In this document: positions 1 to 40,015 of the stretch, piece after piece
How the letters are laid out: each line of letters opens with the position of its first letter
How positions within the stretch are numbered: position 1 is the stretch's first letter
IMG/VR virus record: IMGVR_UViG_3300045988_093525
Location: 1-40,015 of that record
Direction: 5' to 3' (one strand)
Length of the DNA stretch: 40,015 bases
Origin: a virus
Program-made: the position numbers and the translations under genes
Notes under the pieces: generated by a model
What the model saw: only the letters and a program-made list of their open reading frames with translations
Databases searched by the model: none
What the model was told of the DNA's origin: nothing

Positions 1-45
1 TGAGGGGGTGGTGAGCGTACGCTCGTGAGGGTTCAAGTCCCTCCA
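1..45. repeat. attL core (direct repeat, identical to 39971-40015)
   Basis: tgagggggtggtgagcgtacgctcgtgagggttcaagtccctcca occurs identically at both ends. The true repeat may be longer, because the window is cut exactly at its edges. Confidence 0.9.
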
Positions 46-54
46 ACCGCACCA
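1..54 (+). tRNA. 3' portion of a tRNA-Leu(GAG)-like gene (anticodon loop to CCA); the 5' half lies upstream of the window
   Basis: Anticodon GAG at 2-4 within loop tTGAGGG. The 3' anticodon stem is GGTGG at 7-11. A long variable-arm hairpin GAGCG-TA-CGCTC spans 13-24. T arm GAGGG-TTCAAGT-CCCTC spans 27-43. Acceptor 3' strand CAACCGC is at 44-50, discriminator A at 51, CCA at 52-54. The long variable arm and the ...GTGAGGGTTCAAGTCCCT..CCGCACCA end resemble Firmicute tRNA-Leu. Confidence 0.65.
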
Positions 55-63
55 AGCTGATTA

Positions 64-104
64 AATAAGGGCTTACAGGTAATTCTGTAAGCCCTTATTT
101 TTGT
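64..104 (+). terminator. Rho-independent terminator downstream of the tRNA 3' end
   Basis: Perfect 15-bp stem AATAAGGGCTTACAG (64-78) / CTGTAAGCCCTTATT (85-99), 6-nt loop, then TTTTTG. Confidence 0.85.
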
Positions 105-149
105 TTGACATCATAAAGTCTTGCGTGGTCTGACATCATTTTGACATCA
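105..149 (+). promoter_or_regulatory. Three direct copies of (T)TGACATCA: putative arm-type integrase binding sites (P' arm)
   Basis: TTGACATCA at 105-113, TGACATCA at 131-138, TTGACATCA at 141-149. All are in the same orientation. The same 9-mer occurs twice near attR (39845-39864). Confidence 0.6.
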
Positions 150-1220
150 GAATATTTTAGAGATTCGTTCTACGATGTCATCTTCCATTTTAGGTGTCAC
201 ATGTGAGTAGGTATCCATCGTTTCTTGAAATGATGCGTGCCCTAGACGTTCTTGTATGGCTTTCATATTGGCTCCATTTTCGATGAGAAGTGTGGCATGG
301 GTATGTCTAGTACCATGCATAGTAAAAGCGGGCTTACCGATTAAACTGGCGTATTTCTTACATAGCTTGCTGACTTCATCAGGGCAGCGAGGAGCGCCTT
401 TTATGCCAGGGAATACAAGGTTGTTATTAATCCAGTTCATGGTTTTAATTCTGCGCTTGTCTATGACTGTTTTATGCTTCATAAGCTCCTGGAGTGTTTC
501 TGTATCAATGGCAATTATCCGTTTTGAGGATGTGGTCTTGGTTGTATTGGATATAACTGCCGTAGATCCGATTTTGAGGGCTGTTTGTGAAATGGATATA
601 GTTGATTTTTTGAAATCGATATCCGACCATCGCAATCCTAATAATTCAGAGCGCCGCATACCTGTTGCAAATGCTAATTTAAATAGCGCATGATGTTCTG
701 TATTTGATATATTGGATAAGAAGTCTTTTACTTCATCTGCAGCTAACGTTACCATATGCCGAACTTTAACCTGCTTTGGCCTATCTATGTTTTTCATATA
801 GTTCTTAGGGATGATGTCATCTTTTACCGCCTGCTCTAATATGGAGCCTAGAATTGTCATGGTATATGATATAGTCCTTGATGACAATCCATCCATTGAT
901 TCAAAGACATACCGTAATGTATTAGGTTTAATTTCGGCTAACTTTACGCCACCGATTTTATCTCTGATATAGCGATTGATAATTCCTGTATAGCTTTGAT
1001 ATGTGGCAGGGGTTATAGTCTTTTCCTTTAGATTCAACCATATATTAATCCAGGTGTTTAATGAAATAGTATCATCGAAATTAGCACATGCTTGATTAGT
1101 ATTTACGTATTTCTCCATAGCTTCTATGGCAGCTTTTCTGGTGGTGCCATAAAAGAATTTACGCTTACCGTTGATGGTTTTCGATACTTGGTATCGTCCA
1201 TCAGCTCGTTTTTTAGCCAT
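147..1220 (-). CDS. int: Tyrosine-type site-specific integrase
   Basis: 357 aa from ATG 1220 (AAGGA RBS upstream). The track start at 1271 lies inside the terminator hairpin. Catalytic signatures: ATGMRRSELLGLRW, HGTRHTHATLL (HxxR), LGHASFQETMDTYSHV (Tyr). The gene is adjacent to attL. Confidence 0.93.
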   Translation of the reverse strand: MAKKRADGRYQVSKTINGKRKFFYGTTRKAAIEAMEKYVNTNQACANFDDTISLNTWINIWLNLKEKTITPATYQSYTGIINRYIRDKIGGVKLAEIKPNTLRYVFESMDGLSSRTISYTMTILGSILEQAVKDDIIPKNYMKNIDRPKQVKVRHMVTLAADEVKDFLSNISNTEHHALFKLAFATGMRRSELLGLRWSDIDFKKSTISISQTALKIGSTAVISNTTKTTSSKRIIAIDTETLQELMKHKTVIDKRRIKTMNWINNNLVFPGIKGAPRCPDEVSKLCKKYASLIGKPAFTMHGTRHTHATLLIENGANMKAIQERLGHASFQETMDTYSHVTPKMEDDIVERISKIF

Positions 1221-1237
1221 ATCTTCAATCCTTATAA

Positions 1238-1337
1238 TAAAAAAAGATGAGGTCTTGTTCCATAAGAACAAGACCTCATCTTTAGTTGCGGCTAAACCGC
1301 TTATAATGATTTTAGTTTGGGGCTAAACCCCTTTGTT
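1238..1337 (-). ncRNA. Candidate ~100-nt structured RNA (int leader/attenuator or stand-alone sRNA) with two covarying hairpins
   Basis: It has its own sigma70-like promoter (1343-1371) and its own terminator (1239-1283). It contains GGGGUUUAGCCCC (1319-1331) and GCGGUUUAGCCGC (1288-1300). These sit inside ~23-nt imperfect direct repeats 31 nt apart; the loop is identical and the stem changes are compensatory. Confidence 0.4.
1239..1283 (-). terminator. Strong intrinsic terminator (minus-strand sense) immediately upstream of the int RBS
   Basis: Perfect 18-bp inverted repeat AAAGATGAGGTCTTGTTC (1243-1260) / GAACAAGACCTCATCTTT (1266-1283) with a 5-nt loop. On the minus strand it is followed by a U7 run (A-run 1239-1245 on +). 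Confidence 0.85.
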
Positions 1338-1342
1338 CTTAC

Positions 1343-1371
1343 ATTATAGAATAGATGTTTAAAAAAATCAA
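1343..1371 (-). promoter_or_regulatory. Sigma70-like promoter on the minus strand (-35 TTGATT, 17 bp, -10 TATAAT)
   Basis: + strand aatcaa at 1366-1371 and attata at 1343-1348 with a 17-nt spacer. It lies just downstream of the stop of the 1396-2139 gene. Confidence 0.6.
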
Positions 1372-1395
1372 CAATTTTTGGAGTTTATTACAGTT

Positions 1396-2139
1396 TTACT
1401 TTATATTGTATAACGCTTTTATAACTGCTCGAATTTTATCAGTAGCCTGTTTATCTACTCGCATATCATATAGTGCATCTTTATGGCACCTAGGATTTTG
1501 TATGCGTATTTTACTTACAGTCCTAATTTGAGAGACGATAGCAACCGTGCCTGCGTTTAACCGTGAAACTTCTTCCATAATTATATTGTGTTTAGTAATT
1601 AGGGCATTCGCTTCATCTAGCTGTTTTTCAAAGCGTTTAACATCGCTAGCTGTTAACGTCTTTTTATCAGTAGTTTCGAATTCCTTCACGTAGTTTTCAC
1701 CTTGGTCTAACATCTTGCCGGACCTATTCAGCAAGACTGTAAATAATTCTGTTCCCAAATATACATCTGATTTATATAATTTACTAGGGCTCTCTTTATT
1801 AGGCTTTAAAGACCTTAGAGGGACGACAGTGACTGTGCTGTTTTTAGCATTACTTGGTGCCAGTACTATAGCATAATGCAGGCCACCAAACTCAGACCCT
1901 ATGCCGAAACCGAAGTCAACTTTAACTATATCGCCAGGTTTAAATTGTGGAAAATATTTCGGATTAAAAGTTTCTTCTTGCTTTATATATCTTAAATAAT
2001 TTCGCAGCCAATAATAGAGTAGGGCCGCTTTATGTTGGTCTGCAGCTAGTATATTTTTTAAGAACGTACTTATGCTACTCGCAAGCTCGGCTATTTTCGA
2101 CAATAAAGCCCCTTTGTTTTCTGGCTTTTTTAGATCCAT
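1396..2139 (-). CDS. Atypical MazF/PemK-fold protein (N-terminal extension plus ~85-aa insertion splitting the fold)
   Basis: 247 aa, AAGGAGG RBS 7 nt upstream of ATG 2139. GDIVKVDFGFGIGSEFGGLHYAIVL...VTVVPLRS and GTVAIVSQIRTVSKIRI...ATDKIRAVIKAL match the two halves of EndoA/MazF (GDVYFADL..GSEQGGVRP.., ..LLEQIRTIDKQRL..DKVDEAL). The conserved Arg-Pro after GG is His-Tyr here. Confidence 0.7.
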   Translation of the reverse strand: MDLKKPENKGALLSKIAELASSISTFLKNILAADQHKAALLYYWLRNYLRYIKQEETFNPKYFPQFKPGDIVKVDFGFGIGSEFGGLHYAIVLAPSNAKNSTVTVVPLRSLKPNKESPSKLYKSDVYLGTELFTVLLNRSGKMLDQGENYVKEFETTDKKTLTASDVKRFEKQLDEANALITKHNIIMEEVSRLNAGTVAIVSQIRTVSKIRIQNPRCHKDALYDMRVDKQATDKIRAVIKALYNIK

Positions 2140-2175
2140 ACAAAACCTCCTTTGTTATACACTTTATGTTCTACT

Positions 2176-2460
2176 TTATAATACCGATACATAATGATGA
2201 TAAAAGTCGATATTTTCTAATTCCGAATCATCTATATGTGACCTACGAACCATTTGTTCGACAAGGTTCACGTGTTCATCTAAGTAAAAATCATCATTAA
2301 TAATATGCATTAATTCATGTTTAATTTCCTCTCTCATGCGATCATGAGGGAGGTTTTTGTTTATGTAGATGTTATGAGTATCTACATCTTCACATTCCTC
2401 TGACACAGCATTGGCATGTGGCAAGTCGCAGTAAATCAAATTTACAACCAACGATAACAC
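2176..2460 (-). CDS. Short ImmA/IrrE-like zinc metalloprotease
   Basis: 94 aa with GTG start. HEXXH motif (EIKHELMHIIND). It lies directly downstream of the XRE repressor, like ImmR-ImmA pairs. Confidence 0.65.
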   Translation of the reverse strand: MLSLVVNLIYCDLPHANAVSEECEDVDTHNIYINKNLPHDRMREEIKHELMHIINDDFYLDEHVNLVEQMVRRSHIDDSELENIDFYHHYVSVL

Positions 2461-2475
2461 TCTCCCTTGTGTATA

Positions 2476-2865
2476 TTATTTGTGTTTAGATTTTAAGAAC
2501 TCTATGTATTTGACTGTTTCTTCCATCTCCTCTGTAGACATATCTTTTGCAGCAGAAAAAAGCATGCGTGCACCTGGTCTAGTGCGTAAGTACTCCGCGA
2601 ACTCTGCTGCTTCAGGGTCTGTGTAGTAGCCTTTAGTATCTTTATGGTCTGTTAATTGTTGGGAATCAGTCCAACCCATTAAATATGCAGGTGTAGTATT
2701 AAGAGCTTTAGCTAATGGTTCAAGTACATCAATTGGCATGTTTTCGATATCACCATTTTCATATCTATATATAGTAGCTCTATTTTTATTTAACAACTTA
2801 GCTAATGCATCAGCTGTATACCCTAATTCTAATCTTCTTTGTTTTATACGTTCTCCGATTCTCAT
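2476..2865 (-). CDS. XRE-family CI-like phage repressor
   Basis: The likely start is ATG 2865 (GTGAGGA RBS 7 nt upstream); the track start GTG 2877 is less likely. N-terminal HTH_3 motif (IKQRRLELGYTADALAKLLNKNRATIYRYENG). The gene is divergent from a Cro-like gene. Confidence 0.9.
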   Translation of the reverse strand: MRIGERIKQRRLELGYTADALAKLLNKNRATIYRYENGDIENMPIDVLEPLAKALNTTPAYLMGWTDSQQLTDHKDTKGYYTDPEAAEFAEYLRTRPGARMLFSAAKDMSTEEMEETVKYIEFLKSKHK

Positions 2866-2892
2866 AGGATTCCTCACTTTCTAGTTGATTAC

Positions 2893-2921
2893 ATAATACA
2901 ATACAGTTCGCAAAAATGCAA
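2893..2921 (-). promoter_or_regulatory. Leftward repressor promoter (-35 TTGCAT, 17 bp, -10 TATTAT)
   Basis: + strand atgcaa at 2916-2921 and ataata at 2893-2898. It is overlapped by the imperfect operator-like TTCGCAAAAATGCAA at 2907-2921. Confidence 0.5.
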
Positions 2922-2947
2922 CAATTTTTCTTAAAATATTTATAAAA

Positions 2948-2962
2948 TCGCATAAAATGCGA
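2948..2962. promoter_or_regulatory. Operator palindrome TCGCAT-AAA-ATGCGA
   Basis: Perfect 6+3+6 palindrome 10 bp upstream of the PR -35. Confidence 0.65.
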
Positions 2963-2971
2963 AAATTATTG

Positions 2972-3000
2972 TTGACATGCATTGCTCTATGGGGTAATAT
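2972..3000 (+). promoter_or_regulatory. Rightward early promoter PR (-35 TTGACA, 17 bp, -10 TAATAT)
   Basis: TTGACA at 2972-2977, TAATAT at 2995-3000, 17-nt spacer, upstream of the Cro-like gene. Confidence 0.7.
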
Positions 3001-3013
3001 CAAATCACAAGAA

Positions 3014-3029
3014 GTCGCATAAAGGCGAC
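3014..3029. promoter_or_regulatory. Operator palindrome GTCGCATAAAGGCGAC
   Basis: GTCGC...GCGAC inverted repeat sharing the TCGCATAAA half with the 2948 site. It lies between the PR start site and the Cro RBS. Confidence 0.55.
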
Positions 3030-3048
3030 TATAAAGGAGGTGAGATTT

Positions 3049-3264
3049 ATGAACACTAGAAAATTAAAAGCAAAATTAGTAGAAAAAGATGTATCTATTG
3101 CAGATTTAGCAACCATATTAAATGTTGATAAATCAACTGTATACAGGAAGCTTAACAGGGCGGGAGAGGCTTTTACAGTTAGCGATGTAGATAAAATCGC
3201 TAAAGCATTATACTTAACTTATAACGATATCAATGAAATTTTTTTTACCAATATAGTCGCATAA
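3049..3264 (+). CDS. Cro-like HTH regulator
   Basis: 71 aa from ATG 3049 (AAAGGAGGTG RBS). HTH motif (VSIADLATILNVDKSTVYRKL). First gene of the rightward operon. Confidence 0.8.
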   Translation: MNTRKLKAKLVEKDVSIADLATILNVDKSTVYRKLNRAGEAFTVSDVDKIAKALYLTYNDINEIFFTNIVA

Positions 3265-3272
3265 TATGCGAC
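3256..3272. promoter_or_regulatory. Distal operator: perfect 17-bp palindrome GTCGCATA-A-TATGCGAC over the cro stop codon
   Basis: Same half-site family as the 2948 and 3014 sites. It is located ~240-310 bp downstream of them. Confidence 0.55.
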
Positions 3273-3309
3273 TTGTAAAGCAAGTAAATAACAATGGAAG
3301 GAGATTATC

Positions 3310-3459
3310 ATGACAGAAAATACAATACTGAATACGGATATGTTTACAAAAATAGTTATTAAAAACGAAGATGACGATACAGTAGTCGCCGTTATTACTG
3401 CTGATGATGTTGAACCGGCGCCGCATTATATTGCTGTATTAACTCCTAAGTATAAGTAG
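3310..3459 (+). CDS. Hypothetical 49-aa early protein (not in the ORF track)
   Basis: ATG 3310 preceded by GGAAGGAG. The ORF MTENTILNTDMFTKIVIKNEDDDTVVAVITADDVEPAPHYIAVLTPKYK ends at TAG 3457-3459. Confidence 0.55.
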   Translation: MTENTILNTDMFTKIVIKNEDDDTVVAVITADDVEPAPHYIAVLTPKYK

Positions 3460-3492
3460 CCTTTTAGTGAATGAAAGATGGGAGATGAAAAT

Positions 3493-3573
3493 ATGGAGTT
3501 TGTCATCGGATATATTATAGGGCTCGTGCTGACAGGAATTTTGATTATTGTAGTTGCTGGACGTGGGTTTTAA
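3493..3573 (+). CDS. Possible 26-aa hydrophobic peptide
   Basis: MEFVIGYIIGLVLTGILIIVVAGRGF, a single predicted TM helix, GGGAG upstream. It is very short, so the call is weak. Confidence 0.3.
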   Translation: MEFVIGYIIGLVLTGILIIVVAGRGF

Positions 3574-3613
3574 TCCGTCAACAAAGTTAATGGCGGTAGA
3601 GAGGAGACACTAA

Positions 3614-3784
3614 ATGAAAGCAGTAGAAGATCGCATTACAAAAGAGCGCAAAGAACTAGCATTAGCAGCTAGACCATTAGTGGAATGGGTAAGAAAAAAC
3701 GGCACACCTCATACGACGATATTGGTGACAGACACTTTTGTGAATGTGTGCAATACCGAAATTGGCGTGCCGATAGATGATTAG
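3614..3784 (+). CDS. Hypothetical 56-aa early protein (not in the ORF track)
   Basis: ATG 3614 preceded by GAGGAG. MKAVEDRITKERKELALAARPLVEWVRKNGTPHTTILVTDTFVNVCNTEIGVPIDD. The stop abuts the stop of the convergent KTSC gene. Confidence 0.55.
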   Translation: MKAVEDRITKERKELALAARPLVEWVRKNGTPHTTILVTDTFVNVCNTEIGVPIDD

Positions 3785-3988
3785 TCATCTAATTTTGCGT
3801 TGTGGTTTATGGACTAAATGCTGATGCACAAATTTCCCTTTTGAAGATGCATTCAAAAAAGATTGAAATAAACTTTCACTACAGCCGAAGTATTGGTATA
3901 CGGATCCATTTTTGAACCGTACTTGAATGATGCCATCTTCATAGCCAATGGCGGAAACATTTGAAGATGATACATTTATCATTTCCAC
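3785..3988 (-). CDS. KTSC-domain protein (lone minus-strand gene in the early region)
   Basis: VSSSNVSAIGYEDGIIQVRFKNGSVYQYFGCSESLFQSFLNASSKGKFVHQHL matches the KTSC domain pattern. The likely start is GTG 3988, 8 nt after GGAGGTG. An extended -10 (TGATATAAT, + strand 4012-4020) lies upstream on the minus strand. Confidence 0.7.
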   Translation of the reverse strand: MEMINVSSSNVSAIGYEDGIIQVRFKNGSVYQYFGCSESLFQSFLNASSKGKFVHQHLVHKPQRKIR

Positions 3989-4052
3989 AATAATCACCTC
4001 CCTTCAAAGTGATTATATCAAAATATTATTTTTTTTACAGAAGGAGGAAATA

Positions 4053-4253
4053 ATGGATAGAAGCAAACTCTGCATCACAGTTGATGAAGCTGCTGAATTG
4101 GCTAGTGTAGCACCTGCTGTCATTCGCCAATGGGCGGAAGACTTTGATTTTCCGTCCATGAAAATTGGACAGCGTGGCGGTAAACGCTTAATTCATTTAG
4201 ATTCGTTTAATGTCTGGTTAGCGAAAAGATGCCAGGCAAGAATAGGAGAGTGA
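4053..4253 (+). CDS. Excisionase/MerR-like HTH DNA-binding protein (candidate Xis/RDF)
   Basis: 66 aa from ATG 4053 (AAGGAGG RBS at 4041-4047). ITVDEAAELASVAPAVIRQWAEDFDFPSMKIGQRGGKRLIHLDSFNVWL is typical of the excisionase-family HTH_17. The upstream part of the track ORF is antisense to the KTSC gene. Confidence 0.65.
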   Translation: MDRSKLCITVDEAAELASVAPAVIRQWAEDFDFPSMKIGQRGGKRLIHLDSFNVWLAKRCQARIGE

Positions 4254-4256
4254 AAG

Positions 4257-4412
4257 ATGAATAAATTTATTATGATAGCGTCCCTTATAATGTTCGGGTT
4301 GCTAGAGGGTTCAGATGTACAAGGCTACATCATACCTGATCTAGTAATGGCCGTAGGGATATTATGGGCGAGCGCCATGTTGCTATATGTAGTTAAACAT
4401 GGAGGTGAATAA
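4257..4412 (+). CDS. 51-aa two-TM membrane peptide (not in the ORF track)
   Basis: ATG 4257 after AGGAGAG. MNKFIMIASLIMFGLLEGSDVQGYIIPDLVMAVGILWASAMLLYVVKHGGE. Confidence 0.5.
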   Translation: MNKFIMIASLIMFGLLEGSDVQGYIIPDLVMAVGILWASAMLLYVVKHGGE

Positions 4413-4510
4413 TGGAAACATTGATGCAAGCATTATTTTTGGCTGTATTCATTCTGGTTAGTTGCATGATATTTGTTTCTCTATTTGCATTGATGCCCTT
4501 TTGGTTCTAG
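4412..4510 (+). CDS. 32-aa hydrophobic peptide, translationally coupled (TAATG) to the previous ORF
   Basis: METLMQALFLAVFILVSCMIFVSLFALMPFWF. GGAGGTG lies 5 nt upstream and overlaps the end of the preceding ORF. Confidence 0.4.
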   Translation: METLMQALFLAVFILVSCMIFVSLFALMPFWF

Positions 4511-4520
4511 GAGGTGATAT

Positions 4521-4703
4521 ATGAAGCGTGTTAATTGTACAAAATGTGGCGTAAGGATTATCCCATATACCTATAGCTATATATTCGATGAAGTAAATCG
4601 AAAAGCTATTAGAGTGTGTAAGAGATGCCATGATGAGCACATTAAAAATAAATGTAAAAAAGCCCGTACTCACGGCAATGAGATACGAGCTCTAGTTAAA
4701 TAA
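4521..4703 (+). CDS. Small zinc-ribbon-like protein
   Basis: 60 aa, GGAGGTG RBS. CTKCG...CKRCH forms two CxxC pairs. The C-terminus is basic. Confidence 0.6.
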   Translation: MKRVNCTKCGVRIIPYTYSYIFDEVNRKAIRVCKRCHDEHIKNKCKKARTHGNEIRALVK

Positions 4704-4749
4704 CCAAGTTAATTGTAACACATTAAGTCGTTACTAAAAAGGAGGTATT

Positions 4750-5142
4750 ATGCCTGAACTTGTAGCAAAGAAAAAATCAAAACCAGCTATAAATACATTT
4801 GATTTTAGCTTCTTTGAAAAACATAACGGTAAACATGATAGAGCTATGAAAGTTGCTATTGTTACATGTAAGAGCTATATCAAATTATCAATGATGGCCT
4901 ATCGGAAAATTAAAGGCCCAGAGTATTTCAAGGTCGGTATTGATATTAACAACAGAGTAATATGTGTATCCCCTGCAGTGGAGACCGAACCATTTGTGAT
5001 TAAACCGACGGCGAGTCAGATTGAACGCAGATGCATTTTTATTACTCAAAAGCGAGCTGTCATTGATAAGTTGATAAAACTAGGAATGCCAAAAGTTGTA
5101 GAAGGTCAACTAGTTGATGGAGAATTAATATTTCAATTCTAA
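4750..5142 (+). CDS. Hypothetical early protein
   Basis: 130 aa with a strong AAGGAGG RBS. No recognisable motif. Confidence 0.7.
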   Translation: MPELVAKKKSKPAINTFDFSFFEKHNGKHDRAMKVAIVTCKSYIKLSMMAYRKIKGPEYFKVGIDINNRVICVSPAVETEPFVIKPTASQIERRCIFITQKRAVIDKLIKLGMPKVVEGQLVDGELIFQF

Positions 5143-5155
5143 AGGAGATTAAATC

Positions 5156-5800
5156 ATGGAAAATCAAAATATCTTAACTATTAAATTTAATACATTGGAT
5201 GATCTAGCAGTGCAAGTAGCAGATTGGAATGAACGATTAAATCATCAATGCCAAGGCCAATGTATGTCGGAAAAGCCAATTGTTAAAGTAACGTCAGGCA
5301 CCAGTCTTGAACTAGCAGAAAGTAAACTCGAGGATACATTCAAGAAAGCAATTCAAAAGAGTAGTAAAAAGATTGCAGAAGGTATAAATCAACTTGAAGC
5401 TGAAGGTTGTAAGGTAGAAATCTTAGAAAATGAAGTGCCAGCGCCTGCAGATGATGTTCCTGTAACAGATTTCGAAGGTAAGCCAACAAAAACTAAAAAA
5501 GAAGAAAAGGTTGAGCCGGTAACAGAATCGGTTGTAGAACCTGCTCCTGCAGAAACACCAACTGAGGAACCAGCTACTATTGAAACGCCGGAACAGGATG
5601 CAGTATTAGATGTGACTGATGAACCGGTAGATAAAAAAGCATTCTATAAAGAATTCCGTGAATGGATGGGTGAGGATGGCGTAAAAGCAAAAAAAGCACT
5701 TGCAATTTTTGGCAAGCACGGTGTTACTCGTCCATCCAGTGACTCATTAACAGATGATCTTATCACTGATTTGAAATCTATCATGGCAGGGGAGGAATAA
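5156..5800 (+). CDS. Hypothetical acidic protein with a Pro/Glu/Thr-rich linker
   Basis: 214 aa, AAGGAG RBS. Central low-complexity segment EPVTESVVEPAPAETPTEEPATIETPEQD. Confidence 0.7.
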   Translation: MENQNILTIKFNTLDDLAVQVADWNERLNHQCQGQCMSEKPIVKVTSGTSLELAESKLEDTFKKAIQKSSKKIAEGINQLEAEGCKVEILENEVPAPADDVPVTDFEGKPTKTKKEEKVEPVTESVVEPAPAETPTEEPATIETPEQDAVLDVTDEPVDKKAFYKEFREWMGEDGVKAKKALAIFGKHGVTRPSSDSLTDDLITDLKSIMAGEE

Positions 5801-5801
5801 T

Positions 5802-6158
5802 ATGTCTAAACAACAATTTAAAGCACAAGCTGATATCTGTAAAAAGGCATTGGATACATTACATAAAGCAATTGAACTTGACCCTGTTAATGTCGAGGAA
5901 TACGAAGCTGGTATCGCGTATACCGAGGGTGTCATGAAAGCATCCAATGCTATTGTAAAGGCTTGTGAAATCGTAGAACCTACTAAAAAGCAAAAGGAAG
6001 AGCCTAAAGCGGAGGAAGCTGAAATTAAAAGCAAGAAAGCAAAGACTACGGCTAAAAAGTCTAAGTCTAAAGAAGAACCAGCGCCAGTGGTAGAAGTAGA
6101 GTCTGCACCTGTTGAAGAGAAGGAAGCAGAAGACCTATTCGCTATGTTTGGTGATTAA
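5802..6158 (+). CDS. Hypothetical protein with a Lys/Glu-rich tail
   Basis: 118 aa. The ATG lies 1 nt after the previous stop, with GGAGGA upstream. Confidence 0.7.
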   Translation: MSKQQFKAQADICKKALDTLHKAIELDPVNVEEYEAGIAYTEGVMKASNAIVKACEIVEPTKKQKEEPKAEEAEIKSKKAKTTAKKSKSKEEPAPVVEVESAPVEEKEAEDLFAMFGD

Positions 6159-6172
6159 AGGGGGTATTCACT

Positions 6173-7831
6173 GTGGAGATTGTATCCAGTACCTATATTC
6201 ACAAAATGTTCGATAGCGTAATCCTAGAGGCTCCTTACGGTGCGGAGTATACAACTATCTACCATATCGACTGTGGGTTTACGTTTGGAGGTAGCTGGCA
6301 ACGTAGATATTCATATCAAAATGGATATGTTACCGGTTCAAAATACTATACCTGTCCAAATTGTCGAGCTTCCTCTAATCCGTATGATCATAAAATTTAC
6401 TTTTCTATAAACGATGAGAGCGTATACCCTGTATCGACCTATGTTGAGGTTATCAATTACAAGCATTTCCTGGATTTGAAGATTCGATATCAAGCTATCC
6501 AGCTTTTCTTTGATGGCAAAAAAAATGACTTAGGGATGTGTACAGAAACATTACGATTTGACTTCAAAAAGCGTAAGGCGACATTTATTGATAGATTTAG
6601 AATCCATCATGAATTGACTGTTGATTATATCCGTGAAAACGAGATTATGCCGGTACTGAAATTCTTTGGCGATTCATACGCCATGACAGATTTTAACCGG
6701 AAGTATTTAAACAAAACATTTAAGACGTTACGTCTAATGTTTGAAAAACGGTTGAAGGAAACTTACGGATATGGAACAAAGGATGTATATGTAGCACCTG
6801 GCGCTACAGAAGAAAACGGCTACCATTTTACGATGCTACTCAATATGATTCTGAAGCTATCGGCACCTGATATGCCTAGTATTGTTAGCTTAATGAAACA
6901 ATATATGTATTGGACTAATGCTTACTGCTTATATCGATATACAAATATTCCTTTTGATGACGATGTGTTAGTGGCTACAAGAAAAGGTATGAACTTTCAA
7001 GCAGCGCTTAGACAATCATATAAGGCTCCTAACAGTAGAGCCTTGCGAAAACGTATGGTTGATGATCCGTTAAGCGTATACATGTCAGATGTATTAAATC
7101 TATTTAGTGATGAAAATTGCAGGCGCACTATTCTTACATTAAAGCGTACTAGAGCTAATGACACAGATCCATATTTTGGTAAAGCTCATAATGCTAATGA
7201 TGTACGTAAGGCGATGAGGCTAAAAAGCCCACATGCAACGTTTATGTGGCAACAACTAATTAAACGGTGCGGTGAACCTACTATATTGCGATGGCTACTA
7301 AGTGAGAATATTCGTGATATAGAAGACTGTGTGGATATGCATGCAAAACTCGAACCAAAATATCAAGAGGCATTATGGAAGAAACGATTCAAGTTGAAGA
7401 ACTTCCATGACGAAGTAATCAACATATTCAACAAGCAGGAATATGGAGATGTAATATTGCCTGCTCAACCTCAATTACAAGCTGATATGAATGGGATGCA
7501 CTTTATGGTGCCAAAGACTGCAGCTGATTTAATGACATATGGAAAGCGATTGAAGAACTGTGTAGGTTCATATCGTGACCGTGTTATTCAAGGGCAAGCA
7601 GCGATTGTGGTTGTCACGGATGATGACATGAATCCTATTGCATGCTTAGAACTAGCCACTGGTAATAAGGTTAAAAAGGGTCAACCTAAATTTAATCATC
7701 TAGTACAAGCGAAGTTATTCGCGAATGCACAACTAAAAAAAGACAATAAAATTCACTCTACAGTGATGAAATGGGCCAATCGTTTAAAAATCGAACCTCA
7801 TACCATTGATGTGGACGCTAATGTTGTATAG
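6173..7831 (+). CDS. PcfJ-like protein
   Basis: 552 aa, GTG start after AAGGGGG. The C-terminal YGKRLKNCVGSYRDRVIQGQAAIVVV...ACLEL resembles the PcfJ-domain core (x-NCV-x-x-Y...G...I). An N-terminal CPNC motif is present. Confidence 0.5.
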   Translation: MEIVSSTYIHKMFDSVILEAPYGAEYTTIYHIDCGFTFGGSWQRRYSYQNGYVTGSKYYTCPNCRASSNPYDHKIYFSINDESVYPVSTYVEVINYKHFLDLKIRYQAIQLFFDGKKNDLGMCTETLRFDFKKRKATFIDRFRIHHELTVDYIRENEIMPVLKFFGDSYAMTDFNRKYLNKTFKTLRLMFEKRLKETYGYGTKDVYVAPGATEENGYHFTMLLNMILKLSAPDMPSIVSLMKQYMYWTNAYCLYRYTNIPFDDDVLVATRKGMNFQAALRQSYKAPNSRALRKRMVDDPLSVYMSDVLNLFSDENCRRTILTLKRTRANDTDPYFGKAHNANDVRKAMRLKSPHATFMWQQLIKRCGEPTILRWLLSENIRDIEDCVDMHAKLEPKYQEALWKKRFKLKNFHDEVINIFNKQEYGDVILPAQPQLQADMNGMHFMVPKTAADLMTYGKRLKNCVGSYRDRVIQGQAAIVVVTDDDMNPIACLELATGNKVKKGQPKFNHLVQAKLFANAQLKKDNKIHSTVMKWANRLKIEPHTIDVDANVV

Positions 7832-7840
7832 GAGATCACT

Positions 7841-9772
7841 ATGAAACTCACAAAATTAGAATTACTAAATTTTAAAGGCTTGAAAGCCTTTACTATAAAT
7901 TTCAACGGTGATGTTATTATCCGTGGGGATAATGCTACCGGCAAGACGACTGTATTTGACTCCGTATGTTGGTTGCTATTTGGCAAAGATAGCCTGGATA
8001 GAGCTGATTTTGAAATTAAAACTATTGAAGCTGGTGAACCTATCCCTAAAGTTAATCACGAAGTCACAGGCACTTTTACATTGGATGAAGGAGGCACTGT
8101 TGAATTAAAGCGGGTGTACCGGGAGAAGTACTCATCTCCTCGTGGTGGTGAAGTAACAATGACAGGTCATACGACAGATTATTTTGTCGATGGCGTTCCT
8201 AAAAAAGAAAAGGAATATAAGGAAATTGTAAATTCTCTCATCGACGAGAATATATTTAAGTTGATTACGAACCCTCTATATTTTAATGAGACATACTCCT
8301 GGCAGAATCGCAGGGAGCTCCTCCTTGAAATGTGCGGAGATATATCAGATGAGGATGTTATTGCAGAATATAGTGAGCTAAAAGCATTGACTGATATCTT
8401 ATCCGGCCATAGTGTAGACGATCATCGAAAGGTAGTAGCTGCTAAGAAAACCGCCATCAATAAAGAGCTGGATATGATTCCAGTTCGAATTGATGAGGCC
8501 TTGCGCGGGAAACCTACCATTGATACTCCTCGAGACGTTCTTATTCAGGAGATTAGCTTAGCAACTACAACGCTAGAAACTCTAGAGGCGGACAAAGCAT
8601 TATTAGTGAATGGACATGCGGTTGTTGATACTAGAGCGGAGCTTAGAGATGTACAACGTCGATTGATGGCTCGTGAAAGTGAACTGCAGATGGAATATAA
8701 AAAACAATCTGCATTAAAGTCGAATGAATACGATATGGTTGTATCTGAACTTAACAATCTATCTTCTAAGGTTGAGAACACTAAGCATCGTCTTAATACA
8801 TCCAATAGGGATATTCAGCGTATCGAGAGCGTTATTAACGAGCTAATGCATCAACGTCAGCAGGTCAACGAGGATGCATTTGTAATGGATATCGATGAGA
8901 ATTGTCCGACATGTGGACAAAAGCTTCCTGCAGAGCAAATTCAAGTCGCGCGTGAAAAAGCTGAAACGAATTTTAATCTTAGAAAATCTAAGCGATTAGA
9001 AGAAATTAATCAGTCTATTGAACTGAAGCAACAAGACATTGAGAATATTAAAAAGAGAGATGCCAGCTTAGAGCCTGTTGAAACATTAGAGGCCCTTATT
9101 AAGGCGAAAGAACTCGTCAAACAAACAATAACTGATGAGATTGGAACGCTAACAGCGCCGGTACTTGATGATGATTCTATATATGCTGATTTAAAAACAG
9201 AAGAGTTTATGTTGCAGATGAAACTCGATGAATCTAACACTGATCACTCTGAAGAGCTTGCAGACATAGACAAACGTATTGCTGCAACGAAAGAACACCG
9301 CATTAACCTTGAAACTGAATTGAATAAATACGAAGAGGCTAAACGGATTGATACTCGTGTAGCAGAGCTAGAAAGTCAACAGGCTGAATTAGCAGCAGAA
9401 AAATCAAAGCTCGATGAAGCATCTTATTTGATGGATGAATTCATTAAAGCAAAAGTGAATATGCTAGAGGATGTCATTAACTCGAGATTCAAGTTAGCGC
9501 GATTCAAGATGTTTAATGTTATGTTGAACGGCAACGTTGAGGAATGTTGCGAAACCACCTATAAAGGGGTTCCGTATCGCAGCATGAATAACGCTGCACG
9601 TATTAATATAGGCCTTGATATCATTAACGCACTAACTAGCTATTTTAAAGTAAACGCTCCGGTGTTTATTGATAACGCTGAAGCGGTGACTGAGTTTGTT
9701 CCTGTAAATAGTCAAACCATTAAGCTCATTGTTGATGAATCAGAACCACAATTAGTGGTTAAGGAGGTGTAG
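7841..9772 (+). CDS. Rad50/SbcC-like AAA ATPase with coiled coil and CxxC zinc hook
   Basis: 643 aa. N-terminal Walker A (RGDNATGKTTVFDSV). A long coiled coil carries a central ENCPTCGQ hook-like motif. The C-terminus has signature/Walker B-like FIDNAEA. Confidence 0.8.
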   Translation: MKLTKLELLNFKGLKAFTINFNGDVIIRGDNATGKTTVFDSVCWLLFGKDSLDRADFEIKTIEAGEPIPKVNHEVTGTFTLDEGGTVELKRVYREKYSSPRGGEVTMTGHTTDYFVDGVPKKEKEYKEIVNSLIDENIFKLITNPLYFNETYSWQNRRELLLEMCGDISDEDVIAEYSELKALTDILSGHSVDDHRKVVAAKKTAINKELDMIPVRIDEALRGKPTIDTPRDVLIQEISLATTTLETLEADKALLVNGHAVVDTRAELRDVQRRLMARESELQMEYKKQSALKSNEYDMVVSELNNLSSKVENTKHRLNTSNRDIQRIESVINELMHQRQQVNEDAFVMDIDENCPTCGQKLPAEQIQVAREKAETNFNLRKSKRLEEINQSIELKQQDIENIKKRDASLEPVETLEALIKAKELVKQTITDEIGTLTAPVLDDDSIYADLKTEEFMLQMKLDESNTDHSEELADIDKRIAATKEHRINLETELNKYEEAKRIDTRVAELESQQAELAAEKSKLDEASYLMDEFIKAKVNMLEDVINSRFKLARFKMFNVMLNGNVEECCETTYKGVPYRSMNNAARINIGLDIINALTSYFKVNAPVFIDNAEAVTEFVPVNSQTIKLIVDESEPQLVVKEV

Positions 9773-9774
9773 AT

Positions 9775-10542
9775 ATGGACGAATTGCAAGTTTTCAATAA
9801 CATTTCTTTTGGGCAAGTTAGAGTCCAGGAGTTAGACAATGAAGTATGGTTTGTAGCAAAAGATGTATGCGAATGTTTAGGGATTAATGATACGTCTAAA
9901 GCTGTAGGGCGTTTAGATGAAGATGAAAAGGGTACGAATTCAATTCCTACCCCTGGAGGCAATCAGAATTTATTGACTGTAAATGAATATGGGCTATATA
10001 GCTTGGTGCTTTCAAGTCGAAAACCTGAAGCCAAAGAATTCAAACGTTGGATTACGCATGATGTAATCCCTGCTATTAGAAAAACCGGTTCTTATTCTAT
10101 GGTGATTCCTCAGACATTGCCTGAAGCTCTTAGAGCATATGCCGATGAGGTAGAATCACATAATGCAACGAAAGCCATTGTAGCACAACAAGAACAGCAG
10201 ATTGCGGAGTTTAAACCCGTTAAGGATTACGTAGATAAAATTCTCTCAAGTAAATCCTGTTTAGCGATTACTCAAATTGCAGCTGACTATGGTCTTAGTG
10301 CTCAAGAGTTAAATAAAATTTTGCATGAAGCTGGTCTACAACGTAAGGTCGGTGATCAATGGATTCTGTACAAGCAACATATGGCTAAAGGTTTTACTAA
10401 ATCAGAAACCTTTACATTCTGCAGAAGTGATGGGCGCTTAGATTCTAAAATCACGACTAAGTGGACGCAAAAAGGGCGCTTAGAAATTCATAGTATCTTA
10501 ACTAAATTAAACATACACGCTGTATGTGAAGACGTAGCATAG
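9775..10542 (+). CDS. Bro-N / KilAC (ANT) family antirepressor-like protein
   Basis: 255 aa. The N-terminal FGQVRVQELDNEVWFVAKDVCECLGI...EYGLYSLVLSSRKPEAKEFKRWITHDVIPAIRKTG is a typical Bro-N domain. The C-terminus matches a phage antirepressor KilAC-type domain. Confidence 0.85.
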   Translation: MDELQVFNNISFGQVRVQELDNEVWFVAKDVCECLGINDTSKAVGRLDEDEKGTNSIPTPGGNQNLLTVNEYGLYSLVLSSRKPEAKEFKRWITHDVIPAIRKTGSYSMVIPQTLPEALRAYADEVESHNATKAIVAQQEQQIAEFKPVKDYVDKILSSKSCLAITQIAADYGLSAQELNKILHEAGLQRKVGDQWILYKQHMAKGFTKSETFTFCRSDGRLDSKITTKWTQKGRLEIHSILTKLNIHAVCEDVA

Positions 10543-10552
10543 GAGGCACACA

Positions 10553-11431
10553 ATGGGAGAAATTGCGAAAGCACAAACACAATTACAAACTCAATCATTG
10601 AAGACTTTAGTATCGAGCGAGTCTATAAAAAAACGATTCAATGAAATACTAGGGAAGAAGTCAGCAGCATTTGTATCTAGTTTGATTTCTGTTTCTAATA
10701 ACAATGAACTCTTAACTAAGGCAGACCCTACGACTGTAGTTACTGCTGGTATTATGGCAGCTACACTAGACCTTCCTATTAATCAAAATTTAGGCTTCGC
10801 TTATATTGTTCCATTTTATAATGGCAAAAAGAAAATTTATGAAGCCCAATTTCAAATGGGATACAAAGGGTATATTCAGCTAGCCATTAGAGCTGGCAAA
10901 TACAAAAAGATTAATGCCATTAAAATCTATGAAGGTGAAATAAAGAAACGGAATCGACTAACAGGTGAATTCGAATTAGGGGACCCTACCGGGGATGATG
11001 TTGTTGGATATATGGCCTATTTCCGATTAGAGAATGGGTATGAACAATACCTATACATGACTAAAGAAGAAATGGAAGCACATGCTAAAAAGTACTCTCA
11101 AACTTATAAAAAAGGTTTTGGACTTTGGAAAACTGACTTTGATGCGATGGCTATTAAAACCGTACTTAAACAGTTGCTAAGCAAATATGGTATTTTGTCT
11201 GTTGAAATGCAGAATATGGCGAACGCTCTCGCTTCAGATGGCGCTGTTATTCGCGATAATGATGGTGAACTCACACCTGATTTTGAAGGAGAAACCATCG
11301 ACGTTCAATCTGATGTGGCTGAAACTATTGCTAATAACGCAAATTCAGAAACGATTGATATTGAACCTACTCCTACAAGTGAATTCGTAGATCCTGAAAC
11401 AGGCGAAGTCGTCCATATGTTTGGTGATTAA
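10553..11431 (+). CDS. recT: RecT-family single-strand annealing recombinase
   Basis: 292 aa. LGFAYIVPFYNGKKKIYEAQFQMGYKGYIQLAIRAGKY matches the RecT core. The C-terminal tail is acidic. Confidence 0.85.
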   Translation: MGEIAKAQTQLQTQSLKTLVSSESIKKRFNEILGKKSAAFVSSLISVSNNNELLTKADPTTVVTAGIMAATLDLPINQNLGFAYIVPFYNGKKKIYEAQFQMGYKGYIQLAIRAGKYKKINAIKIYEGEIKKRNRLTGEFELGDPTGDDVVGYMAYFRLENGYEQYLYMTKEEMEAHAKKYSQTYKKGFGLWKTDFDAMAIKTVLKQLLSKYGILSVEMQNMANALASDGAVIRDNDGELTPDFEGETIDVQSDVAETIANNANSETIDIEPTPTSEFVDPETGEVVHMFGD

Positions 11432-11433
11432 TT

Positions 11434-12156
11434 GTGATTAGTATTCAAGCATTCGGTAGTAGCTCAAAAGGGAACTGCTACCGAATCAAAACCTCAACTA
11501 ATGGGGATGAATTATTACTAGATGCAGGATTAGCATTTAAAGACATACAGCGCTATTGTCGATTTAATTTTGTGCATCTATGCGGTGTATTAGTGACTCA
11601 TCAACATGGCGACCATTGCAAGGCCGTACCTGACTTATTAAAACTCGGACATCGCGTGTACATGCTAAAAGACACGGCTGAGGCTATCTATGTTGCCGGA
11701 CATCATAAAGTGGTTTATATAACGCCTAAGATTCAATTTTCTGTTGGTAATTTTACTATCTTACCATTCGAATTAGAGCATGATGTTCCGAATGTTGGGT
11801 TTTTAATTTCCGATGGTGAAGAGAAACTCTTATATATTACCGACACCTATTATTGCCGGTACACATTTAAAGATGTGAATCATATCATGGTCGAGTGTAA
11901 TCATTCATATGAAATCCTAAACCAACGCGTTGACGATGGATGCCTACATGAGAAACGTATGGAACGATTAATTCAATCCCATTTTTCGTTAGAGAATGTT
12001 ATTAAATTTCTAAAGTCTATGGACCTTACCAAGTGCCAGGACATTCGTCTACTTCATTTATCTGATGAAAACTCCGATGCAGCTTTGTTTAAACAAGCTG
12101 TTGAAGCCGCTACCGGTAAATATGTAGTCGTAGAACAAGAAAGGAGTCCATTATGA
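11434..12156 (+). CDS. MBL-fold metallo-hydrolase
   Basis: 240 aa, GTG start. HxHxDH motif (VTHQHGDHC) plus downstream His/Asp ligands. It lies immediately after recT. Confidence 0.85.
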   Translation: MISIQAFGSSSKGNCYRIKTSTNGDELLLDAGLAFKDIQRYCRFNFVHLCGVLVTHQHGDHCKAVPDLLKLGHRVYMLKDTAEAIYVAGHHKVVYITPKIQFSVGNFTILPFELEHDVPNVGFLISDGEEKLLYITDTYYCRYTFKDVNHIMVECNHSYEILNQRVDDGCLHEKRMERLIQSHFSLENVIKFLKSMDLTKCQDIRLLHLSDENSDAALFKQAVEAATGKYVVVEQERSPL

Positions 12157-12557
12157 TTGTTAAATCGATTCAAATTACAGATAACGATATCAATATCGCC
12201 TATCAGAAACCATCTGCTACAGGCTTGACAGATGTCTTTACCATTAAATCTAAAGATGATCCACGACCTGAACTTATGCAAGCTTTCAGCCGACTACAGG
12301 CTATTATGAAAAAGAACTTTGAATTCCTGGAGGAGTTTAACATCCCGTTTGTCGTACGGTCATTCAAGTTTAAATATGGCGTTATCGAGGATGTGGTGGA
12401 GAAAGTCAGCGTTGAAGGCATTATACAAGATGCAAACTCTACTGATGAACTGAAATTCAAAACTGATTGGTTGCCGGTAGAGTATGCAGATCGTACATTT
12501 GCTATTTCAGTGCAAGACTTAATTGATGAATGTGTAAGGTTTATTGCTGGTAAGTAA
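12153..12557 (+). CDS. Hypothetical protein
   Basis: 134 aa. ATGA overlap with the MBL gene stop, AAAGGAG RBS. Confidence 0.7.
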   Translation: MIVKSIQITDNDINIAYQKPSATGLTDVFTIKSKDDPRPELMQAFSRLQAIMKKNFEFLEEFNIPFVVRSFKFKYGVIEDVVEKVSVEGIIQDANSTDELKFKTDWLPVEYADRTFAISVQDLIDECVRFIAGK

Positions 12558-12597
12558 ACGTGCACAAGGTGCTTTATTTGCAGACGAGGAGTAATAG

Positions 12598-13515
12598 ATG
12601 GCTAAGGATGTATATTACTTCAGCCACGATGTAAATGCCAGTAATGATCCTAAGATAGTAGCAATGGAATCGCAGTTCGGAGTTATTTCATATGCGTGGT
12701 GGTGGAAATTAATTGAAAAGCTAGCTTCATCTGATGACTATAAATTGCCTTTCAAGAAATATACATTCATCGCTCTTGATAAAGAATTAGGAATTCTGAA
12801 CGAAAACGAACGACCGTTCAACGAAAACGAACGACCGTTCAACGAAAACGAACATAACTTTTTTTGTTCGAACGAGTCGTTTTTGTTCATAAATTCGTTA
12901 ATTTATGATTTTGAATTGCTTGAGTGTGATGACGAGTATTTTTGGTCTCCTAGTTTAATTCGTAGACAAGAAGAACGAAGAAGTAAATTTGAAAAAAAGC
13001 AGGAACAGCGTAGGCTCGCAGGCATTAAAAGTGGTGAAGCTCGTAGAAAAAAGGAACAAAATCGAACGGTCGTTCAACGAACTTCAACGGTCGTTGAACA
13101 AAACGAACAAAAGGAAAGGAAAGGAAAGGAAATTAATAATATAGAGAGAGATATGCGCGCGCGCGAAGATGAAAATCCTCTATCTATGTTTGATGATGAT
13201 GAAACAAAAAATAAACCCATTTACGATTTGTACATGAAGGCAATCGGAGATGTATCACCTGTCATTAAAGACCGGTTAGATGATCTGGTTGAGTCTTATG
13301 GCAAAGAACGAGTCATTGTTGCTATTAATACCACAGCTGATAATGGCGGTAATAGTATCAAGTATGTTGAAACTGTCACGGCAGGGAATCTAAAGAAGGA
13401 GGTGCAAAAAGATTTTGGAGCAAGTAAACATAACGGAAATGCTAGAAACGTTTCTCGAAAAAAGGAAGAAGTCGACTGGCAAGCAGAATACGAGAGAGTC
13501 CATGGTAAAGGATGA
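12598..13515 (+). CDS. Replisome organiser: DUF4373 (Lin1244/Lin1753-like) N-domain plus DnaD-like C-domain
   Basis: 305 aa. The N-terminal YYFSHDVNASNDPKIVAMESQFGVISYAWWWKLIEKL is typical of DUF4373. The C-terminal region matches phage DnaD-like domains. The gene contains internal iterons. Confidence 0.8.
   Translation: MAKDVYYFSHDVNASNDPKIVAMESQFGVISYAWWWKLIEKLASSDDYKLPFKKYTFIALDKELGILNENERPFNENERPFNENEHNFFCSNESFLFINSLIYDFELLECDDEYFWSPSLIRRQEERRSKFEKKQEQRRLAGIKSGEARRKKEQNRTVVQRTSTVVEQNEQKERKGKEINNIERDMRAREDENPLSMFDDDETKNKPIYDLYMKAIGDVSPVIKDRLDDLVESYGKERVIVAINTTADNGGNSIKYVETVTAGNLKKEVQKDFGASKHNGNARNVSRKKEEVDWQAEYERVHGKG
12799..13095. repeat. Iteron cluster (probable phage ori) inside the organiser gene
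   Basis: The 21-bp unit aacgaaaacgaacgaccgttc occurs 2.6 times in tandem (12799-12853). An AT-rich stretch with degenerate inverted copies spans 12853-12920. The exact reverse-complement 12-mer GAACGGTCGTTC is at 13063-13074, and CAACGGTCGTTG at 13084-13095. Confidence 0.7.
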
Positions 13516-14140
13516 GTTCTTTTATCCTGTTTATGATGAGCCTGTAGTGATTAAGAGTGATGTCAATGGGGACTATGCTGCTGTTGGTATCCCTCGGCGA
13601 TACTATGACATGGATTTTGAGTGGTTACGTAAACATGGCAGCTTTCCTAAAGAAAATTCAGAAGCATATGCTGTAGTAAAACATTATGTGGATAACTTAG
13701 AGGCAAATCTTAAAAGTGGCAAAGGATTGATTTTAAGGGGCCCTGCTGGCACTGGAAAGACTTCTATAGCAGTTAGTATTCTGAAAGAGGTTCTAGCGCT
13801 AAACCGGGGCTGTATGATGATTTCTATGCCTAGTCTATTGGACATTATGCTCACATTATCTAGGGGTGATAGAGTTGCGTTTTTAAATTATGAACAAAAG
13901 CTCAGGAATATTCCGCTGTTGCTGTTAGATGATTTTGGAGCGGAGTATTCTAAATCTGATTGGGTGCACACAAAAGTTGAAAGCATTATTATTGGCCGAT
14001 ACCATGATATGAAGCCAGTTATACTGACAACTAATTATAATAACGACCAAACAAAAGACCATTATAGCGAACGAGTGATTGATAGATTACGTGGCAAAGA
14101 TTATGAAGAGGCTATATTTTGGGGAGACTCGCACCGATGA
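13415..14140 (+). CDS. DnaC/IstB-like AAA+ helicase loader
   Basis: Walker A LRGPAGTGKTS and Walker B LLLLDDFGAE. The start is uncertain. TTG 13415 (AAGGAGGTG 12 nt upstream) would overlap the preceding gene by 101 nt. ATG 13502 is the alternative. Confidence 0.85.
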   Translation: MEQVNITEMLETFLEKRKKSTGKQNTRESMVKDEFFYPVYDEPVVIKSDVNGDYAAVGIPRRYYDMDFEWLRKHGSFPKENSEAYAVVKHYVDNLEANLKSGKGLILRGPAGTGKTSIAVSILKEVLALNRGCMMISMPSLLDIMLTLSRGDRVAFLNYEQKLRNIPLLLLDDFGAEYSKSDWVHTKVESIIIGRYHDMKPVILTTNYNNDQTKDHYSERVIDRLRGKDYEEAIFWGDSHR

Positions 14141-14535
14141 AGATTATCCTACGTTGTCAGTTTCGATTTAGAAAGAAAACCCATGATAGATTCCCAACAC
14201 TGAATGAGTACATTGACTGTGAGCGTGGTTCGACAATTGCTGCGGCAGCAATGAAGAAAAAATGCACAGAGCAGGTAAGGGTGCAATGCATCGAGCAAAG
14301 CATACCTCCTGTTGCTGGCAAGGTAGACTTATTGTTTGAATGGCATTCATCAACTAGACATGATCCGGATAATGTGGATTTTGCCAAGAAGTTTATTTTA
14401 GATGGATTGCAATTAGCTGGTGTACTAGAAAACGATAACAGGAAATTCATAGGAACGATGGCCGATGAAATCATAACTGATACAGAAAATTATGTGATTC
14501 TACATCTTTCAGAGCATATGAGTATATTCCTGTAG
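14137..14535 (+). CDS. rusA: RusA-like Holliday junction resolvase
   Basis: ATG 14137 overlaps the previous stop (ATGA). HDPDNVDFAKKFILDGLQLAGVLENDNRKFI resembles the RusA D-x-D-N...K...D-x-L core. Confidence 0.65.
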   Translation: MKIILRCQFRFRKKTHDRFPTLNEYIDCERGSTIAAAAMKKKCTEQVRVQCIEQSIPPVAGKVDLLFEWHSSTRHDPDNVDFAKKFILDGLQLAGVLENDNRKFIGTMADEIITDTENYVILHLSEHMSIFL

Positions 14536-14637
14536 TAATAAATGCCTCTAGGATTGAAATATTGGTGCCTAGACGGCGTTTTAAAATATTATGCAATAAA
14601 AACCATTACGAGCTATTTTTAAACGAACGGAGAGCGA

Positions 14638-14970
14638 ATGAGGAAAAGATTAGTATATGTGGCTCATCCTTATGGGGGTGAGAAGAGCAACAAAGAAAAA
14701 ATAGATATGATTATGAGTGAGTTGGTGTTAAGTGATACAAATCATGATTATGTATCGCCAATTCACAATTACGGATTTATGTATTTAACTGGTGATGATT
14801 ACCAGAAGGGCTTAGACATATGTTTAGGCCTACTGAATCATTGTGACGTGTTAATATTGTGTCCTGGTTGGGAAAATAGCCGGGGGTGCAATGGTGAGTA
14901 CGAATATGCTCAAAAGCATGGTAAGGCGATATTCACGTTAGATGAATGGAAAGCCATGAACATAATTTAA
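14638..14970 (+). CDS. Nucleoside 2-deoxyribosyltransferase-fold (DUF4406-like) protein
   Basis: 110 aa. LVYVAHPYGG near the N-terminus and CPGWENSRGCNGEYEYAQKHGKAIF near the C-terminus fit the small NDT-like family pattern. Confidence 0.5.
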   Translation: MRKRLVYVAHPYGGEKSNKEKIDMIMSELVLSDTNHDYVSPIHNYGFMYLTGDDYQKGLDICLGLLNHCDVLILCPGWENSRGCNGEYEYAQKHGKAIFTLDEWKAMNII

Positions 14971-15043
14971 TTTTTGGTTAGATACTTCTTTTGAAGTTGG
15001 TAAACACACAATTCGGACTAAACTACAAATTAAAAAGGGGGAG

Positions 15044-15580
15044 ATGTATTTGAATGAATACGAAATTGAAAAAATCACTAGGTTGGCCACTGAGGTGGCC
15101 ACAAAAACCTACTATGAATTAGCCAAGAAAGAAAATGCACAGTTAGGTCGTAAACTTCGACACAACACGATCAAGCTGCTTAAGCATTATAGTCAGTTAC
15201 AGTCATACGTAGACAATGCTATCACGGATTCGACACAAGCCGAGGATATATGGCTCAATGAACTGTTAATTGATATGTTTGACGATAAAAGCATTGTGAA
15301 AGTAAATGCGATTGTTAAATCTAAAGAAAAAACAGCATTGATGATGCGACATGTAAATAACATGCTCGATATCTATGCTGAAAAGTGTAGCGCAAAGCAA
15401 TTTAAGTATTGTGAGTGTATGCGCAGGTATTATATTGATGGAGAAACATTAGAAGAGATTGCAGAATCATTCCCTGAAAAGCCCGATGTGCGTACTATTC
15501 ATAGGTATGTTGCAAGGGGAATAGAAGAACTATCTGTACTTCTATGGGGCGTGATTGGGCTTAATACAAAATTGTCATAA
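15044..15580 (+). CDS. Late-gene transcriptional regulator (sigma70 region-4 / ArpU-RinA-like)
   Basis: 178 aa. The C-terminal LEEIAESFPEKPDVRTIHRYVARGIEELS is a region-4-like HTH. The gene lies between the replication and packaging modules. The start may be TTG 15050, because GGGGGAG abuts ATG 15044. Confidence 0.6.
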   Translation: MYLNEYEIEKITRLATEVATKTYYELAKKENAQLGRKLRHNTIKLLKHYSQLQSYVDNAITDSTQAEDIWLNELLIDMFDDKSIVKVNAIVKSKEKTALMMRHVNNMLDIYAEKCSAKQFKYCECMRRYYIDGETLEEIAESFPEKPDVRTIHRYVARGIEELSVLLWGVIGLNTKLS

Positions 15581-15608
15581 AACTGTCATAGACATGTCAT
15601 TCTTGACA
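15573..15608 (+). promoter_or_regulatory. Three helically phased TGTCAT direct repeats plus an inverted TGACA half-site
   Basis: TGTCAT at 15573-15578, 15584-15589 and 15595-15600, exactly 11 bp apart. TGACA at 15604-15608 forms TGTCA-N4-TGACA with the third repeat. Confidence 0.6.
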
Positions 15609-15617
15609 ATTTATAAT
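15589..15617 (+). promoter_or_regulatory. Candidate late promoter (-35 TAGACA, 17 bp, perfect -10 TATAAT)
   Basis: TAGACA at 15589-15594 and TATAAT at 15612-15617. The TGTCAT repeats overlap and flank the -35. Confidence 0.5.
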
Positions 15618-15686
15618 GATAGTGTGAGTTAATAGGGAAACAAATTAATCTCTCTCGACAAAGTGAATACCTAGAACACTAAAGCA

Positions 15687-15725
15687 AAAAGACCGCTTAA
15701 TCTATACGATTGGGCGGTCTTTTTG
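15687..15725 (+). terminator. Strong intrinsic terminator between the late promoter and the first late gene
   Basis: AAAAGACCGC (15687-15696) pairs with GCGGTCTTTT (15715-15724). The stem extends further through TTAATC/GATTGG (with G-U pairs). A T-run follows. Confidence 0.8.
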
Positions 15726-15758
15726 TATCCAAATTTTAAGAAAGTGAGGTGAATACGA

Positions 15759-15947
15759 TTGACTGATGTGTATTGTGAAAAGAGACGATGCCTAAATAAT
15801 GTTAAAGGTTGGTGCAAGGCTAATGGAATTCATATTGATCATATGTGTAAGTCGTATGCACCATCTCATTCGTTAGTAAAAACAAAAACCGCAAAGGTAC
15901 ATAAGGAATGCGGTAAATATAAGCAGAATAAAGGAGTGCTGAAATAA
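15759..15947 (+). CDS. Small Cys-rich (DUF1540-like) protein
   Basis: 62 aa, TTG start 7 nt after GTGAGGTG. The pattern is C-x5-C-x8-C...C. Confidence 0.5.
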   Translation: MTDVYCEKRRCLNNVKGWCKANGIHIDHMCKSYAPSHSLVKTKTAKVHKECGKYKQNKGVLK

Positions 15948-17347
15948 TGGCAGATAACATTACGATACATTGCGCGTATACAGATTTGGTAGATATTGCT
16001 TCAGTTATTCCTAATCCTAGAAATCCTAACCACCATAGTGATAAGCAAGTAGAGTTGTTAGCCAAAGTGATAAAAGCACAAGGTTGGCGAGCTCCGATTA
16101 CGGTGAGTAACCGTTCTGGGTTTATTGTAAGAGGCCATGGGCGGTTAATGGCTGCACAATTATTAGGACTAGATACTGTTCCAATTGATCGGCAGGATTA
16201 TGAAAGCGAAGCTGCAGAGTATGCAGACCTGATTGCAGACAATAGAATCGCCGAATTATCAGATATCGATAATACCTTATTAGGAGAGTTATTAGCTGAT
16301 ACGGGAGATTTTGCTGAGTTTACAGGTTATTCTGACGATGATATAGCTAGCCTATTAAACCAGGTAATGGCAGATGAAGTTCATGAGGATGATTTTGATG
16401 CAGAAGAAGCTATCAAATCAATTAAAGAACCTATGACAAAGTTCGGTGATGTATGGATGCTAGGTGAGCATATGTTATTGTGTGGCGACTCAACAAAGAC
16501 AGAATCTCTTGATTGTCTACTGGGGGGGGACGTTGTTGATATGGTATTTACAGACCCACCGTATAACGTGGCTTATGAGGGAGGTACAAAGGAAGCTCTT
16601 ACCATTCAAAACGATAATATGTCAGATGCTGAATTTGATATATTTCTTGATGATGTATTCGCTTTGGTTAACAAAGCATTAAAACCTGGTGGAGCGTTTT
16701 ATATCTGTCACTCTGATAGCTGTGGTGGTCAATTTAGACGTGCGATTCGAGATAATGATTTACTTATCAAACAATGCCTGATTTGGGTTAAGAATACATT
16801 TGTAATGGGGCGCCAAGATTACCAGTGGAAACACGAACCAATTCTATATGGATGGAAACCTGGTGCTAGTCATAAGTTTTATGGTGGCAGAAAACAGTCT
16901 ACTGTGATTGATGACAATCTTCCTCTTGAAATCGAAAAAGATGGAAATGACTATATTCTTCATTTTTCTAATGAAACGGACCATATTGTAGTAAGAGTGC
17001 CTGGGTATGAAATAGAAGTTAATAATGGTACTGAATGTGATTCTATATGGCGATTTAATAAGCCATTAAGAAATGGTGAACATCCGACGATGAAACCGAT
17101 TGCATTATGTGCACAGGGAATTAAGAACTCATCAAAACCTGGAGAACTTGTATTCGAACCGTTTGGTGGCTCAGGGTCTACTTTGATTGCCTGCGAACAA
17201 ACAAAGCGCAGATGTAGATGCATTGAATTAGACACTAAATACTGTGATGTAATAGTAAAACGATATATCGAATTTATTGGAAGTAATAAAAATGTATATG
17301 TGATTAGAAATGGGCAACGCTTAGAATTTTCTGAGGTTGCCCAATAG
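15947..17347 (+). CDS. ParB-like nuclease domain fused to a DNA N6-adenine/N4-cytosine methyltransferase
   Basis: 466 aa. N-terminal ParB/Srx-like region (NPRNPNHHSDKQV...IVRGHGRLMAA). Motif IV FTDPPYNV is followed by motif I EPFGGSGST, which is the beta-class order. Confidence 0.88.
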   Translation: MADNITIHCAYTDLVDIASVIPNPRNPNHHSDKQVELLAKVIKAQGWRAPITVSNRSGFIVRGHGRLMAAQLLGLDTVPIDRQDYESEAAEYADLIADNRIAELSDIDNTLLGELLADTGDFAEFTGYSDDDIASLLNQVMADEVHEDDFDAEEAIKSIKEPMTKFGDVWMLGEHMLLCGDSTKTESLDCLLGGDVVDMVFTDPPYNVAYEGGTKEALTIQNDNMSDAEFDIFLDDVFALVNKALKPGGAFYICHSDSCGGQFRRAIRDNDLLIKQCLIWVKNTFVMGRQDYQWKHEPILYGWKPGASHKFYGGRKQSTVIDDNLPLEIEKDGNDYILHFSNETDHIVVRVPGYEIEVNNGTECDSIWRFNKPLRNGEHPTMKPIALCAQGIKNSSKPGELVFEPFGGSGSTLIACEQTKRRCRCIELDTKYCDVIVKRYIEFIGSNKNVYVIRNGQRLEFSEVAQ

Positions 17348-17370
17348 TTTTTGTAAACAACATGAATTGA

Positions 17371-18159
17371 GTGAGGTGGTGCTGCCATGTGACGACACAT
17401 CAGCAAGCGCACAAGGACTACCTAAATGGCATGAAGTATAAGGATATTGCCGATAAGTATGGGGTGTCATTGGCGACTGTTAAATCGTGGAAGACACGCT
17501 ATGGGTGGTTCCGCGATACATCAAAAAAAAGTATGCATACAAAAAATAAAAGTACGCATACTAGAAAACGAGGAGGCCAGCCTGGTAATCATAATGCATT
17601 ATATAATGCTGGCGGTGCGCCTAAACAAAATCAAAATGCTGTTAAGCACGGATTACTAGCGAAATATTTACCAAAAGAAACTTTAGACATTGTGATGGAA
17701 GTCGAGGAATCAAGCCCTATTGATATTCTATATATGAACATAAAAGTTCAATTTGCACGTATTATCAGAGCACAAAAGCTGATGTATGTTGAGGGAATAG
17801 AAGACCATACACGGGTCACTGAAAACAGGACAGAGGTTACTATTGACCCTGCTAAAGGGACCAGTCGTTCTGTTACTAAAACAGATAAGGTCATTTCTTC
17901 GGTAGACAAAGAAGTAGTATTTATGAAGGCCCAATCAGTGGCAATGGCCACTTTAACTAAAATGATTCAGCAGTACGACGTTATGTGTCGCAGTCCGCTA
18001 GCTACAGACGAACAACGAGCAAGAATTGATAAGATTCGCGCTGAAGTTGCCAATATTTCTATGGGGAATCGGACGATTGATGTTAATGTAAATCACAATC
18101 CATTAGCTGGCTTAAGTACTGAAGAAATAAGAAAAGTTATTGAAAAAGAGGATAGATAA
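17371..18159 (+). CDS. terS: Terminase small subunit
   Basis: N-terminal HTH (YLNGMKYKDIADKYGVSLATVKSWKTRYGW). It lies directly upstream of TerL. The start is GTG 17371 or GTG 17389 (GAGGTGGTG RBS). Confidence 0.8.
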   Translation: MRWCCHVTTHQQAHKDYLNGMKYKDIADKYGVSLATVKSWKTRYGWFRDTSKKSMHTKNKSTHTRKRGGQPGNHNALYNAGGAPKQNQNAVKHGLLAKYLPKETLDIVMEVEESSPIDILYMNIKVQFARIIRAQKLMYVEGIEDHTRVTENRTEVTIDPAKGTSRSVTKTDKVISSVDKEVVFMKAQSVAMATLTKMIQQYDVMCRSPLATDEQRARIDKIRAEVANISMGNRTIDVNVNHNPLAGLSTEEIRKVIEKEDR

Positions 18160-18160
18160 T

Positions 18161-19585
18161 ATGGAATTCACACCGGCTGTTGTACAGGAGTTCAAATATG
18201 AACTTGCGAGACGTGAATTCTTTTATTTTTGCCATCTATTAGAGGGTGACTTTTATGAATACGACCGTCAATATTTAGTTGATTTGTGCGATGCATTACA
18301 AGATTTTTATGAGGGCGATATCTACAATGTTCTTATTCTTAATTTACCGCCACGGCATGGGAAGAGCCGCACAGCCCAGAACCTGTCAAAATGGGTACTT
18401 GGTAAAAACCACAAAGAAAAGGTGATGACTGGATCTTACAATGCGACTTTATCCAAGACATTTGCCAAGGGAGTGCGAAATGCAATCAAGGAAGTTAAAG
18501 CTGATGAGAATATAACCGTTTTCTCAGATGTATTCCCTGGAGTTGAAATCAAAGAGGGCGATGGAGCAGCTCACATGTGGTCTTTGAAGGATGGCTATAA
18601 TAGCTATTTGGCTACATCCCCTGACGGTTCATCTACAGGTTTTGGTGCAACGCTCTTAATAATTGACGACATCATTAAAAACGCTGAAGAAGCCTATAAT
18701 GAAAACGTCAAAGAGTCTCATTGGAGTTGGTTTACAAATACAATGCTCTCTCGATTAGAAGAGGGAGGGAAGATTATTATAATCATGACACGATGGGCTT
18801 CAGATGATTTGGCCGGGCGTGCAATCGAGCATTTCAAAGATGATCCTAAGTTCAAATCTAAAGTGATTATGATGAAAGCGGTTCAGGAGGATGGCAGTAT
18901 GCTGTGCTCGGATGTACTATCAAAAGATAGTTATCTATCTAAAATTAGAGCAATGGGCGAGGATATTGCATCAGCCAATTACCAACAAGAGCCTATTGAT
19001 GTCAAAGGTAGGCTATACTCTTATTTCAGTACATATGAGGATGTTCCTAGGGATGATAAAGGATATCCACTATTCTCTGCAGTGAAGGCTTATGTGGATT
19101 CTGCAGATACTGGCGACGACTTCTTATGCGCTATTGTGTATGGAGTATATAAAGACTACGCATATGTGTTAGATGTATTGTATACAGATGCGCCTATGGA
19201 AATTACTGAAGAACAAACTGCAGATTTAATAAATCAAAATAGTGTAAATATTGCTGATATAGAGTCTAATAATGGTGGACGTGGTTTTGCTAGAAATGTT
19301 AAAAGGATACTAAAAGAAAAGTATCCAGGTAATCGGACAAAGATTACTGCATTTCATCAAAGTAAGAATAAGGAAGCTAGAATATTATCAAATTCAACAC
19401 AAGTTATGGATTATGTTTTATTCCCAGTTAACTTTAAGGACCGCTGGCCTGAATACTATACATCAATGTATAAGTATCAACGCAAAGGTAAAAATGCACA
19501 TGATGATGCTCAAGACGCAACGACAGGCGTTGTTGAACGTTTGAATGCGCCTGTTATTAAATCCATCAATTCTGATATTTATTAG
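18161..19585 (+). CDS. terL: Terminase large subunit
   Basis: ATG 18161 lies 1 nt after the terS stop (AAGAGGA RBS). Walker A LPPRHGKS, Walker B LLIIDD, and a C-terminal nuclease-like acidic motif HDDAQDA. Confidence 0.9.
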   Translation: MEFTPAVVQEFKYELARREFFYFCHLLEGDFYEYDRQYLVDLCDALQDFYEGDIYNVLILNLPPRHGKSRTAQNLSKWVLGKNHKEKVMTGSYNATLSKTFAKGVRNAIKEVKADENITVFSDVFPGVEIKEGDGAAHMWSLKDGYNSYLATSPDGSSTGFGATLLIIDDIIKNAEEAYNENVKESHWSWFTNTMLSRLEEGGKIIIIMTRWASDDLAGRAIEHFKDDPKFKSKVIMMKAVQEDGSMLCSDVLSKDSYLSKIRAMGEDIASANYQQEPIDVKGRLYSYFSTYEDVPRDDKGYPLFSAVKAYVDSADTGDDFLCAIVYGVYKDYAYVLDVLYTDAPMEITEEQTADLINQNSVNIADIESNNGGRGFARNVKRILKEKYPGNRTKITAFHQSKNKEARILSNSTQVMDYVLFPVNFKDRWPEYYTSMYKYQRKGKNAHDDAQDATTGVVERLNAPVIKSINSDIY

Positions 19586-19600
19586 GAGGAACTTCATTAC

Positions 19601-20971
19601 ATGTTTATTACAAACGAACAGAAGTATGCATACCAGTTATTACATGATGCGTACTATGGGTCCGGGTTATTCTCTTTAGGTCGTGGTTTAAAACAGCATC
19701 CAAGAGAAAGCATAGACAATTATAATTTCCGTAAAAAGTTATCAAGCTATTCTAATCATACCGCAGCGATTATTAATGCGAATGTAGACCCTATCTTTAA
19801 TGATGAAATTAGGAGAGAGTATAAAGAGACGGCTAAATTCAAAGTGTTTTTAAAAGATGCAGATCGATTAGGCACATCGTTACAAGAATACATTCAACAA
19901 CAAGCTCTGATTGCAAAAATGTACGGTGTTGTGTATGTCATCGTTAACAATGAAGCAGAATTTGGCGAAAGTTTGGCTGATAATGTACGCGATAGACGGT
20001 TACCGTATTTAACTTCAGTTGAACCTAGTGATGTGACTGGTTGGAAACTGGATGACAAAGGTCGAATAATTAGATTCGAATATAGAACGATTGTTACTGA
20101 TGATAATGGAGGTAGTTCAACAGTATATTATGAATGGACAGATACAAAATGGACTATTCGTGATAAAGGGCGAGGCATTATTAATGAAGGTGAACATGGG
20201 TTAGGACGTGTCCCTGTAGTGCAATGGTTTGGTCGTAGCACTAAGAAAACAACTATATTACCGCATCCAGAGTTCTATTCGTTAGCACAAAAGAACTATA
20301 GAGTTTATCATCTTGATAGTTTATTGACACAGATTTTGAACTCTCAAACATTTTCTACTTTAACAATGCCATCCGATGAAGGTATAGAAGATTTAACCTT
20401 GGGTGTCAATAATGTACTACTATATCCATCAGAGGCTAGTCATCCTCCTGCTTTTATTGCTCCAGATAATGGGCCGGCACAAATTATCATGCAAGAAAAG
20501 GAAGCTGAAATTAAAGAAATGTACCGCATAGGTGGCGTTGATTCTGTAGTAGGGGTTCAGCAGGAAAAATCAGGGGTTGCTAAACAGTGGGCATTCAAAA
20601 GAACAAATCAACGACTAGCAAACTTCGCTGTACAGTGTGAAAATGCAGAGAAAGCCATTATTGCATTATATGAATTGTGGACTGGCGAGCAGTTGAATTA
20701 TAAATGTGAATATCCAAGGGACTTTGACATTAATGATGTAGCTGATTGCTTATCTCAAGGACAGCAAGCCCTTGATTTAGGGTTTAAATCTAAAACATAT
20801 TATGTTGAAGTGCTTAAACGCATCCTTGATGGATATATGCCTAATATTGACGGTAATGTGTATGATGCTATTGTTAAAGAAGTGGAAGCTACTGCACAGC
20901 AAGAAGTATTAGATGACATGTATTCAAATGGAGAAAATCCGGATGAGAACAGTGAGCGACTAGATGAATAA
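19601..20971 (+). CDS. Portal protein
   Basis: 456 aa. Position between TerL and the MuF protein, with a size typical of portals. Strong GGAGGA RBS. Confidence 0.75.
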   Translation: MFITNEQKYAYQLLHDAYYGSGLFSLGRGLKQHPRESIDNYNFRKKLSSYSNHTAAIINANVDPIFNDEIRREYKETAKFKVFLKDADRLGTSLQEYIQQQALIAKMYGVVYVIVNNEAEFGESLADNVRDRRLPYLTSVEPSDVTGWKLDDKGRIIRFEYRTIVTDDNGGSSTVYYEWTDTKWTIRDKGRGIINEGEHGLGRVPVVQWFGRSTKKTTILPHPEFYSLAQKNYRVYHLDSLLTQILNSQTFSTLTMPSDEGIEDLTLGVNNVLLYPSEASHPPAFIAPDNGPAQIIMQEKEAEIKEMYRIGGVDSVVGVQQEKSGVAKQWAFKRTNQRLANFAVQCENAEKAIIALYELWTGEQLNYKCEYPRDFDINDVADCLSQGQQALDLGFKSKTYYVEVLKRILDGYMPNIDGNVYDAIVKEVEATAQQEVLDDMYSNGENPDENSERLDE

Positions 20972-22550
20972 GCATACCGAACGTGTCATACGCGATATAA
21001 TTGATGAATTTGAAGCCGAAGTACGTCGATTGTTAGACGAAGGGCACACGCCTAAATATGCTGTTAAAGAAGCATATAAAAAATATCCTGTAATGGAGGC
21101 AATGAAAGATACGTTAATCGATGAGTTGGTTGAGGAGTGTGCTAGGGGATATGGTGTAGATATAGGTGTAACCAGTGATGCAGCTAAAAGTGCAATAATC
21201 GCAGGCATGCCATATAAATTACAAACCATTTCAAAGGCAATGCAAAAGGCATGGGCACCTGATGGATTAAACTTATCTGATAGGCTACATAATGCATCAG
21301 GTACCGTAAAACGTGAAGTTATTACTACGATTCAAGATGCTATGTCTAAAGGAAATAGTACGATTGAGACCGCACGAGCATTATTTGATGGCTATGGGAC
21401 TGATACGGTTATTGATAAAGCCGAATTACCTAAATTTTTAAAACGGATTAATGGCCTAAATATTACATTGCCTACTAATGAAGCAGAACGAAAAGCTGTT
21501 AAGTATCAACTTCGACGTGTTAGAAGTCTGATAGAACAACGCACTACGCCTGGTATGCGTGCTGCCTATACTGAATTGATAGAAGCAATAGAAAAAGGCA
21601 ATGCTGCATCTGTTAGTCGTGCAGTATACGTTGCAACTCAAGAAAAGGCAAGATATCATGCAGAGCGCATTGCGCGGACAGAACGAGCGAGGGCATATGC
21701 TGAGGGGGAAATTGCAAGGCATTTAGATGATCCTGATGTGGTAGCCTTTCGGTGGCGAATGAGTTCAAGGCACCCTATTGTCGATATTTGCGATGTATAC
21801 GCTAACGCAGACTTATATGGGTTAGGTCGTGGAGTGTATCCAAAGGATAAGTTCCCACATTTGCCAGCGCATCCACATTGCCTTTGTCGCATTATGCCAG
21901 TTATCGATGGCATGATTAATAATACTGTTGCAAAGCCTAATGTAGAAGCCGGCGGATTGTCATATTTAAAGACGTTGAATAAAACAGAACAAGAACAAAT
22001 ATTAGGGGTAAATGGACGCAACTTAGTAATGAATGGACATATATCGTGGACTGAAAAAGCTAGGGGGTGGAGTGGAGATGTTTTTAAACGCAGACTCCCG
22101 GTGATTGAGAGTCTAAAAGACTACATAAAAGATGGTAAGGTTCGTGTCGAAGAAATCTCTAAACGGAAAGATAGCGAAACTAAAGATGATGTCAAAGCTC
22201 GCATTATAGACTATATTAATTCTCCATATTTCAATAAATCATATGTAGCTCGGCAGAGCATGCATGTAAAAGATGGTAAGCTATATGATGCCTCAAAAAA
22301 TAAAAGCTATTACGATGTAGAACCATCACATTCTGATGTGTTGAAGGCAATAAGAGCTGGAGTGAATAATGGAGGAATAGGGGTTACGCGTAATGGCGAT
22401 TGGAACCATAAAATACTAGTTGATATATACCCACATATTGGGTATGATGTACATGAAGAGACAGGAGCAAAACGGAGTACTAGCTTTGCGACTGTGCATG
22501 TATCTAATAAAGGCATTCATATAGTACCGAAGGGAAGTGAACGAAAATGA
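20964..22550 (+). CDS. MuF / SPP1 gp7-family head morphogenesis protein with a ~215-aa C-terminal extension
   Basis: 528 aa. MuF core (ERIARTERARAYAEGE ... LPAHPHCLCRIMPV) ends near aa 310. The rest has no motif I recognise. Confidence 0.85.
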   Translation: MNKHTERVIRDIIDEFEAEVRRLLDEGHTPKYAVKEAYKKYPVMEAMKDTLIDELVEECARGYGVDIGVTSDAAKSAIIAGMPYKLQTISKAMQKAWAPDGLNLSDRLHNASGTVKREVITTIQDAMSKGNSTIETARALFDGYGTDTVIDKAELPKFLKRINGLNITLPTNEAERKAVKYQLRRVRSLIEQRTTPGMRAAYTELIEAIEKGNAASVSRAVYVATQEKARYHAERIARTERARAYAEGEIARHLDDPDVVAFRWRMSSRHPIVDICDVYANADLYGLGRGVYPKDKFPHLPAHPHCLCRIMPVIDGMINNTVAKPNVEAGGLSYLKTLNKTEQEQILGVNGRNLVMNGHISWTEKARGWSGDVFKRRLPVIESLKDYIKDGKVRVEEISKRKDSETKDDVKARIIDYINSPYFNKSYVARQSMHVKDGKLYDASKNKSYYDVEPSHSDVLKAIRAGVNNGGIGVTRNGDWNHKILVDIYPHIGYDVHEETGAKRSTSFATVHVSNKGIHIVPKGSERK

Positions 22551-22747
22551 CAGAAAAAGAATTGCGTAGACGATACGATGAAATCAAGTCAGAAAATATT
22601 GAAGTCATATTCGTTGATGGAGATACTATGAAAGGCAAATTATTGGGTTATACATCTAGCGTAAATAATGAGCCAGACGAAGCGTCTATAGACGTTGGTG
22701 AATATGAATTGTATGCCAGTGAAATCGTAGAAATACGAGAAATTTAA
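22547..22747 (+). CDS. Small acidic hypothetical protein, translationally coupled to the MuF gene
   Basis: 66 aa with an ATGA start/stop overlap. A terminator follows. Confidence 0.65.
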   Translation: MTEKELRRRYDEIKSENIEVIFVDGDTMKGKLLGYTSSVNNEPDEASIDVGEYELYASEIVEIREI

Positions 22748-22765
22748 AACTTAATTTAACCAATC

Positions 22766-22795
22766 AAGCACTTGCTTATGCAGGTGCTTTTTTAT
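22766..22795 (+). terminator. Intrinsic terminator between the packaging/portal block and the head genes
   Basis: AAGCACTTGC (22766-22775) pairs with GCAGGTGCTT (22780-22789), with one G-U pair and a 4-nt loop, then TTTTTATTT. Confidence 0.75.
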
Positions 22796-22902
22796 TTGCC
22801 TTTTTAGTATTGAAGGCGTAAAAGAACAAGACCGCAGTCGTGAGGTGTGGCTCACGAAAATAAAGCGAAGAGGGAAGGTTTATTTTACAGGAGGTCATAC
22901 AG

Positions 22903-23532
22903 ATGACAAAAGAGGAACTAATTAAGTTAGGGTTAACGGAGGAACAAGTAGAGGCAGTGACTAAGGATTATGGTGAAAACTACGTTTCCAAGAGTCAATT
23001 TAATGCCAAGAATGATGAGGCGAAAGCAGCAAAAGCGGCAAAAGAAGTTGCCGACCGTGAGCTTGCTGATGCGCAAGGCAAGCTGGAAAAAATCACCTCT
23101 ACAGGGATTAAAGATGATGCAGGTATTGTAGCTATGCAGCAACGAATTAAAACCCTGGAGGATTCTGTAGAGGCCGAGCGTAAAGCAAGAGAAAATGCTG
23201 ATGCACAACGTGTACAGTCTGAAATTTCTGCAGCCGTGGTTGATTCTTTGACGAAGCGTAACGCTATGGATCCTAAGGAATTTTCAAAGCTGATTGTTGG
23301 TAACATCAAAGTCAACGAAGATGGTACTTATGGATATATTAAGTCTGATGGTACTAGTGGAACTGTTGACGATTGTGTAGATGAATGGTTAAAAGGTAAA
23401 GATTATGCAATTAAAGATGTACAAAAACGCGGAAGTGGTTCAGGCACAAGCGGTGCAGGAAGCAACAATTCTGGCAGTAATAAGCCAGTAGGTTTAAAGG
23501 GGGCCGTAGCGGCTGCTATTGAAGCCCAATAA
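22903..23532 (+). CDS. Capsid scaffolding protein (GP20-like)
   Basis: 209 aa. MTKEELIKLGLTEEQVEAV..., coiled-coil and Ala/Glu-rich. It lies immediately upstream of the major capsid gene. Confidence 0.8.
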   Translation: MTKEELIKLGLTEEQVEAVTKDYGENYVSKSQFNAKNDEAKAAKAAKEVADRELADAQGKLEKITSTGIKDDAGIVAMQQRIKTLEDSVEAERKARENADAQRVQSEISAAVVDSLTKRNAMDPKEFSKLIVGNIKVNEDGTYGYIKSDGTSGTVDDCVDEWLKGKDYAIKDVQKRGSGSGTSGAGSNNSGSNKPVGLKGAVAAAIEAQ

Positions 23533-23566
23533 ATTTTATAAATTCTAATAACGGAGGAATAAACTA

Positions 23567-24520
23567 ATGCCAATTACATTAGCTGAAGCAAAACTTAACG
23601 TACAAGACGATTTACAAATGGGAGTTATTGATGAATTCCGTAAATCGTCTTTTTTATTTGAAAACTTAACATTTGATGATGCTGTATCTCCTACTGGCGG
23701 TGGCGGTACTTTAACCTATGGTTATACTCGATTATTAACACAACCAACTGCAGATTTCCGTGATATTAATGCTGAATACACACCTCAAAGTGTAACTCGT
23801 AAACGTCATACTGTTGATTTGAAAGTATTTGGCGGATCCTTTGAAATCGACCGTGTAATCGCAAAAATGGGCGGTATTGTTGATGAAGTAACATTACAAA
23901 TCGAGCAAAAGGTCAAGGCTGCAACTGCATTGTTTAATGACACAGTTATTAATGGCGATACTGGTACCAACGCTAAAGCATTTGATGGTTTAGACAAGGC
24001 GCTTTTAGGTTCTTCTACTGAATATACACCTACAGCAGCTATCGATTTGTCTGATAGTGGTGCTGTTGATGCAAACTACAAGACATTCTTAGACCAACTC
24101 GATGAATTCCTTTTAGGCTTGGATGGCGCACCATCTGCCATTATGGGTAACTCTAAATTGATTGCTAAAATTCGAGCAGTAGCTAGACGTTCTGCGATGT
24201 ACTCTACTCAATTAAATGAATTCGGACAACAAGTTGAATATTACGGCATTACACCATTAGTTGACCTTGGCACCAAAGCTGGTAGTAATGATCCTGTAGT
24301 AGGTATTAATGGTCAAGGTGAAACTTCTTTATATGTCGCACGCCTTGGCCTCGATGGTTTCCACGGCGTATCTCTTGCGGGCGATAATGTGGTTAACTTA
24401 TGGCTCCCTGACTTCACTTCTTCCGGAGCTGTAAAAAAAGGCGAGGTCGAAATGGTTGCCGCGGTTGCATTAAAAGCATCTAAAGCTGCAGGTGTATTCC
24501 GCAAAATTAAAGTTAAATAA
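23567..24520 (+). CDS. Major capsid protein
   Basis: 317 aa. Position after the scaffold gene, strong RBS, composition typical of capsid proteins. Confidence 0.8.
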   Translation: MPITLAEAKLNVQDDLQMGVIDEFRKSSFLFENLTFDDAVSPTGGGGTLTYGYTRLLTQPTADFRDINAEYTPQSVTRKRHTVDLKVFGGSFEIDRVIAKMGGIVDEVTLQIEQKVKAATALFNDTVINGDTGTNAKAFDGLDKALLGSSTEYTPTAAIDLSDSGAVDANYKTFLDQLDEFLLGLDGAPSAIMGNSKLIAKIRAVARRSAMYSTQLNEFGQQVEYYGITPLVDLGTKAGSNDPVVGINGQGETSLYVARLGLDGFHGVSLAGDNVVNLWLPDFTSSGAVKKGEVEMVAAVALKASKAAGVFRKIKVK

Positions 24521-24531
24521 GGAGGCCCAAT

Positions 24532-24780
24532 ATGCCGATTATAAAATCTCCAGTGTCTGATTATACAGGACAAACTGGCAATGTTACTTTTGTTAATGGT
24601 GAAGGATTTACTGAAGATGCTAATCATATTGCGTGGTTTGTAGAACATGGATATGAAATTGTAACGGAGGATACTGAACCACCTGCAGATACTGAACCAC
24701 CTGCAGATACTGAACCACCTGCAGATACTGAACCACCTGAAAAGCCTACAAAAGGCAGTAAAGGTGGTAGTAAAAAATAA
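24532..24780 (+). CDS. Small head-associated protein with a (DTEPPA)n tandem repeat
   Basis: 82 aa, AAGGAGG RBS, Lys-rich C-terminus. Confidence 0.65.
   Translation: MPIIKSPVSDYTGQTGNVTFVNGEGFTEDANHIAWFVEHGYEIVTEDTEPPADTEPPADTEPPADTEPPEKPTKGSKGGSKK
24670..24741 (+). repeat. 18-bp in-frame tandem repeat, 4 copies (gatactgaaccacctgca)
   Basis: Three perfect copies plus a fourth with one mismatch. They encode DTEPPA x3 followed by DTEPPE. Confidence 0.95.
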
Positions 24781-24786
24781 GCACCG

Positions 24787-25251
24787 GTGAATAGCCAGGA
24801 TATTTTCAACAAGCGTATTTGTCAGGCAGTAAAAGCGAGTACTATTGAAGTTCGAGATACTGCACAGGAAAAACATAGATTTACCTCGAGAACAGGGAAT
24901 TTAGAAAAGGCTGTTGATTATCGAATTTCTAATAGTGGAATGCAAGGGGTTGTATTTATTGATAGTGATGTCGCTAAATACGGCCCTTTTGTACATGCAG
25001 GGACACCAGCACATGTAATTCGGCCGCATTTTAAAAAGATATTGAGATTCGTACCACAAGGCGGTAATGGATTTATATTTGCTAGGAAAGTGGTTCACCC
25101 TGGGACTGCCCCAGATCCATTTTTGTATGAAGCGTTGCAGAATAATGTCTCAAATATTACTAGTATTTTTTCCAGATATACCGGTATTGCACTAGATGAT
25201 GTGGCACAAGGGCTAGTAAAAGATGAGATTACGCTAAGTTTTGAAATATAA
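24787..25251 (+). CDS. HK97 gp10-family head-tail joining protein
   Basis: 154 aa, GTG start. FTSRTGNLEKAV...VAKYGPFVHAGT fits the gp10-family pattern. Confidence 0.6.
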   Translation: MNSQDIFNKRICQAVKASTIEVRDTAQEKHRFTSRTGNLEKAVDYRISNSGMQGVVFIDSDVAKYGPFVHAGTPAHVIRPHFKKILRFVPQGGNGFIFARKVVHPGTAPDPFLYEALQNNVSNITSIFSRYTGIALDDVAQGLVKDEITLSFEI

Positions 25252-25261
25252 GGAGTACTGT

Positions 25262-25648
25262 ATGCTATATAATTTTGAAGATATGGCTGACCTACTAGGG
25301 GATGAATTGCTAACGCAAGAGGTAACAGAGACCGCTGTATCCAAAGCAGAACAATGGCTATATGTACTTGCGGATAGATTAGGTGTGTCAAAGGATAAAG
25401 TTATACGTAGTTTTACTATCGATGAATTAGTCCTTGCATATGTCTATCGAGAAGTCTGCGTTAATAAGTCGTATGCTTTACCAGGAAGTTACACGAGTAA
25501 TGGTTCGACGGATGACTTTTATTCTAAAAAATTAGAATACTATGAAGCTCGTATTAAATTATTGGAATCGCGAATAACACCAGAGCAGCTTACAGGTAAC
25601 CCTACAGAGTACAAAGGATATCGTTCTGTTGAAATCTATAGGGGGTAA
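25262..25648 (+). CDS. Head-tail connector/adaptor-like protein
   Basis: ATG 25262 after AAGGAG. 128 aa. The call rests on position only. Confidence 0.55.
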   Translation: MLYNFEDMADLLGDELLTQEVTETAVSKAEQWLYVLADRLGVSKDKVIRSFTIDELVLAYVYREVCVNKSYALPGSYTSNGSTDDFYSKKLEYYEARIKLLESRITPEQLTGNPTEYKGYRSVEIYRG

Positions 25649-25649
25649 T

Positions 25650-26126
25650 ATGTGGTTTGAGTTAATGAAACATATTAAAGATATCATTGTTAGCTCCGGA
25701 TATGATTTTAATGTTATATTAGGCGCTATGCGCCCACAGGCTGCTAAGATTGATAGTCATGGAGTTATTATGGTTATTCGAGGAGAAACGATGCCAGGAG
25801 ATAACTCTGTGCAATCTGAAATGCAACAGGAATTGTTTATTGAAGTTTGGGGACGGAATGATGACCCAGACCTATCAGTTGGATATGAACTAATAGCAAA
25901 TCTAGAAACAAAGCTTGAAAAAATCATGACTAAGCTGCGTGATGATTGTGGATGTTTAAATTCCAATATATGTATCTTGCAAGATAGCGGTTATCAAATC
26001 ATCGATATTAAATGTACAAGTAAAGTAGGCGACCATGATTCAGTACGGCCATTGATTGGCACACAGTACAGGTTTGTGGCTCGCCTTATTAATTTGAATG
26101 AAGAAACAAACGGAGGTATCTACTAA
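25650..26126 (+). CDS. Tail completion/terminator-like protein
   Basis: ATG 25650 lies 1 nt after the previous stop. 158 aa. It lies immediately upstream of the major tail gene. The call rests on position only. Confidence 0.55.
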   Translation: MWFELMKHIKDIIVSSGYDFNVILGAMRPQAAKIDSHGVIMVIRGETMPGDNSVQSEMQQELFIEVWGRNDDPDLSVGYELIANLETKLEKIMTKLRDDCGCLNSNICILQDSGYQIIDIKCTSKVGDHDSVRPLIGTQYRFVARLINLNEETNGGIY

Positions 26127-26599
26127 TGCCAGCTCAACCAGCTACAGCAAAAAAACTTTATAAACCGCAACAGGCTGCAATGCCTACTGCCGGTAAAAAT
26201 TATTTGATTTATGTTAATACTGGCACCGACGAAACAACAGGTGCTGAATGGCTTTTATTAGGCGGACAGCGTACAGGTGATGTATCTCGTAAGGCTGATA
26301 GCATCGATGCATCTCACAAAGGCACTAACGGTTGGAAGTCTACTATTCCAGGGCTTAAAGAGTGGTCCATTGGCCTTGAAACATTGCTTATGCCTAACGA
26401 AGAGTCATTGCAATTGTTAGAAAAAGCGTTCTTGAATGATGATCTTATCAACATCAAGATTGAATATCCTAATAAAGCCTACATGACAGGTATTTGCTCC
26501 ATTACAGAACTGTCTATGAATACACCACATGACGATGTGGCAACGTATAAAGGCAGTTTAAATGGCGTAGGTCCATTGTCCGAATTAAAACAACCATAA
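26126..26599 (+). CDS. Major tail (tube) protein
   Basis: 157 aa. It lies upstream of the chaperone pair and the tape measure, with size and composition typical of tube proteins. Confidence 0.7.
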   Translation: MPAQPATAKKLYKPQQAAMPTAGKNYLIYVNTGTDETTGAEWLLLGGQRTGDVSRKADSIDASHKGTNGWKSTIPGLKEWSIGLETLLMPNEESLQLLEKAFLNDDLINIKIEYPNKAYMTGICSITELSMNTPHDDVATYKGSLNGVGPLSELKQP

Positions 26600-26627
26600 T
26601 TTATAGTTAATTAAGGAGTGCGCACTC

Positions 26628-27017
26628 ATGAAAAAAATCACATGTGATGTATTTAATACTGGCGAAACAATTTATTTTACGATTGGTCGAATTGCTGAAC
26701 TTGAACAGTTATGGGGTGAACCTATTTTTAAAGCAGTTCAAGCTGGGGCAATGACATTCCAACAATTAATCACTGCATTTGTTGTCGGAATGAAGCACGA
26801 AGGTCGTAAACGCGATTATATTTACTACCAAGAAAAGCTACAACAATTATTCGATGAAGGCGAGGTTCAATATTTAGAACTTGTACAGTTAATTGTAAAA
26901 GCATTAATCGGTAGTGGTGTATTTGGTAAGGCTGCGTACTATGCATCATTTCCTGAAGAAGCTGACGAAAAAGCACAATCTGAGGTAGAAGCAGAGGAAG
27001 CAGAAGCAAAAAACTAG
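26628..27017 (+). CDS. Tail assembly chaperone (G-like, zero-frame product)
   Basis: 129 aa with an acidic C-terminus. It ends with a slippery heptamer and lies directly upstream of the tape measure. Confidence 0.8.
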   Translation: MKKITCDVFNTGETIYFTIGRIAELEQLWGEPIFKAVQAGAMTFQQLITAFVVGMKHEGRKRDYIYYQEKLQQLFDEGEVQYLELVQLIVKALIGSGVFGKAAYYASFPEEADEKAQSEVEAEEAEAKN

Positions 27018-27349
27018 AAGGGGGCTATACAGCCCCCTCTTTTAATTTATGGATAACAAAGGCCGAGCGTATGGCGTATGGTCCACTCAATTTGAAGCCT
27101 TGGGAGTTTATGAAACTAAGCCCTATGGAATATTACAAACTGGTGGAAGGGTACGAATTGCGAATGGAGATTGAGGACCGCAGACAGGCTTATTTTACAT
27201 GTATAATGACGAATGTTCATATTGCTGGCAATAAGCGATTGAAAGTCGAGGACATCATGAAGCAATTACACCCTATGACCTTGGCACAACGCAAGACGGA
27301 GGAAAAGTTATTCATGGAAGAATTCAGACAGGCGGGAGGTGAGATATAA
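26628..27349 (+). CDS. Tail assembly chaperone GT-like fusion produced by a -1 programmed frameshift at 27008-27014
   Basis: After a -1 slip on A_AAA_AAC, the reading frame from 27014 (cta gaa ggg ggc tat aca gcc ccc tct ttt aat tta tgg ata aca aag gcc gag cgt ATG...) is open. It is in phase with track ORF 27071-27349 (27071-27014=57). Confidence 0.7.
27008..27038 (+). promoter_or_regulatory. -1 frameshift signal: slippery A_AAA_AAC plus a GC-rich stem-loop
   Basis: The heptamer at 27008-27014 is in X_XXY_YYZ phase with the zero frame. After a 4-nt spacer comes an 8-bp stem AGGGGGCT (27019-26) / AGCCCCCT (27031-38) with a 4-nt loop. Confidence 0.7.
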
Positions 27350-27353
27350 GAAA

Positions 27354-30300
27354 ATGGCAGATTCACAAATCAATGTTCGCATAGTTGGTTCATCTAGTGG
27401 TGCGGAACAAGCACTTGATAGGGTGGCTAAGAAAGCGGAAAATGCACTAGGAAAAGACGTTACTGCTTCAATGGAAGCTGTTAAAAGTAAAGCACAGAAA
27501 ATCTTCGGAGTAGAAATTCCTAGTATCATGAACGCTGCCAAAAGTGGTGCTGCATTTGGTGCTGCAGCAATAGGGATTGAAGCTGCAGGGCGAGCCATGA
27601 AAGATATGGCAGTTAGTGCTATTCAAACCACCGACCAACTTACACAGATTAGGGCACGTATCAATCTAATTAATGACGGCAGTCAGTCTACTGCTGAAAT
27701 TATGGACAAGATTTATAGCGCAGCTAACCGTTCTCGTGGTAGCTATTTAGATATGGCCGACAGTGTGGCTAAGTTGAACATGCTTGCAAAAGACGCTTTT
27801 TCATCTAATGACGAAGCAATCTATTTTGTTGAACAGTTGAATAAGCAGTTCAAGATCTCCGGTGCTAGCGTTGAAGAAACAACATCAGCTATGTACCAGT
27901 TAACGCAAGCAATGGCAGCTGGTAAGCTACAAGGGGACGAATTCCACTCAATTATGGAAAATGCTCCGATGTTGGCACAATCTATTGCCAGTGAAATGGG
28001 CTTGACTGTAGGTCAATTGAAGGAAATGAGTTCGCAAGGGCTCATTACTGCTGACATTATCAAGGAAGCCCTATTCAATAGTGCAGAAGAAACAAACGCT
28101 AAGTTTGCAGAAATTCCTATGACGTTCCAAGATATAGGAACGCAAGTTCAGAACGAATTAATAGCTGCATTTCAACCAGCTATGGAAGAAATAAGCAACA
28201 TGACAAGTTCGGGTGTATTAAACGATGCACTTGCTGGGTTGTCTATTGCCTTTCGTTTGGTTGGCACTGCTGCACAAGCAGCCATTATTACTGTAAGGGG
28301 TGCATTTAGTGCGTTATCAGTTGTAATTGGTACAGCTAAGAATATTGTTACGAGCTTTGCGAACCTGTTTAGAACCGCCATGCCAGGGGTTGCCACTGCC
28401 ATTGTAGGTGTTACCACTGCATTTATTACTTATAAAGCGACAGTCGCATTATGTAGCGCTCAAACTGCTGCATTGACTGTAAAAACCGTAGCGTTGAAAA
28501 CGGCACAAGTAGCCTCTGCAATTGCAACTAGGGCTTATGCGGTAGCAATGACTGTTGTTAAAGTAGCCGTTCAAGGAACTATCTTGTCAATAGGCGCATT
28601 GACTTTGGGGACAACTGTCCTCAAATCGTTATTTCTAGCATTAAGAAGTAGTACATTAGCTGCAGCTACTGCTCAGCGTGTATTAAATGTTGTAATGAAA
28701 GCGAACCCAGTTGGAATATTAATATCCGTCATAATGACTTTGGTCGGTGTGTTTGCGACAGCAGCAGCGGCCTCTAATGGGTTCGGCAATACGTTGGCCT
28801 CAGTATTCTCTACAATTGTTCATACGGCCGTTTGGGGCGTGAATAAGATTATAGAGGCCCTTAACTGGTTAATTAACAAACTCAACAGTGTAGGTGATAA
28901 AGTCGCAAAATTCTTTGGCACATCTTTTACCGCTATTCAACAAGTTGATACAATCAGTGCTGAAACGGCACAAGATATTGTAAATACTGGCGTTAATATG
29001 GCTTCACAAATAACACAAGGGTTATCCGGTGGCGGTGATACAGGCCTAGATGTTGGCGGTGGTGGCGGAGATGATGGCGGTTCTGCTGACACCGGTAAAG
29101 GTGGAAAAGGTGGCGGAGGTGGTAAAGGCCACTCCGGAAAGGATCTTGCAAAAGAGGCCAAAGAGGTCCACGAAAAAATCTTGCAATCGTTCTTGGAAAT
29201 GCAAGGCAATCAAGTCGAACTAATCGAATTGCAATACAAAAAGGAACTCGATGAGCTCAATAAATCAAAGAGTGCTAACGTTAATTATCAAGAAGATTTA
29301 AAGAACCTTAACGATGTTTATGCGGATAAACGTATCAAGGCTAAGCAAGAGGAATTTACAAAACTTCGAGCTATTGAAACTGGTATTCGTGATATGCAAC
29401 AAGACTTTGCGTTTAAAACTTCAAGCAAAGATAGTACAGGCAGTGTATCTCCTGCCGTGCAGTTGGCAACAGATTATGCCAACGCCATTGATGAAGTCGA
29501 GGACCGCTATGCAGAAATGGTTGATAAGTTCATGAAAATGGACAAAATGGAGCAACAACATCATATTGATCTGTTAAAACAACGAGGTGTTGAATTCGAA
29601 ATGAGTGCTGACGGACAAATTTCCTACGAGAAAATGAAAAACGAGGAGTTGTTAGCGGCACAAGATGAGTATGCTAAAAAGACGTTGCAACAACATACCG
29701 AGTTGGCAAACGAGAAATATGCTATTGATGAGGCTATGCGTACTCAAAACTTTGAGGCACTTCAAGCTGCATTGACAGATGAGTACATTGCAGAACAACA
29801 GCACTACGACTTAAAAAAACAGCTTCTCGAGGAGTGGAAAGAAGCAGTATTCGATGCTCATTGGAATGGACAACAAGTTATGTTTGATGCTGCACAAGCA
29901 GGCTTGGATAGTTTTCAAAATTCTATTTCAGGGCTTATTCAAGGCACAACAACTCTTATGCAAACGTTCCAAAATCTCGGCAAAGCCATTCTTAAAACTA
30001 TTGCTGATAGTGTGGCTCAATGGATAGCCGGACAAATTAAACAAGCCGTATTCGGCAAAATGTTGGCAGCGCAACAGGCTGCAACTGGTATTGCTACAGC
30101 TAACGCTCAATACCCAGCATGGGCTGCCTTAGCTCAACAAGTATCTATGGCAACAGGTGGCGCTAGTGCTATCGCTGGTATGGCTGCATGGAGTGCTAAC
30201 ACGGCAGCTGGTGCAGCTCAAACAGCTACACAAAGTACGTTCTCCGGTATGTTTAATTCCGGTTCAAGTGGATTCAGTAGTAATCTATCTTTGCCTAAAC

Positions 30301-30578
30301 TGGCAAGCGGTGGTGTGGCTTATGGCTCGACATATGCTGAAATTGGCGAAGGTAAGTATAAAGAAGCTGTATTACCTTTGAGCGAAAGTACATACGATGA
30401 AATTGGTGGCGGTATAGCTCGTGCCAATGGTGGCGGTGCTGGTAGTATTACGTTTAACGTATCTGCTATGGACGCTCAATCGTTTGGAACATGGCTCGAA
30501 AACTCCGCAGGACGCTCGCTAAGACAGTTTTTAGTTAACCAGGATAGGGAATTTATAGCAACGGAGGGGACGTGGTAG
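27354..30578 (+). CDS. Tail tape measure protein
   Basis: About 1075 aa. It is Ala/Gln-rich and alpha-helical, with a central hydrophobic segment cluster and a Gly-rich tract. It follows the G/GT chaperone. The start is ATG 27354 (or GTG 27339). Confidence 0.92.
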   Translation: MADSQINVRIVGSSSGAEQALDRVAKKAENALGKDVTASMEAVKSKAQKIFGVEIPSIMNAAKSGAAFGAAAIGIEAAGRAMKDMAVSAIQTTDQLTQIRARINLINDGSQSTAEIMDKIYSAANRSRGSYLDMADSVAKLNMLAKDAFSSNDEAIYFVEQLNKQFKISGASVEETTSAMYQLTQAMAAGKLQGDEFHSIMENAPMLAQSIASEMGLTVGQLKEMSSQGLITADIIKEALFNSAEETNAKFAEIPMTFQDIGTQVQNELIAAFQPAMEEISNMTSSGVLNDALAGLSIAFRLVGTAAQAAIITVRGAFSALSVVIGTAKNIVTSFANLFRTAMPGVATAIVGVTTAFITYKATVALCSAQTAALTVKTVALKTAQVASAIATRAYAVAMTVVKVAVQGTILSIGALTLGTTVLKSLFLALRSSTLAAATAQRVLNVVMKANPVGILISVIMTLVGVFATAAAASNGFGNTLASVFSTIVHTAVWGVNKIIEALNWLINKLNSVGDKVAKFFGTSFTAIQQVDTISAETAQDIVNTGVNMASQITQGLSGGGDTGLDVGGGGGDDGGSADTGKGGKGGGGGKGHSGKDLAKEAKEVHEKILQSFLEMQGNQVELIELQYKKELDELNKSKSANVNYQEDLKNLNDVYADKRIKAKQEEFTKLRAIETGIRDMQQDFAFKTSSKDSTGSVSPAVQLATDYANAIDEVEDRYAEMVDKFMKMDKMEQQHHIDLLKQRGVEFEMSADGQISYEKMKNEELLAAQDEYAKKTLQQHTELANEKYAIDEAMRTQNFEALQAALTDEYIAEQQHYDLKKQLLEEWKEAVFDAHWNGQQVMFDAAQAGLDSFQNSISGLIQGTTTLMQTFQNLGKAILKTIADSVAQWIAGQIKQAVFGKMLAAQQAATGIATANAQYPAWAALAQQVSMATGGASAIAGMAAWSANTAAGAAQTATQSTFSGMFNSGSSGFSSNLSLPKLASGGVAYGSTYAEIGEGKYKEAVLPLSESTYDEIGGGIARANGGGAGSITFNVSAMDAQSFGTWLENSAGRSLRQFLVNQDREFIATEGTW

Positions 30579-30579
30579 C

Positions 30580-31146
30580 ATGGCAGATTTAATTAAATTT
30601 CCTGATATCAAATCCCTTGCGTGGAAGTCTACGAAGGCTCAAAAATGGGATACTAAAATAAAGCGTACTGGGAGCGGTCGGGTGCGTACCATGACAACGT
30701 GGCAGTATCCGCAATATACAATTACTACTGAATTTGCAATATTAACTCCAGAGGAGCATAAGCAAATCATGGGGTTCTATGCAAAAGTAAAAGGCGGTAC
30801 AGTTCCTTTTCTATGGTTAGATCCAGAAGATTTTGAGGAAAAGGGCGTTCGTTTAGGTACTGGGGCTCAATCTGAATGGCAAGCAGTTCGTTTGTATGGT
30901 GATTTCAGGGAACCGGTAGCACATATCGAAAACCTAAAATTATATGCTAATGGGACACCGATAAATGCTGTATCTAATAATGGCGTAATTCGGTTAGCGC
31001 AAGGGGTAACAGTAGCACCTACTGCGATTATTACTGCTGACTATACATATTATTGGAAGGTAATGTTCAGCGGTGATTATACGGACGAAATTATTTATAA
31101 AGACATATTCAAGTCTAAGTCTTTTAAATTGGTAACAGTGAGGTGA
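30580..31146 (+). CDS. Distal tail protein, DUF2460 / RcGTA g12-like
   Basis: 188 aa immediately after the tape measure. It is the first gene of a four-gene arrangement matching GTA g12-g15. Confidence 0.5.
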   Translation: MADLIKFPDIKSLAWKSTKAQKWDTKIKRTGSGRVRTMTTWQYPQYTITTEFAILTPEEHKQIMGFYAKVKGGTVPFLWLDPEDFEEKGVRLGTGAQSEWQAVRLYGDFREPVAHIENLKLYANGTPINAVSNNGVIRLAQGVTVAPTAIITADYTYYWKVMFSGDYTDEIIYKDIFKSKSFKLVTVR

Positions 31147-31150
31147 GTAA

Positions 31151-32002
31151 ATGAAGGAAGTCGGACAGATTTTAAGCAATCATTTAAGCACATCTCAATC
31201 ATTCTTGTCATGTGATTTGTACGAGTTAAAACTAAAAAGCGGTATCAGCTATTACTGGGCCGATACCGATACAGATGTAAATTATGGGGGCCACACTTAT
31301 AAAGGTGATGGCCCTATTATTACGCGTGAAAAAATAGCTACGAACAGTACAGTCAGCGTTGATAAATTAAGCGTAGCCATTACTGCTAGTCAAAACGACC
31401 AAATTGGTGGTGTGCCTGTATTGGAAGTCGCTCATAATGGTGGGTTAGACGGCGCAACGCTTGATCTTCACCGTGCATTTTTTGACGATGCTGGCAAGGT
31501 GATTGAGTGCATTGACTTATTCCATGGAATTTGCGAAGTAACGCAGGGCGGTGGGTTTATATTAAAAATTAGTGCAAAATCAGTTGTGCAAAAGCTCAAT
31601 ATCGAATATCCGAACAGAAGATATTATCCTCAATGCCCTTATAGTATTTACTCGAAGGAGTGCGGTGTCGATATTAAGGCTTATCGCAAGAAAGCAAAAG
31701 TAACGGCTGTTACTGGTACCAATACCGTGCAAATCGATATACCATTTGAGGACGGCTATTATACAGCAGGTGGAATGGAATGGATAAGCGGACCATTAGC
31801 AGGGCAAGCAACGCAAATTATGGATAGTAAAAATAGCACTATTATTTATATGAGTGCTACAAACACATCACCTCGTATTGGTGACGTAGCATATATCTAT
31901 CCAGGGTGCGATAAAACACCGACTACTTGTAAGAATAAATTCAATAATTTTAGTCGGAATAGGGCAACACCTTATGTTCCTTTAAAGGAGACGATACGAT
32001 GA
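31151..32002 (+). CDS. DUF2163 / phage BR0599-family tail protein (RcGTA g13-like)
   Basis: 283 aa. The C-terminal YPGCDKTPTTCKNKFNNFSRNRATPYVP matches the conserved C-x-K-x4-C...F-N-N...F-x-G/A-x-P motif of this family. Confidence 0.6.
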   Translation: MKEVGQILSNHLSTSQSFLSCDLYELKLKSGISYYWADTDTDVNYGGHTYKGDGPIITREKIATNSTVSVDKLSVAITASQNDQIGGVPVLEVAHNGGLDGATLDLHRAFFDDAGKVIECIDLFHGICEVTQGGGFILKISAKSVVQKLNIEYPNRRYYPQCPYSIYSKECGVDIKAYRKKAKVTAVTGTNTVQIDIPFEDGYYTAGGMEWISGPLAGQATQIMDSKNSTIIYMSATNTSPRIGDVAYIYPGCDKTPTTCKNKFNNFSRNRATPYVPLKETIR

Positions 32003-32457
32003 AATTAACAACAGGTGAACGTATAGCAAACTCTGCATGTGAATGGCTAGGCACTCCGTATCAAAATAACGCTATGGTGAAAGGTAAAGGGGTAGACTGC
32101 TCATATTTATTAGTGGCTGCAGTTGTTGATAGTGGCCTAATGAATATCGCAGATTTCAATATCGAAAACTATTCCAATGAATGGCATTTACATCGTTCAG
32201 AAGAAAAGTACCTGAAATATGTCAAACAAGTAGCGGACGAGGTGCCATTTGATGATCTTCGTATCGGTGATTTCTTACTATACCAATATGGCAGATGCAT
32301 TTCTCATGGCGCTATTTATATTGGAAACAATCTAGTAATTCATGCGTTCGTTGACTTGGGCGTTATTCTTTCGTCGATTGATGATGTATTATTTTATGAC
32401 GCAAAAGGAAAAAGTCGCTTACGTGCTGTATATCGTTTCAGGAAAGGTGGCAAATAA
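31999..32457 (+). CDS. NlpC/P60 (C40) family peptidase, tail-associated
   Basis: 152 aa. Catalytic Cys context GKGVDCSYLL and downstream His (CISHGAIYIG). Confidence 0.75.
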   Translation: MKLTTGERIANSACEWLGTPYQNNAMVKGKGVDCSYLLVAAVVDSGLMNIADFNIENYSNEWHLHRSEEKYLKYVKQVADEVPFDDLRIGDFLLYQYGRCISHGAIYIGNNLVIHAFVDLGVILSSIDDVLFYDAKGKSRLRAVYRFRKGGK

Positions 32458-35400
32458 TGGGCTTTTTATTTAATCGTGGTAAAAATACCACTAATCGAGC
32501 CGATATGATTGCTGATTTTCAAATCAACAGTGCTTCATATGGTGAGGTAGTGCCTGAAGTGTTAGGCACTACACGATTGAGTGGCAATATTATTTACTAC
32601 GACGATTTCACACCTCATGAACATCGCAGTACGACAAGAACTGGTAAAGGTGGCGGTTCAAAGCATACAGAAATAACCTACACCTATACTGTTGCATGTG
32701 CTATTGGCTTATGTGAGGGCCCTATCGCCGGTATAGGGAAGGTTTGGCGAGACAAGGAAATATATACCTATCCGAGCGAAAAAATCGAACTGACGGCATA
32801 TAATGGCGATTATGGACAAACTCCGTGGCCTTATGTTTTATCCAAGCACTCTGAAAAAGCATTGCCTTATAGTGGCTTGGCATATATGGCCGGTGTTGTT
32901 GATTTAGGGGAACGAGGTAGCCTACCTCAATTTAATTTTGAAATTAGAGGGAAGCTATTAGATACTGGCGACGGTATCGATGTAAATCCTGCCGATTATA
33001 TTGTGCATGTGTTAAAGTCTATCGGTATTGATGATGTAAACATAGACGGATTAGACAATTATCGTGCTTATTGTAAAGCAGCTGATATTCTAATTAGTAC
33101 ACCTCCGGACAGTAAAAGCTCAAAGGCTCAAAATGTTATTAATGATATAGCTGAAATTACAAATAGTCTTGTATTTTGGAGTACAGACCGTTTAAAAATT
33201 GTACCATTAGCCGATAAGCCTATTGGTGATTGGTCGCCAGCTAATCAAATTCAATATAACTTAACAGCAGATGATCTTATTCCGGCTAGCGACGGACAAC
33301 TTATTGTATATAAGCGAAAAGATAGCTCGGAAACATATAATCAGGCGACAGTTGAGTTCATTAATCGAGCCAATAGCTATGAGAAAGAAACCGTATCATT
33401 CGAGGTAGTAGCAGATGTTCAAAAGAACGGTCTAAAACCAGCGTCTAAGAAGTCCGCTCATTATCTCTATACTAAGGCAAGGGCTCAATACTACGCTGAA
33501 CAGCTTGCTATGAAACGGCTATATGCAAAGAATCAATATACATTCCATCTCGACTGGGCTTTTTGCAGATTGGAACCAGGCGACCTAGTAACAATTACAG
33601 ATGAGTTATGCGGATTGCGTGAGCAAATCGTAGTTATAACATCAGTATCAGAAGCTGCAGATGGACAACTTGAAATTACAGCAGAGGGTAAACCGCCAGG
33701 AACATATGCTCCGGCAAAGTATAACGTTCATGAAAACGAACGACCTTTTATTGATTATAATGTGCCTGCTCCAAGTGTTAATGACGTAGCCATTATTCAA
33801 ACGCCAGGTGATGTAGGCGGTAATGAATTATATATTGGTATTAATTCAGAGCCTAATTGGGGTGGCTGTTCTATATGGTTGTCGGACAATAACGAAAACT
33901 ATAAACGAATTGGCAATATCTCACAACAGGCTCGAATGGGTAGGCTAAAGACAAACCTAACACAAGGAAGCAACACCGCTAATGTGATAATCAATCAAGG
34001 TGCATTAAAAGGTGGCAGTCATGTTGATGCTGAACGAGCCAATACTCTATGCTGGGTTGACGGCGAGTGCCTATCTTATGAAACAGCTCAATTGCAGCTT
34101 AATGGCGATTATGCTTTGGGTGGTATTATACGTGGCCAATATGGAACTAATGATACAGCTCATAATGCTGGTGCTAGGTTCGTAAGAGTTGATGAGGCAT
34201 TATATCATGCTCCATATCGTAAAGAGGATATCGGAAAGCAGGTATATTTTAAGTTTACGTCGTTTAACATGTATGGATCTAACGAACAAGGGTTAGATGA
34301 GGTGCAAGCATACCCATATACAATCACACCATACTATATTCCGGAAGTAAGCGATTTAGCATTATTTACTAAGTATTACGAAATTGGCGATGGTGTATTG
34401 TCATTTGATGTAGTAGCTGCATTTACTCAACCAACTATTAATACATTTGATACTGTCGAAGCATGGTATCGTGAAGGTACAAACGAATGGAAGTATGGCG
34501 GTAATGGTGATAATCAAATCGTTATTAGTGGTTGTGAATTAGGCCATTCATATGAGGTGCGATTAAAGGTAAAGGACCGTCATGGAAACTACTCACAAGG
34601 CATTATCAAATCTGTATTAGTTGAGCTCAAATCAGAAGTGCCTAATACTCCGCAAGGGCTGGGCGTTTCGTTTGGTGATGTTGCCACCTTTAATTGGTTA
34701 GAGGTGCGTAACGCTGATATTGATTTTTATGAGCTACGATATGATCTGCACCCAGGTCAAGAGTATGGGCTAATTGGTAAAAGCAATAATACTACTTTAA
34801 GCACTCTATTAACAGAACGGAGTGCAAAAGTATATTTATATGCTCATAACCCTACAAAGGGGTATAGCGCTCCGGCAGAATTGACATATAACGTACCTAT
34901 TCCACCTAAACCATCTACTATCAAAATAGTTAGTTTGATTAATGGTATCGGTATTACTACCGATACTATCAAGTTAGGTTGTAAAGGGGTTAATATTTAC
35001 GTTGACGGCACTAGGTATTTCTTTACAACAAATGTAGCAACAATACCATTGGAAAGTGGCGTTCATACAGTACAGGTTGCATTTGTTGATCTATTTGGAG
35101 AAGGTCCTAGAAGTGATGAGCAACTAGCGACAATCAAAGCTAAAATCGATAAGTCCCTACTCGATATTGAAAGTCTAGGCCTAGAGGGAATAGACAAAGC
35201 AGTAAATGACTTGAAAGGCGAAATAGGCACAGTCAAGACCGCCGTCAATGGTATGGATAGCAAGATAATCGACCTTGGAAATGCGTACCAGCGCACTTTG
35301 AGCGATTATCAAAATAACGTAAATTCACAAATCACGCAGATTTCAAGCGGTATTGATTTGAAAGTAACGCAAGCTATCAATAATATAGACGGCGCTGAAC

Positions 35401-35693
35401 TGGTGAGCCGTATCAATTTAAGCCCAGCAGGTACACGCATAGACGGCAAATTATTGCATGTTACTGGTCAAGCACTGTTCGATAATAATATCATCACAAA
35501 AGGCATGATACAGGCTGGGGCTGTTACTGCTGATAAAATGCAGGTGGATAGTCTTTCGTCTATCACGGCTACAATCGGCACATTGCGAACTAAAACAAGT
35601 GGCGCAAGGGTTGAAATTAGCGACAATCTAATTCAAGTATTTGATGAGAATAATACATTGCGAGTGAGGTTAGGCTTATGGCAAGACGATTGA
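32457..35693 (+). CDS. Host-specificity / central tail fibre protein (gpJ / GTA g15-like)
   Basis: 1078 aa. Position and size fit. FN3-like repeats lie in the middle region and a coiled-coil-like region near the C-terminus. Confidence 0.75.
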   Translation: MGFLFNRGKNTTNRADMIADFQINSASYGEVVPEVLGTTRLSGNIIYYDDFTPHEHRSTTRTGKGGGSKHTEITYTYTVACAIGLCEGPIAGIGKVWRDKEIYTYPSEKIELTAYNGDYGQTPWPYVLSKHSEKALPYSGLAYMAGVVDLGERGSLPQFNFEIRGKLLDTGDGIDVNPADYIVHVLKSIGIDDVNIDGLDNYRAYCKAADILISTPPDSKSSKAQNVINDIAEITNSLVFWSTDRLKIVPLADKPIGDWSPANQIQYNLTADDLIPASDGQLIVYKRKDSSETYNQATVEFINRANSYEKETVSFEVVADVQKNGLKPASKKSAHYLYTKARAQYYAEQLAMKRLYAKNQYTFHLDWAFCRLEPGDLVTITDELCGLREQIVVITSVSEAADGQLEITAEGKPPGTYAPAKYNVHENERPFIDYNVPAPSVNDVAIIQTPGDVGGNELYIGINSEPNWGGCSIWLSDNNENYKRIGNISQQARMGRLKTNLTQGSNTANVIINQGALKGGSHVDAERANTLCWVDGECLSYETAQLQLNGDYALGGIIRGQYGTNDTAHNAGARFVRVDEALYHAPYRKEDIGKQVYFKFTSFNMYGSNEQGLDEVQAYPYTITPYYIPEVSDLALFTKYYEIGDGVLSFDVVAAFTQPTINTFDTVEAWYREGTNEWKYGGNGDNQIVISGCELGHSYEVRLKVKDRHGNYSQGIIKSVLVELKSEVPNTPQGLGVSFGDVATFNWLEVRNADIDFYELRYDLHPGQEYGLIGKSNNTTLSTLLTERSAKVYLYAHNPTKGYSAPAELTYNVPIPPKPSTIKIVSLINGIGITTDTIKLGCKGVNIYVDGTRYFFTTNVATIPLESGVHTVQVAFVDLFGEGPRSDEQLATIKAKIDKSLLDIESLGLEGIDKAVNDLKGEIGTVKTAVNGMDSKIIDLGNAYQRTLSDYQNNVNSQITQISSGIDLKVTQAINNIDGAELVSRINLSPAGTRIDGKLLHVTGQALFDNNIITKGMIQAGAVTADKMQVDSLSSITATIGTLRTKTSGARVEISDNLIQVFDENNTLRVRLGLWQDD

Positions 35694-36049
35694 TTAATTT
35701 TGTAAAAAGAATATTTAATTCATTATTTAAGCGAAAGGGTGATAATGTGCCAGCTGGTGTAGAAGTATTTGATAAAAATGGCAATATAGTTGCTGATGTA
35801 ACAACAACATTAACAAAAATTGTATGGTTTAAAGTGCTTGATACATTCGAGCCGTCAATCAGCGTTACGATACCCATTTATAAAAATCAAAAAATATTTA
35901 CAGCGCGTGAATTCAATCCGTTATCAAACGAAAGATACACGGCCGATTATGTTGCAAAAATAACAGGCGATACGGTTACTTTTGTATTGACTGATAACAA
36001 CGCTATAGGTAAAAAATGTTCTATTAAATTGATGATAGGGGTGTGCTAA
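35678..36049 (+). CDS. Hypothetical tail-associated protein
   Basis: 123 aa. It overlaps the previous gene by 16 nt. Confidence 0.55.
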   Translation: MARRLINFVKRIFNSLFKRKGDNVPAGVEVFDKNGNIVADVTTTLTKIVWFKVLDTFEPSISVTIPIYKNQKIFTAREFNPLSNERYTADYVAKITGDTVTFVLTDNNAIGKKCSIKLMIGVC

Positions 36050-36051
36050 CT

Positions 36052-36864
36052 ATGCATATGTTTGAAGTTGTAAATAACGATAATAAAATCGTACTAGATG
36101 ATACGCAGAAGTGTATGCATTTAAAATATTTATTAAAATATACGAAATCAAATTTCGTAACTCTTAATAGGTGGACGCCTACGTATGGCGCTTATTTTTC
36201 TAAATTTAAAAATCCAGCACAAAACTTATACACGGGGAGCCTAGAGCAAGGGCAAGTAATGCAACGCGTATTTATTAAAGTGCCGATTACGAAACGCGAT
36301 AAAGATGAATTTTATTTATACTCTATCCACTTCCCTCATGAAGTGCCGTCGTTTAGAACGAGTGAAACTTGTGAATATGATAGTAATAGAAATGTATTTC
36401 AACCACTTTTCTTACTCACTATGTACTTGCCAGCTGGCGCAGCGGTTGAGGATATTATCGAGGATTTGGAAGTATATGTATATTCGAGCAAATTAAAGGG
36501 TAAAACAAATTTTGGACTAGAAATATTTGATAAAGATAGAAATAAATTATTTAGCAGCTCGTTGTATTATATGCGTGTATGCGATGTAAAAGATGCCTAT
36601 TATACAGTGAACAATAAAAACGCACAGGATTTTTACACGCAAACAAGCTATAACGGCATAAAAAAAATAGGCTTGACAAGTATTGATTCATGGACAGCTC
36701 AAGAAATTGCAATCAACGGAAATACCGTAACAACCTATTTAAGCAATAGCCAACACACACAACTATCATTAGAGCATGGATATGACGGGCATATGATGTA
36801 TATTGTATCAGAATTAGAGGGGCATCAAGATTTCCCTGTTTCCGTTGATTTAGGCGAAATATAA
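36052..36864 (+). CDS. Hypothetical tail-associated protein
   Basis: About 270 aa. The likely start is ATG 36052, 8 nt after AGGGGTG. Confidence 0.6.
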   Translation: MHMFEVVNNDNKIVLDDTQKCMHLKYLLKYTKSNFVTLNRWTPTYGAYFSKFKNPAQNLYTGSLEQGQVMQRVFIKVPITKRDKDEFYLYSIHFPHEVPSFRTSETCEYDSNRNVFQPLFLLTMYLPAGAAVEDIIEDLEVYVYSSKLKGKTNFGLEIFDKDRNKLFSSSLYYMRVCDVKDAYYTVNNKNAQDFYTQTSYNGIKKIGLTSIDSWTAQEIAINGNTVTTYLSNSQHTQLSLEHGYDGHMMYIVSELEGHQDFPVSVDLGEI

Positions 36865-36875
36865 ACGAGGTGCAT

Positions 36876-37196
36876 ATGAACTTTATCAGAAACGAGCCAG
36901 AAACATTACACATCGGCGCTGATTATCGTAGAGGCTACGAGGTCAGTGCCGATTTTGATTTAAGCAACTGCACGGCAATTATGAAAGTGCGGAGCGTACA
37001 AGGCAAATTATTGGCCGAGGCTGAATGTGTAATTCATGATAATATCGTGTATTGTACTATCACCGCCGAGGCAACTAAGAACATAGGCCGCAATTATAGG
37101 AACGGTCAATATGATGTGTTCCTTATTCATGGGAACGATACCACTAAAATCGTAATGGGTGATATTAAATTCATTCATGATATTTCAGCACATTAG
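36876..37196 (+). CDS. Hypothetical tail-associated protein
   Basis: About 106 aa. The start is ATG 36876 or GTG 36870. Confidence 0.55.
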   Translation: MNFIRNEPETLHIGADYRRGYEVSADFDLSNCTAIMKVRSVQGKLLAEAECVIHDNIVYCTITAEATKNIGRNYRNGQYDVFLIHGNDTTKIVMGDIKFIHDISAH

Positions 37197-37207
37197 GGGG
37201 TACAATT

Positions 37208-38164
37208 ATGGAAGATACAAATAACTTTGAATATGTGGAAATTAAAGCAAGGGTTCCGAAAGTGATTGATATTGTTATTCCTGGGGCGCAAGGATTACCT
37301 GGCGAACAAGGAAAGCGAGGCCCAAAAGGCGAACCATTCCGATATGAGGATTTTACACCAGAGCAATTAGAAGCCTTAAAAGGCCCTAAAGGCGATAAAG
37401 GTGAGGACGGGCGAGACGGCGCAAGTGCTACGGCCGACAACGCTCATCAGTTGTTGCTGCAAGGTAACGTGTGGTGTGAAAGTGCCAGCGTTGACGATGT
37501 ACTCACCGCTTTAATTGGTAATATGGGTAAGCCGTTCCCTCGTACTGAATTTAAGCCGTTGACTATTCCAAGCGTGATTCAAGGGCAACAAATTGTATCC
37601 GTTACAGGCGAGCCTCATTACAGCGTTAAGGTACTTGATAATGACACACCTTTCACGCTAGACAGTACTGGGGCTTGTACTGTAACAATTCCACCTCTAG
37701 GCGAAGATGATATTAAACTCACTTATCACAATTTCACAGGTGCAAAAGTTGCAGAATACAAAATTTCTGGCGTTCAAGCTGATGCAGTTGCTGATGAAGA
37801 ATACGAAGAAAATGGTATTGTGTACAAACGTTATGGCGATGTGTTGAAAATGAACATTACCAATAATACAGTGAATGGGAACTTCAACGTAAACCCTAAG
37901 CATTGGAACATTTTGACTATGTCTATGTACGCTAATAGACAGACGACTCTTAATTTAGGTGATAATTGGAACGCATACGGTCCTTACTTTGTGGAAACAC
38001 CCGAAAATATTACGTTCAAAGGATTTAACAATAACATGCGACTAACCATAGCTACATCAACACAGGTGGCTACAACGATGGCCTTTGATAAGAATACCAT
38101 TGAATGGAATGCGACTAACCATAGCTACATCAACACAGGTGACTACAACGCTGACCATTTATAA
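37208..38164 (+). CDS. Tail fibre protein with short collagen-like (G-X-Y) repeats
   Basis: 318 aa. GAQGLPGEQGKRGPKGEP and GPKGDKGEDGRDG triplet repeats lie near the N-terminus, with a non-repetitive C-terminal domain. Confidence 0.75.
   Translation: MEDTNNFEYVEIKARVPKVIDIVIPGAQGLPGEQGKRGPKGEPFRYEDFTPEQLEALKGPKGDKGEDGRDGASATADNAHQLLLQGNVWCESASVDDVLTALIGNMGKPFPRTEFKPLTIPSVIQGQQIVSVTGEPHYSVKVLDNDTPFTLDSTGACTVTIPPLGEDDIKLTYHNFTGAKVAEYKISGVQADAVADEEYEENGIVYKRYGDVLKMNITNNTVNGNFNVNPKHWNILTMSMYANRQTTLNLGDNWNAYGPYFVETPENITFKGFNNNMRLTIATSTQVATTMAFDKNTIEWNATNHSYINTGDYNADHL
38039..38159 (+). repeat. Direct repeat at the fibre gene 3' end, read in two different frames
   Basis: cgactaaccatagctacatcaacacaggtg at 38039-38068 is identical to 38112-38141. 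Similarity extends to ~48 bp with 4 mismatches. The offset of 73 bp is not a multiple of 3. Confidence 0.9.
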
Positions 38165-38186
38165 TTAACTAACATAAGGAGAACAC

Positions 38187-38717
38187 ATGCAAGAATTAAC
38201 GAATTTCATGAGCGAGGCTTGGCGGACATTGACGGATTCGTTCGTTCTAAAAGCCTTGCTTGCTATCATCGCCGATGTAGCGATATATATGATTGGCTTA
38301 AAACATGTGCAGGTGCTAGGCATATTCATATTACTGGTATTTCTAGACCTCATTACAAAATGGGCGGCTATATCATATCAAATGCTTGTTGATATGGGGG
38401 CAAATGCTGACAATCTAACAGCATTAGACAAATATATAGCTATTCCAGCTGCATGGGGAAAGGGGTTAATATCCTCAAAGCATATGCGCAAGCCTTTCGT
38501 TACAAAAGTCTTAACATATTGCCTTGCTACTGGCGCCGCATGGTGCTTTGACTATATGGCAGGTCAATATGCTTTCGCCGTAAATATTGTGTGGTTGTAT
38601 CTAGGCTCGGTAGAGTTATTGAGCATACTTGAGAACATGCGAGACGGCGGGAATACTACCATATCTGGCTTGCTTGACGTGGTTCATGCAAGAGTAGATA
38701 TGATTTTAAAAAAATAA
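38187..38717 (+). CDS. Holin (Phage_holin_4_1-like, multi-TM)
   Basis: 176 aa with about four hydrophobic helices. It contains the family-like motifs FLDLITKW and VELLSILENMRDGG. It lies upstream of the endolysin. Confidence 0.75.
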   Translation: MQELTNFMSEAWRTLTDSFVLKALLAIIADVAIYMIGLKHVQVLGIFILLVFLDLITKWAAISYQMLVDMGANADNLTALDKYIAIPAAWGKGLISSKHMRKPFVTKVLTYCLATGAAWCFDYMAGQYAFAVNIVWLYLGSVELLSILENMRDGGNTTISGLLDVVHARVDMILKK

Positions 38718-38732
38718 TATAGTGTTGTTTAT

Positions 38733-38764
38733 GCCACGCTCACGATATATGGGCGTGGCTTTTA
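38733..38764 (+). terminator. Possible weak terminator/hairpin between holin and endolysin
   Basis: GCCACGC (38733-39) pairs with GCGTGGC (38753-59), 13-nt loop, then TTTTAT. Confidence 0.4.
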
Positions 38765-38789
38765 TATTGCAGAAACAGAGGTGCATATA

Positions 38790-39179
38790 ATGAAAATTGG
38801 TAAATATTTTTATAATTATGAATTCGCATGCAAATGCGGCCGTCATGGATATGATAGCGACGGACACCCTATTTTAGACCACATCATTGATAAAAGGCTC
38901 GTTGATGTATTGGACGCTATCCGCGAACGTATCGGGCAACCTATCGAAGTGTTAAGCGGTTATCGTTGCCCAGAACATAATGCGGAAGTCGGTGGCGTTT
39001 CTAACTCTCAACACGTTGAGGGTACAGCAGCCGATATCACCTATGATGGCATTGATGTTGATTACCTTGCACAAGTTGCCGAGGAATGTGGGGCGGATGG
39101 AATTGGTAAATACTACCATCAGGACTTTGTACACGTTGATGTACGAGGGTATGCGGCACGTTGGAATGATCTTGACTAA
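38790..39179 (+). CDS. Peptidase M15 (D-Ala-D-Ala carboxypeptidase-like) endolysin
   Basis: ATG 38790 after AGAGGTG. SGYRCPEHNAEVGGVSNSQHVEGTAADI...FVHVDVR carries the H-x6-D...H zinc ligand pattern of the M15 family. Confidence 0.85.
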   Translation: MKIGKYFYNYEFACKCGRHGYDSDGHPILDHIIDKRLVDVLDAIRERIGQPIEVLSGYRCPEHNAEVGGVSNSQHVEGTAADITYDGIDVDYLAQVAEECGADGIGKYYHQDFVHVDVRGYAARWNDLD

Positions 39180-39193
39180 ATAGGGGGCTAGAT

Positions 39194-39640
39194 ATGTATG
39201 AGAAATGTAAAATATACCTCAACGCGGTTAAATCTCAAATTACTGTTAAGCGGTTTATTGTGCTTGCTGGTACTATGTTGCTCATCGTTGGTGCATGCCA
39301 GCTCATCGACGGCTACCTTACAGCAAGAGGAAACTATCAACGTGCCATTGAGCGATTGGAACAAACTCAAGGAACACTTGAGGACAGCCGACGCCTCAAT
39401 CGAGAACTCAACAAACTCATTGAAGCAAGCCGACAGCTTAACAATGACGCAGGCGACCGAATTAAAAGAATTGAGGGTTATCAACAACGAGAGGGCGAAA
39501 GCCTTAACAGAATTGAGGGAAATCAACGAGAAACAGGGGCAAGAATTAGCGAAAGCCTCGAACAAAATAACAGAGCAAGAGCAGAGATTAAATCAGGCCT
39601 CGAGCTCATTGAACGAGTTGAAAGCGGAAATAAAGAATAA
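39194..39640 (+). CDS. Alternative overlapping frame: i-spanin-like type II membrane protein
   Basis: 148 aa. N-terminal TM FIVLAGTMLLIVGACQLI followed by a charged coiled coil. Its ATG lies 4 nt upstream of the other frame and shares the same AGGGGG RBS. It uses ctc/ctt Leu and many cga Arg codons. Confidence 0.35.
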   Translation: MYEKCKIYLNAVKSQITVKRFIVLAGTMLLIVGACQLIDGYLTARGNYQRAIERLEQTQGTLEDSRRLNRELNKLIEASRQLNNDAGDRIKRIEGYQQREGESLNRIEGNQRETGARISESLEQNNRARAEIKSGLELIERVESGNKE

Positions 39641-39731
39641 TAAACGAACAGAACAAAGATTACGTCGCCAACGTGATACATGGGCGATTAGTAATGCTGC
39701 ACTTTTCTTGGCTGGTGCATTACGTAGATAA
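39198..39731 (+). CDS. Spanin-like envelope protein: N-terminal signal sequence, coiled coil, C-terminal TM helix (u-spanin-like topology)
   Basis: 177 aa. N-terminus RLNLKLLLSGLLCLLVLCCSSLVHA|SS, a heptad-rich middle, and C-terminal TWAISNAALFLAGALRR. It uses tta/ttg Leu codons like the rest of the phage. It is the last gene before the terminator and attR. Confidence 0.5.
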   Translation: MRNVKYTSTRLNLKLLLSGLLCLLVLCCSSLVHASSSTATLQQEETINVPLSDWNKLKEHLRTADASIENSTNSLKQADSLTMTQATELKELRVINNERAKALTELREINEKQGQELAKASNKITEQEQRLNQASSSLNELKAEIKNNKRTEQRLRRQRDTWAISNAALFLAGALRR

Positions 39732-39800
39732 TATGGAGGTGATCCCATTTCTCCTTACTGCATAAAGGTGGATATGCAGACAACTTTTGCTTATTAAACA

Positions 39801-39838
39801 AGGGCACTTACTATAAAAGTAGGTGCCCTATTTTTTTT
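39801..39838 (+). terminator. Rho-independent terminator ending the late/lysis operon
   Basis: AGGGCACTTAC (39801-11) pairs with GTAGGTGCCCT (39819-29), with one G-U pair and a 7-nt loop, then A-T8. Confidence 0.85.
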
Positions 39839-39844
39839 GCAGTT

Positions 39845-39864
39845 TTGACATCAATTTGACATCA
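39845..39864 (+). promoter_or_regulatory. Two direct TTGACATCA copies: putative arm-type integrase sites (P arm)
   Basis: TTGACATCA at 39845-39853 and 39856-39864, 11 bp apart. They have the same sequence and orientation as the three copies at 105-149. Confidence 0.6.
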
Positions 39865-39970
39865 ATTTATATTAAAATATGCTAAAATATATAATTATAT
39901 ATGTTATATAAAAGCTGATAGATACTGTATTCCTTGAGTTTATAAATATTTATTAAATGCCACGCCATCT

Positions 39971-40015
39971 TGAGGGGGTGGTGAGCGTACGCTCGTGAGG
40001 GTTCAAGTCCCTCCA
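39971..40015. repeat. attR core (direct repeat of 1-45; partial tRNA-Leu copy)
   Basis: Identical to 1-45. The upstream flank is AT-rich phage DNA with no tRNA 5' half, although ccatc at 39965-39969 would still pair with GGTGG as the anticodon stem. Confidence 0.9.

Follow-up and report, generated by a model that had tools for sequence, protein, structure and literature searches.

The toxins of the described type III toxin-antitoxin systems (ToxN, AbiQ and CptN) have a Kid/MazF fold and are inhibited by repeat RNAs (PMC5086642, PMC3401426). RNA antitoxins can also pair with other families of toxins, including toxins of prophages, as exemplified by AvcID and by the AbiF-associated RNA of C. 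difficile prophages (PMC10511110; bioRxiv 10.1101/2025.04.15.648962). Our search of the literature returned no account of an RNA antitoxin or RNA partner for any MazF/PemK toxin. An RNA motif defined bioinformatically by Weinberg et al. in 2017 is reportedly named for its association with genes of the pemK family in Firmicutes, and a corresponding family (RF02913, pemK motif) exists in Rfam 15.

The DNA analyzed here, referred to below as the window, is a stretch of 40,015 nt constituting positions 1 to 40,015 of the IMG/VR virus record IMGVR_UViG_3300045988_093525. Its minus strand carries, between a gene encoding a MazF-like protein and an integrase gene (int), a small cassette composed of a promoter, two hairpins and a terminator. 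This cassette is a structured RNA gene, which follows one family of MazF-like genes in the prophages and plasmids of many Gram-positive-type bacteria. The RNA is probably an antitoxin of a kind not described before, rather than an element controlling the integrase. Both of these possibilities had been raised in a first-pass annotation of the window, which proposed either (i) an attenuator leader, with read-through into int governed by a protein binding the twin hairpins, or (ii) a stand-alone RNA of ~100 nt with a type III-like relationship to the adjacent MazF-fold gene.

Organization of the locus

The window opens with the 3′ end of a tRNA gene (...GGTTCAAGTCCCTCCAACCGCACCA), which ends near base 53 of the plus strand. 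Integrated prophages usually have their attachment site at such a position. The genes adjoining the cassette are all located on the minus strand. In the direction of transcription these are (i) the gene of an XRE-type repressor (2476-2877), (ii) the gene of an ImmA-like M78 peptidase, recognized by Pfam (2176-2460), and, after a gap of 36 nt, (iii) a 247-aa ORF (1396..2139), a putative toxin gene whose product is homologous to MazF/PemK according to Pfam, profile, AF2, Foldseek and PHROG matches. Because this gap is so short, the 247-aa ORF is most likely co-transcribed with the lysogeny operon. The cassette follows, and beyond it lies int (147..1220, ATG at 1220), encoding a tyrosine integrase (Pfam Phage_integrase, 1e-30).

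The stop codon of the 247-aa ORF is placed at 1398-1396. A promoter for the small RNA begins 24 nt beyond it (TTGATT-17-TATAAT, 1371-1343; -35 box at 1371-1366, -10 box at 1348-1343); it was found where the first-pass annotation had placed it and agrees with the consensus at 10 of 12 positions. The last base of the -10 box and the adjoining GTAAGAACA form a leader (1334..1343), complementary to the top of the terminator (the upper part of its 5′ arm together with the loop, 1261-1270). The leader is followed by two repeat units, whose starts are exactly 31 nt apart. Unit 1 (1331-1311) is composed of hairpin 1, GGGG-UUUAG-CCCC (1331-1319), and tail 1 (1318-1311), which reads AAACTAAA in the DNA and AAACUAAA in the RNA. 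Unit 2 (1300-1281) is composed of hairpin 2, GCGG-UUUAG-CCGC (1300-1288), and tail 2, AACUAAA (1287-1281), which overlaps the foot of the terminator stem. The hairpins are evident from the sequence, from folding and from pairing in an alignment of related loci (A2, described below); tail 1 is single-stranded, conserved in sequence and nearly invariant in A2. The earlier description of two units at a distance of 31 nt, with an identical UUUAG loop, is therefore correct. Its stems of 4 bp can be drawn as proposed, but each hairpin also admits a fifth, U-G pair at the top of the stem, which leaves a loop of 3 nt. The repeat core GGTTTAGCCNCAA occurs twice in the 40-kb window, in both cases within these units (0.13 copies expected by chance).

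The intrinsic terminator has a stem at 1283-1243 and a run of seven T (U7 in the RNA) extending to 1239. Its position in front of int and its strong, perfect stem had already been recognized, although we count 19 pairs, closed by a 3-nt loop, instead of the 18 reported. A 116-nt stretch folds with an energy of -46.9 kcal/mol, compared with -20.7 for shuffled sequences (z = -8.4), and most of this energy derives from the terminator. The stretch from the toxin stop codon to the RNA promoter contains no terminator. Transcripts of the toxin gene must therefore continue to the terminator of the cassette, which serves as the 3′ end of both the small RNA and the toxin mRNA.

Two further interpretations of the repeats were considered and rejected. 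In this window, the UUUAG loop is complementary to the CUAAA of the tail; a loop-tail pseudoknot is contradicted by the relatives, whose loops (TTAAG, TTCAG, TTTAC) differ with no compensating change in the tail. A role as arm-type sites of the integrase does not fit either, since the attachment core, located in the tRNA 3′ end that opens the window, lies ~1.1 kb away, beyond int, and the element tracks the toxin gene and not int.

Only 18 nt separate the T-run from the ATG of int, and no promoter-like site was found between the terminator and this codon (1243-1220). In this window, the transcription of int must therefore cross the cassette terminator, whether it starts at the promoter of the small RNA or comes from the lysogeny operon. 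The int gene is a neighbor, located outside the module formed by the MazF-like gene and the RNA.

The MazF-like protein

The 247-aa protein matches the Pfam family PemK_toxin (PF02452) with an E-value of 2.9e-9, which is above the curated cut-off; the match covers only the N-terminal half of PemK_toxin. When a profile of 25 homologs was used (alignment A1), both halves matched solved MazF structures (7bxy and 4hke; also 4mzm), with residues 69-114 corresponding to MazF 4-51 and residues 184-231 to MazF 58-105. The AF2 model (pLDDT 89.9) shows a MazF barrel accompanied by two helical hairpins, one of which (residues ~6-56) precedes the barrel at the N-terminus, while the other (residues ~131-193) splits it. 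Approximately 130 helical residues of this protein family are absent from MazF, of which the inserted part comprises roughly 60. The top Foldseek matches of the model were the MazF proteins of S. aureus, B. subtilis, M. tuberculosis and E. coli, that of S. aureus being the best (E 5e-5, target-normalized TM ~0.8); the type III toxin CptN (4rmo) was matched with an E-value of only 0.34. Both the profile alignment and the predicted structure identify the protein as a true MazF homolog with helical additions.

Ten invariant residues (E83, G85, G86, H88, P107, L108, S110, S209, K210 and R212) cluster in the segments that serve RNA binding and catalysis in MazF. The catalytic Arg of B. subtilis-type MazF is R25. 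In the profile alignment, this position corresponds to the invariant His88 of the family, which means that RNase activity and toxicity are not certain.

The PADLOC models gave no match to the 247-aa protein. In PHROGs it falls within phrog_1412 (3e-51), labelled "antitoxin mazE-like", a label that is probably wrong for this family. The family is large, with at least 367 clusters (at 50% identity) matched at E ≤ 1e-30 and 987 at E ≤ 1e-10. Identical copies of the protein are present in human oral metagenomes, and the nearest named genome is that of Veillonella parvula (62% protein identity).

Linkage of the RNA cassette to the MazF-like gene

We compared 160 loci encoding homologs of the protein (80 from genomes and 80 from viral contigs; protein identity 27-100%), of which 131 are non-redundant. 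They originate from Veillonella, Lachnospiraceae, Clostridium, Streptococcus and other genera, from Staphylococcus phages, from a Bacillus plasmid and from IMG/VR contigs. With few exceptions, a near-consensus promoter lies within a few tens of bases of the toxin stop codon, and one or two small GC hairpins and a strong terminator come after it. Inspection by eye revealed this cassette in ~125 of the 131 non-redundant loci. A promoter agreeing with the consensus at 10 or more of 12 positions occupies the same place in 100 of the 131, and it is often perfect (TTGACA-17-TATAAT, as in L003 and L111).

The linkage was also examined with a strict automatic definition, under which a promoter must be followed 35-125 nt later by a terminator, with one or more GC hairpins between the two. 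Such a cassette follows 80 of 130 toxin genes, compared with 3 of 518 control ORFs of the same loci; with two or more hairpins, it was detected downstream of 62 toxin genes and of no control ORF. On inspection by eye, the genes lacking the cassette include a damaged pair, L048 and L055, and two distant homologs, L056 and L076, which are the rare intact toxin genes without the RNA. A covariance model (R1), built from 29 Lachnospiraceae-type sequences (alignment A3), yielded 40 matches in 735 kb, all located directly downstream of a toxin gene and on the same strand. R1 did not detect the divergent RNA of the window itself. The proposed homology of the Lachnospiraceae-type and window-type RNAs is based on position, architecture and the homology of the toxins, and not on a covariance-model match. 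In a pattern scan of viral contigs for the window-type hairpin, most of the 88 hits (59) were chance matches located within a TnpB-like coding sequence.

The genes flanking the module vary. Iterative HMM searches identified the next gene past the cassette as a tyrosine recombinase in 64 loci and a serine recombinase in 16 (one of the latter confirmed by Pfam). In the other 45 loci the downstream gene is unrelated to these recombinases, and many of these genes are convergent, often being convergent host genes. The recombinase start codon is located 18-25 nt past the T-run in the window and its closest relatives, and the large serine recombinases are found 105-900 nt from the cassette. The upstream neighbor also varies (XRE regulator, ImmA, lipoprotein or zinc-ribbon protein), so it provides no candidate protein antitoxin, and no conserved protein partner was found among the upstream and downstream neighbors of the compared loci.

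The module is present in Streptococcus phage Javan166 and in Staphylococcus phage IME1361_01, a relative of phage 77. In the 16.5-kb rolling-circle plasmid pSX01705-2 of B. subtilis, the homolog is placed beside rep, with no integrase nearby. It is shorter and lacks the helical insertion; downstream of it lie a promoter and, ahead of a terminator, an RNA that is structured and longer. Several other loci depart from the common arrangement: (i) in L246 the toxin gene has been deleted to ~9 codons, while the RNA gene is kept, with hairpin 2 decaying, (ii) L258 is the single case of this RNA fold with no toxin gene, the RNA lying beside an HD/dGTPase-like gene, and (iii) in a few further loci the RNA has one hairpin (L148) or is different and longer (L270). 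Many relatives also have two hairpins that differ from one another. With its two and often dissimilar units, the RNA is thus no array of tandem repeats but a structured molecule.

The strict linkage to the toxin gene, together with the variability of the downstream genes, indicates that the RNA cassette belongs to the MazF-like gene and not to int. It is mainly this comparison across loci, and not the single sequence of the window, that excludes a chance arrangement.

Structure and covariation of the RNA

Two alignments were used to examine the pairing: A2, comprising 11 Veillonella-type sequences, and A3, mentioned above. In A2, hairpin 1, hairpin 2 and a long-range helix of 10 bp are each 100% paired. 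The helix joins the leader (1343-1334) to the top of the terminator (1270-1261), and three of its ten pairs are changed on both sides. Overall, 95% of the cells of A2 are paired and 10 pairs are changed on both sides. The exchanges comprise GGGG/CCCC to GAGG/CCUC in hairpin 1, GCGG/CCGC to GCGA/UCGC (L111) or GUGGC/GCCAC (L003) in hairpin 2, and UAAGAAC to AUAGGAAC and AUAGAGUAAC in the leader, whose partners change along with it. In A3, hairpin 1 is 100% paired, with all three counted pairs compensated, hairpin 2 is 99% paired and the enclosing helix P1 83%; overall, 90% of the cells are paired and 13 of 17 pairs are changed on both sides.

For A2 and A3 alike, none of 500 shuffles reached the observed covariation score. 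In controls in which the 3′ partners were slid by 1-3 columns, pairing amounted to 30-50% over both alignments (39-50% in A2). The long-range helix was also assessed independently of any alignment, by pairing a 14-mer (four bases from the end of the -10 box, then ten further bases) with the 3′ part of its own and of other loci. The energies were -9.05 kcal/mol for the own locus and -5.80 kcal/mol for other loci (Wilcoxon p = 5e-10). The first-pass annotation had regarded the differences between the two stems as compensatory and had suggested a covariation analysis of homologous loci; the stems do covary across relatives, as does the long-range helix, in agreement with this view. Taken together, these patterns argue that the structure of the RNA is under selection.

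Conservation is not restricted to paired positions. The loops, the tails and the AAGACA/AGGACA linker are single-stranded yet conserved in sequence. An A-rich tail is conserved after each hairpin and takes the form A(A/C)CUAA(A/G) after both hairpins in other Negativicutes-type loci. An ACA segment precedes each hairpin, in most groups as AAAACA and AAGACA/AGGACA. In the group of the window, the pre-hairpin segments are AACAAAG and UUACAAG, and in the window itself the second ACA is mutated to AUA.

In the DNA, the -10 box and the 7-10 nt beyond it share bases with the 5′ strand of the long-range helix, which should therefore be missing from the RNA made from the internal promoter. Judging by the usual distance between a -10 box and the start of transcription, most of the leader would exist only in read-through transcripts coming from the toxin gene. 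Its covariation points to selection on the form of the RNA carried in the 3′ UTR. Two forms of the RNA are thus implied: a closed fold in the 3′ UTR of the toxin mRNA, and an open form with two hairpins, which the internal promoter would produce in excess.

The window contains no match to Rfam 15 at the gathering score. With the threshold relaxed to E ≤ 10, the cassette region gave weak sub-gathering matches to miRNA/sRNA models, mostly driven by the terminator, and related loci behaved alike. A match of L013 to RF02634 (Enterococcus EF3314_EF3315; 22.5 bits) was rejected, as it covers only the pre-terminator segment and the terminator. The pemK motif (RF02913) matched neither the element of the window nor that of L013, even at E ≤ 10, and matched none of 31 homologous loci at the gathering score or at E ≤ 1.

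Proposed mechanism and alternative explanations

The features described above are best explained by a toxin paired with an RNA antitoxin. This view is based on several features taken together: the two genes are strictly linked, no protein partner is conserved, the promoter and the terminator are strong, the fold of the RNA covaries and the protein has a MazF fold. On balance, it is probable that the locus is a type III-like toxin-antitoxin module of reversed order, in which the RNA would be the dedicated partner, and most likely the antitoxin, of the MazF-like protein. In the scheme given below, we infer the toxicity of the protein, the direct binding of RNA and protein, the processing of the RNA, its transcription start site and the biological role of the module.

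The toxin gene would be transcribed together with the prophage repressor operon, the transcript continuing to the shared terminator, so that each toxin mRNA would bear the RNA in its 3′ UTR. There, the long-range helix (the leader/terminator-loop helix in the window, P1 in Lachnospiraceae) would close the two hairpins into a compact fold. The strong internal promoter would supply additional copies of the two-hairpin RNA, so that the RNA would always exceed the toxin. The RNA may bind the MazF-like dimer directly and thereby block its RNase activity; each hairpin, with its A-rich tail and the preceding ACA segment, could fill half of the RNA-binding groove as a pseudo-substrate. Upon a collapse of transcription (due to phage infection or to the loss of the prophage or plasmid), the RNA would decay and the toxin would be freed. 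The locus in which the toxin gene has been lost and the RNA kept (L246) supports this direction of dependence. Against a type III-like module, we count the presence of only two units (dissimilar in many relatives), the reversed gene order, the covarying helix that overlaps the -10 box, the invariant His in place of the catalytic Arg, the RNA fold found without a toxin in L258, the lack of a PADLOC model for the protein, and the helical insertions, which could serve as an internal regulator.

One alternative places the whole function at the RNA level. The cassette would then be a 3′ UTR device setting the stability or the 3′ end of the toxin mRNA, with the short leaderless RNA competing in trans for the partner of the leader and altering the fate of the mRNA, in a type I-like manner at the 3′ end and with no protein-RNA complex. 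The covarying long-range helix lends itself to this explanation, because its 5′ strand runs from the end of the -10 box through 7-10 nt beyond it and is expected only in read-through transcripts (a helix limited to the 3′ UTR form would also suit a purely RNA-level role), and so does the lack of a separate terminator ahead of the RNA promoter. The RNA is encoded on the strand of the toxin gene, has no overlap with its coding sequence, and is complementary to the leader in the 3′ UTR. Cis pairing would, however, out-compete pairing in trans, and the sequence conservation of the single-stranded loops, tails and linker suggests recognition by a protein. Antisense pairing with the ribosome-binding region of the toxin gene was disfavored, as complementarity to the translation-initiation region showed no excess within the same locus (-17.5 kcal/mol, compared with -20.0 across loci; n=21 scorable loci only), which speaks, for these loci, against a classical type I system. 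We consider the RNA-level alternative unlikely, but the helix expected only in read-through transcripts makes it a serious rival. It is also quite unlikely that the protein is self-inhibited by its helical insertions, or is a non-toxic RNA-binding protein, with the RNA as its substrate, guide or sensor (e.g. in an anti-phage effector armed by the RNA, or with the RNA processed to regulate lysogeny). The ~130 helical residues added to MazF, the His in place of the catalytic Arg, the PHROGs label (given with no evidence) and the orphan copy of the RNA fold adjoining the HD/dGTPase-like gene would all be in keeping with such a role. It is opposed by the Bacillus plasmid variant, which lacks the inserted helical hairpin and still has a partner RNA, by the retention of the RNA after toxin loss in L246, as predicted for an antitoxin, and by the location of the module where prophages usually carry accessory (moron) and defence genes.

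The attenuator proposed in the first-pass annotation, in which a protein binding the twin hairpins governs read-through of the terminator into the integrase gene, is very improbable as the reason for the element. It is correct in that int has no promoter of its own between the T-run and its start codon and depends on read-through, and the short spacing to the recombinase start in the window and its closest relatives fits this idea. The cassette, however, adjoins tyrosine recombinases, unrelated large serine recombinases and 45 neighbors that are not recombinases, at variable distances, and its plasmid copy is situated beside rep. The R1 matches show no cassette downstream of the other ORFs of these loci, and in the strict test it followed only 3 of 518 control ORFs. 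Moreover, the leader leaves the base of the terminator stem unpaired with it and pairs instead with the loop or the flank, so that it is no obvious antiterminator. The other option of that annotation, a stand-alone RNA of ~100 nt tied to the MazF-fold gene, is strongly supported by the comparative evidence, as the cassette accompanies this protein family across phyla, beside differing neighbor genes and onto a plasmid; under this option, the RNA would neutralize the protein.

A more far-reaching form of the preferred toxin-RNA antitoxin reading is quite possible, although we would not call it probable. It envisages a large new family of protein-RNA toxin-antitoxin or abortive-infection modules, in which a MazF homolog with helical RNA-docking domains would be restrained by a two-hairpin RNA instead of MazE, the RNA existing in a closed 3′ UTR form and an open internal-promoter form. 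Such a family might constitute an evolutionary bridge between types II and III, and orphan RNAs in other phages (L258) might act as anti-defence mimics.

If the RNA is an antitoxin, then control by RNA extends to toxins of the MazF family, which are the textbook example of type II, and type III-like control would be much commoner in prophages of Firmicutes and Negativicutes than the three or four described families suggest. The family is present in well-studied temperate phages of Staphylococcus aureus and Streptococcus, where it is annotated as "hypothetical" or "antitoxin mazE-like". The module would represent a candidate prophage defence or addiction system at the int-repressor junction and a compact RNA-protein pair for structural work, and it would account for "orphan" PemK genes that exist without MazE. 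A new regulatory question arises from the dual-transcript design, in which the long-range helix would be available to the read-through mRNA alone.

Comparison with known toxin-antitoxin systems

Among the described RNA-controlled systems, AvcID (whose toxin is a deaminase) and AbiF differ from the module analyzed here in the folds of their toxins, in their RNAs and in their gene arrangements.

The module shares with type II systems (MazEF/PemIK) a toxin of the same protein family (PF02452), with which both halves of the barrel align. It differs from them in lacking a MazE/PemI-like gene or any other conserved protein neighbor, the upstream gene in the window encoding the ImmA-like M78 peptidase. 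The protein also differs from type II MazF in its N-terminal helical hairpin, its helical insertion of ~60 residues and the invariant His that replaces the catalytic Arg.

The similarity to type III systems (ToxIN, AbiQ/antiQ, CptIN and TenpIN) lies in the overall design. As read here from sequence, a Kid/MazF-fold protein is combined with a small repeat-containing RNA and a strong terminator, the fold being predicted for the 247-aa protein by the AF2 model and its Foldseek matches to MazF. The small RNA would be made constitutively, no protein antitoxin is encoded, and the arrangement would guarantee an excess of the RNA over the toxin. Like type III systems, the module is carried by prophages and plasmids, at sites of defence genes. 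In contrast, its toxin is a MazF/PemK homolog at the sequence level, unrelated to ToxN, CptN or TenpN. The RNA of type III systems consists of 2-6 near-identical repeats of 34-45 nt, whereas here it is composed of two small hairpins and a long-range helix. In type III systems the RNA gene is located upstream of the toxin gene, with a leaky terminator between them; here it is placed downstream and has its own promoter, which is the non-canonical order noted in the first-pass annotation and the reverse of that in every described type III family. The module is therefore type III-like, but it departs from type III systems in two defining features, the homology of the toxin and the order of the genes.

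RNA genes without a toxin gene

Inspection of the fetched loci, most of which encode homologues of the 247-aa MazF/PemK-like protein, revealed sites where the RNA gene occurs without its toxin partner. At locus L246 (11560-11760), which is related to the V. parvula-type locus, a deletion has reduced the toxin gene to approximately 9 codons (…CTAAAGAAGCCAGAAAACAAG), which are fused to the RNA promoter. A zinc-ribbon gene and the serine recombinase gene flank the retained RNA gene, whose hairpin 2 is degenerating (GCGGTTTAACCAC).

An orphan RNA with the Lachnospiraceae-type fold is located at positions 6090-6200 of locus L258, and the same element is present in L250, L253, L256 and L257. In L258 it is comprised of (i) an enclosing helix (TCTCAAG/CTTGAGA), (ii) a first hairpin, GCCG-TTTAC-CGGC, (iii) the sequence AAGACA and (iv) a second hairpin. 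No PemK-like gene was found in its vicinity: the upstream ORF (165 aa) has no Pfam match, and an HD/dGTPase-like gene (6431-7771) lies downstream. The extended -10 box is placed well upstream of the enclosing helix, so the entire fold would be transcribed there. This RNA could be a phage-borne antitoxin mimic.

The protein family and the plasmid version of the module

The family of the protein encoded at 1396-2139 of the window is named "antitoxin mazE-like" in RefSeq phage records (e.g. NC_005356.1, NC_013195.1) and in the phage protein family PHROG 1412. Its fold is nevertheless that of the MazF/PemK toxins, and the label appears to be an annotation error that has been propagated.

The homologue carried by Bacillus subtilis plasmid pSX01705-2 (L270, 1444-2250) comprises 199 aa and is devoid of the inserted helical hairpin. 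Its partner RNA is longer and forms several hairpins in approximately 150 nt. This plasmid and L080, labelled Streptomyces sp., are identical in their downstream sequence, and the L080 contig may therefore be a contaminant.

The integrase gene and the attachment site

The ribosome-binding site (AAGGA) of the tyrosine integrase gene begins approximately 6 nt past the T-run of the module terminator, and no promoter-like site belonging to this gene was found between the terminator and its start codon (window 1221-1243). The spacing is equally tight in those closest relatives that contain a serine recombinase gene instead (L001, L106-L110).

On the plus strand, the window opens within the 3′-terminal part of a tRNA gene (...GGTTCAAGTCCCTCCAACCGCACCA), which finishes near base 53. 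Positions 63-100 then form a terminator-like hairpin of 17 bp. ARAGORN reported no tRNA at 1-100, since the gene is truncated by the window edge. This region is probably the prophage attachment site, adjacent to the integrase gene.

Conserved sequences at and beyond the terminator

Across many loci, e.g. L009, L013, L024, L126 and L270, the terminator often has a near-identical sequence (AGACCUCGUAGAAAUACGAGGUCU), with UUUUACGUU immediately past its stem, at a toxin identity of no more than 30-45%. Even the Bacillus plasmid has TTTTTACGTT. The conservation of the terminator and post-stem sequences exceeds the need of a plain terminator.

In Streptococcus phage Javan166 (L269), the region between the module terminator and the integrase gene contains, on the opposite strand, a match to the Rfam family Spy779816, a small RNA of S. 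pyogenes (2484-2570, minus strand; 76 bits vs a gathering score of 67). A GC-rich hairpin (e.g. ...CCCCCGGTGCTACCAACACCGAGGG...) occupies the equivalent position in many Lachnospiraceae loci. This position may hold a small RNA that is separate and convergent, or a terminator ahead of the integrase gene.

Follow-up and report, generated by a model that had tools for sequence, protein, structure and literature searches.

MazF is the textbook example of an antitoxin-dependent RNase toxin. The locus analyzed here is a prophage lysogeny operon that encodes a 247-aa protein with both halves of a MazF-type core, and it raises the question of what such a protein does, and what holds it in check, where no antitoxin gene lies beside it. 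The window, by which we mean the whole 40,015-nt stretch of DNA analyzed (IMG/VR record IMGVR_UViG_3300045988_093525), contains a complete siphovirus prophage with terminase, portal, major head, tape measure and tail genes present. The prophage is of the Veillonella type. No near-identical phage is present in GenBank, where the sole match is a 122-nt repressor stretch in a Staphylococcus phage. A preliminary description of this DNA had reported three co-oriented minus-strand genes in the slot between integrase and repressor where lysogen-expressed accessory genes reside, and both the coordinates and the placement of the 247-aa gene in that slot were confirmed. The features of this end of the prophage are as follows.

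1-55, plus strand: 3' end of a tRNA/tmRNA-like gene (GGTTCAAGTCCCTCCAACCGCACCA); weak Rfam tmRNA match, model positions 319-374, E 0.6
63-100: terminator-like site after the tRNA/tmRNA-like 3' end (terminator scan)
147-1220, minus strand: tyrosine integrase, 357 aa from the ATG at 1220 (Pfam Phage_integrase 1.3e-30, Phage_int_SAM_3 1.5e-09)
1236-1371, minus strand: non-coding cassette between the 247-aa gene and int (promoter/terminator scan, fold z-score, covariance model)
1396-2139, minus strand: long MazF-fold protein, 247 aa, phrog_1412 family (Pfam, PHROGs, PDB profile alignment, AlphaFold2, Foldseek)
2176-2460, minus strand: short M78/ImmA-like metalloprotease-motif protein, 94 aa, GTG start (motif H48-E-L-M-H52)
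2476-2865, minus strand: XRE/CI-type repressor, 129 aa from ATG, first gene of the lysogeny operon (Pfam HTH_3 6.9e-12)
2948-3272: divergent control region (sequence reading, promoter/hairpin scan)
2972-3000, plus strand: rightward promoter TTGACA-17-TAATAT (promoter scan)
3040/3049-3264, plus strand: cro-like HTH gene, 74-aa product (Pfam HTH_26 1.3e-07)

The tRNA/tmRNA-like 3' end is probably the bacterial side of the attachment site, and an ARAGORN search of the stretch for tRNAs found nothing because this gene is cut by the window edge. The integrase has the same length, 357 aa, as the integrase of related loci L085-L092; its ribosome binding site (AAGGA) lies about 10 nt upstream of an ATG that begins 16 nt past the U-run of the preceding terminator. 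The repressor, the 94-aa HEXXH/M78 protein and the 247-aa protein follow each other between the divergent cro-like gene and the integrase with gaps of 15 and 36 nt, and the first terminator that the terminator scan located on the minus strand past the operon start is the 19-bp hairpin with U-run at 1283 to 1236. A leftward promoter (TTGCAT-17-TATTAT) read from the sequence is weak by consensus and was not reported by the promoter scan. Judging from their spacing, the repressor and the 247-aa gene are presumably co-transcribed.

The repressor (upstream ribosome binding site GTGAGGA) matches phrog_8/phrog_4, annotated as transcriptional repressor, as well as PADLOC capH (1.5e-10), and is DicA/RstR-like by NCBIfam at a score below cut-off. 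The 94-aa protein matches Pfam Peptidase_M78 (1.9e-05, 24.9 bits against a cut-off of 22) over profile positions 7-57 of 123 only, phrog_20936 over its full length (4.4e-37) and the phrog_87 metallo-protease (5.5e-05). It has no match to PADLOC capP. Relatives of 89-91 aa occupy the equivalent place in loci L088, L090 and L092, and in Sfi21-type lysogeny modules this protein is known as the "metalloproteinase-motif ORF". As in modules of the ImmR/ImmA type, the M78 gene lies directly 3' of an XRE repressor that faces a divergent cro-like gene with operators; three operator-like palindromes (TCGCAT-N3/4-ATGCGA) are located at 2948-2962, 3013-3030 and approximately 3255-3272. Because the XRE/M78 pair is located at the cro-type divergent switch of a complete prophage, it is probably first and foremost the prophage's own repressor switch.

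A long MazF-fold protein and its family

The 247-aa gene is preceded by the ribosome binding site AAAGGAGG at 2153 to 2146. Pfam PemK_toxin (PF02452) matches residues 67-117 of the protein (2.9e-09, 37.5 bits against a cut-off of 23.1), covering profile positions 1-52 of 109 only. The second half of the MazF core was detected only with PDB sequences and missed by the Pfam profile: phmmer/hmmsearch aligned residues 67-105 with MazF 4-42 and residues 196-231 with MazF 71-106. NCBIfam gave only a weak MazF match far below cut-off, and no PADLOC model matched the protein. An AlphaFold2 model (pLDDT 90.5, pTM 0.80) searched with Foldseek against the PDB returned MazF/Kid-type toxin chains (MazF, MoxT, YdcE, Kid and toxins of TA pairs) at ranks 1-44, with E-values down to 1.4e-05 and target TM-scores of 0.64-0.81, the top value being to S. 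aureus MazF. The split MazF/Kid fold proposed in the preliminary description is thus borne out, as are its N-terminal extension and its insertion, each of which is modeled as a two-helix hairpin. The parts of the protein are as follows.

Residues 6-33 and 35-55: N-terminal helical hairpin (model)
Residues 66-129: first half of the MazF core, with the loop E83-x-G85-G86-L-H88-Y89 and P107-L-R-S110
Residues 131-156 and 164-193: inserted helical hairpin between the core halves (model)
Residues 197-243: second half of the MazF core, with Q204-I-R-T-V-S209-K210-x-R212

Catalysis by MazF involves an Arg in the beta1-beta2 loop (Arg25 in B. subtilis, Arg29 in E. coli) and a Thr/Ser after strand 3 (Thr48 and Thr52, respectively). 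Alignment to Bacillus MazF places His88-Tyr89 opposite Arg25-Pro26, in agreement with the His-Tyr for Arg-Pro exchange after the GG that had been noted initially. Thr48 falls opposite Arg109 in a profile alignment that may be one residue out of register; the adjacent Ser110 is invariant. With His in the place of the canonical catalytic Arg, the RNase chemistry of the protein is only putative.

Profile searches also place the protein in an existing family. It matches phrog_1412 (PHROGs v4) at 3e-51, with residues 23-246 aligned to profile positions 12-236 of 237, and its relatives comprise 1659 cluster representatives at E<1e-3. Nearly all of the 382 representatives at E<1e-30 are 230-300 aa long and align end to end. 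Members of phrog_1412 include Staphylococcus phage 77 ORF017, P954 gp02, Streptococcus 315.1 SpyM3_0682 and Javan166_0069. Hosts of the long MazF family include human-associated Veillonella, Lachnospiraceae and Streptococcus, with relatives in S. aureus and S. pyogenes phages. The architecture is therefore not an undescribed one, as had been supposed, for it is already catalogued as a sequence family with hundreds of cluster representatives and annotated phage members, of which the window gene is a Veillonella-lineage member. The annotation itself is inconsistent: PHROGs labels the family "antitoxin mazE-like" in the moron category, and GenBank/RefSeq phage records call its members "antitoxin mazE-like", "PemK/MazF family toxin" or hypothetical. 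The predicted toxin-type fold contradicts the "antitoxin" label. In the literature searched no experimental study of phrog_1412 was found, only context and precedents.

Conservation within the family bears on whether the protein is an inactive relic, that is, a MazF derivative that has lost its nuclease function and serves a structural or other role. The His-Tyr exchange and the Arg at position 109, which is Thr/Ser in 127 of 149 relatives, would fit such a loss. However, no part of the family is more conserved than the active-site loop, even though the representatives compared are only 26-39% identical and carry inserts of 34-163 aa. E83, G85, G86 and S110 are present in 149/149 representatives, P107 is invariant, K210 occurs in 148/149 and H88 in 146/149, with the three exceptions at position 88 all having Arg, the canonical residue. 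Additionally, His often serves as the general acid/base of RNases. The 247-aa protein has the complete family signature (W44, E55, F58, E83-x-G-G-x-H-Y, P107-L-x-S110, S209-K-x-R212 and P216), whose residues are invariant or at least 90% conserved in sets of 38 and 149 sequences. Because the loop is so conserved, a catalytically dead MazF, one of the alternatives raised earlier, is very unlikely.

Genomic context of the family

The conserved context of the family is the slot between repressor and integrase. In 34 of 69 loci an integrase is encoded no further than two ORFs downstream (26 tyrosine and 8 serine integrases; 25 and 8, respectively, upon BLAST clustering of the neighbors), and phages P954, 315.1 and Javan166 have their family gene placed equivalently, next to the integrase. 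In approximately half of the related loci the gene lies between repressor and integrase, while the other half have no integrase nearby. HTH proteins are encoded upstream in 12/66 and 15/66 loci. Recognized defense genes are few among the neighbors, the occasional ones being AbiEii, PD-Lambda-1, PD-Lambda-2_B, dGTPase and a type I R-M S subunit.

The absence of an adjacent antitoxin gene holds both in the window, whose ORF list has no MazE/PemI-like ORF beside the 247-aa gene, and among the relatives. Across 79 loci, clustering of every ORF that lies up to 700 nt from the family gene and encodes 30 aa or more brought out no conserved small partner; only integrases and HTH repressors recur, and the largest cluster of small ORFs spans 5-7 loci. 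The MazE/AbrB family is likewise not among the commonest Pfam families of neighbors at 66-69 loci. A hidden protein antitoxin was rejected on the grounds that no conserved small ORF recurs within this distance in the 79 loci.

We also considered whether the XRE repressor, the 94-aa ImmA-like protein or both could act as antitoxin or keeper, which would make the three genes a system akin to CapH/CapP-controlled defense operons. The three genes are adjacent and co-oriented, the repressor has the capH match given above, capH-like and capP-like proteins occur upstream in 7/66 and 4/66 relatives, respectively, and a pair judged by position to be XRE + M78 precedes the Streptococcus 315.1 homologue. 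Yet homologues do not consistently follow XRE + ImmA as had been envisaged. Peptidase_M78 is the nearest upstream ORF in 8/66 loci and the next ORF in 3/66, that is, in about 11/66 upstream neighborhoods. Furthermore, the identical protein P0028 is found behind three repressor types, namely a 247-aa HTH protein, a 125-aa HTH protein with an 89-91-aa M78 protein, and a 138-aa repressor, with an extra 188-aa gene usually intervening between repressor and P0028. The lack of a capP match for the 94-aa protein also counts against a keeper, and an XRE protein plus metalloprotease beside a divergent cro with operators is the standard prophage switch (PMC3952083). A keeper role for the pair was consequently rejected, and we regard it as extremely improbable.

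The RNA cassette downstream of the gene

Between the 247-aa gene and int lies a non-coding cassette (fold z-score -6.6) composed of the following minus-strand elements.

1371 to 1343: promoter-like TTGATT-17-TATAAT (promoter scan)
1336 to 1331: ACAAAG
1331 to 1319: hairpin 1, GGGG-UUUAG-CCCC
1300 to 1288: hairpin 2, GCGG-UUUAG-CCGC
1283 to 1236: 19-bp terminator hairpin + U-run

The cassette is conserved. Covariance-model matches occupy the equivalent relative place in other genera, compensatory changes occur in the stems at locus L005, and most copies have a near-consensus TTGACA-17-TATAAT promoter. Of 78 family loci, 33, from many genera, have it no more than 250 nt 3' of the gene, the other 45 being without the motif as defined, and the 37 motif matches in this 3' zone compare with 3 in 1.1 Mb elsewhere, an approximately 700-fold positional enrichment. 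As the covariation count for hairpin 1 is partly circular, its sequences having been picked for the presence of the hairpin, a structure-blind test was added, in which 85% of sequence-only matches pair as compared to 5.7% in the background. Rfam has no family for the cassette; searches that included short stretches at E up to 10 returned only noise and neither a pemK nor an abiF motif.

The preliminary description had named the neighboring structured RNA as a candidate restraint on the 247-aa protein. This RNA proves to be a genuine, conserved element, though not one confined to the gene. Pattern scans of viral contigs located 63 motif instances, of which 37 follow a family gene; others follow genes for NYN (L094 and relatives), Abi_2 (L105), PBECR (L106), a 189-aa zinc-ribbon protein (L152), an endolysin (L093) and ArpU-like regulators (L098, L102). 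Viral contigs with the same junction of RNA cassette and integrase carry NYN, Abi_2 and PBECR nucleases as alternative cargo. The candidacy of the cassette as a MazF-specific partner is weakened by these counts. The space in front of int in the window is too short for a separate promoter, so int depends on read-through of the leader terminator. The cassette is probably a leader/attenuator of int or a small RNA, and in the window it reads best as an integrase leader.

A more specific role would be that of antidote in a type III-like protein-RNA toxin-antitoxin pair. A single RNA with two ACA-containing units would act as a pseudo-substrate and fill both RNA grooves of a MazF-like dimer; once host transcription had been shut off by an infecting phage, this labile RNA would decay and free the RNase. 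ACA is the classical MazF recognition core, and ToxN-type toxins have a Kid/MazF-like fold. The strong promoter, the two units of single-stranded ACAnAG plus GC-hairpin, the terminator, the covarying stems and the positional enrichment are all consistent with this role. So is the presence of the cassette at family loci that have no integrase nearby (L013, L018, L048, L072, L081), in Streptococcus phage Javan166 and in satellite Javan387, and L093 has a copy on either side of the gene. As a precedent, a prophage AbiF is reported to be neutralized by the ncRNA RCd22, which carries two motif copies (10.1101/2025.04.15.648962). Against this role, the cassette also follows unrelated genes, and a specific, directly binding RNA antidote would not be expected to act on unrelated toxins. 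Moreover, the motif as defined is absent from 45 of the 78 family loci, and the start of int 16 nt past the terminator gives the cassette an obvious other job. To our knowledge, an RNA that follows the toxin gene with its own promoter is an order unlike that of all known type III systems. On balance we find a type III-like pair rather doubtful.

The leader could instead be a target of the protein. In that case a domesticated MazF fold would bind or process RNA sequence-specifically, acting on the adjacent ACAnAG-hairpin leader or on other phage transcripts, and would thereby tune integrase or early genes in the control of lysogeny. The gene lies tight, co-directional and just before integrases of two unrelated classes, a conserved ACA-motif leader separates it from an int that is dependent on leader read-through, and the catalytic Arg is replaced family-wide. 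The ribosome binding site region of the gene (AACAAAGGAGGTTT) also resembles the 5' end of the leader (AACAAAGGGGTTT). On the other hand, many prophages with the same leader and integrase carry another nuclease in place of this gene, so integrase control can do without it. An integrase is missing from about half of the family loci, and the variable insert length and patchy distribution resemble those of accessory cargo and not of core regulation. We consider a lysogeny-control function unlikely.

The recurrence of the cassette behind different nucleases could also mean that the promoter, twin ACAnAG-hairpin and terminator RNA is a shared guard or partner of unrelated prophage RNase effectors, with long MazF, NYN, Abi_2/HEPN and PBECR proteins swapping in a common slot. 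If true, this would constitute a new class of RNA-held ribonuclease defense cassettes in Bacillota prophages, of which the long MazF family would be the commonest effector, without any protein antitoxin. A shared guard RNA is, in our estimation, quite improbable.

Proposed function and comparison with known systems

The reading that we favor, with a probability of roughly 45%, is that the 247-aa gene is lysogeny-module cargo (a "moron") encoding a putative lysogen-expressed, self-restrained RNase-fold defense effector. A role in defense or abortive infection, suggested at the outset, is the most plausible one, with Ltp in TP-J34 and Tha in the 80alpha cI operon as positional precedents. The gene would be read together with the repressor in the lysogen, with the XRE/M78 pair contributing only its promoter and the RNA cassette mainly controlling read-through into int. 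The product may be a self-contained MazF-fold effector that is harmless without an antitoxin, either because the added helices hold back or gate its RNase core or because it acts on a narrow target; that the helices are auto-inhibitory is conjecture on our part. Infection by another phage would supply a trigger that releases RNA cleavage, upon which translation would stop and the infection abort. This scheme would parallel that of Tha, a single-protein HEPN RNase that staphylococcal phage 80alpha encodes in its cI operon.

The significance of the locus extends beyond one prophage, as double-size MazF-fold proteins make up a large family that is carried alone in a lysogen-expressed slot and would show this fold tamed without a protein antitoxin. 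Should the family prove to cause abortive infection through one gene, it would be a system missing from defense catalogues such as PADLOC. Functional knowledge would also correct many public records, in which the family is variously "antitoxin", "toxin" or "hypothetical". The analysis also yielded, as a by-product, an RNA cassette that is conserved yet unannotated and separates integrases from interchangeable nuclease cargo genes; it is a candidate for integrase attenuation or for RNA-based control of prophage nucleases.

For comparison with known systems, the nearest by sequence is phrog_1412 itself, with which the 247-aa gene shares a full-length profile match and an integrase-adjacent position, with no difference in kind. 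The MazF/PemK/Kid type II toxins (PF02452; S. aureus MazF 4MZP, B. subtilis EndoA 4MDX) have the barrel in common (TM-score up to 0.81, normalized to MazF) along with the GD-hydrophobic strand, the S-E-x-G-G loop, P-L-T/S-S and Q-I-R-T-x-S/D-K-x-R. In contrast to MazF, the 247-aa protein is twice the size, has two extra helices at its N-terminus and another two inserted between strands 4 and 5, carries His-Tyr for Arg-Pro, and is encoded by a single gene in prophage lysogeny modules with no MazE/PemI gene.

Type III systems (ToxIN, CptIN, TenpIN), described as prophage- or plasmid-borne and as causing abortive infection (PMC3401426), resemble the locus, as does AbiF-RCd22, in combining an RNase toxin of Kid/MazF-related fold (ToxN) with an adjacent small structured repeat RNA. 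They differ in that the RNA here comes after the gene with its own promoter, has two non-identical units as opposed to a tandem array, and also follows unrelated genes. The 36-nt gap upstream of the 247-aa gene holds only the ribosome binding site and no tandem-repeat RNA gene. The protein has no sequence match to ToxN, CptN or TenpN, its only Pfam match being PemK_toxin, with none among the PADLOC models, which include Abi/ToxN-type ones.

A split MazF-like domain with a helical insertion is also found in GajC of the E. coli type II Gabija system (Liu-DS1), a comparison made by published description only. GajC is required for defense through its beta1-beta2 loop, and the phenotype is abortive infection (PMC13069673). 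However, GajC is encoded alongside its partner GajB, a UvrD-type helicase, whereas the neighbors of the 247-aa gene are an M78 protein and an integrase; the UvrD/helicase family is absent from the 25 commonest families in each of three neighbor sets (66-69 relatives).

Tha of S. aureus phages 80alpha, phi11 and phiNM2 is an approximately 300-aa HEPN RNase whose gene lies between cI and int and is read from the cI promoter in lysogens; the protein is non-toxic alone and activated by minor tail proteins of incoming phages (PMC11087260). The likeness lies in a single RNase-fold protein in the lysogeny slot without a classical antitoxin. The differences are that the fold of Tha is HEPN and not MazF, that Tha has a known trigger, the minor tail proteins, and that an opposite-strand inhibitor gene, ith, accompanies it, which has no evident equivalent in the window.

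The module as a whole, XRE + metalloprotease + cargo + int, is a classic Sfi21/TP-J34 lysogeny module. Modules of that type comprise int, a sie/cargo gene, a metalloproteinase-motif ORF, a CI repressor and divergent cro and ant, with the Ltp lipoprotein gene of TP-J34 in the same slot as the 247-aa gene (PMC3952083). The order and sizes match: the repressor has about 120-130 aa and is followed by a small HEXXH protein, cargo and int, with cro divergent. The HEXXH protein is unusually short in comparison with ImmR/ImmA of ICEBs1 and with Sfi21/TP-J34, its 94 aa covering about half of the M78 profile, and the cargo is a MazF-fold protein and not the Ltp lipoprotein.

The lysogeny module and its cargo slot

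At its left end the window carries the lysogeny module of a complete prophage of siphovirus type; the terminase, portal, major head, tape measure and tail genes are located to the right of it. Leftwards from a divergent control region, which contains a cro-like gene and three operator-like palindromes, the minus strand carries an XRE repressor gene, a gene for a 94-aa protein, the gene for the 247-aa MazF-like protein, a non-coding stretch of 176 nt and the integrase gene int. Rereading of the ORFs and sequence upheld both the coordinates and the account of the three-gene run in the preliminary description. The genes of this run are separated by only 15 and 36 nt, and the first minus-strand terminator (1283->1236) occurs only past the 247-aa gene.

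Features of the lysogeny module in the window
1-55, plus strand: truncated tRNA/tmRNA-like 3' end; weak tmRNA match; own terminator within 1-100
147-1220, minus strand: tyrosine integrase
1236-1371, minus strand: RNA cassette; promoter-like TTGATT-17-TATAAT, ACAAAG with GGGG-UUUAG-CCCC, GCGG-UUUAG-CCGC, 19-bp terminator
Between integrase and 247-aa gene: non-coding stretch, 176 nt
1396-2139, minus strand: 247-aa MazF-like gene; own RBS AAAGGAGG
2176-2460, minus strand: 94-aa protein; HELMH motif; Peptidase_M78, 24.9 bits against a cut-off of 22; phrog_20936, 4.4e-37
2476-2865, minus strand: XRE repressor, 129 aa; HTH_3, 6.9e-12
2948-2962, 3013-3030 and 3255-3272: operator-like palindromes TCGCAT-N3/4-ATGCGA around the divergent repressor/cro promoters

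The third palindrome (3255-3272) lies just 3' of the cro-like gene. The tRNA/tmRNA-like 3' end (1-100, plus strand) adjoins the prophage; in eight close relatives (L085-L092), whose integrase has the same length of 357 aa, the downstream flank instead carries a small ORF and molybdenum-cofactor/radical-SAM-type genes. Additionally, a 466-aa ParB-like/DNA methyltransferase fusion (15947-17347, plus strand; phrog_498, 2.6e-152) is encoded just before the terminase genes.

The neighborhood of the MazF-like gene was characterized at 80 genome loci using crude ORF calls and Pfam scans of the neighbors. The nearest upstream ORF encodes an HTH protein at 12 and an M78 protease at 8 of 66 loci, with corresponding values of 15/66 and 3/66 for the second upstream ORF. 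Within two ORFs downstream there is a tyrosine integrase at 26 of 69 loci and a large serine recombinase at 8/69. When all ORFs of 30 aa or longer lying within 700 nt of the gene were clustered, the only recurrent neighbors were integrases, serine recombinases and HTH repressors, all co-oriented with the gene; no small ORF recurred beside it, which agrees with the antitoxin gene having been reported as missing. The eight metagenomic Veillonella prophages L085-L092 all encode one and the same family protein (P0028), which shares 83% identity with the query; the repressor region that accompanies it takes three forms: an HTH protein of 247 aa, a 125-aa HTH protein with an M78 protein of 89-91 aa, or a 138-aa repressor. 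At one of these loci the M78 gene is preceded by genes for a 133-aa HTH protein and a 287-aa Bro-N protein. On the basis of these neighbor counts and repressor forms, the conserved feature is the cargo slot between repressor and integrase rather than a partnership with XRE and ImmA. The consistent placement behind XRE and ImmA that the preliminary description had put up for checking was not observed, and it is scarcely credible that this pair acts as keeper of the MazF-like protein.

The slot can also hold more than one gene. A gene of 188-191 aa lies directly before the MazF-like gene in all eight P0028 prophages (3371-3937) and in the related locus L005 (3412-3987), and is lacking from the window; its product carries a zinc ribbon at the N terminus and matches no further Pfam domain. 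Since this gene is present without a MazF-like gene in the viral contig L152, the slot carries zero to two independent cargo genes. Known defense genes (AbiEii, PD-Lambda-1, PD-Lambda-2_B, dGTPase and a type I specificity subunit) adjoin a few of the relatives.

A catalogued family of long, split MazF proteins

Pfam recognizes only the first half of the MazF core, with residues 67-117 matching positions 1-52 of the 109-position PemK/MazF profile (E 2.9e-09). Sequence searches of PDB chains recover both halves, aligning residues 67-105 with MazF 4-42 and residues 196-231 with MazF 71-106. An AlphaFold2 model built from 38 homologs is confident (pLDDT 90.5, pTM 0.80) and places helices 6-33 and 35-55 ahead of the barrel strands, which are then interrupted by long helices 131-156 and 164-193 before further strands and a C-terminal helix. 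When this model was compared with the PDB using Foldseek, hits 1-44 were all MazF/Kid-type toxin chains, with S. aureus MazF chains at the top (target-normalized TM-score 0.78-0.81). The agreement of sequence alignments with predicted structure confirms the split MazF fold that had been proposed from the sequence.

The 247-aa gene adds a member to a family already catalogued, matching phrog_1412 over its full length (3e-51). That family is placed in the category 'moron, auxiliary metabolic gene and host takeover' under the label 'antitoxin mazE-like'. Searched exhaustively with a profile, 1.84 billion cluster representatives yielded 1659 proteins with E<1e-3; 382 of them pass E<1e-30, nearly all with a length of 230-300 aa and an end-to-end alignment. 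The nearest genome match is from Veillonella parvula (62% identity), and the range of the family includes Veillonellaceae, Lachnospiraceae, Clostridium, Streptococcus, Gemella, Cytobacillus and others. Members found by tblastn occur in Staphylococcus phages 77 (ORF017), P954 (gp02) and relatives, and in Streptococcus 315.1 (SpyM3_0682), several Javan phages and two streptococcal satellites, annotated variously as hypothetical, 'antitoxin mazE-like', 'toxin' or 'PemK/MazF family toxin'. The family annotation is contradictory, and the family has been overlooked by defense catalogues; PADLOC has no model for the 247-aa protein itself, and we found no functional study of phrog_1412-type long MazF proteins in the literature.

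Conservation was assessed across 149 representatives whose identity to the query is only 26-39%. Residues E83, G85, G86, P107 and S110 are invariant, and Y89, S209, K210, R212 and P216 are at least 97% conserved. Position 88, which aligns opposite catalytic Arg25 of Bacillus MazF, is His in 146 representatives and Arg in 3, and the conserved Glu aligns opposite the Glu of the S-E-Q-G-G loop. In the N-terminal extension, W44, E55 and F58 show conservation of 95% or more; the length of the inserted segment varies from 34 to 163 residues, and its sequence is little conserved. Judging from this alignment, the active-site region is under the strongest constraint in the family, with a systematic Arg-to-His change, which argues against a decayed relic; we consider an inactive protein to be improbable.

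A structured RNA cassette ahead of int

The stretch following the gene folds far better than shuffled sequence (z -6.6) and is 96% conserved across related Veillonella prophages. The cassette of V. parvula f34 remains 88% conserved, with compensatory changes in hairpin 1 and the terminator, alongside a MazF-like protein of just 62% identity and a serine-type recombinase. A covariance model made from these sequences has matches directly 3' of the family gene in other genera. A descriptor comprising ACAnnR, a 3-4-bp GC stem and a YTNNS loop gave 37 matches in the 250 nt past the gene (33 of 78 loci, 30-130 nt past it) versus 3 in the remaining 1.1 Mb, an approximately 700-fold enrichment that involves many Bacillota genera. 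With a structure-blind pattern, pairing is possible in 35/41 matches in this zone versus 15/265 elsewhere, and the stems covary. Most copies contain a near-consensus TTGACA-17-TATAAT promoter, two ACAnAG-hairpin units with a GC stem and UUUAC/UUUAG-type pentaloop, and a terminator. Streptococcal phage and satellite members carry the cassette as well, and a search of Rfam 15 gave no family matches. The RBS region of the 247-aa gene (AACAAAGGAGGTTTTGT-ATG, 2140-2160, minus strand) resembles the cassette 5' end (AACAAAGGGGTTTAGCC, 1319-1340, minus strand).

Scans of viral contigs for four sequence variants of the motif gave 63 instances, 37 of which are preceded by the family gene.

Cassette copies, and other cargo ahead of the cassette, in related loci and viral contigs
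Cassette behind long MazF genes: L005 4812-4930; L007 4823-4940; L013 4776-4888; L019 about 4793-4899; L048 4816-4910; L001 (Javan166) just 3' of 4043
Cargo, L094 11760-12425 and relatives: NYN-domain protein
Cargo, L105 11501-12427: Abi_2 protein
Cargo, L106 2059-2451: PBECR barnase/EndoU/RelE-like nuclease
Cargo, L152: 189-aa zinc-ribbon protein; ORF ends 78 nt ahead of motif
Cargo, L093 1636-2433: endolysin; second cassette copy after MazF-like gene
ArpU/DUF1492-like regulators: motif, promoter absent

Several leftover instances in structural-gene regions are probably chance matches. Because the same architecture follows unrelated genes, the cassette is not specific to long MazF genes. Thus, the neighboring structured RNA of the preliminary description is real and conserved, but its tie to this one gene is not. 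The RNA may possibly partner nuclease cargo; a protein-RNA toxin-antitoxin pair is nevertheless unlikely given the NYN, Abi_2, PBECR, zinc-ribbon and endolysin genes that precede it elsewhere. Among the NYN, Abi_2, PBECR, zinc-ribbon and endolysin cargoes, those with a Pfam match number three, and each is a predicted nuclease or Abi protein, suggesting a hotspot for nuclease cargo ahead of int. In L093 (motifs at 474-492 and 1427-1445, minus strand) the order is endolysin, motif, MazF-like gene, motif, the arrangement that insertion of gene-plus-RNA cassettes through recombination at the motif would produce.

In the window the int start codon lies 16 nt past the terminator U-run with only an RBS between (1220-1243, minus strand), so int transcription must traverse this terminator. 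The terminator 5' arm contains UUGUUCUU, the complement of the 5' segment AAGAACAA (about 1340-1333), and the two could form an antiterminator. As read from these elements, the window cassette is most simply interpreted as a leader or attenuator of int; formally it is also nut-like, having a single-stranded box and a pentaloop hairpin. This conserved RNA and the interchangeable nuclease cargo ahead of it are the loose ends of most interest.

Proposed role and relation to known systems

The fold of the 247-aa protein, its conserved loop, the variability of its helical additions and the solitary state of its gene are established, as is the placement of the gene in the lysogen-side operon beside int. 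We propose that the gene is co-transcribed with the repressor and that its product would be an RNase, or at least an RNA binder, restrained either by the helical additions themselves or through a narrow specificity until a cue from a superinfecting phage frees it to abort infection. We assign this reading a probability of roughly 0.45. That the protein is instead a domesticated RNA-binding regulator of the lysogeny module seems quite unlikely.

Relative to type II MazF, the 247-aa protein departs in its size and insertions, in the change of Arg to His and in the absence of an antitoxin. The preliminary description did not recognize this architecture, which overstated its novelty: the family is catalogued and the repressor, protease, cargo and int layout is classical. 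The order of int, cargo, metalloproteinase-motif ORF, CI-like repressor and divergent cro is the long-known Sfi21/TP-J34 organization (PMC3952083). The window shares this layout, with a MazF-like gene in the slot that TP-J34 fills with ltp, a lysogen-expressed superinfection-exclusion gene (PMC3952083). With regard to protein architecture, a second precedent, compared by its published description, is GajC of type II Gabija, which has a split MazF-like domain with a five-helix insertion and a beta1-beta2 loop needed for defense (PMC13069673). GajC depends on an adjacent helicase, whereas no such helicase is beside the window gene. The best precedent for the proposed effector is Tha, a roughly 300-aa HEPN RNase from the cI operon of 80alpha that likewise occupies the slot between repressor gene and int, and that is harmless alone and activated by tail proteins of an incoming phage (PMC11087260).

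Follow-up and report, generated by a model that had tools for sequence, protein, structure and literature searches.

Late activators of the Ltr superfamily, which Quiles-Puchalt et al. 2013 (PMC3753634) defined to include RinA, ArpU, LtrA/Sigma70_r4, LtrB/DUF1492 and LtrC, bind direct repeats just distal to their own genes and are required for terS transcription (PMC3753634, PMC3152322). The rinA-terS interval contains a terminator that stops read-through from an upstream promoter (PMC3753634, PMC3152322), and a Terminator-exonuclease-resistant 5' end was mapped 23 bp upstream of terS (PMC3152322), which favours plain activation in the RinA family. We found no paper describing Ltr, ArpU or RinA proteins as antiterminators. 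In the lambdoid Q systems (lambda Q and 21 Q; PMC6606751), the regulator gene also lies directly 5' of the late promoter and encodes a protein with a sigma-region-4-type helix-turn-helix (HTH), which reads direct repeats of 6 bp located within the promoter; the long late operon, which has further terminators, follows a short terminated leader.

Here we analysed a window of 40,015 nucleotides (positions 1 to 40,015 of virus record IMGVR_UViG_3300045988_093525). Region 15044-15758 of this Veillonella prophage is a late-gene switch, in which a regulator gene is followed by three binding repeats in a promoter and then by a strong terminator. The class to which the regulator probably belongs is already known, as the Ltr/ArpU late activators (PMC3753634), and had not been named in the initial annotation of the sequence. 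The host phage is probably a temperate Veillonella siphophage, with this region as its early-to-late switch. The features of the region are:

15044..15580, + strand: late regulator gene, 178 aa, PHROG 1558, with a C-terminal sigma-region-4-like HTH
15573..15578, + strand: repeat R1, TGTCAT, overlapping the stop codon and followed by an A-tract conserved across lineages
15584..15589, + strand: repeat R2, TGTCAT, at -40..-35, its final T being the first base of the -35 hexamer
15589..15594, + strand: -35 hexamer TAGACA, made by the R2-R3 spacer
15595..15600, + strand: repeat R3, TGTCAT, at -29..-24, within the 17-bp promoter spacer
15603..15608, + strand: perfect TTGACA in the promoter spacer, forming an inverted repeat with R3 and conserved in the window's own clade only
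15612..15617, + strand: -10 hexamer TATAAT, unchanged across 145 distinct relatives
15618..15625, + strand: second -10-like element, GATAGTGT, with TAGTGT at 15620-15625, offset by 8 bp from the first -10
15624..15730, + strand: predicted leader transcript of ~105 nt, its start placed from the -10 and its 5' 60 nt unstructured
15684..15730, + strand: intrinsic terminator, with a stem at 15684-15726 of 19-20 pairs including A/U extensions, then a T-run

The genomic setting agrees with the earlier description of a late control region. Genes for DnaD-like, DnaC-like, RusA-like and DUF4406 proteins lie 5' of the regulator, and the order runs from replication genes through the regulator to a small open reading frame (ORF), a ParB-methyltransferase gene, terS and terL, the last four directly 3' of the regulator. 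Distant homologs of the regulator occupy the equivalent genomic position. As in the Ltr systems, the regulator gene closes the early cluster, directly 5' of the packaging genes, and direct repeats lie immediately distal to its stop codon. A megablast search of the region against isolated phages returned no matches.

PHROG 1558, the family of the regulator, has no assigned function (310 representatives in the 50%-cluster library) and includes members from phages of Veillonella, Clostridioides, Clostridium, Listeria, Enterococcus, Bacillus, Brevibacillus, Faecalibacterium and Latilactobacillus. An alternative TTG start at 15050 is a candidate, having better spacing from the GGGGGAG ribosome-binding site. 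At 178 aa and pI 6.45 the protein is small and not basic, unlike described Ltr proteins, and among curated families, including any Ltr family, it reached no threshold, its only matches being sub-threshold ones to YlxM/UPF0122 (E = 0.007) and sigma70-ECF (E = 0.024). The earlier view of it as sigma-region-4-like is nonetheless corroborated by its relatives, with P0134 and P0242 above the DUF1492 cut-off and phiCDKH02 gp23 above that of Sigma70_r4_2, and by fold matches to ECF sigma factors, viral Sigma70_r4 and DUF1492 proteins. The AF2 model (pLDDT 83) consists entirely of helices. Against the PDB, a sequence search with the regulator returned generic HTH domains only and a fold search nothing significant, the best matches being ECF sigmas (E 0.4-0.6). 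We regard PHROG 1558 as a probable distant offshoot of the Ltr late activators (RinA, ArpU, DUF1492). A metagenome scan with alignment A3 recovered only relatives of at least 93% identity and no new lineages, and viral-contig scans with P0031 and P0034 gave no matches.

If the regulator were instead a phage-encoded, ECF-like alternative sigma factor, it would recognise its own -35/-10 of the form TGTCAT-N17-GATAGT. Weak whole-length fold matches to AlgU, sigmaE and BldN (E 0.4-2), the annotation of some relatives as "putative sigma factor" and a distance from R3 to GATAGT of exactly 17 bp in several lineages are in line with this idea, which we consider very improbable for several reasons. First, Sigma70_r2 was absent from the 25 families listed for 51 members and from seven scanned singly, and the ECF-profile matches span the region-4 part only. 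Second, the N-terminal half of the regulator consists, in the AF2 model, of long helices unlike sigma region 2. Third, the conserved promoter elements are of the housekeeping type, TGnTATAAT, and three equally conserved phased sites would be unexpected for a -35 element.

The three TGTCAT copies reported by the initial annotation are found at 15573, 15584 and 15595, 11 bp apart, with R1 running over the regulator stop (TCA TAA at 15576-15580). Just 18 copies of TGTCAT are present on the + strand of the 40 kb, and the expected number of triple 11-bp-phased copies in the window is ~1.6e-6. The inverted repeat TGTCA-N4-TGACA (15595-15608) is likewise present as described; the perfect TTGACA at 15603-15608 had been overlooked. 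Considered as the true -35, this TTGACA was rejected, lacking a -10 at 16-18 bp and being conserved only within the window's clade.

The repeats vary together with the regulator. Among 169 close relatives, in which all three copies change in concert, His153 was paired with TGTCAT (84/84) and Lys or Arg153 with TGTCCY (85/85), a covariation that is correlative and in which linkage is not fully excluded; in the P0030 clade (50% protein identity), Gln153 goes with TGTCGT three times. Residue 153 is located in the recognition helix of the HTH and very probably reads positions 5-6 of each repeat, making it a candidate specificity-determining residue. By this covariation, the C-terminal HTH would set specificity in the window's regulator, as it does in Ltr proteins.

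The same arrangement recurs far beyond the close relatives. The layout R1-N5-R2-N5-R3-N11-(-10), that is, three hexamers in 11-bp phase followed 11 bp later by a usually TG-extended -10, stood out significantly from shuffled sequences in 18 of the 20 independent lineages analysed, from Veillonella, Clostridia and Bacilli phages, among them Bacillus phage BCJA1c, C. perfringens PhiS63, Listeria LWP01, Enterococcus EFC-1 and Brevibacillus Emery. The distance from R3 to the -10 was exactly 11 bp in nearly all lineages; L195/L196 (weakly significant, p = 0.02), L207 and MT835491 (both not significant) fit the architecture poorly. This conservation, together with the residue 153 covariation, lends weight to the earlier suggestion that the regulator recognises the phased repeats. 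Both the regulator-operator pairing and promoter activation are well supported.

The promoter itself, TAGACA-17-TATAAT, matches 11 of 12 consensus positions, and no sigma-70-type match between 12 and 24 kb is better. Its perfect -10 had been correctly recognised, whereas the description of the -35 as weak applies to the wider family, in which that position is not conserved, and not to the window, where TAGACA matches five of six consensus positions. Most lineages have no -35 element and carry a TG-extended -10, and the TG is the most conserved alignment position across lineages. Diversity among relatives was ~0 at the -10 and at GATAGTGT, compared to 0.27 at the codon position that varies most, presumably the third.

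The second -10-like element, whose TAGTGT is preceded by a TG supplied by 15617-15618, is invariant as GATAGTGT in close relatives and takes the form TAGnGT in 12 of 20 lineages. A second TAnnnT 8 bp past the -10 in 12 of 20 lineages has P ~1e-14, and at -4..+2 it is not clearly within the transcribed region. TAGTGT may be a pause or loading element. To our knowledge, no pause element in the Q literature lies as near the start site. No consistent -10-like pause element was found at +5..+25 across lineages; such elements occur in some lineages only (TGTATAAT in phiCDKH02, TATACT in L197) and are absent in the window and several others. Nor was a convincing sigma-dependent pause element found in the window's transcribed region.

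Downstream of the predicted start near 15624, the initial annotation had placed a stable terminator after ~65 nt and the first late ORF ~35 nt beyond it. Both placements hold closely: the stem (15684-15726) begins ~60 nt past the start, and the ORF starts at 15759, 33 nt past the stem, a gap too short for a promoter. The stem, in the core of which GACCGCTTAATC pairs with GATTGGGCGGTC, has a predicted dG of -28.2 kcal/mol (z = -9.4; 0 of 200 shuffles folded equally well), and the T-run comprises only five T's, then G. Of 164 relatives, 162 retain the hairpin, whose stem takes at least four unrelated sequences and shows compensatory pairs. Across lineages, a leader hairpin (-12 to -29 kcal/mol) and T-run lie between promoter and first late gene in 15-16 of 19, and this order, with a stem whose sequence turns over while its structure stays, upholds the resemblance to lambda Q-PR'-tR' drawn previously. 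Its recurrence in very distant phages suggests an undescribed lambda-Q-like read-through step. Three lineages (L206, FP_Brigit and L209) have the operator-promoter and no leader terminator, and the reverse order, terminator then operator, is seen in L206 and MT835491. Judged by these three lineages, the core conserved job would be promoter activation, and antitermination cannot be the universal role.

A role for the leader RNA itself had also been proposed, in the form of a put-like element. The ~105-nt leader would then modify polymerase or act as a functional small RNA. A short terminated transcript is indeed predicted from the near-consensus promoter, the 5' part of the leader is somewhat less variable (diversity 0.11-0.22) than the codon position cited above (0.27), and its first ~14 nt are alike in several lineages. 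Against this, the leader matched no Rfam family at gathering score (at E <= 1, sub-threshold matches fell mostly over the terminator hairpin), the consensus fold of the relatives' leaders yielded the terminator hairpin only, and leader length ranges from ~20 to ~700 nt between lineages, with unrelated sequence past the first ~14 nt. No known RNAs were found in the long leaders of BCJA1c and PhiS63. An RNA-mediated mechanism, the put-like option included, is therefore highly unlikely.

The late operon of ~24 kb contains further terminator-like structures:

15759..15947, + strand: first late ORF, 62 aa, Cys-rich, PHROG 33034, with a TTG start
15947..19585, + strand: closely packed genes that open the late operon, for a ParB-N/DNA methyltransferase and the small and large terminases
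22766..22799, + strand: internal terminator-like hairpin and T-run, 5' of the scaffold gene
27019..27048, + strand: internal terminator-like hairpin after the tail gene at 26628-27017
38733..38769, + strand: internal terminator-like hairpin between a holin-like gene and the endolysin gene
39801..39839, + strand: strong terminator that follows the lysis genes and probably closes the late operon

The hairpin and T-run sites at 22766 and 38733 were already in the initial annotation; those at 27019, missing from its list, and 39801 are two further sites on the same strand. Small Cys-rich ORFs similar to the first late ORF are found at the equivalent place in L194, L197 and L211.

How polymerase crosses these terminators can be read in two ways. 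The regulator may act purely as an activator that raises initiation and leaves elongation unmodified, with a leaky safety terminator in the leader that closes off the early operon and keeps basal transcription low while a constant fraction of polymerase passes all terminators. Every Ltr relative characterised so far has been described as an activator (PMC3753634, PMC13123087), and the general lack of a -35, with dependence on a TG-extended -10, means that activation is needed anyway in most lineages. The lineages lacking a leader terminator and the short T-run of the window, interrupted by G after five T's, are also compatible with such a role. Four observations count against it: promoter-then-terminator is the prevailing order though the reverse is possible, as L206 and MT835491 demonstrate; the leader hairpins are strong; 4-5 terminators in series would multiply losses ahead of the lysis genes; and the near-consensus promoter of the window would make initiation alone a poor control point. 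We regard pure activation as a serious possibility that nevertheless falls short of an even chance.

The best explanation overall, which we consider probable, combines a regulator-activated late promoter, a leader terminator and Q-like read-through. In this combined explanation, the last early gene would produce a helical ~20 kDa protein with a sigma-region-4-type HTH, which very probably binds the three direct repeats 11 bp apart, likely as an oligomer on one face of the DNA. These sites start inside the regulator's stop codon and lie on both sides of the -35 position in a host sigma-A promoter. Binding would activate or stabilise RNA polymerase there, as suggested by experiments with Ltr relatives and by promoters that have lost the -35 throughout the family and carry a TG-extended -10. 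Transcripts predicted to begin near 15624 would then run into the strong intrinsic terminator 33 nt 5' of the first late gene, which would block early read-through as well as basal transcription from the near-consensus promoter. Since no promoter is available 3' of this terminator, late-gene expression must come from read-through. For that step we prefer a model in which polymerase initiating at the regulator-occupied promoter would become termination-resistant, as with lambda Q, with TAGTGT as a possible pause or loading site. Regulator-dependent antitermination, taken as a claim of its own, is plausible on this analysis, at somewhat below an even chance.

Comparison with characterised systems bears on how far this model departs from precedent. 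The closest Ltr case is ArpU of Enterococcus phage phiFL2A, which likewise has three repeats in 11-bp phase, followed by TGcTAATAT-AG-TAATAT, a tandem -10 with an 8-bp offset, and a terminator right before terS; its repeats lie 21 bp from the -10, whereas R3 of the window lies 11 bp away. The repeats of Phi13 (-107..-42) and TP901-1 Alt (-76..-32) are placed upstream (PMC13123087), while those of the window overlap the core promoter. The Ltr literature does not describe the fixed geometry, nor the second -10-like element or the conserved leader terminator.

The likeness to the lambdoid Q systems extends to every element outlined above, with binding to the embedded repeats deduced from sequence comparison and the short terminated leader predicted in the window. 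R3, like the Q binding element, sits in the -35/-10 spacer. Several differences separate the two. R1 and R2 lie upstream of the -35 position; the sites of 21 Q are spaced by 8 bp on different faces, compared to 11 bp on the same face here; and the -10-like element of the window, at -4..+2, is not clearly in the transcribed region. We found no sequence or fold relationship to any Q family: no Q structure appeared among the PDB fold matches, and Phage_antitermQ was matched by only 1 of 51 relatives, below threshold (E = 0.005).

A further parallel is found in lambda cII, for which TTGC-N6-TTGC direct repeats flank the -35. Both sets of repeats, spaced by about one helical turn, straddle the -35 on the DNA face opposite sigma region 4, and the promoters generally have no good -35 element in either case. 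The proteins belong to unrelated families, and the window differs in having three repeats instead of two and, in its family, a -10 that is consensus or TG-extended.

Particle production, lysis and transduction all depend on how temperate phages of Gram-positive and Negativicute hosts control their late genes, and these late and packaging functions are also exploited by phage satellites (SaPIs/PICIs); the current account of this control is only that Ltr activators bind repeats. The present analysis proposes a function for a large unannotated family, PHROG 1558, with its 310 cluster representatives, identifies a candidate specificity residue in its regulators and defines a precise operator-promoter grammar usable for late-promoter annotation. 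More tentatively, the PHROG-1558/ArpU-type Ltr "activators" may be promoter-loaded processive antiterminators, the analogue of lambda Q in Firmicute and Negativicute phages, built on a fold of sigma-region-4-like origin; on the same tentative reading, the regulator on its three repeats would engage the sigma-A holoenzyme at TATAAT-GA-TAGTGT and ride with it through the leader and internal terminators of the late operon. If these regulators do make polymerase termination-resistant, Firmicute phages would have evolved Q-like antitermination independently.

The window is a Veillonella prophage, a temperate siphophage. Regulator genes with 95-98% identity are present at seven loci in Veillonella genomes and metagenome-assembled genomes, and human-associated viral and metagenome contigs contain more than 160 further close relatives. 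The gene order runs from the integrase through repressors and replication genes to the regulator, followed by a tightly packed + strand late operon that comprises a 62-aa Cys-rich ORF, a ParB-N/N6-N4 methyltransferase, terS, terL, portal, head, tail, and lysis genes. The regulator and the genes upstream of it are:

12598: DnaD-like gene
13415: DnaC-like gene
14119: RusA-like gene
14638: DUF4406 gene
15044-15580, + strand: regulator gene

The regulator matched PHROG 1558 ('unknown function') at E = 9e-45, with only weak remaining profile matches to YlxM/UPF0122 and sigma70-ECF. An exhaustive profile-free search yielded a family of 310 cluster representatives (E up to 1e-3), nearly all 165-200 aa with full-length matches. 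Some of 51 diverse relatives reached Sigma70_r4, Sigma70_r4_2, or DUF1492; for one of them, a source gives the name 'ArpU family'. The AlphaFold model (pLDDT 83) consists of helices only, three of which form a C-terminal HTH; its closest structural neighbours were ECF sigma factors, at non-significant E values of 0.4-0.6, and viral proteins whose labels are Sigma-70 region 4, transcriptional activator, or DUF1492. Because its relatives and neighbours carry the labels DUF1492, Sigma70_r4, and ArpU, which Quiles-Puchalt et al. grouped with RinA as Ltr late transcriptional regulators (PMC3753634), the regulator is probably a member of this known class, which the initial annotation did not name. 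That it is instead a true sigma factor, as its ECF neighbours might suggest, is very improbable: none of the Pfam families listed for the relatives was sigma region 2, and ECF-profile matches were confined to the region-4 part. As to its start, ATG 15044 directly abuts a GGGGGAG ribosome-binding site and TTG 15050 is better spaced (15030-15052); several relatives in databases are annotated as 201-aa proteins beginning at an upstream start, which in the window is closed by a stop codon.

TGTCAT does occur, as initially annotated, at 15573, 15584, and 15595 (R1, R2, and R3), with the first copy over the regulator stop codon. With 18 + strand copies in 40 kb, an exact 11-bp-phased triple is expected ~1.6e-6 times. 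The 169 close relatives fell into two operator classes, one with three TGTCAT-like repeats and one with three TGTCCC or TGTCCT repeats. Residue 153, within the recognition helix motif R-T-x-[H/K]-R-Y, separated these classes perfectly, being His in 84/84 TGTCA loci and Lys/Arg in 85/85 TGTCC loci; in a sister clade at 50% protein identity, the residue is Gln and all three repeats are TGTCGT. Residue 178 is likewise class-specific, but its codon overlaps R1, and physical linkage could contribute to the covariation at residue 153. Three sites and one helix residue changing in concert are what a specificity switch would look like. We strongly infer that the regulator uses its HTH to bind R1-R3, and that its action at the late promoter is on sigma-A polymerase. 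The 5 bp 3' of R1 (15579-15583) are A-rich (AAAAC, AAATG, AAAGA, etc.) in nearly all lineages, which sets them apart from the spacer between R2 and R3 and suggests a conserved bend or minor-groove contact.

The promoter had been described as having a weak -35, which does not hold for the window since TAGACA-17-TATAAT (15589-15617) matches consensus at 11/12 positions; it is also the top sigma-70-type match within 12-24 kb. For the wider family, we scored a pattern of three similar hexamers in 11-bp phase and, 11 bp past the last of them, TAnnnT, against dinucleotide shuffles in 20 independent lineages (~25-50% protein identity) from isolated phages and genomes, including Bacillus BCJA1c, Clostridioides phiCDKH02, C. 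perfringens PhiS63, Listeria LWP01, Faecalibacterium FP_Brigit, Latilactobacillus TMW 1.46 P2, Enterococcus EFC-1, Brevibacillus Emery, Dehalobacter, Anaeromusa, and others. The best match to the pattern beat the shuffles in 18/20 lineages (p <= 0.034, often p < 0.002). The geometry is fixed and the hexamers vary by lineage (TGTCCC, ATGAT, TGACAA, TGGTGT, GGCGAC, TGCAAA, TTGCAC, TGTCTT, GGACAA). The -35 hexamer between R2 and R3 is good in a few lineages (TAGACA in the window, TTGACA in the related locus L197) and absent in most. Since no position in the lineage alignment is more conserved than the TG of the extended -10, the late promoter is predicted to be of the host sigma-A -10 or extended -10 type. 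Regulator protomers would flank the -35 position on both sides, on one face of the DNA.

A perfect TTGACA in the spacer (15603-15608), 3 bp upstream of TATAAT, forms TGTCA-N4-TGACA with R3; it has no suitably spaced -10, and it is kept in the window's clade, as TTTACA in BCJA1c, and not elsewhere. In another related locus (L208, ~1740-2000), the whole operator-promoter unit is present three times in tandem (~100 nt per copy); every copy contains three phased GGACAA-like repeats followed by 11 bp and TGaTAATAT-GG-TATCAG, and a single terminator lies after the third.

A second TAnnnT, typically G-A/G-TAGTGT, follows 2 nt past the -10 in 12/20 lineages (binomial P ~1e-14). In the window's clade, the -10 plus GATAGTGT is invariant across 145 distinct sequences; the most variable codon position in the regulator gene, presumably the third, has a diversity of 0.27. 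Of the candidates for a pause or loading signal, this second -10-like element is the strongest. Just 5' of the endolysin gene (38716-38769), AATAATATAGTGT resembles the late promoter's '-10 plus TAGTGT' motif, possibly by chance; a terminator hairpin lies <=10 nt past it, and no TGTCAT repeats lie upstream.

The very stable terminator annotated beyond the promoter was borne out (stem 15684-15726, -28.2 kcal/mol, z = -9.4), as was the proximity of the first late ORF, 33 nt after the stem. The hairpin and T-run occupy the equal position in 162/164 close relatives, with at least 4 unrelated stem sequences and compensatory changes inside one type. Across lineages, a hairpin plus T-run lies between the late promoter and the first late ORF in 15-16/19, starting 21 to ~230 nt past the -10; it is missing in three lineages, and in L206 and MT835491 a hairpin lies upstream of the operator instead. 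DNA downstream of the leader terminator is often a different module, which argues that regulator, operator-promoter, leader, and terminator travel as a unit. In four close relatives (L005, L006, L007, L192), similarity stops right past the terminator (window 15726-15760) with different genes beyond, and this edge of the cassette resembles a recombination junction. In several distant lineages, the first gene past the terminator is a small Cys-rich ORF (~40-75 aa, CxxC-type motifs), often followed by a ParB-N/DNA methyltransferase gene:

Window, 15759-15947: small Cys-rich ORF (PHROG 33034)
Related locus L194, 2184-2405: small Cys-rich ORF
Related locus L197, ~2205-2320: small Cys-rich ORF
Related locus L211, ~1896-2050: small Cys-rich ORF

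The repeats, promoter, and terminator, and their conservation, are evident at the level of sequence. In the lineages with a leader terminator, the ribosome-binding site of the first late ORF lies within ~15-35 nt past the hairpin and T-run, leaving no room for another promoter, and because no promoter follows the leader terminator, late genes would be expressed by reading through it. Further terminators annotated within the late operon at 22766 and 38733 are real, and the same strand has two additional ones, at 27019 and 39801. The window closely parallels lambda Q in the place of the regulator gene, in hexamer repeats within the promoter that an HTH binds (putatively so in the window), in a short leader ended by a terminator, and in a long operon containing further terminators (PMC6606751). 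This close parallel motivates a Q-like model of regulator-linked antitermination, which on our analysis is plausible at somewhat below even chances. Activation combined with leaky termination is a simpler alternative, of about equal or slightly lower probability. The put-like leader RNA proposed initially is highly unlikely, because the leader had no Rfam match and no conserved structure besides the terminator, and its length varies from ~20 to ~700 nt between lineages.

In the searchable literature, we found no description of Ltr, ArpU, or RinA regulators as antiterminators, nor of this regulator family, the fixed grammar of its promoters, their tandem -10 elements, or the conserved promoter-then-terminator order; the class itself is known. 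The RinA paper inferred a terminator between rinA and terS, which in the absence of RinA stops transcription that comes from a plasmid promoter upstream (PMC3152322). Enterococcus phage phiFL2A, which encodes ArpU, resembles the window in having three TTGGCGG repeats at 11-bp phase past the arpU stop, the same tandem -10 arrangement 21 bp past the repeats (TGcTAATAT-AG-TAATAT, near 14086-14100), and a terminator directly 5' of the terS ribosome-binding site. Its ~800-bp arpU-terS spacer (14029-14822 of GQ478084) contains a tRNA-Arg gene (14629/30-14702/3). Since position 14705, where the late start had been placed, lies 2-3 nt past the 3' end of this gene, it may reflect tRNA processing and not transcription initiation. 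If so, ArpU-dependent transcripts would also start at the repeats and cross a terminator.
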